Origin: Balanoglossus misakiensis
Taxonomy: Eukaryota > Animalia > Hemichordata
Length of the DNA: 64,000 bases
Direction: 5' to 3'
Assembly (NCBI GenBank): GCA_040954595.2
Contig: CM082579.2
Coordinates: 11,521,625-11,585,624 of the forward strand
Shown: positions 1 to 64,000 of the stretch, piece by piece
How the letters are laid out: every line of letters starts with the position of its first letter
Position numbering within the stretch: position 1 is the first letter of the stretch
Program-made: the position numbers and the translations under genes
The notes under the pieces: generated by a model
What the model was told of the DNA's origin: nothing
The model's database searches: none
Seen by the model: the letters and a program-made list of their open reading frames with translations, nothing else

Positions 1-80
1 CCAAATTTTGTGTAATGTAGCACTTTAAAGTGAAGGGGTCTTCGCGTGATGTTTGTTTGTTGATAGACATTAAAATTCAC

Positions 81-2039
81 CTACAAAATCCCTGAAATTA
101 GATAATTTTTAGAGCAACTGAAGATCCTGGCGTAGTTTGTGCTGGTATGGGAGGACATATTCTCATCAAGGGGGACACCCATGCGGCGACGACGACCCCT
201 TCCCTTTAAACATTGTATGAAAGCATGCATGACTAAAAGGTCAGAACAACCAAAGCTACTTACATTGGGCTTTTCTGGGGGATCTTCTAGAGAGTCCCTG
301 GCCTAGTTCAAATTGATCCAAAAAATAGAATTAGCAAAACCTTGAAAATGAAATGTTGAAATCTGTCAATGTTATGCCATTTTGGTCAAGGATACATTTG
401 CTGCATATAGAACGATGGATCAAGGTACATTATATTAAACCCAAGATTAGCACATTTTTGAATTCATATGCAAGCTTTAAAAGCACATAATCATTGTGCT
501 ATACGAAATATGCGGTTTGACTGGTCCGACAGTTTAGTCTCCTGATGAGTGAGTCCAGTGACTCATGAAACAGCGTTGTTGAGATTTTACTGCCTTTCGT
601 TTCTCCTACTACCGTACTTTATAATCCTTGTGCCATGTGTGAACACAATGTGTTTGGCTATTTCTGGGTTACAGATATGAAAAGACACTTTAGTTTCAGG
701 ATATCTACAATTGTTGTAAATCACTTACCATGCATCGCAACTCTGTGAGTTTTTCGTCCCTTGCTCCTAACTGTCGCCGTAATGTTTGCCTAAACCTAAA
801 TCTCTGAGAATGAAATAGGAAGAATTATTCATTAAGGATTATAAAAGACGCTTCAAGGAATTGCAGCATGGTGTCATCTATCAAAGTCCTAAATTCTCAA
901 AGTTTATATTTTGAATATGGGGGAACAGGGTGGTGCACAGTACAAAACCACTATGTATGCTAGGTCACATGACATTGGTACTTTGGCCATTCAAGGAATC
1001 AGTTTTTAGCCCATTTTAGAAAAATGATGGCTGATTACTGGTTGCAATGTGTGTAGCAATTGAGAAGTCTTATTTTTAGCATTGTTCAAGACAATGTTTG
1101 CAGTCCCCCCCCCCCCCAAAAAGGCATTTTGATCAAATCTAATGATGCAACAACTTCCCCTCCCAAAGTTGCATTGGCCTTAATCTATTAATTTAACAGA
1201 GCATAACAAAAACAGAGGCATACAAAGAAATGTGTCACACAGTTTTGACAGACATTATGCAAAATTGACTAGGCAATCGAGTGATGCATGGACAAAGGTT
1301 GACCCAACAGTGAATTATTAAACCCAAAACTGAAATCACATATTTGTAGGTAAATTCTAAATTGCATTTCAAATTTAACATACCTTATAGCTTAACTCAC
1401 TCCGTTGCAGCCGGATTGTTCCAAATTTGGGCGAATAATATTCCCACATATCTAAAAAATAATGAAATGATATCAAGGATGATAAATAAAACATTTCACT
1501 ATTTCAAATAAAGCGCTATTATACCAGGTGTATTTCCTCGTTTTTCACATTGCAAGTTGAATATTATCAGCGGTGTAAATTGTTCAAGTCTGAGGCAGTT
1601 AATTGTGTACTAGTTAACTGCATGGTTACAATGAAGAATTACAGGCCAATCATTATAATCACCATTTGAAGCTGTCTATTAAGTGAGCAATCGTCATTTT
1701 ACGGCCTGGAGAGGTGCTGGAGGAATTTCACCAGGCACATGCCAAACCTTTTTTGTGGATTATGACCAAAGGTGTGAATGCAAATGCATTGGTCAATACA
1801 CTGAGGAACCATTAAGGTGCGACATTGGCATTAAACATACAATCGGATAATTTTAGCCTGAGTCGTCTCAGTTAGAAAATGTTATTTAACAGGTACACCC
1901 CACCCCACCCCACCCCACCCTTCCTTGGGCTGGCAGATCAGCAGCTCGAGTTTTTACCTGGAATTGTGTGTGGACGGCGTCTGATTTTGCCGTCCATACA
2001 CAATACATGTACCGGTACACTACTTACAAGACAAAACAT
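81..2039 (-). CDS. Candidate small spliced Arg-rich protein (about 115 aa), unknown function
   Basis: Four putative exons (2039-1958, 1451-1384, 803-729, 203-81) with GT..AG boundaries join in phase (1,0,0) to give MFCLVSSVPVHVLCMDGKIRRRPHTIPDMWEYYSPKFGTIRLQRSELSYKRFRFRQTLRRQLGARDEKLTELRCMGRGRRRRMGVP...GIL*. No family recognised. The last acceptor is weak (AAG) and the stop abuts another donor-like GTGAAT, so the 3' end is uncertain. Confidence 0.4.
487..636. mobile_element. Short hammerhead-containing retroelement fragment (Penelope-like/retrozyme-like) with an internal inversion and target-site duplication
   Basis: 530-620 matches 25641-25731 in direct orientation. 501-529 is the reverse complement of about 25767-25795. 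The insert is flanked by ATAATCATTGTGCTAT (487-502) and ATAATCCTTGTGCCAT (621-636), 14/16 identical. Confidence 0.7.
530..592 (+). ncRNA. Minimal type I hammerhead ribozyme, copy 1
   Basis: Core CTGATGA (542-548); stem II GTGAGTC-cagt-GACTCAT; GAAA (567-570); short stem III (A)CAG-cg-TTG(T); cleavage triplet GTT ending at 580; stem I AGTCTC (536-541)/GAGATT (581-586), extended by CAGT/ACTG across a UU/UU internal loop. Confidence 0.8.
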
Positions 2040-3491
2040 CGAACTATGTGGTACAGACGTGGATCACATCATACCGTGGCTGAAAACTGTTACTCTGAGT
2101 GTCTCATTGCTTGGACCACGACTCCTTGTTTCAGCTCGATATGACTCGAGTTGAAGACACAATAAATCAATATAAATACTACTCGAGTCTTATCGTGACC
2201 TGTATCATGCATGACCCCGATTTGAGTGACGCGCGTGAAAGTGATTTTTGAGAAGCCAAAGGTCAACCCCGTTATGTCCTCGCTCCCTAGTATAATAATA
2301 CTGCACTGTAAAAACATAAAAACTTGGTGTTTTACGTTCGGATATTCTAAGACCGGAAAACCTATCGCTCGAGGGCACTCACTGAGTTCCGACATCATTC
2401 AGTGAAATAAAAATCGGCCGTAAAGTATAGACAGTGACCGTATATGCTTAAAAATAGCCTAATGCTTAGCGAAAGCAAAAAAAAAAAAAATAATAATGAT
2501 AATTTCAAACGTGGTTAGCAGAAAAGTGAATTTCGCTCATTTGTCTAAAATGTTGCAAGTGCTATGGACACGGAAAAGTACGTGAGGACGCTTATGCTAG
2601 AATAATCGTAAAATTGAAAGTCTTGTCATTTAGGCCCCGATGTTAATTGTTCATTCTCCTTCGCAAGTATATCTTTTTAAAATCGGTAATAAATCGCACT
2701 GGGTTATTAAACATGCTTGGTTTTGAAACTAATGTGACTAACGAGGCAACATTGAGTGCGTTGGTCATTCTGTTGTTTTCTACCATTCAATTTGAATTCA
2801 TTTGTCTGAGCTATATGAAGACCTAAACGTTCATGAAAATGACAACAGCAAAAGTGAGTTTTCTAGCAATCCTATGGGGAAAGGCAAATCTAATGCGCTC
2901 GTAAAGATTGTCATTTCTACTCAATTGACTGCTGCCCACGTGGATCTATTTATGCTGTAACTCAATACTTTGTTTACTTTCGATTGCCTTCGACGCTAAT
3001 GTTTTAAGCCATGCAATAAGGCCCTAGTTCTACTGTTGAGTTAGTAAATTATAGAGGTTGGCCTTTTAGTGTTGACAATCCCATGATCTTGACCCGACTT
3101 GCTCCGAGTCCTTTGTACCATTTATTGTTTTGGTTTGACTTAAGGTGGACCTGTTTTCTAGTTTTGGCCCAGTCTCGCTGCACTCAATTTCGAAGACGTC
3201 CGGTCGCCATTATTCTAACACATTACTCAAGCAGAAAACAGAAATTATTGTCACAACAAAATCCCTGCCATTCTTTCTATACAACTTTCTTGCCTATGGT
3301 TTCTCTTGGTACACGACGGATGTGGCATGCACAACGCGAACCGGAACACACGACACGGGCCGGTACAACGGCGCAGCAACTTAAGGGAAGCTGCACGCAA
3401 ACACAACGAAAAATCAGTGACAATAAATATTACACTTACTTGCAATCCTTTGGCACTGTGACAGTATCAGGAGGACTATAATCGATGGAAA

Positions 3492-3800
3492 ACTAATACT
3501 GAACTAAATACTATAACTAAATACTAACAGAAACTGATACTTTAACTAAACTACTAAAAGACGCTAATACTATGACTAAATACTATCAAAAACTAATTCT
3601 ATAAATAAATACTATACTATAACTAAATACTAACTGAAACTAATACTATAACTAAACTACTAACAGAAGCTAATACTACAACTAAATACTAACAAGTAAC
3701 TTATACTATGACTAAATACTAACGAAAAATAATACTATACCTAACTATAACTAATAATCTAAACTAAGAAATGTGATAAATTAACCTAAACTAAGAAAAA
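3492..3800. repeat. Degenerate ACTA-rich minisatellite / low-complexity tract
   Basis: Recurring motifs ACTAAATACTAAC and TAATACTATAACTAAA; the + strand is very G-poor. Confidence 0.75.
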
Positions 3801-5148
3801 ACTCGAGAAAAAAGATCTATCTAAAGCTAGCAAAAATATAAATGGCGGCGAGAATAATGGAACGTGTGATGGGTACAGGGAACGAAATCGAACTGAATTT
3901 CAGCAGCAAGAGTTTTATTGTTATGCAAATACTTTGAGCGATATGCTAAATAGACAGAAGTGTAAATGACATTGTAAGGAGGTGTTGAAACAAACTGAAC
4001 ACAGTTGTTGATAGCATGCAGATGAGCTGTCAACAATCTCACCAATCAGGAACAGCCTTCCAAGGCTGCATAGCGCTCTCGTAAGGTTATTTTTGACTGT
4101 TCAAATTCTTTACCATGTCACTGCTGCCACTGGCATACAACAATGCATATAACTCATCAACTTTACATGGATTCACTGGCATCAATGATATTCCTTCCAA
4201 AGCGCCACCCATTGTCAAATTACACATGTTGCATGCTTCTGACACGCTCTACCTAAGACAACTTAGACTATAATATCCGAAACTAAATATTAGACATTAG
4301 CTCAGTCTATGTCACATGTCATGGCGCATTTCTTCGAGATAATACTTTACATAGCAAAAGCCCTTACTACGCACTCACTCGATCGCGACTTTACGCTGGT
4401 ATTAGCAACGTTTACATGCAGGGACATTGTGGATCAAAATCTGTAAGAAATAGCTTTATTCTCAGTATTTCTGTTCTGTGTAAAATTGCAATTTCTTGTT
4501 TTACTCGAAACATCACGTTAATATACCCAATACCCCACTTTTTAACATTGCCTGTATGTGTGTAATGGCCATTGTTATCACTGTTGACAAATGAATTCTA
4601 GTTCGGACATGAATTCAAATTTTACACAATAACAATACTGAATATAGACATACATGTACATGAAGTATTTAGAAGCTTAATTCTGGGTATTTTGGAATTT
4701 TATCTAGAACCGCATCAGACACACAAACCAAAATTACTGGAAACATGGTCAAAAGTTGGAGCAATATTTCATTTGGGATCTAAATTTGTGTCCTAAACCC
4801 CTGCGTCGCTCGCGGTGATTGGTAACTATAATGTCCCCGTGTCCCCTGCATATACGTCTTTTCGTCTCATTAGTATTTACTGTTCCGAATGCAGCTGATT
4901 CATTGACTGCCTGATGTTCTTGTCCCTGCCTCACTTTCGAGTGTTCCTTGCCTCGTTCTTCCACGTGGTCCACGCTGTCACGTAATCTGCGGGCCCAGCC
5001 AATCATTGCAGACAGAGCATCATTGGTCACAGCAATTTTTTTTATCCCTCTTGCCTTATAAGCTATGGAAGGTAGATTGGCCAAGTCGGGCTATGTGTTC
5101 AATGGTGTAGGATTCGCGTTTATAGCAGGAGAAATTCAACCATCCGTC

Positions 5149-5266
5149 GCCTATGGCCATACCACGTAGAATAACCCGGTTCTCGTCTGATCACCGAAGC
5201 AAACCTGCGTTGGGCGTAGTTAGTATTTGGATGGGAGACCGCCTGGGAGCTACGTGCTGTAGGGTT
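5149..5266 (+). rRNA. 5S rRNA gene, full length but divergent (possibly an orphon or pseudogene)
   Basis: GCCTATGGCCATACCACG...TTCTCGTCTGATCACCGAAG...GTTAGTATTTGGATGGGAGACCGCCTGGGA...GTGCTGTAGGGTT matches the metazoan 5S consensus, including the internal control region. TATAG motif about 28 nt upstream and a T-run downstream. Small deletion near GGGAATAC. Confidence 0.9.
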
Positions 5267-5267
5267 A

Positions 5268-5273
5268 TTTTTT
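5268..5273 (+). terminator. RNA polymerase III oligo-T terminator
   Basis: TTTTTT immediately after the 5S 3' end. Confidence 0.75.
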
Positions 5274-5488
5274 CCAACTTTTCCATTAATGAGTAGCCGG
5301 ATGGGTAATATTTTTTGTTGCAAGTGTCCGTTTCTTCCTTTTTTCTGCAAGTGTCTGAATTCCAAAACCACTTTTTGCAGAAAAAAACAAACCGCATTTT
5401 TTTCATCCCACAAAACTTAGCCAAGTCGGGTTTTGTGTTCAATGGTGTAGGATTCGGGTTTATAGCAGTATAAATTCAACCATCCTTC

Positions 5489-5519
5489 GCAGACGGCCAT
5501 ACCACGTAGAATAAGCCGG
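5489..5519 (+). pseudogene. 3'-truncated 5S rRNA copy
   Basis: GCAGACGGCCATACCACGTAGAATAAGCCGG corresponds to the first ~30 nt of 5S, preceded by the same spacer. Confidence 0.85.
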
Positions 5520-5930
5520 GAAACGGGAAACGTAGTTCTTACAAGAACTAATCATTAATATGCTAGCCAAGTTTTTGGCCAAGATGGAAGTCCTTACCTT
5601 TTAGCGTAGCGCAGACAGTGGTGGGAATGGGGCAGGGGACCGGACTAGATTTTCATTTGAAATTGTCAGTATTGATACAAAGTGCTGTTTCTCAACTGAC
5701 TGCGATCATTGTTGATTGACAATTGTGGACACCAGCAGCACACGAGCGACTGTGTGGCGGTGTAGAGAATATGACCGGCGATTGACCCCAAGTGTAAGCA
5801 AAAACCTGGCAATGTATGTATCTGTGCCTAGGGCCCTGTACACAATTGAGGTTAGCACGACCTTATCTTGACTATCAGTATATACTAATATAGGCTACCC
5901 GTTTAACGCCATACTGTGGGTGTTTCTAAC

Positions 5931-8900
5931 ATGGCACCTCCATCGTACGGCCGTGGAATCCGGGCAGTGGCCGGCGCGACAGTCGGAGCCGCCGTTGCGC
6001 ACAGTATGTACCCGTACTGGCTTCAAGACATCCGTGCCATTCGCACGCAGAAAGCCTCCCGGGAGAAAGTCGACGAAATGTCGAAAGCTGGCCGATATCT
6101 GGTCGACGTATTTTCAGAGGCAGTTCGTAACCATCCCCATAAGTTGTGTGTTATTCACGAAAGGCGGCTGTACACGTATGGAGATATTGACAGGCTCTCC
6201 AACAATATTGCACATCTGCTGAGACGTCGAGGGATGAAATGTGGCGATAGGATTGCAATATTCATGTATAACGAACCGGCTTTCATCTGGTCATATCTCG
6301 GCTGTGCCAAGCTCGGAATCAGCTGTGCTTTTATCAACTACAATCTTCGAGCGGAACCTTTAGTACATTGTTTAGACATTAGCGAAGCCAGAGTCGTGGT
6401 CGTTGGACATGGTGAGTAAATATTATTTTCTTCAAATTGTTAAAGACCCATAAGCTGCAACTTTGTGGGAAATTATTATAAAATATTGATTTTCAAAGTG
6501 TACTTATATAAGCCCGTAAAGATGTATGAGCTGAAGTATATACATTTATCATACACCCTAAGTATAAGTGCATATGGAAGTTTTAACCAGATCAATAATA
6601 AAGCTTTGTCGCAAAAGAATATGGCTGCCACCGTGGAAAATGCAAAATAAAACGCTTCATAAACAAAGCATAATGTCATCGACTAAAATACTTTAAATAA
6701 TCGGCTGAAAATATCATTTGACCTTACAAAATTGCTACAAAGGGGTTCTCAATAGTTTCCGGTAGTATTGAAATATCCTTGATAACATATTACTACAATG
6801 TTCAAAATACCAGCAACAAAAATGCCAAACTAGCAACACCGTATTTCTTTGATGCCAGCGACACGTTATCTCTAAAATTGTAACAACGTCACAATTTAGT
6901 AGACAAAGAGGCGCCCCATCCCAATTGCGCAGTTGAAGTAGTGCATGTTGAGAGAGACGTGTCGACTCGAACACGGACGACGAGAGTTGTTAAGCGTGTC
7001 GAACGCTGCTCTACGAATCTTGTAGTTACCTTCTGACCGGGACATTTGTGCTTGAACGGACTGGGTTCCTCCAACTTCAGGTCGGTAGATTCCTGTGAAG
7101 CAGAGACGTGAATTTTGCCGTTCCTAGTGCCGCGGGTTGCAGTGTTTCCCCTCTGTTGAACTTTTTTTAGAGATTGAGATGAGAATTAGCAGTGTATGAT
7201 GGAGACGACGTACCAAACTGCCATGTTGTATTCTGAATTTATGTTGAAATAAATACGACGTAAGAGTTTGAACCGCATTGCTGTGTGGACTGATACTTTT
7301 GTGGCAAATTCCGGCGTGCGAGGCCGCCGGTAACCTTACAGCGATCACCCGGCCGCTTGAGAACTTTCTCGACCTACGCATGAACTTGTTCTTTGTGGTT
7401 GTGGCAGCAATCGTGACAGGTTGTTTGAAAAAAAAACTTGACGCGTTATCGCGCCCAGCGGCAGACGCCACGTGATTTTTTTCAGATCTGGCTTTTTCAA
7501 CGTGTTTGTTTGGCGTTCATGATTAGTATATTGTCGGAGAACAAATAACTGTTATTTGAACACTTCATAGTATACCCAAAACCTTGCATCGCTTGCGGAT
7601 CCTGATAGAGATCACTTTGGGCCAATCAGGCACTTTCATTACTACGCCCAATCACACTTCGAGTTCACCCTCTCAATGTAGCAATTTGTGCTTGTTATTA
7701 CGTCCGCCTCATGTTCCTTTGCAACTTTGGAAATTTTCTCATCAGTTGGGTTCTAGCGGTTCAGTACTTAACACCGCCTATTACTGCAATAAACGTGCCT
7801 TTTGCACTTTACGTTGGTCGTCCGTGTCAGACATCATTTAAGGAACCTTGTTCATCTAAAATACCGCAACATATATATCCATGTTCTTGTTCCGCTATTT
7901 CCATTCCGAAAACCCCAAAGTTTTAAACGTGTACACTTTGACTAGAAAAGGCCTCAGACACCTTCATATGCTGTCCGACAGCCGGGGTGGGATATCCGAC
8001 TGCGATGCACCTCAAAGTGGCGTGGAGCTGGTCATGTTTGGAGCGGTGCAGCCGGCCGGTGGATCGACGTCCCACACTTTCATACCCGCCGGCGTGCAGC
8101 AATCGGCAAGAACCCATCGATGTTACAATTTTAGAGATAACGTGTCGCTGGCATCAAAGAAATACGGTGTTGCTAGTTTGGCATTTGTAGCAGCTATTTC
8201 GAATTCCGTGGTAAAAGTCTACCCAATTCTGACGACGAAATGAATACTTTTAAGGCGACACCCAAGATGGCTGCCGCGTATTTAATTTTCCATATTTCGG
8301 AATATTGTTTAAAGTTTCTGTCGCAAATTAAGCATTCCACACCCGATCTTCTGTCAATTTTGCGCGCGCTCAGATGGTTCAATGAACATGGCGGACGATT
8401 CGCATTTGGATAGTGATTCTCTGCAAAGAGACTCATGTGTTTTCTCGCTTTGCTCACTCACGCACAGTCTTACATTTTCCTCTTACATTTCAAACAATAA
8501 ACATTGGCTATTTGCGTGTCAAAGGACTCTACTCTAACCATGGCAACTTGAGTCGTTGGCCACCACATGATCATGATTATGACGTCTTAGAAATCAATTA
8601 CAACCTGATCTACTGCTATTTGGCCGCATTAATGAGCAGGGTGTTGCTCAATATCAGTGACCTGAGTTGCCATGGTTGAGAGTCGTTTAAAATTATCAGA
8701 ATGTGTCTCCTGCAATAATTTGTTCACCTTAGAACAAAGTGACCCGTGGACTCTCAACCAATGAAATACTGTCCGACACTGTAGGCATATACATGTACCT
8801 TCACCATTTGAGATGTGAAGGCAAGAGCGTCACAAAGCACACATACCATCCATCATCCATTGAAAAAAAATATGTGCACAGTAGTTGACATTCACAACCA

Positions 8901-11900
8901 TGACGACCTTCTAAATTCACAGACTGACGTGTTTCGCCTAGTAACAGTCACATGACATTATTTGAACAAACTGACTCTATCAAGGTCTAGCTACGCGGGT
9001 CAACCGCTTCGTAAAAAACTCATGCCATCCAGTTTTACACTGATTATTGATAAATTAGCGATCGCTTTCAACCATAAATCGTTAAAACGATGATGTACAT
9101 CATAAGTTGGTTGACAAAATCAATAAAGATGGTAGATAACAGAAACGAGTAACACTTTCAGCCTGCTCTGACATACTATTTACATAATAAATGACTTCAA
9201 ATGGGTTACGGACAAATCAGGCCAGGGTTTATAATCGGGATTTCTCTGTCTTATTGCATTAATGACTGACTAATAAACTGACGTTAGTTTTTCTTTTTTC
9301 TCGGTATCGCGGTACATAATTAAATTCAGTACTTTCTGATACTACAAAGTACGCCGCTTGCATACTAAATCCTAAACAAAGCGCCCGAAGTTCAACGTAC
9401 TACAACGTACTTAATCGACCCTTCTATTATTTGTTTTAACGTTTCTATTATGAGTATGCTCACACACAAGCTATACTATCAAAGTCAATTTTTTGCCGTT
9501 AATATAGACTAATTATAACACTTTACAGCTGGGAGGATTTCGACATTTTGAGTGACGCCTTGTTCTATTATATTAATAGAAATGTTAGAGACTGCCATGA
9601 TGCATAAGCCACAACAGATAATTTACATCGTATTTTTCTACTAGTACACATCGTTCATTATTTTCTTTCAGACATTGAACTTTTTGAAGCATTAAGGGGT
9701 GACAAAGAAGCCCTGGGGGAAATGGGATTTAGTGTACTAAGCATCGGACCAAATCCAGACTCCCTGAAATATGACTTTGTCGAACCCATCGATCAGCAAA
9801 TTGACCTTTCACCCGATGACCCCATACCAACTGAAATGAGAAGTGGAATCAAACCTAGTGATGTAGCAGCGCTGATATACACGTCTGGCACGACAGGTAA
9901 TATTACATTTATTTTGTTTTGATCTTCTGTATGTTATTAAGTAGATTATCACAAATATCAATGCATGCTTTGCACCGCACAAGAACTATAGTGGCTACAA
10001 GTGCTATACTTGGACACATTTGCTTGTACGGTTGTGAAATATGGACAGTTGGAAATAACCAGATAACGTCACTACATTTTAAAAACTGTTTAACGAGACA
10101 AGAAACACTGACCAGAAAATAAACACTTGGACGATTTATCACAACACATTTCGTCATAACATGTAGAGGGTCTTATTCTCTTAAAATTACCAAATTTCAC
10201 CAGGTCTACCGAAAGCAGCCAAAATCACTTACCACAGGCAGTTGAGGACTTTCGCCTCTGTTCCTGAACTTCGACCTGATGACAGGATTTACTTATTTCT
10301 TCCGCTGTATCACAGCAACGCGTTTTTGTCTGGCTTGGGAAATTCTTTTCGGTTAGGTAAGTAAATAAAATACATTTATTATAAGAGGATGGACTGGAAG
10401 AAATAAGGGGCAGTCGGTCTGTCGGTAGGTCTGTCACTTAAAAGTGACTGTTCCCTATGACATATTGCTAAAATGTGACACTCTTTGACAAATTTGTAAA
10501 ATATCCACTCACACAGCCCCGGTTCATCCGCCCACCCCTTCGTTATAAATGGAAGCTCCCTAATCACACTGGCCATCTACCCAAACTGAAGATGACGGCG
10601 ACAGAGAGGATGTATTTGCGAACGATTATCTCGCTATTGAGATAAAAAAATGAAATTTGTCTTCAATATTCGGCGCTTCGTTTGATACCTAGACTTACAG
10701 AAATGAACTGAAACGTATGCCATAAATATTCTTTTGACGAAACGCTCCTTCATGAGCAGCATACGGAACATCATTTGAAACAGTCTTTTTAATTACATCG
10801 CATGAATGTTAGGTGTAATACATGTGGTCCAAACACGACTGTAACGAACGTTTGCCTTTTAAAATGTCAAGAAATAAAGCTGTTATTTTTATCTATTTCA
10901 GCTGCCACGATAGTCCTCTCTCGAAAATTCTCCGTGACAAATTTCTGGGAGGATTGTTGTCATTATGGCGTCACCTATTTTCTTTACATTGGGGAAATAT
11001 GTCGGTATCTGTTGTCAAGGCCTGAGGTTTGTTAGTGAACACCTTGTTGCTTACTACTATTTATACACTTTTTACACATTTGTACTTCTGTCATGTCTCC
11101 CAATTCTCCCTACCTTAAATAGGTTTTAAGCTACCAATAGTGAGTGATGAAAATCTCATATGGTCGACACAAGTTCAAGATGACCGGTTTTTGTCATGTT
11201 TAAGAAATGGGAGTTCATAAGCTAAAGTGATGATGGGTCATTCTGAAACTTTTTAACAGAAAAAAATAACACAATGTGAAAAAAGTTTTATGAGTTTAAT
11301 AAGGTGACTACAAAGACAGACATGTTTGACCAAAGGAAGTCATGAAATACAGTAAACATACCATTTCTTCTATCTCTTACTACTGTGGGTTGTCGACTTT
11401 TTGCCCAGAATGCAATGTGATTTGACCCCCTAGCGCAAGCCAGAATTGGCGTGGGGTGGGGTGGGATACATTCGTTCTGAGTCTGGTCGGAGTGTTGGGT
11501 GGTGATGATGAAGGATGATGGTTGAGACGGGAACACGTGTAGAGTGTAGATTTAAACGCCCACCATGTCACACACCTAACTTTGAAGTGTGAAAACCTTA
11601 GCACGCCATGCGGGCGAGTTCTCACCTTGGAAATGTAGTTACACTCAAGCATAGGCCCACATTCCAAGTTCTTTTGTCCCCTTCTCGGAATTTTAAATAT
11701 GAAGTAGAGTATTTGTATAATTCTTCAGCCTGGGCTATCAGTATTGTAAATGTCTTTGTCTTGTTCGCTGCTTGGGCGAAGAACAGTAGTGTTCTGTACA
11801 GACCCCACGCGGGCGATTTGATGTGTTTTAAAATGATATCTGTATTTTAGTGAGTGTTCAGTTCTACATGTGGGTTGTAAGAGTTCAGTTCTACAAGGGA

Positions 11901-14656
11901 GTTCCCAGTTCTGGACTCAGGTTGGTCCAGTCGGGACTGCAGGCTTGTCCTGTACGTCCACGGCTGGTCTTTCTAAATAAAGTCAACGGCGTTTTAAATC
12001 TACACTCTACTCGTGTTCCCGTCTCTCTTCATCATCATTCTTCATCAGCCGATATTCCGACCAGACCCAGACGAACGTGTTCCACCCTCCGAAGGGAGAC
12101 ATGACCCTTCAACAAACATAATAATTACAGTGTTCAAGATTACCGCACATAGATTCAATTTCAATTTCAATTCAATTTAATTCAATACTTTATTGTCAAC
12201 AACAAGTGTCGACAATTGTCTTAAAGTTCATCAACTAATTGAAAAACACAAGATAATAAGTATTAGTGATAAAAGTGTATGCAATAAAAGACACTTTAAG
12301 ATAACACATGCACACACAAAAATGATATGACTGAAACTACATCCGCAGCCACGGAAAAAAGTTAAAAGTCAAACTTAATTTCAACTGAAAATAGATACAA
12401 CTGTTGCGAGAAAAGAGTGTCTAAACATACATGCAAACGTACATGCATAGTAAGATGTGTATATTTTTCTTCTGTATTATATTTCAATATTTTTTTTCTG
12501 CAGAGTCCCCTTGACAGGAAACATTACGTACGAATGATAACTGGAAACGGACTTCGACCTGACATTTGGCAAAATTTCAAAACTCGATTTAACATTCCAA
12601 TCATACATGAATTCTATGGTTCAACCGAAGGACCGATTTTCTTACGAAACTCGGATAATAAGATTGGGGCTGTAGGAAAAGTGTCGCCGTTACTAAAGGT
12701 AGGCCTTACAGATCAATAGAACGGTTGCAAATCTGACGACATTAAGAGGAGTTAATTGTACATAATTACGTGTATACATAATAATAAAAGGCAAAATGAT
12801 TGATAAGTAAATAATTGTACATCGTTACTTATATGCATGTAAGGCAATTTGTATATACCTTTATTTCACTTGTATTTCTATAAGTCTTAACATTTGATTG
12901 ATTGTAAACAAATTGTTAAAATTAAAATTAGTTATAACAATTCCTGACATAGATGTAAATTGACTTATATACATGTAGTTGTGTTCAACAGATTGCGCCC
13001 CGTAATTCGAGGCCCACGTACATTATTTTCAATGAAAAAGCTCGATTCCGCAAGATTATGGTTCTTAAATGTACAATCGCAAATGTGCCAAGTTTAGAAC
13101 ATGTAAACAATGCATGATGCATGTTTCCCACATTTTTTATCTCCATAGAGACGCATGGGTATCGAATTGGTAGAATATGATTATGACACAGCTGAACCTT
13201 TGCGTGACACTAATGGCCGATGCATCCCGGTGAAATTGGGTGAGTTCTAGAAAACGACAAACTGATTATATGATTGATGTAAAACGAGTGATACTAAATA
13301 TATTCCAATGAAAATAACTTTTTGGAGCTCAGCTTGTGCCTGGATACATTAAAAAAGCGCTACATTTGTATTTTGTTTATAACAAGTATTACAATATACA
13401 AAACAAGTTGGAATTGCTAGATTTTATTAATTTTAACAGCAGCACAACCAACACACAATTGGTTTTGTCGCACTGGATGATCCTACGGTCTTGAACTACA
13501 AAAATATAATCTGATGAAATCTCCACAAATCCAAACAATTATACATTTCCCTTTCTCTATTCACAGGTTCACCAGGGTTATTGATCGGAACAATAAGCGA
13601 GAGTGCTCCGTTCGATGGCTACCTTGGACCAAGTGACCAAACAGACAAAAAAATAATCAAGAATGCTTTTAAAGATGGAGATGAATACTACAATTCTGGA
13701 GATTTGCTAATGATTGATAAGAACTACTACGTATATTTCGTCGATCGAGTCGGTGACACTTTCAGGTACAGCCAAGATCTGAAATACGTCAGTAAGGTAG
13801 TGTCAAAATTCTTTGGGTGTTTTATAAATATTTTCCGCTTTTTTGCTTTCTTGTTTTTACTATTTGTTGATTTTAATACTTTTTAACAGATGGAAAGGCG
13901 AGAACGTTGCCACCACAGAGGTGGGTCATGTGGTGGCGTCCTTCAAAGATGTTCAGGAAGCGAATGTGTACGGCGTTGAAATTCCAGGTATGTTAGCATA
14001 CCTATATCGGGGGGGGGGGGGTCAAACTTGTTCACAGAATCGAATTATGTGGCAAGTCAAATATTGCCGTGGTAGTGATGATGGACATGTACATACCCTC
14101 TGCGTGGGCCAATTTTCCATGAATATTAAAGTAGATAATACGACATACAGAATATAACTGTGAGAGTGTTAAGTTAAATTTACCAGTATTTGAAACTTTG
14201 ACTATTTCACTGTACGCTTCGTTGATTTTTAATTTGACTACACACCGCCACGCGAATTGTATGTGGTATTCCTACACAGATGACCATGGACACATGAGTG
14301 ACAGAAAAAAAACAGTTTTCAGATTCGATTTTGTCTGTTGTTATCTAGGTCAAGATGGCCGAGCAGGAATGGCTGCCATAGTGTTGCGGAAAAACAACCA
14401 ACTAGACTGCAAAAAACTCTACGCCCATGTTAGGCTTCATCTTCCCTCCTACGCATGCCCAATGTTTATCCGCGTTCAACCATCGATGGACGTAACGGGA
14501 ACGTTTAAGCACAGGAAGATCGAGCTTGTGGAACAGGGATTTGATCCAAACATTATCAGGGAACCGCTCTTTTTTCTTGACTCGAGAAACAAGACTTATT
14601 CTGAGTTGCATGTAGAAAATTTCAAAAGATTCATCATTGGAAAGGCCAAGTTATAA
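5931..14656 (+). CDS. SLC27A: Very-long-chain acyl-CoA synthetase / fatty acid transport protein (SLC27/FATP family, SLC27A2/6-like)
   Basis: Nine phase-consistent GT-AG exons: 5931-6411, 9672-9896, 10204-10356, 10902-11026, 12504-12698, 13149-13239, 13567-13765, 13890-13987, 14349-14656. Motifs: AMP-binding [40 protein letters not shown] signature [43 protein letters not shown]. Ends GKAKL*. Confidence 0.97.
6820..8186. repeat. Perfect 66-bp inverted repeat pair (6820-6885 / 8121-8186) around about 1.2 kb of CpG-rich DNA; probably part of a non-autonomous DNA transposon
   Basis: AAATGCCAAACTAGCAACACCGTATTTCTTTGATGCCAGCGACACGTTATCTCTAAAATTGTAACA and its exact reverse complement. A TTAA-AGACCCATAAGCTGCAACT terminus related to the 18637 MITE lies at 6440. 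Confidence 0.8.
11173..11447 (+). repeat. Interspersed repeat, copy A
   Basis: Colinear similarity with 34381-34682 (TTCAAGATG.CCG...GTTCATAAGC.AAAGTGAT...CCCAGAATGCAA...GTGATTTGACCCCCTAGC). Confidence 0.75.
11455..12113. mobile_element. LTR-like fragment with an inverted, diverged partial copy
   Basis: 11455-11560 is the reverse complement of about 11988-12089 (GGCGTTT(T)AAATCTACACTCTAC.CGTGTTCCCGTCTC...TCCGACCAGAC.CAGA). The + copy has AATAAA at about 11976 and ends ...CAACA, like an LTR 3' end. No TSD found. Confidence 0.5.
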
Positions 14657-15867
14657 GATCGTGGGAACAGTTAGTCACACCTTACAAAACTGTTAGTTTC
14701 TGCCTGCATGAAATCAGGAAGCATACCCAGAGGTTTGGTTCTGTCCGTGTGCTGGTCTGAAGTCATTATGAAGACATGTGTAAGTTCATTGTCTTTCACG
14801 TCAAGAAATATGCGTTGAGAATTTAAATGATACATGGCAGTATGCATTTGACAACAGGTTTACCTTCTTTGATGTCAAGAGCCCACAATCAGACTATCAA
14901 CGGTAGTAGTACAGACTGTGTCAGTTACGATGACATGTACTTATATGGATATTGTAAAGTTTAATTAATGAATGCTCCGTCTTTCAAAATTTAGACAAGA
15001 CTGGTGTGATAAACAACTGGAAAATCATAGAAGGAAACCTGGAAAATGTGTATGACTTTTGAGTGAATTAACCAAGGAGCAGTTACTGTCTGTTTTGTAA
15101 CAGAAGGTTTTGATGTGGCATTATAAAATAAATGTCCTATCTCAACCAATTGCAGAGTACCATGTCTGTATTTTGTCTGGAGAAGAAGTTGTGGGTCGAC
15201 GTCAGACTTGCCCAGGTCCTTGTTGGGCAGCCGTACAAAGGAGTGTCTTTCCAAACAGTTTACGGGTGCAATCACATGTTGGGATTGTGTCCTTACGGCG
15301 AAGATACTAAAATTTTTACTTGCGCATATTTAACATGTGAGAAATAAAATGTAAAAATCAAACTATATTTTTTAAAAGATGCCAAAAGTGGCTTCATATA
15401 CCATAGAAATGAAATAAGATGGCAAATGACTAATCGTATACTACATATGCTTATATACGTAGACATTGCTTTGATGGTCCAGAGGTCATTTTGGTACATT
15501 TAAAGAGACACGATGCCTTATTAAAATGACACTATCACGAATACATAGTAAACGAGAATAATTAAATTGGAAGAATAATGCTGAATGTAAGTTTTAAACG
15601 ACAGAAATAATTTCAGTCATAATTTAGCAAGCACTCAAGAACCAATTAACCTTAAAATGTAACCCATTTCTATAATTATACATGTACACAGGAACGTCAT
15701 ATACAGCTTAACTTTGATAATTCTGAAAATTAAACTAACCTTTGGAAATACTATAGCGGAAATTAACTTATCATAATTAGCAACTATTGTTTAAATACAA
15801 TTACGGCTCTGTGTCTCTTTTAGTGTAGAGTATGCAGAAGTCAGTTCACGTCACCAAGTCTGCAGAT

Positions 15868-18800
15868 ATGTCTAGTTTTGTAACGACGTTCGCATGTTTA
15901 TTGGCCGCTGTGTTTCCGTTGGTACAAGGAAATGCCATCGGTGAGTGAAACCCAATAAGCCTTTTTTTCAATTTGATGTTTATATTTAATATGGCAAGTA
16001 TTGAAGGCACATTGTTGTGACCCTTCTTTTGTTCAGTGTTAAATTATGAACAAACTGAACAATTTGGTCGATGTGTGACGCAACTCACTGATTCTGAACC
16101 ACATAGACGCCGGTACTTTAAAGGTATACAGTCACCTCCAATTTACATATCGCCATATATAGTTGAAATGGCGTATTTGAGTGTTATAAAGAACGCTTTA
16201 TTTTCGCGTGTGCCACCCACTGAAAATCTGTGATTGGTTAGATCTCGATTTACCATGGTAACTGTGGCTAAATTTGTATAGGTGACCGTATACCTTTAAG
16301 CTCACTTGGTAACAGAGCAAATCGTTCGGAAGTGCTTTTGGGCCGTGCCACTGACCTTTACCCAATCTCCTCAGGATATAGCAACAGATTCGGCCCTGTT
16401 TCCTGCAATGTGTGTATACTTGCGTGGCAAATACAGCGAGTTAAACAAAGGGTACACACATCGATACTTAACTGTGTCGCAATAACCTATAGGCTTATCA
16501 TAAAAACGCTATTTCCAATCTGTGTCGAAATTTTGAATTGATTTAGCATTTTCGTATTTCATATTTTCCCAGGGAATGTTGTTTGGAATGGTAAAGAACC
16601 TCTATATTGCAATGAGTTTAATGCCATGATGGAAGCACTGAAAGTGGACAAGACTTACGATGAATTTTGGTACTATTATGAAATACATGATATATATGAC
16701 TGCGCGAAGGATGGGAGTTTTGCGCCTCTTCAGTGTAATAATTACGGATACTGTTCGTGCGTTAACGCATATGGAAATTTAATCGCTCGCACGTTACTAC
16801 CCGCAAACAGAGGCAAACCAGTTTGTAAAGGTCTGTTGTCAGAACTATATGCAATTGCTGCAAATTCTTGCTTGTTTTCCCTCTGGTTTATGTTTTCTTT
16901 TTAAGTTGGAGTATGCCATTGTAACCTTCAGCGAACCACTGCCACTCTTGTCTAAAATTGCTGAATCGACCTATGTATAAAATAACATTTCTGATTTATG
17001 ACGAGTTTTTAGATAACTTTGTATTGGTAACGCATATATGTATATATGAAGACGTTTAATTATAGTAGTATTATTCAAGTCTTGACTCGGGCCGATACAA
17101 CAACACCTCTCTGAAGCCAAATATATCTTAATGTCACATGAAGTTAAATGTTTCCTAAACTAGGTTTGAAAGTTGGACAGTGCCCCCTGAATAAAGCTAT
17201 GGGTTCCTGTGACGTCACGTGTGGCAATGACGAGGAATGTCCATCAAATCTGAAATGCTGTGACACGGACTGTGGAAAGACTTGTATGGAACCAGCGCAA
17301 GGTTGGCGATCTTTCTCACAGCTTGGTTTCATATTGCACTTACTGAATTTACACACAACTTCCATAGTTTTCTTTTCAAAATCTATCCAGTCGTAATGCA
17401 CAAACAAAGGATATTGCAAAGCTATCACGCGGCGTGTATTATTAATCCCAAAACTACATTAATTTCCTTCGCAGCTGATAACATAATGACCAATCAAAAA
17501 CAAGTTAAGTATCAGCTCATCAAGTTGAACGGATATAAGCCGACAATATAAACACGTAATCATTGGTTTAATTATAATAAGCGTCATAATAAATTTGAAA
17601 TTTAATGACCAAATTCCATTTCCACAGAGTTTCTATGACCACTACTTTGTATGATATTATCTTTAAAAAAGCTAATATTGCCTTTCAAAAAACACGGATT
17701 GCGTGTGTTTTCATTCCTCTGCAGAATGCTATTCCTCTGAGTACGCATGCTCAGACGGACTAACTTGTGTTGGTGACAGTCTAGTTTGTGATGGTATACC
17801 TGATTGCCCGGATGGAGGTGATGAAATGACCTGCAGTAAGTAGACTGCAACCATCTGTTACTTCAGAGGGCAAAGGAACAATCATGAACAAACCAGCAAA
17901 TGTGGAATTCAGTTTAACTACTTTAATTCTCGATTTTCAGCAGCGATTAACTGGTTATATGTACATCCCATTCGGGGGGGGGGGGGGCTGGAGGCTTCTG
18001 GTTTTATGTGCCTTGAATTTTTTAAAGTATTAAACATGTTGACAGACTTTGGCAACTTTTGATTATTCTATCTTTAGAATGGAATTTTAGGAATTTTCTC
18101 AAATTTAACATATTTTACATAAAAGACAAGATGATGGACACCCTGGTTTATTCGCTGTACATAACAAGTCTCACCGCCCACTTAAATACATCGACTATTT
18201 GAAAGGTTTTGAGGATAATCAATTTTCTGAAAATCTGCCCGTGAGGTAATTACCTTAGGAAATTCAGGAAGTACCACAATTAGTATTGTTATATCGTTTT
18301 GGTAGCCGAGCCACGTTTTGAATGTCCGTTTGGTAAGAAAATACCCATGGAACTTGCCTGCGATGGTTACCCGGACTGCGTAGATGGCAGCGATGAGAAA
18401 GTCTGCGGGGAACTAGAAATGTGTAAGTCTGTTGTATTTGTTTAGAACACTTATGCTTACATAATGCCAGGGGGGTCAAACACATGATAAAAATTGCATT
18501 ATTAGACAGTTCAAGTAGACAATTCTGGGTAGGAGAGAGGGAATATCACCTTTATTTCCTGAAACTTCTTGTCATTTGTTGTTGTTTTTCTGGTAAAAAA
18601 AATCGACAACACACCAATTTGGAACAGTAATTTAGCTTAAAGGTAAATGAGCTGCAACTGGATAAAAAAATTAAAGTTTTAAATAATCTCACATATGCTT
18701 TTAATTATGTCTATTAAATGATATTTCATGATAATATATTAAGCTCAACACTTGTTTATGACAAAATGGCCAAAAATTAAAGAAAAATGAAAATTCCTGC

Positions 18801-21800
18801 AATTTTTAAAAAAGTACAATATTGCAATGAAAAAGGAAAATATAATGTCTCAGCGGTGTACATTTACTTCCATGAGCTCAAGTGGATGAGATCATGGTTG
18901 TTTTTATGAAGTTTCATAACCGGAAATGCAACATTTTCATTGTTTCTTGCATTTTCCCACGGTGGCGTCCATATTCGCTTAAAACTTACACATGCACTCA
19001 TATTTAAGGTTTATAATGCTTGTGTATTATTCACTGCCTTCACCTGCATGGACTAATGGTAGTACAGTTTGAAACAAAAATTATGATAATTATCCCAAAA
19101 GTTGAAGCTTATGTGCCCTTAATGCACTCTCCATGTGTTATAAGATGTAAAGAAAGAAAACTGCTACTTTAAGTCTATGTACATGTCACCCACACAGGCT
19201 TATTTAACACTCGCCTGGTAGCAAAATCCTCAGGGACAGTCGAACATGTGTTAACAATCACCTCCATGTAGTGGAAACTTGTCTATAGCTACTAATGCAC
19301 CCTAAAAGCATTGCTGAATTATGTGAATGTGTTTTATTTTGTACAAGTTGTATGCGATGATACTATTTCACCTTATTGGGTATGTGATGGCTGGGTCGAC
19401 TGCCTTGATGGAAGCGATGAGGTAAATTGCGGTAAGTATGGTATAATCTAAGAATTCTCCTTGCTCTACAATACTGCGCATATATATCGGTTAACACAAA
19501 TTATTGTCTTGAAGAAGGGAATTGTAGGGACATGTTTTCTTCACTCTGTCAGGCATGCATAAGACTTCCGGTATGAACTGCCAGTAATCTTTGAATTTCA
19601 TTTTTTTCTGGCCAGTGAATAGACGCAAACAAAACTATAATATGTGCATGTTAACTTCGCTATGTTTAAAACGTGGTATTATCGTACGCATGTCATTAGA
19701 AAGATTATTTAAAGCCTCAAGAGCTGCCATTTTTACATTATTTGCATGAGTTCACTTTCCAACTCAGATTGGTCCATAATAATTGCTTACTATAATAGGT
19801 ATGCATCAACATGTTTTCGACGCCCTATCGTACCTGCCTGTTGCAATTTGAGTAAGTGGTATATTAAACGGGTACCGCATCCAAGCAATCAGCCTCCATA
19901 CAAACTGTACACAACTATCCTGGTATGCGTCAAAGAAATGACGAATTGATGAAAATACAAGTTGTATGAATTAATGGTGATGAAATTTGGCAGCTCATCG
20001 GAGTTTAACACTGTGACTTGGTGTTGTTTTTCCCTGATACTATATTGTCAAATGACATCGCCAAAAGGCACAATCCCTTCCATACTGATACAAATGTAAC
20101 CTAACTAGTTATTTTAGAGAGATTTTATCATCTCAACATCATAACATTTAACGATTTAAACATTGTTCTGCATCCAAACTAAATTTCAGCACAACTATCT
20201 CATTACATCTATTGCGAATCGGGAAGTACAGTATTTTCACAAACAGTGGTTAAAACAGTATTTCGTGAATTGGATGTGCATGCACTTAAAAAGTTTCCGT
20301 GTCTTTTACATGCAGTTGTTTCAAATTTCGTACTTCCCTATGTACACTAAACATAGCCTCTGCGAGATTCACAAATCTATGGACGTCACCGACGTGACGT
20401 CATTTTCACGACTGTTTCACGATAAATGTGAAAAACGGATGATTCTCTGTCTTTCTTTTGAAATGCTTGCAGACTGTGACGGGAAGGGGAACGGTTGGCA
20501 CCAGTGTCCACAAGGTATATGCATTCAAGAACATCAAATTTGTGATGGTTATGATGACTGTGAAGATGGCAGTGATGAAACTTGCGGTAAGCGCGACACA
20601 TAAATGCTATTACCCAGCATTCAGTGCAATAATTATAGTGGCTCAGAGCAATAGCGAGCATATTTAAACTGATGTGACGTTAACTGTAACAATTGGGGGT
20701 ATGCTTATATACCTAAAACAGTGTTGGTTCCATGTGACAACGGCGTTATGATTCCGGAAAAAGACATTTGCGATTACGAAGATGATTGCGGCGATAACTC
20801 GGATGAATCAAATTGCTGTAAGTTTATCACGCTATATGTAGGTTTATCATTTTATTGACACAAACAACTTCATTAAAGTTATATTCATTGTTTTATTGTG
20901 TAATTAAGCTACAAAGCATATGTGACCATGACTAACAAAAACCTTATATCAGTTGTCTAGTCATACATTCTGTAAAATAAAATTGGCTTGTCTAAGATCA
21001 CAATACGTTGCTCCATAGCCCAGTTTTCCCCGAGATTCAAACGCATGAAAATGTAGATGAACGGTTTCCAAAGTTTATCATCCAGCCAATCAATCAATTA
21101 ATCATCAAACCATGCTTCCTGTATTTGTTTTGTAAGTATATCGACCAGGATGTGGCGATGATTATAAAGCGCAGTGTGCCAACAGCGGAGAGTGCATCGA
21201 CATTTCGTATTTCTGTGATGGATACTACAATTGTAGAGACAAGAGTGATGAAGAAAACTGTCGTTAGTATAACATGAACTTGATGGGAGAGAGGGGGTTG
21301 ATAAAGAAGAGCGAAAGAAAGATGATGAGAGAAAGAAGAGGTGGAGAGAGCAGAAAGAAATGGGAAGACAGAGAAGAGGAGACAGGCAGAGAGGAATGGG
21401 TGTTTGTGTATGTGTGTGTGTATGTGTGAAAGAGAGAGAGATTTAAATTTTGCCTGATTGAGAATAAATTTAGATCTATTGAGAGCATGTGAATTGTGAT
21501 AAGTTAGCAGAGCACGTTTCAGATTCCTGGTTGACTTAGCTTTTTAGGCAGAAATTAATTATTTGTCAAAATGTATCCATGGCAATGAAATGCATTTAGA
21601 TTGTTTTTTATCTTCATTTGTATGTTGTATTAGCATGTGAAACTCCGAACCACCGATGTAGTTATGGACTTTGTGTTCAGGACCGCCACGTATGTAATGG
21701 CTTCGATGACTGCGGTGATGGTAGTGATGAATTAAACTGCCGTAAGTGAAGTGTTTAGATTTGAAACAATTTGATAGCTTCAAATGACATATACCATTGT

Positions 21801-22984
21801 AAATTTAAACCATTTTTTTCAAGCTTTGAGATGAAATCTCTGGTACCATCCTACCGTGGTACTTAGTTATAAACTAATTTCAAGTTGTTTACAAAATAAC
21901 TTTTGTTTTAAATAGCTGTATTTGTAGGTTTTCCCTTTGAGAAATATCATTATTTTCAAATGGACGAATCACAAAATAAATGAGCCACATAAAAAGTTAG
22001 AGTAAAAGTTGATGGCAGCCATCATGAAAAGAGCCCAATATGCATCCCCTGTAATGTGTATAGTGAAAATGTAGTAGAATATCACACCAGACTGATTGAA
22101 TTTTTACCCAATTTTAAATTCTTGCTTTCGACAAATAATGCCAAATGATACAAAGATGTGCCATATACCTACCATCAAGGGGAAGGTAAGTCCCAAAGTG
22201 GCCGGATGGGAAAGTCATTGCAAGATGTTTTGACGAAATAGATCGTATACTTTGGTAAAGACGGAATTATAAATGGTACATATTTTATGTGTTCCTCTAG
22301 CGTGTAAATCACATCAACACGATTGTGGCGATGGAGTTTGTCTTCCCGGATGGGATATTTGTGATGGTTTCAGCGACTGTGCAGATGGAAGTGATGAAAA
22401 CAATTGCCGTAAGTTAATGCTAAGTTACAACTATGGCGTGAAACATTCAATCACAATGGGGGGGGGGGTGATATCGGTGCAACACTAGGGCCACTTCCAT
22501 GACCACTGAGTTAGTATGACATGTCATGCATCATTCAACAATACATACAAAATTCATCCTTTTGTAACAGACATAATTCAATTTTTTCTTCGATTAGTTA
22601 GAGTGCACAAAGTCAATGGTACATGATATGGTTGGTTAGGGACTGGTCAGTTTCTTCGGCTGACCGCCAACTGACCCCCGGCCCCTTACTCATTGAACAT
22701 GGAAAAGTGGGTGACCCCAGTGACCCCCCATCAACCCATTCCAAAACAGGGTGATCCTCCCCTTCCCATGATGCGTACAAATCATTCAAATTTCTGAGGA
22801 AATTGCTTGCTTTGGAAGTGAAGTGAGTTACTTGGAAAAGTTTTAATTTCATTATTCCTTATGACTTATTCTGTGGATGACCCTGCAAAATTTGAATGAG
22901 CAAAAGCCAAAACAAATGAGCTTATTTTACTTTACAAAACACCATGCATTCTCTTTTAAAATTAATTAATTAATTAATTGCTGC

Positions 22985-23054
<70 letters not shown>

Positions 23055-25792
23055 GTTTTTCTTTGTTTGTCTGTTCATTCTTTTATTTATTTATTTAGCC
23101 TGCGGAGCGCGCAAATTTAGTTGTAACAACAGCAAATGCATTTGGAAGGGAAACGTTTGCGATATTATTGACGACTGCGGCGATTACAGCGATGAAGAGG
23201 GTTGTGGTAAGGACCATTTTTTCCATTCTCCTGGATAATTCTTCCTTGGCATTTTGGCCAATTATTTTAGCAGGGACTTTGACGAGATGTGTGAAGGGTT
23301 ATTTAAATGATTTGTATTTATTGAACGACTGTGGACCAAAGAGCTTGAAATTTGGTCGTCAGGCAGTTAGTGACTGACATTTCAGTAATTCCTTCAGGAA
23401 GTGTTGCAGACATACATGTTACGTCTGATTTTCAGGTCACTTTGAATGCGATGATGGTGGCGTTGTTCGTGGTAGGTATCAGTGCGATGGCGATGAGGAC
23501 TGCAGTGACGGGAGTGATGAGAAAGACTGCCGTAAGTGTTAATAATTAGGCGCGCTTTGCATTTCGTTCCTTAATCAACGTTGATCCCTGTTGTAAAGTA
23601 TGTTGTGATTCATGTGTAAGAATGTTGATGACATCACATAGCATTAGCTTATACATATACTAACAATACTAGTTTTGTATAAGAATTCGTTCAGAAATTT
23701 ACCATGTTAATTTCAAATGTTTGTTGAATTTAGGGCGGCAACGTCCACAGGCAAATATAACAAATTAAACAGAACAATGTCTCACGAAACCAATGTATTA
23801 CGTCACCAGTGAAACTGAGTGAGTGAGTGGATGAGTTGTTGTTGTTGTTCTTGTTGCTCCTTAATTCTTCCTCGAATGAGAATAGTTACATCAACAGATT
23901 TTAATTACAGTATTACGAAGTGATCTAATAAACTAATGAAGAAATGAATGAAAGTTTGAAAATGGTAACGAACGAATATAAGGATGGACATCCCATCTCA
24001 GGCGTATGGACCAGTTAGGGGTTGTACAACGTACATTTCGATTTTGTTACACAAAAGCCACTTGACCGTTCACCGAATCTTACAAAGAATTCATAGACAT
24101 ATTCACTCTAACCTTTCCAGCCTGCTCGGGAGAGACTCTAAATTGGCGTTGTGCATCGGGGCGTTGTATTTCTATATCTGGAAGATGTAATAACTACACC
24201 GACTGTGACGCCGGTGACAATTCTGATGAAATTGGTTGTGGTGAGTGCAGTCAATATACAAAATTAATATCCACTCCGTTGGTGCAATTTTAATTCACCC
24301 GTGTGGCAATTAACAGGGTTTGTATAATTAACCAGACTTGTATAGCAAGCTGGTGGCATTGTTATTGGTAGTTTAAAAGCCCCCCCCCCCCACCGCTAGA
24401 TTAGTCGGCTTGAGTCTGAATGTTATGTTAGATTTTATTTCAATAAATGCGTTTACTCAACTTATAAAGTTTAGTTTGTTGAGCCATTTAGATAATATTT
24501 AACACAGGTATAAGATCAATTATATTATACCATGCTACCGCCCGCCATTCTGATTGGATGAGAACTCAATCCAGCGATGGGAAAATACTGTTTAACCACT
24601 GCTGACAGTGGTAAAACGGGCCCCTGAACTAGCATACAGCAGGGAAAATGTGAGGTTAAACCATAGTCGCTTGGGGTTTAAATGAGTAAATGAAATAAAA
24701 CACTGTTGAATTTACGTAAATTTTATTTTGGAACTGCTCTGCGGGAATATTTTGTATTTTGCCGTGCGCGATGCCTGTCTTGTCACTTTTGCCATCTGCT
24801 TCGTGTTTAACGCTCAGTCCCGGGCGTTCGGGTTTACATTCATCGTCGCCATGTTGGTTCGCAATCGTAACTTCTCTATCTGACACTGTTTAGTTAAGAA
24901 AATGACACTGATATGCCACAAAAACAATTGTTGATATAATATAATAGCAATAACCCCACCTCAGTTGGGTATACACTCGATTTGGGTACAATTCGCTCCA
25001 TATAGCACTCGCCTAACAGCTTGTGCTATTTGTCTTGAATTGAACCCAAATCTCGTGTATACCCGCAGGTGGTGGTTATTGCATAATTGAGGCTTTGTCA
25101 ATTAAAATGCTGACATTTTGCAAACACCTATGAATTGCTTGTTTTAGAAGTCCACGTGTGTGATGATGGAGAGACCATCATTAGACGACCGTACTCGGAA
25201 CGAATTTTTCAGATTTTTCAGTATCAACACGATAGCAGAACAGTCCTGTGTGATGGAGCAATCCACTGTTTGGATGAGAGTGATGAGAGAAAATGCGGTG
25301 AGTATCAAGAGTCTCCTTTACGCTCACTAGCTTCTTTGTTAGGTAATCTAAACCAAAATTAAGACAATTTTGATGGTAAGGTCTGAAATATGTAAAGCAG
25401 AGAACATTCATTTGACCAGCCAACGTGAATTGATAATAAAATTTTATCACAATTTTCAATTTGGTCCCTCTGCCGACATAAACATACCGTATTTTGGCTA
25501 TAAGGCCAATGTATGTATGTCTCTCTGTCAGTTTGTCTGTATGTAGCTATACACATTGTTATGCAAAACGGCCCACCCCAACTTACATTCCACCACTTGT
25601 GTACCTGCATAAAAACGCGCCTTCCCCCTTGCATTTCCGCCAGTTTAGTCTCCTGATGAGTGAGTCTAGTGACTCACGAAACAGCGTTGTAGAGATTTTA
25701 CCGCCTTCCGTTTCTCCTACTACCCTCCTTTATACTCCGCTCTACTCTTGTATTGAGCACATTGGATCGAACCAGTCGAACCGCATACTTCG

Positions 25793-25824
<32 letters not shown>

Positions 25825-26125
25825 TGTATGTATGTATGTATGTATGTATGTATGTATGTATGTATGTATGTATGTATGTATGTATGTATGTATGTATGTA
25901 TGTATGTATGTATGTATGTATGTATGTATGTATGTATGTATGTATGTATGTATGTATGTATGTATGTATACGTAAATCTAGTACAGTCTTTCCTTTTTTT
26001 CGTTTTCAGAATGCAAAGCGTATCACTTTAAGTGTCCAAATGGTTTGTGTATGTTTCGCAGTTACTTATGTAATGGCTATGATGATTGTCACGACAACTT
26101 TGATGAAGAAGGTTGTTTATATTAA
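15868..26125 (+). CDS. Secreted modular protein: signal peptide + thyroglobulin type-1 + WAP + 13 LDL-receptor class A repeats, no transmembrane segment
   Basis: Sixteen exons joined by phase-1 introns: 15868-15940 ([24 protein letters not shown]); 16573-16830 ([10 protein letters not shown]...[11 protein letters not shown]1); 17164-17301 (KVGQCP..C...C..DEECP..LKCC...CGKTC, WAP); then LDLa exons 17725-17835, 18306-18422, 19348-19431, 20473-20586, 20722-20817, 21137-21262, 21634-21741, 22301-22408, 23099-23206, 23436-23531, 24121-24240, 25148-25297 and 26010-26125, each with a CD/CN..DC.D.SDE..C-type motif. AATAAA at about 26231. Confidence 0.9.
16118..16299. mobile_element. TTAA-flanked MITE (Kolobok-like), family A copy 1
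   Basis: TTAA-AGGTATACAGTCACCT ... AGGTGACCGTATACCT-TTAA terminal inverted repeats; related copy at 39656-39837. Confidence 0.85.
18637..19122. mobile_element. TTAA-flanked MITE with degenerate TIRs
   Basis: TTAA-AGGTAAATGAGCTGCAACT ... AGTTGAAGCTTATGTGCCC-TTAA. Confidence 0.65.
19709..20008. mobile_element. TTAA-flanked MITE with degenerate TIRs
   Basis: TTAA-AGCCTCAAGAGCTGCCA ... TGGCAGCTCATCGGAGT-TTAA. Confidence 0.55.
22985..23054. repeat. (ATCT)n microsatellite
   Basis: Pure tetranucleotide tandem array. Confidence 0.97.
24523..25086. mobile_element. Non-autonomous element ending in a long imperfect hairpin (24947-25082)
   Basis: GCAATAACC..GGGTATACAC..GATTTGGGT.CAATTC...GAATTG.ACCCAAATC..GTGTATACCC..GGTTATTGC. 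A short inverted pair ATTATACCA (about 24524) / TGATATAAT (about 24932) encloses the body. Same architecture as 38962-39609. Confidence 0.65.
25545..25795 (+). mobile_element. Hammerhead-containing short repeat (solo Penelope-like pLTR / retrozyme-like) next to a (TATG)n tract
   Basis: TATA-like CATAAAAA at about 25608, hammerhead at 25641-25701, and a 3' tail ...ACCAGTCGAACCGCATACTTCGTAT shared (inverted) with the 487-636 copy. 5' boundary is approximate. Confidence 0.65.
25641..25701 (+). ncRNA. Minimal type I hammerhead ribozyme, copy 2
   Basis: CTGATGA (25653-25659); perfect stem II GTGAGTC-tagt-GACTCAC; GAAA (25678-25681); stem III (A)CAG-cg-TTG(T); GTA cleavage triplet ending at 25691; stem I AGTCTC/GAGATT. 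Confidence 0.85.
25795..25969. repeat. (TATG)n microsatellite
   Basis: Pure tetranucleotide array; explains the CMYV-repeat ORFs. Confidence 0.97.
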
Positions 26126-26619
26126 ACCGACCAGATTGCCATGTCAGTGCCCCTATAAAGCAAATAAGTTTGTAAACATTTGGTCAATTTACTCATCTAG
26201 ACTAGTTTAGTTTTATCTGTCATAAAATTAAATAAATCGCGTAAAGAAAAATATGTCTATTCCTTCGTGCGTGGTTGAAGCCTTTATTAGGCCTACATTC
26301 GAAATAGGTGTAATCCTTATTAGGTATCAGATCTAATATGGACTTGTCAAGTTAACACATATTTAAAATTGTTTGACCGACACAGTATGTACACGAAAAG
26401 AGTGTGTCTAAGTCTTCGAAAGACTGTTACCACATTCGCCTTTTGTCTGAATTCCAAAACCACTTTTTGCAGAACAAATCAAACCCCAATTTCTTTCCAT
26501 CCAACTTGCCTTATAAGCTATGGAAGGTCGATGGGTTACCACCAAAAATTGGCCAAGTCGGGCTATGTGTTCAATGGTGTACGATCCGGTTTTATAGCAG
26601 GAGAATTCCACCATCCTTC

Positions 26620-26676
26620 GCCTACGGTCATACCACGTAGAATAAGACGGTTCTCGTCTGATCACCAAAAAGCCAA
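26620..26676 (+). pseudogene. 3'-truncated 5S rRNA copy with about 175 bp of upstream spacer (26444-26619)
   Basis: GCCTACGGTCATACCACGTAGAATAAGACGGTTCTCGTCTGATCACC. The spacer matches 5353-5390 followed by 5050-5148. Confidence 0.88.
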
Positions 26677-27204
26677 CGTCCGTCTAGATTTACAGACATA
26701 AGCAAAACAAATAAATATATAAATGCGCAACACAGATATGCAAAAAATCGTAGAAGTATTTAGTACCCATGATTCTCCGTCACAAGCTTCAACCCGAAAC
26801 ACGCCAGGTGTTAGTCTTATGCAGAGTATTTTTGGATTTCTTTGTTTGCTTGACTGCACACCAACGAAGGGGCCATTTACGCTTCAATCATGGTTTAACA
26901 TAGAACGTGCCTGCGTCTATCACTCCCGGGTGTTGACAACATCATACCCGGACAGAAGGTGTCCAAATGAAGACAGTAAAGTAAATCATGTTCATTGTTA
27001 TTTTATTGCCAGCACCCATGTAAAGATTTCATTTTCAGAGAATATGAACTGTGAATTATTTTACTTTGATTGGTGGAAACGAAACCATATCATGTGTTTA
27101 CAGGACATGTTCACTATGGACTGCATTTAATGATCTATCACCAAGAAAAGAAAAGTCATGTATAGCTAAACTGTTATGGATAAAGGTTCTCCATTTCATG
27201 CGGA

Positions 27205-30025
27205 TCAAAATCCGACCATAACCTCTACTTCACACAGTGTTAGTATCTGTGTCTTGTCAACAAGCTGAATGGACACATATCGCCCTTTGAATGGAGCTTC
27301 ACAACCGCATCGGATGCGGATTGTCTCCTGTCTTGACAAATTGCCAACTATTTTGCCACACACAGGATTCTTCCCGTAGTCAAAGTCAGCGCCAGCTCGG
27401 ATTTCAGCACTATTTAAACGATTCGCTGTAAAACAAAAAAAGAAAGTTGTAACACAGAAGTTAACTTACATATTTGTCCAAATATCATTACTTTATGAAT
27501 TGTTGTAATGGTGATTAATATGGGTTTCACACATGCACCATTAAGATGTTTCTGAAATGTATCAGATCAAATACTGGCATCAAGTATTATTATACGGTTT
27601 AAGTGGTCCTGAAACATTTCAGACTTGAGACGACTTTGCCGGTCAGACCTGAGCCGATGTAAGGATTAACACCTCTTCCCAACACATTGTTTATGGGGCC
27701 GAGCGTCAGGGTCTTTTGCTTAAACTTTGTGGATGTCTCAAAAGATTAATCCTCTGTGTTTACATAAAAAAATAGTGTCTCTGAAACTTTTCTAATTTTA
27801 CCCAGTCTTAACCTGGTATAAATGATACCTTCATTACTTACAGCAACAGTCTTGTCTGTTAGTAATGACCACCTGGTATATATCATACATATTCTTCAGA
27901 TACACTGTCCATCGTGGTTGGAATTCTTTAGTGGTGTAGGTACATGAATATCCGTTAACTAGATTACTGTTCTTGTTGCCGTCCACTGCCTTTGACGATT
28001 CACCGTTGTATCTGGAGTGAGTTGAAGTCTGATATGTTGATTTTCCCGTTGCAACATTGAAGAGGAATGAAGGCAGAGGATGCTGACACTCTGAAATGAA
28101 GATTTAAGATGAAACGTCCGAATGGAATCGTTTATTTCGTATGTACAAAATGAACATAGGTGGGCATACTTAGTCGTTGACTGCAACAAGTCTTTGGGGA
28201 AGTGTATGATATAAGCCCTGCAACATATTCATCAGTGAGAAGTCAGCTGCATCTTAGATCATTCCGGAAGGCATTTATTCTAAACTGAGAAAAGGATCAG
28301 ACATTTATTTTGAAGTTTACTTCAAATCCAGCACTTGCCCCGTGGTTTCTTGCTTTTAGGTCTTGTTCATTTAACCCTTTCACCAACATGCACCATGGTT
28401 CAGTCCAAACCTATTGTTTTCTATGGTAAGCTGGAACTCTAAAAAGGGAACAGAATGCAAACCTCTAGAAATTGGTTTGTTAGTCGTTCGCCTTAGGGGT
28501 GGACTGGTACGAAGCTTTGGTGGCTGTGGTGGAGTTGTTGGTTGTCGTGTTGGATGTTGCGTCTTGGAAGGAAGTGTTGATCTTGGCTGTGTTGGGGCGT
28601 GTGTCTTTGGTGGAGTTGTTAGTTGTTGTGTTGGAGCTTGCGTCTTGGAAGGAAGTGTTGATCTTGGCTGTGTTGGGGCGTGTGTCGTTGGTGGAGTTGT
28701 TAGTTGTTGTGTTGGAGCTTGCGTCGTGGAAGGAGGTGTTGATCTTGGCTGTGTTGGGGCTTCTGTCTTTGGTGGAGTTGTTGGTTGTTGAGTAGGAGCT
28801 TGCGTCTTGGAAGGAAGTGTTGATCTTGGTTGTGTTGGGGCGTGTGTCTTTGGTGGAGTTGTTAGTTGTTGTGTTGGAGCTTGCGTCTTGGAAGGAGGTG
28901 TTGATCTTGGCTGTGTTGGGGCGTGTGTCTTTGGTGGAGTTGTTAGTTGTTGTGTTGGAGCTTGCGTCTTGGAAGGAGGTGTTGATCTTGGCTGTGTTGG
29001 GGCTTCTGTCTTTGGTGGAGTTGTTGGTTTTTGAGTAGGAGCTTGCGTCTTGGAAGGAAGTATTGATCTTGGTTGTGTTGGGGCGTGTGTATTTTGTGGA
29101 GTTGTTGGTTGTTGTGTTGGAAGCAGAGTCTTTGGACGAAGAGCTGGCGATGGAGCTTGCGTCTTGGAAGGAAATGTTGTTGGTGGTGGCAATGATGGGG
29201 CTTCTGTAGTTAGAGAAGCTGAAAGGGAAAAAAAAACACTTAGGCCATTAAAACCAAATAGCTCAAGCAGAAATGAGCGGGTAGAAAATAGTTGTGTATA
29301 AACCTGATGAAAAGTTAATTGTGGTTTTCAATGATTATTGACAATTACAACATAATCAACAGCAGCTCAGGTTACTGTGCTTTCTGAGGTTATACCTCTT
29401 ATTGTAAACAATCGTACCATCCCGATAAGAAAATTTCATGAAGGTTAATACTCCCGTAGTGGTTTCAATTCAAATACATCAAATACATGATGTAACATCT
29501 TTGTAACATCTGAAACTTAAATGTTTCTTAAAAGTCTTACTTGGCACTGCGTAGAACTTGTAGACTTGATTGGCCTGTGGGCCTCCCACACCGTATGATG
29601 CACAATCTTCAGATGGACCATATTTCTGATAGGTATCTTCAATATCTGCAGCTGTTGCACAGATCCCTCTATCAGTGAGAGCGAACATTGTGAAGCCACG
29701 AGAAGATGCAGCTTGCATGCACTGTGTGATGAGGTTTTGTGGCTGTCTATAGGCACACGCGGTCATCGGTCTTTGTCCTTCTAAGATTGGTATCGCTCTG
29801 TCGGTGTTATTTTCTTTCCAACAGCCAAGGTTTTCTATCCGTGTGCCTAAAATAATGTGTGAAAGACCAGCATTTATGGAAAAGTATATGACACAATTTT
29901 TACTCTCGCATATAACATTAAATAAATTATGTAAGAAAACCTTTGACATATTGAATACTTTAGACAGGAAATTCACCTTGTACAACAGCAAACCACAGAA
30001 CAGTTATGATGTGAATAAGCTTCAT
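27205..30025 (-). CDS. Secreted lectin-like protein: signal peptide + WSC-like domain + Pro/Thr mucin-like stalk + F-type (fucolectin) lectin domain
   Basis: Exons joined by phase-1 introns: 30025-29977 (MKLIHIITVLWFAVVQG); 29846-29541 (ENLGCWKENNTDRAIPILEG...C..AA..RGFTMFAL...GIC...YQKYGPS..C...GVGGPQANQVY); 29218-28463 (PTS repeats); 28090-27842 (NVATGKSTYQTST...KAVDGN...SCTYT...ITNRQDCC); 27425-27205 (SNRL...GRYVSIQL...LTLCEVEVMVGF*). Probable 5' UTR exon with a donor at about 30323. Confidence 0.9.
28520..29190 (-). repeat. Coding minisatellite with a 75-bp unit (25 aa, TQAPTQQLTTPPKTHAPTQPRSTLPSK-like)
   Basis: Near-identical tandem units GGAGTTGTTAGTTGTTGTGTTGGAGCTTGCGTCTTGGAAGGA.GTGTTGATCTTGGCTGTGTTGGGGCGTGTGTCTTTGGT. 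Confidence 0.93.
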
Positions 30026-31593
30026 ATTGGTGACTTTCGTCAAGGAATCTATAAAACAAAAATCAATTGATTAAAACTTACACTATGTCGAAAAATGATA
30101 AAATAACAGTACTGTGATAGATACCAGTCCATAATGTGCAATTCCGTCTGGTATTATGTAAAAATACAACATGTAAACTGTAAGCATGATCTATGTTCCC
30201 AATGCAGGATAATCTATCGGTGTTTCCGAAATCAGACACAAAACTTAGATATCTCTATCAACATGTGGAAATCTCTGAACGATTTAAAAACAAGGCTGTG
30301 TTTAACAAAGAAGAGGAACTTACCAACTGTTCGGCTTCACCTACACCCGTGGAATGATATATTCTCACAAAACGTTCCGGAAATAGCCTACCAACGGTTG
30401 TTTATGTGGCTTGTTTAGTTGCAGTGGGCGTACCGGAACTTGCGTCATCCATGTCATCCGTGATCAGTGCACATTCATGTACTCACGATAGCCGAGTTCA
30501 ATTTCACATTTTATGGCCTTTGGTATTCCAACTATGTGTTTCCATAGTATACGTTATTTATCACTTGCGTTGGACACAAGTATCAACTTTGGTACAACTC
30601 TGTAGAAGTTGCCGTCGGATGTTCTGAGCTAAAGGCTCCAAAATTAGACATCGATTTATGATCTACCGGTATGACAGAAACGTTCGATCGAAATGAAAAA
30701 CCCTTGCAATTCTGCTGGTAAAAATAATATTTTAAGTTTCTGTTTTCGATCGACGGGAGCAGCTAGCATGTTAGTTTAGAGAATAAAATGCATGCACTAA
30801 CAGTCTGTTCACTGGATTTGATTGATGGAATCTCCATTCGATGGAAAGGGTTTACGCTGTAAAATAATTTATGTGTCAGAAATAATATTGTTCAGCGAAT
30901 ATCAGTACATGGAAGAGCACGTCTCGCTGGTTTGGGCCACTCAACATGTCGCCTCTAAGGCAAAATAACAACATTAACAGTTTCCGATTTGAATACAATG
31001 GTTGCACTTATGAGATGGCATTGGCCTTTGCCCGGAATGGATTACAAATTCACCCGTTTTTTTTCGATCGTGATGACCCTTTCGTGGCTTGAACATTGCC
31101 GTAGGTTTGAACATGTTGATAAAGAAAGAATTAAACTTCAGAAATCACACTTTATGATTTTTTATTCTCAATAAGAAAGAATAATCTACATTTCCCTTGA
31201 GCAAATTATTAGGAATTATTTAAGACTTTATCTGCGAATTGCACTCTACATGGGCTTGATGTCCTCGACCAACTTTCGAGCAATGTGTTTGTATTAATAT
31301 AACTTTTTATAGCAGGATTTACAGAATACAACTAACAATTGAAAGCAGTCAAGTAATACAGCACGCCTCAGCAGTCTCACATCAACAGTACCTGAAATAG
31401 CATTTTAACGGGCACATTTTGCCAAATTGAAACATATAATTAATCAAGTATATTAAGTTATGTTCATCATAATAAGAGAAAGACGCCTATTATGTTCTTC
31501 TCCCAATATTTAATATAGTGCACTAGTTCGGACGTGTCATTTTCCCATCATGTACGCCTAGCAACCACTAGTATGTCAGTTCTGGTGGTCGCT

Positions 31594-63825
<32,232 letters not shown>

Positions 63826-64000
63826 CTAAAAAGAAAATGGAAATGTAAAATTTGTGAACACATGTTCTTACCAACATATACCAGTATCCAGTACCATCAC
63901 TGTTTTATTATGGGTTTATTCTAAATGATACGAGCATTTTGTCACATGTAGGAAAACGTGATTATAGGATGTCTGCCGCCTATTTTGTCAGATATAATGT

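What the first reader, a model, noticed from the sequence alone, without database searches (positions are those of the whole stretch)
25641..25701. Intact minimal type I hammerhead ribozyme in sense orientation in the last intron of the LDLa gene
Seen: full core (CUGAUGA, GAAA, GUA), 7-bp perfect stem II, 6-bp stem I, and a very short stem III whose sequence CAGCGUUG is self-complementary with G-U pairs. A second copy lies at 530-592. Established: such minimal hammerheads mark Penelope-like pLTRs and non-LTR retrozymes in metazoans and cleave best as dimers. Inference: a dispersed self-cleaving RNA retroelement family in this genome. Because it is transcribed within the host pre-mRNA, cleavage after 25691 could compete with splicing of the final exon. 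This is the best candidate for an undescribed system in the window, although the ribozyme class itself is known.
Basis: partly seen in the sequence, partly recalled or inferred. Interest (0 to 1): 0.85.

Follow-up and report, generated by a model that had tools for sequence, protein, structure and literature searches.

The report
Penelope retrotransposon stub carrying a hammerhead
The self-cutting RNA motif in this intron is really in the sequence, but it is likely the leftover 3' end of a known kind of jumping gene (Penelope-like, Hydra group) copied many times in this genome, and as a lone copy it is predicted to cut too rarely to disturb the host gene.

Summary
The hammerhead is real: core, 7-bp stem II, 6-bp stem I, GUA site at 25691, palindromic stem III, sense in the last intron (25298-26009) of an LDLa-repeat gene. 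A descriptor finds only it and the copy at 542 (0.01 expected). It is not an undescribed system. It lies in a ~250-nt, 5'-truncated end of a repeat (319 and 229 contigs laid in two runs) set in (TATG)n. Its closest relatives (L018, L096) follow the C-terminus of a Hydra-clade Penelope-like (PLE) RT-endonuclease ORF by 87-93 nt. Published acorn-worm Hydra families have the same ribozyme anatomy; the host is likely an acorn worm. Copies show PLE hallmarks: inverted 5' pieces, two fixed 3' ends, TA-type targets. The active monomer fold is predicted at 0.2% or less; only the dimer is stable. One RNA-like contig splices the intron out, possibly from another allele. Competition with splicing is unsupported. 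Worth noting: copy 5' ends cluster just before the ribozyme, about 30 nt after a family TATAAA, suggesting it sits at the transcript start. This scan reported Hydra-type stubs before in other genomes.

The parts
25148..25297 (+). Penultimate coding exon of the host LDLa-repeat gene
   Evidence: AG at 25146-47 and GT at 25298; covered by X3 contigs, joined to the exon before and the exon after (tables 7 and 8)
25298..26009 (+). Last coding-region intron (712 nt) holding the insertion
   Evidence: GT...AG; X3 loose end behind 25297 reads into 26010
25509..25548 (+). Degenerate (TATG)n tract, likely the left half of the target site
   Evidence: 80-86% matches to the TATG tracts
25550..25609 (+). 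Repeated upstream part of the element (3' UTR side of the pseudo-LTR); 25557-25568 reads LLCK and may be the last codons of the lost ORF (weak)
   Evidence: summed depth 2,767-6,884 in X1 against about 55-170 in most unique flank bins; relatives end in xLLxN 87-93 nt before the core, here 84 nt; no HMM hit in the window. Left border uncertain (about 25516-25550)
25610..25615 (+). Position of a TATA-like box: TAAAAA in this copy, TATAAA in most of the family
   Evidence: 25612 A>T in 2,162 of 2,598 depth (X1) and 4,584 of 6,853 (X2); promoter function inferred, untested
25640..25645 (+). Initiator-like CCAGTT (A at 25642), where many copies begin; putative transcript start
   Evidence: loose ends before 25639-25645 in 12 X1 and 23 X2 contigs among the 14 of 126 rows shown; X1 depth 8,239 to 21,748 across 25639/25640; copy B joins here
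25647..25697 (+). Minimal type I hammerhead; predicted cut 25691/25692; palindromic stem III 25682-25689
   Evidence: family variants >=8% inside it: 25667 T>C (loop II) and 25684 G>A (perfect palindrome)
25698..25734 (+). Conserved segment after the ribozyme, ending at the inner 3' end (CTTTATA, +43 from the cut site)
   Evidence: 6 X1 and 4 X2 contigs leave just after this motif; copy B and L053 end here
25735..25796 (+). About 60-nt 'tail' up to the outer 3' end (CGTATA, +105)
   Evidence: repeated; homologous to L018, L012, L014 outside the search pattern, z 9-10; found inverted in copy B and in X3 record 19
25795..25969 (+). (TATG)43.8 microsatellite, likely the right half of the target site
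   Evidence: TRF
26010..26125 (+). Last coding exon (LDLa repeat, TAA at 26123-26125)
500..623 (+). Copy B: TATA + inverted outer half of the tail (504-529) + ribozyme segment from the putative start (531) to the inner end + TATA; triplet GUU

Best explanation
The motif is a minimal type I hammerhead that is likely the ribozyme of a Hydra-clade Penelope-like retrotransposon, left in the intron as a ~250-nt 5'-truncated 3' end, and it is predicted to be almost inactive there because it needs a second copy to fold. Shown: the motif, its repeated nature, its borders and its homology to ORF-linked relatives. Inferred mechanism: the parent element is transcribed from its pseudo-LTR, probably starting about 11 nt before the ribozyme core; its GIY-YIG endonuclease nicks TA-type microsatellites; its RT starts copying at one of two fixed internal sites, +43 or +105 from the cut site, both ending in TATA. 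Starting on the 3' pseudo-LTR gives truncated ends like this one; starting on the 5' copy would give the common ~95-nt stubs that run from the transcript start to +43; priming from both target strands would give inverted stubs like copy B. In the parent RNA two ribozymes would pair through the CAGCGUUG/CAACGUUG palindrome and cut; copies keep the cut site intact, so uncut RNA is the usual template. In the host pre-mRNA the lone copy is a passenger removed with the intron.
For: Repeat family: 319 (X1) and 229 (X2) contigs laid on 245 nt, peak summed depth 39,476 and 87,529 (the tool warns this is no copy number). Linkage in relatives: of 105 loci fetched by a core-plus-palindrome pattern, 7 match this element by blastn; the part downstream of stem I, not in the pattern, matches L018, L012, L014 at z 10.0, 9.7, 9.2, above all 200 shuffles (98 motifs tested, median z 0.2). 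A profile of 47 full-length RT-EN proteins ends 47-202 nt before the ribozyme on the same strand in 10 of 105 loci (8 distinct), 87 and 93 nt in L018 and L096. Those proteins carry the Hydra marks of PMC8557442 section 11: DK[TS] 47 of 47, CxCx4-6C 46, CxxC 45, CxH 34, RWK-like 29. Penelope-1_SK and -2_SK (acorn worm, Hydra sheet, (TA)n targets) have the same layout of core, long stem II and acag-NN-ctgt stem III; the host's best protein hits are acorn worms (64, 58, 46%). Inversions: copy B and 2 further opposite-strand joints at 25641/25737 and 25647/25750, as described for PLEs. Two 3' ends: +43 and +105 here; in relative family F1, 14 of 38 distinct 3' junctions at +43 to +50, 8 more reaching about +45 by eye, 11 at +101 to +125, like the two RT start sites in PMC11167929. 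Covariation: 39 of 56 distinct motifs have both stems, shuffles mean 1.07, maximum 5. Folding: double hammerhead -42.3 against a dimer minimum of -42.5 kcal/mol; active monomer fraction 2.4e-3 alone, 4e-6 in the intron.
Against: No genome is held, so no PLE ORF from this organism was linked to the ribozyme; the window has no hit to the profile. The tail is about 60 nt, not the 30-40 nt described. Both 3' ends end in TATA like the target, whereas PAc primes without homology. The TATA-like box is missing at that distance in 6 of 12 relatives examined, including F1. One locus begins at 25690, at the cut site (X1 record 8, X2 record 16), which could be a copy of cut RNA. The spliced X3 contig differs from the window at 2 of 30 letters of the last exon and may come from an allele without the insertion. 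Folding models ignore tertiary contacts and proteins; the PAc ribozyme is protein-assisted.
Confidence: 0.86

Rival explanations
1. The motif is a monomer of a non-LTR retrozyme: a non-coding tandem repeat cut into unit-length circular RNAs.
For: Type I hammerhead with a palindromic stem III is shared with retrozymes; a 2026 preprint argues retrozymes derive from PLE pseudo-LTRs and often occur as monomers, so the two are not exclusive; short copies without ORF dominate.
Against: No tandem unit in the window; all 4 joints listed are opposite-strand, none head-to-tail; only 1 of 105 relative loci (L004) has a ribozyme core in a tandem unit of 60 nt or more; stem II is 7 bp, the PLE type, not the 4-bp canonical type; closest relatives follow an endonuclease ORF. 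Arrays with units longer than the 245 nt laid would not have shown.
Confidence: 0.05
2. The intronic ribozyme cuts the host pre-mRNA often enough to compete with splicing of the last exon and so tunes the LDLa gene.
For: Sense orientation, intact core and GUA triplet; precedent in the CPEB3 intronic ribozyme (PMC10919898 passages); many related copies could supply a partner in trans, and a hetero-dimer of copies A and B folds at -39.8 kcal/mol.
Against: Active monomer fraction <=0.24%; PLE minimal hammerheads showed no monomer cleavage and low dimer cleavage; slow intronic ribozymes did not affect splicing (Fong 2009, seen only as cited); the acceptor is 318 nt downstream, against 9.9 kb for CPEB3; a spliced contig exists (allele caveat); nothing marks this copy out from the family.
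Confidence: 0.06
3. The ribozyme belongs to another PLE clade (Neptune, Nematis, Poseidon) or to a non-autonomous element only mobilised by a Hydra-type protein.
For: No ORF from this genome was seen; L018 and L029 also hold fragments of a different PLE-like RT nearby (clade label recalled from motifs).
Against: In L018 that fragment is on the opposite strand, while the Hydra-type C-terminus is collinear and 87 nt away; the published look-alikes are Hydra-clade.
Confidence: 0.03

Closest known systems
Hydra-clade PLEs, especially Penelope-1_SK and Penelope-2_SK of Saccoglossus kowalevskii (Craig et al. 2021, PMC8557442; section 11 and supplement rows)
   Same: ctgatgag core, 7-bp stem II starting gtgag, cgaa-acag-NN-(c/t)tgt palindromic stem III, 4-6-bp stem I, near the 3' end, TA-type targets, acorn-worm host
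   Different: stem II and loop sequences differ; loop III is cg with G-U pairs; target here is (TATG)n; no ORF recovered from this genome
Minimal hammerheads of metazoan PLEs (Cervera and de la Pena 2014, PMC4209133; parts 1-2 of 4 read)
   Same: long helix II, palindromic helix III, G10.1-C11.1, mostly single dispersed copies, pairs on opposite strands
   Different: no extra unpaired base before stem II; stem I is a full 6 bp
PAc (Poseidon, Anolis) mechanism (Frangieh et al. 2024, PMC11167929; parts 1-2 of 4 read)
   Same: two internal RT start sites downstream of the ribozyme that define a tail; uncut RNA as template; AT-rich targets
   Different: tail about 60 nt; both ends match the target motif TATA, whereas PAc primes without homology; different clade
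Metazoan non-LTR retrozymes (PMC7229834 part 2 of 6; bioRxiv 10.64898/2026.07.22.740005 parts 1-2 of 5)
   Same: type I hammerhead, non-coding copies, PLE kinship
   Different: no tandem array seen; non-canonical stem II; collinear with a PLE ORF in relatives
Intronic CPEB3 ribozyme (PMC10919898, passages)
   Same: self-cleaving motif sense in an intron
   Different: HDV-like, active as a monomer, conserved single copy; this one is a dimer-dependent repeat copy

Membership tests
Type I hammerhead ribozyme | Core CUGANGA, GAAA, NUH with three helices, open at stem I | tested here: met
   stem III is 2 bp in the monomer, 10 bp in the dimer
Type I hammerhead ribozyme | Covarying stems among relatives | tested here: met
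   39 of 56 distinct motifs; first stem I pair C-G 27, G-C 4, U-A 2; counts are sequences, dominated by one family
Type I hammerhead ribozyme | Rfam hammerhead model match | tested here: not met
   minimal PLE variants were found by descriptor in PMC4209133, so this does not exclude the class
Type I hammerhead ribozyme | Self-cleavage at NUH | not testable with these tools
   only contigs available
Penelope-like element | Hammerhead in the pseudo-LTR just 3' of an RT + GIY-YIG ORF | tested here: inconclusive
   met in homologous relatives L018, L096; ORF absent from this truncated copy, no genome held
Penelope-like element | 5' truncation and inverted 5' pieces | tested here: met
   copy B; joints 25641/25737 and 25647/25750
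Penelope-like element | Optional tail between two fixed 3' ends | tested here: met
   +43 and +105; same in F1; longer than the 30-40 nt described
Hydra clade | RWK, DKT, CxCX5C linker, CxxC and CxH around E and N, no CCHH | tested here: inconclusive
   met by regular expressions in 29-47 of 47 proteins related to L037, whose profile hits L018 and L096; not testable on this copy; no tree against named Hydra proteins
Hydra clade | Insertion into TA-type microsatellites | tested here: met
   (TATG)n on both sides of A, TATA at both ends of B; TATG/CATA beside other copies; 15 of 38 F1 3' junctions
Non-LTR retrozyme | Head-to-tail tandem units each with a hammerhead | tested here: not met
   limited to the window, contigs on 245 nt and 105 loci
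Non-LTR retrozyme | Abundant circular RNA | not testable with these tools
   no raw RNA reads

The most novel reading that the evidence does not exclude
In this Hydra-type family the hammerhead is the first structure of a TATA/initiator-started transcript, and RT primes by TATA microhomology at two fixed sites, so the element keeps shedding ~95-nt SINE-like ribozyme stubs into introns. Each stub is a silent half-ribozyme that could be switched on in trans when parent PLE RNA or protein is present, so bursts of PLE expression would cut many host pre-mRNAs at once through the shared palindrome.
Probability: 0.1. Interest if true: 0.7.

Novelty: new member of a known kind. Interest (0 to 1): 0.22.

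Why it matters
As it stands, little: one more Hydra-clade PLE family in an acorn-worm-like genome, of a kind tabulated in 2021 and noted four times before in this scan. The useful by-product is a map of element ends: 5' ends just before the ribozyme, two TATA-ending 3' ends. It predicts where a Hydra-clade transcript starts and where its RT primes, neither of which I found described for this clade (paper searches). If trans-activation of intronic stubs were real, it would give the unexplained PLE ribozyme a cost to the host and a testable reason for strand bias in introns.

Tried and rejected
Own genome: none held, so no census. Rfam: no hammerhead hit. Viral contigs: 0 pattern matches and no relative of the L037 endonuclease. 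Run search: 3 runs, one sample, no RNA holder listed; X3 is labelled 'DNA?' and I read it as RNA only because its contigs join exons and most intronic unique bins have no depth. Reads were laid only up to 25794, so the junction across the microsatellite and an empty-site allele were not examined. No place where many molecules begin or end was listed, and contigs cannot show one. ESM Atlas on a neighbouring exon: no hit above 0.78, uninformative. Pfam does not recognise the PLE proteins (P0008 0 families; L037 RT RVT_1 below cut-off). No PLE protein remnant in the window by tblastn or profile. Selection on this family's ribozyme from variant counts: 2 variants in 51 nt against 12 in 194 nt outside is no clear deficit; only their harmless nature is informative. 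A spliced 5' exon as the cause of the 5'-end cluster (as in D. virilis): rejected because the sequences before 25639-25640 agree only 0.49-0.51. L037's leader and its own 3' tail do not align by blastn, so 'tail = 5' UTR' stays a lead. My first reading of L029 as ribozyme upstream of its own RT was dropped: the collinear Hydra-type C-terminus lies 202 nt upstream. Lunse et al. 2017 was not held and is known to me only from the review. Look-up of earlier findings by sequence: nothing. Supplements of the 2026 preprint were not seen and may list related families.

Full report
Observation. Stem I is 25647-25652/25692-25697, the core CUGAUGA 25653-25659, stem II 7 bp, GAAA 25678-25681, the palindrome CAGCGUUG 25682-25689, the triplet GUA with a predicted cut at 25691/25692. 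It is sense in the 712-nt intron 25298-26009 of a gene made of LDLa exons; the next exon carries the stop codon. A descriptor finds 2 hits in the window, this one and 542, against a mean of 0.01 in 100 controls. Rfam misses it. The second copy is 91% identical over 103 nt, has GUU at the cut site, and carries an inverted piece of the first copy's 3' flank in front.

Folding. The monomer's best fold pairs the core with the palindrome and is inactive. The constrained active fold has a predicted share of 2.4e-3 for the 51-mer, 8e-4 for 25642-25796 and 4e-6 for the intron up to the microsatellite. Two copies give the double hammerhead at -42.3 kcal/mol, within 0.2 of the minimum. These are nearest-neighbour predictions without tertiary contacts or proteins.

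The family in this organism. No genome is held. Three runs of one sample hold the locus. On 25550-25794, 319 and 229 contigs of X1 and X2 were laid; summed depth peaks at 39,476 and 87,529 over the ribozyme, against about 55-170 in most unique bins of X1. The tool warns this is no copy number; I read it as hundreds of copies, order of magnitude only. Two variants at 8% or more fall inside the ribozyme: 25667 T>C in loop II and 25684 G>A, which makes the perfect palindrome CAACGUUG (33% and 35% of depth). Both keep the dimer structure. Of 126 loose-end rows 14 were shown: 5' junctions at 25639-25645 (12 contigs in X1, 23 in X2) with unrelated flanks, and 3' departures just after CTTTATA (25734) in 6 and 4 contigs. 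Of the 16 longest X1 and X2 pieces listed, 8 run from 25639-25645 to 25724-25727. Four joints were listed, all opposite-strand; two of them (25641/25737, 25647/25750) repeat the layout of copy B. Copy B spans 500-623 with TATA at both borders. TATG or CATA tracts adjoin other copies and both sides of this one.

Relatives elsewhere. A pattern of core plus palindrome, with no stem constraint, returned 105 metagenome loci, 107 matches, 56 distinct motifs with flanks; 39 have both stems (1000 shuffles: mean 1.07, maximum 5), with several pair types at each position. One family dominates these counts, and about a dozen loci are chance hits in high-GC coding DNA. Seven loci resemble this element. 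The 99 nt after stem I, outside the pattern, match L018, L012 and L014 at z 9-10 (alignment). From the RT fragment of L037 I fetched 133 proteins, 120 listed, and built a profile from the 47 of 660 aa or more. They carry the Hydra-clade marks given in PMC8557442 section 11: DK[TS] 47, CxCx4-6C 46, CxxC 45, CxH 34, RWK-like 29 of 47; a crude CCHH-type expression matched 0. The profile's C-terminus ends 47-202 nt before the ribozyme, same strand, in 10 of 105 loci (8 distinct), 87 and 93 nt in L018 and L096. The window has no hit; LLCK at 25557-25568 lies at the matching distance and may be the last codons, which is weak. The host's best hits for a neighbouring gene are acorn worms. The supplement of PMC8557442 lists Penelope-1_SK and -2_SK from an acorn worm in its Hydra sheet, with (TA)n targets and ribozymes of the same layout (compared by eye).

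Ends and mechanism. In relative family F1 (57 matches), 14 of 25 distinct 5' junctions lie 1-15 nt before the core, 5 at 24-80 nt, 6 at or beyond the reference's limit. Of 38 distinct 3' junctions, 14 lie at +43 to +50, 8 break at +27 to +38 but continue in family-like sequence to about +45 (by eye), 11 lie at +101 to +125 and 5 elsewhere. Here the ends are +43 and +105. PMC11167929 showed for another PLE that RT starts at two internal sites that define the tail, and that uncut RNA is the main template (parts 1-2 of 4). I infer the same here. The 5' cluster fits a transcript start: most of the family reads TATAAA at 25610, 32 nt before the A of CCAGTT; this copy has TAAAAA. A TATA-like hexamer lies 35-44 nt before the core in 6 of 12 relatives checked and is missing in the other 6, F1 among them; D. 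virilis Penelope is TATA-less (PMC2377424 passages). The initiator and TATA consensus and the twin-priming reading of the inversions are recalled knowledge, from no call. One locus starts at 25690 and may be a copy of cut RNA.

Effect on the host gene. X3 behaves as RNA: one 920-nt contig joins three exons and another reads from 25297 into 26010. That junction contig differs from the window at 2 of 30 letters, so it may be an allele without the insertion; it shows the intron is used, not that this allele is unharmed. PLE minimal hammerheads gave no monomer cleavage and low dimer cleavage (PMC4209133); slow intronic ribozymes left splicing unchanged (Fong 2009, as cited in PMC10919898); the acceptor is 318 nt away. 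Intronic hammerhead repeats are common: 42-44% of Xenopus retrozyme copies are intronic (2026 preprint). The PAc ribozyme needed protein, which leaves trans-activation open.

Verdict. A real, dimer-type hammerhead in a truncated Hydra-type PLE end: a new member of a known kind (0.86). Retrozyme 0.05, host regulation 0.06, other clade 0.03. Four earlier notes of this scan reached the same kind of reading in other genomes; I had stated mine before seeing them and did not test theirs. Interest 0.22.

Noticed in passing
window 24530-25083: Very high-copy repeat in the intron before this one: summed depth up to 76,159 (X1) and 332,248 (X2), many internal deletions; its right part looks palindromic by eye, MITE-like.
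   Followed up: no
window 5033-5519 and 26444-26669: 5S rRNA-like sequence (Rfam 85.5 bits at 5149-5265) with decayed partial copies at 5411-5519 and just after the LDLa gene (81-89%): possibly a 5S-derived SINE.
   Followed up: no
window 57622-59765 and 46407-47146: LINE-type RT ORF (RVT_1 4e-34) ending in (ATT)n, inserted into a ~740-nt repeat whose uninterrupted 94% copy lies at 46407-47146 on the other strand.
   Followed up: partly
L037 minus strand, positions about 1200-3420: Near full-length Hydra-type ORF that starts about 55 nt after a (TA)n tract; this leader holds a TGAGCAC motif like the tail here, hinting that the tail is the 5' UTR and the outer 3' end lies at the start codon.
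   Followed up: partly
X1 record 8 and X2 record 16, window 25690-25794: A copy whose match begins at the predicted cut site; could be a copy of self-cleaved RNA or an alignment break.
   Followed up: no
L008 and 18 related matches (family F2): Hammerheads with 4-bp stem II, 6-bp stem I and the same CAACGUUG palindrome, canonical retrozyme-like; none linked to the PLE profile.
   Followed up: partly
window 16542-26125: The host gene has a thyroglobulin type-1 exon followed by a long run of single-exon LDLa repeats and a stop right after the last repeat; no known orthologue was sought.
   Followed up: no
window 28380-30003 minus strand: Pro/Thr-rich mucin-like exon built of 81-nt repeats (7.3 copies) next to a weak WSC-domain exon (E 0.0086).
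   Followed up: no
window 32200-55600 minus strand: Large multi-exon gene with a RING domain at 45598-45870; RNF213-like by recalled resemblance, untested.
   Followed up: no
window 38962-39105: 144-nt palindrome (86%) near an (ACAT)n tract.
   Followed up: no
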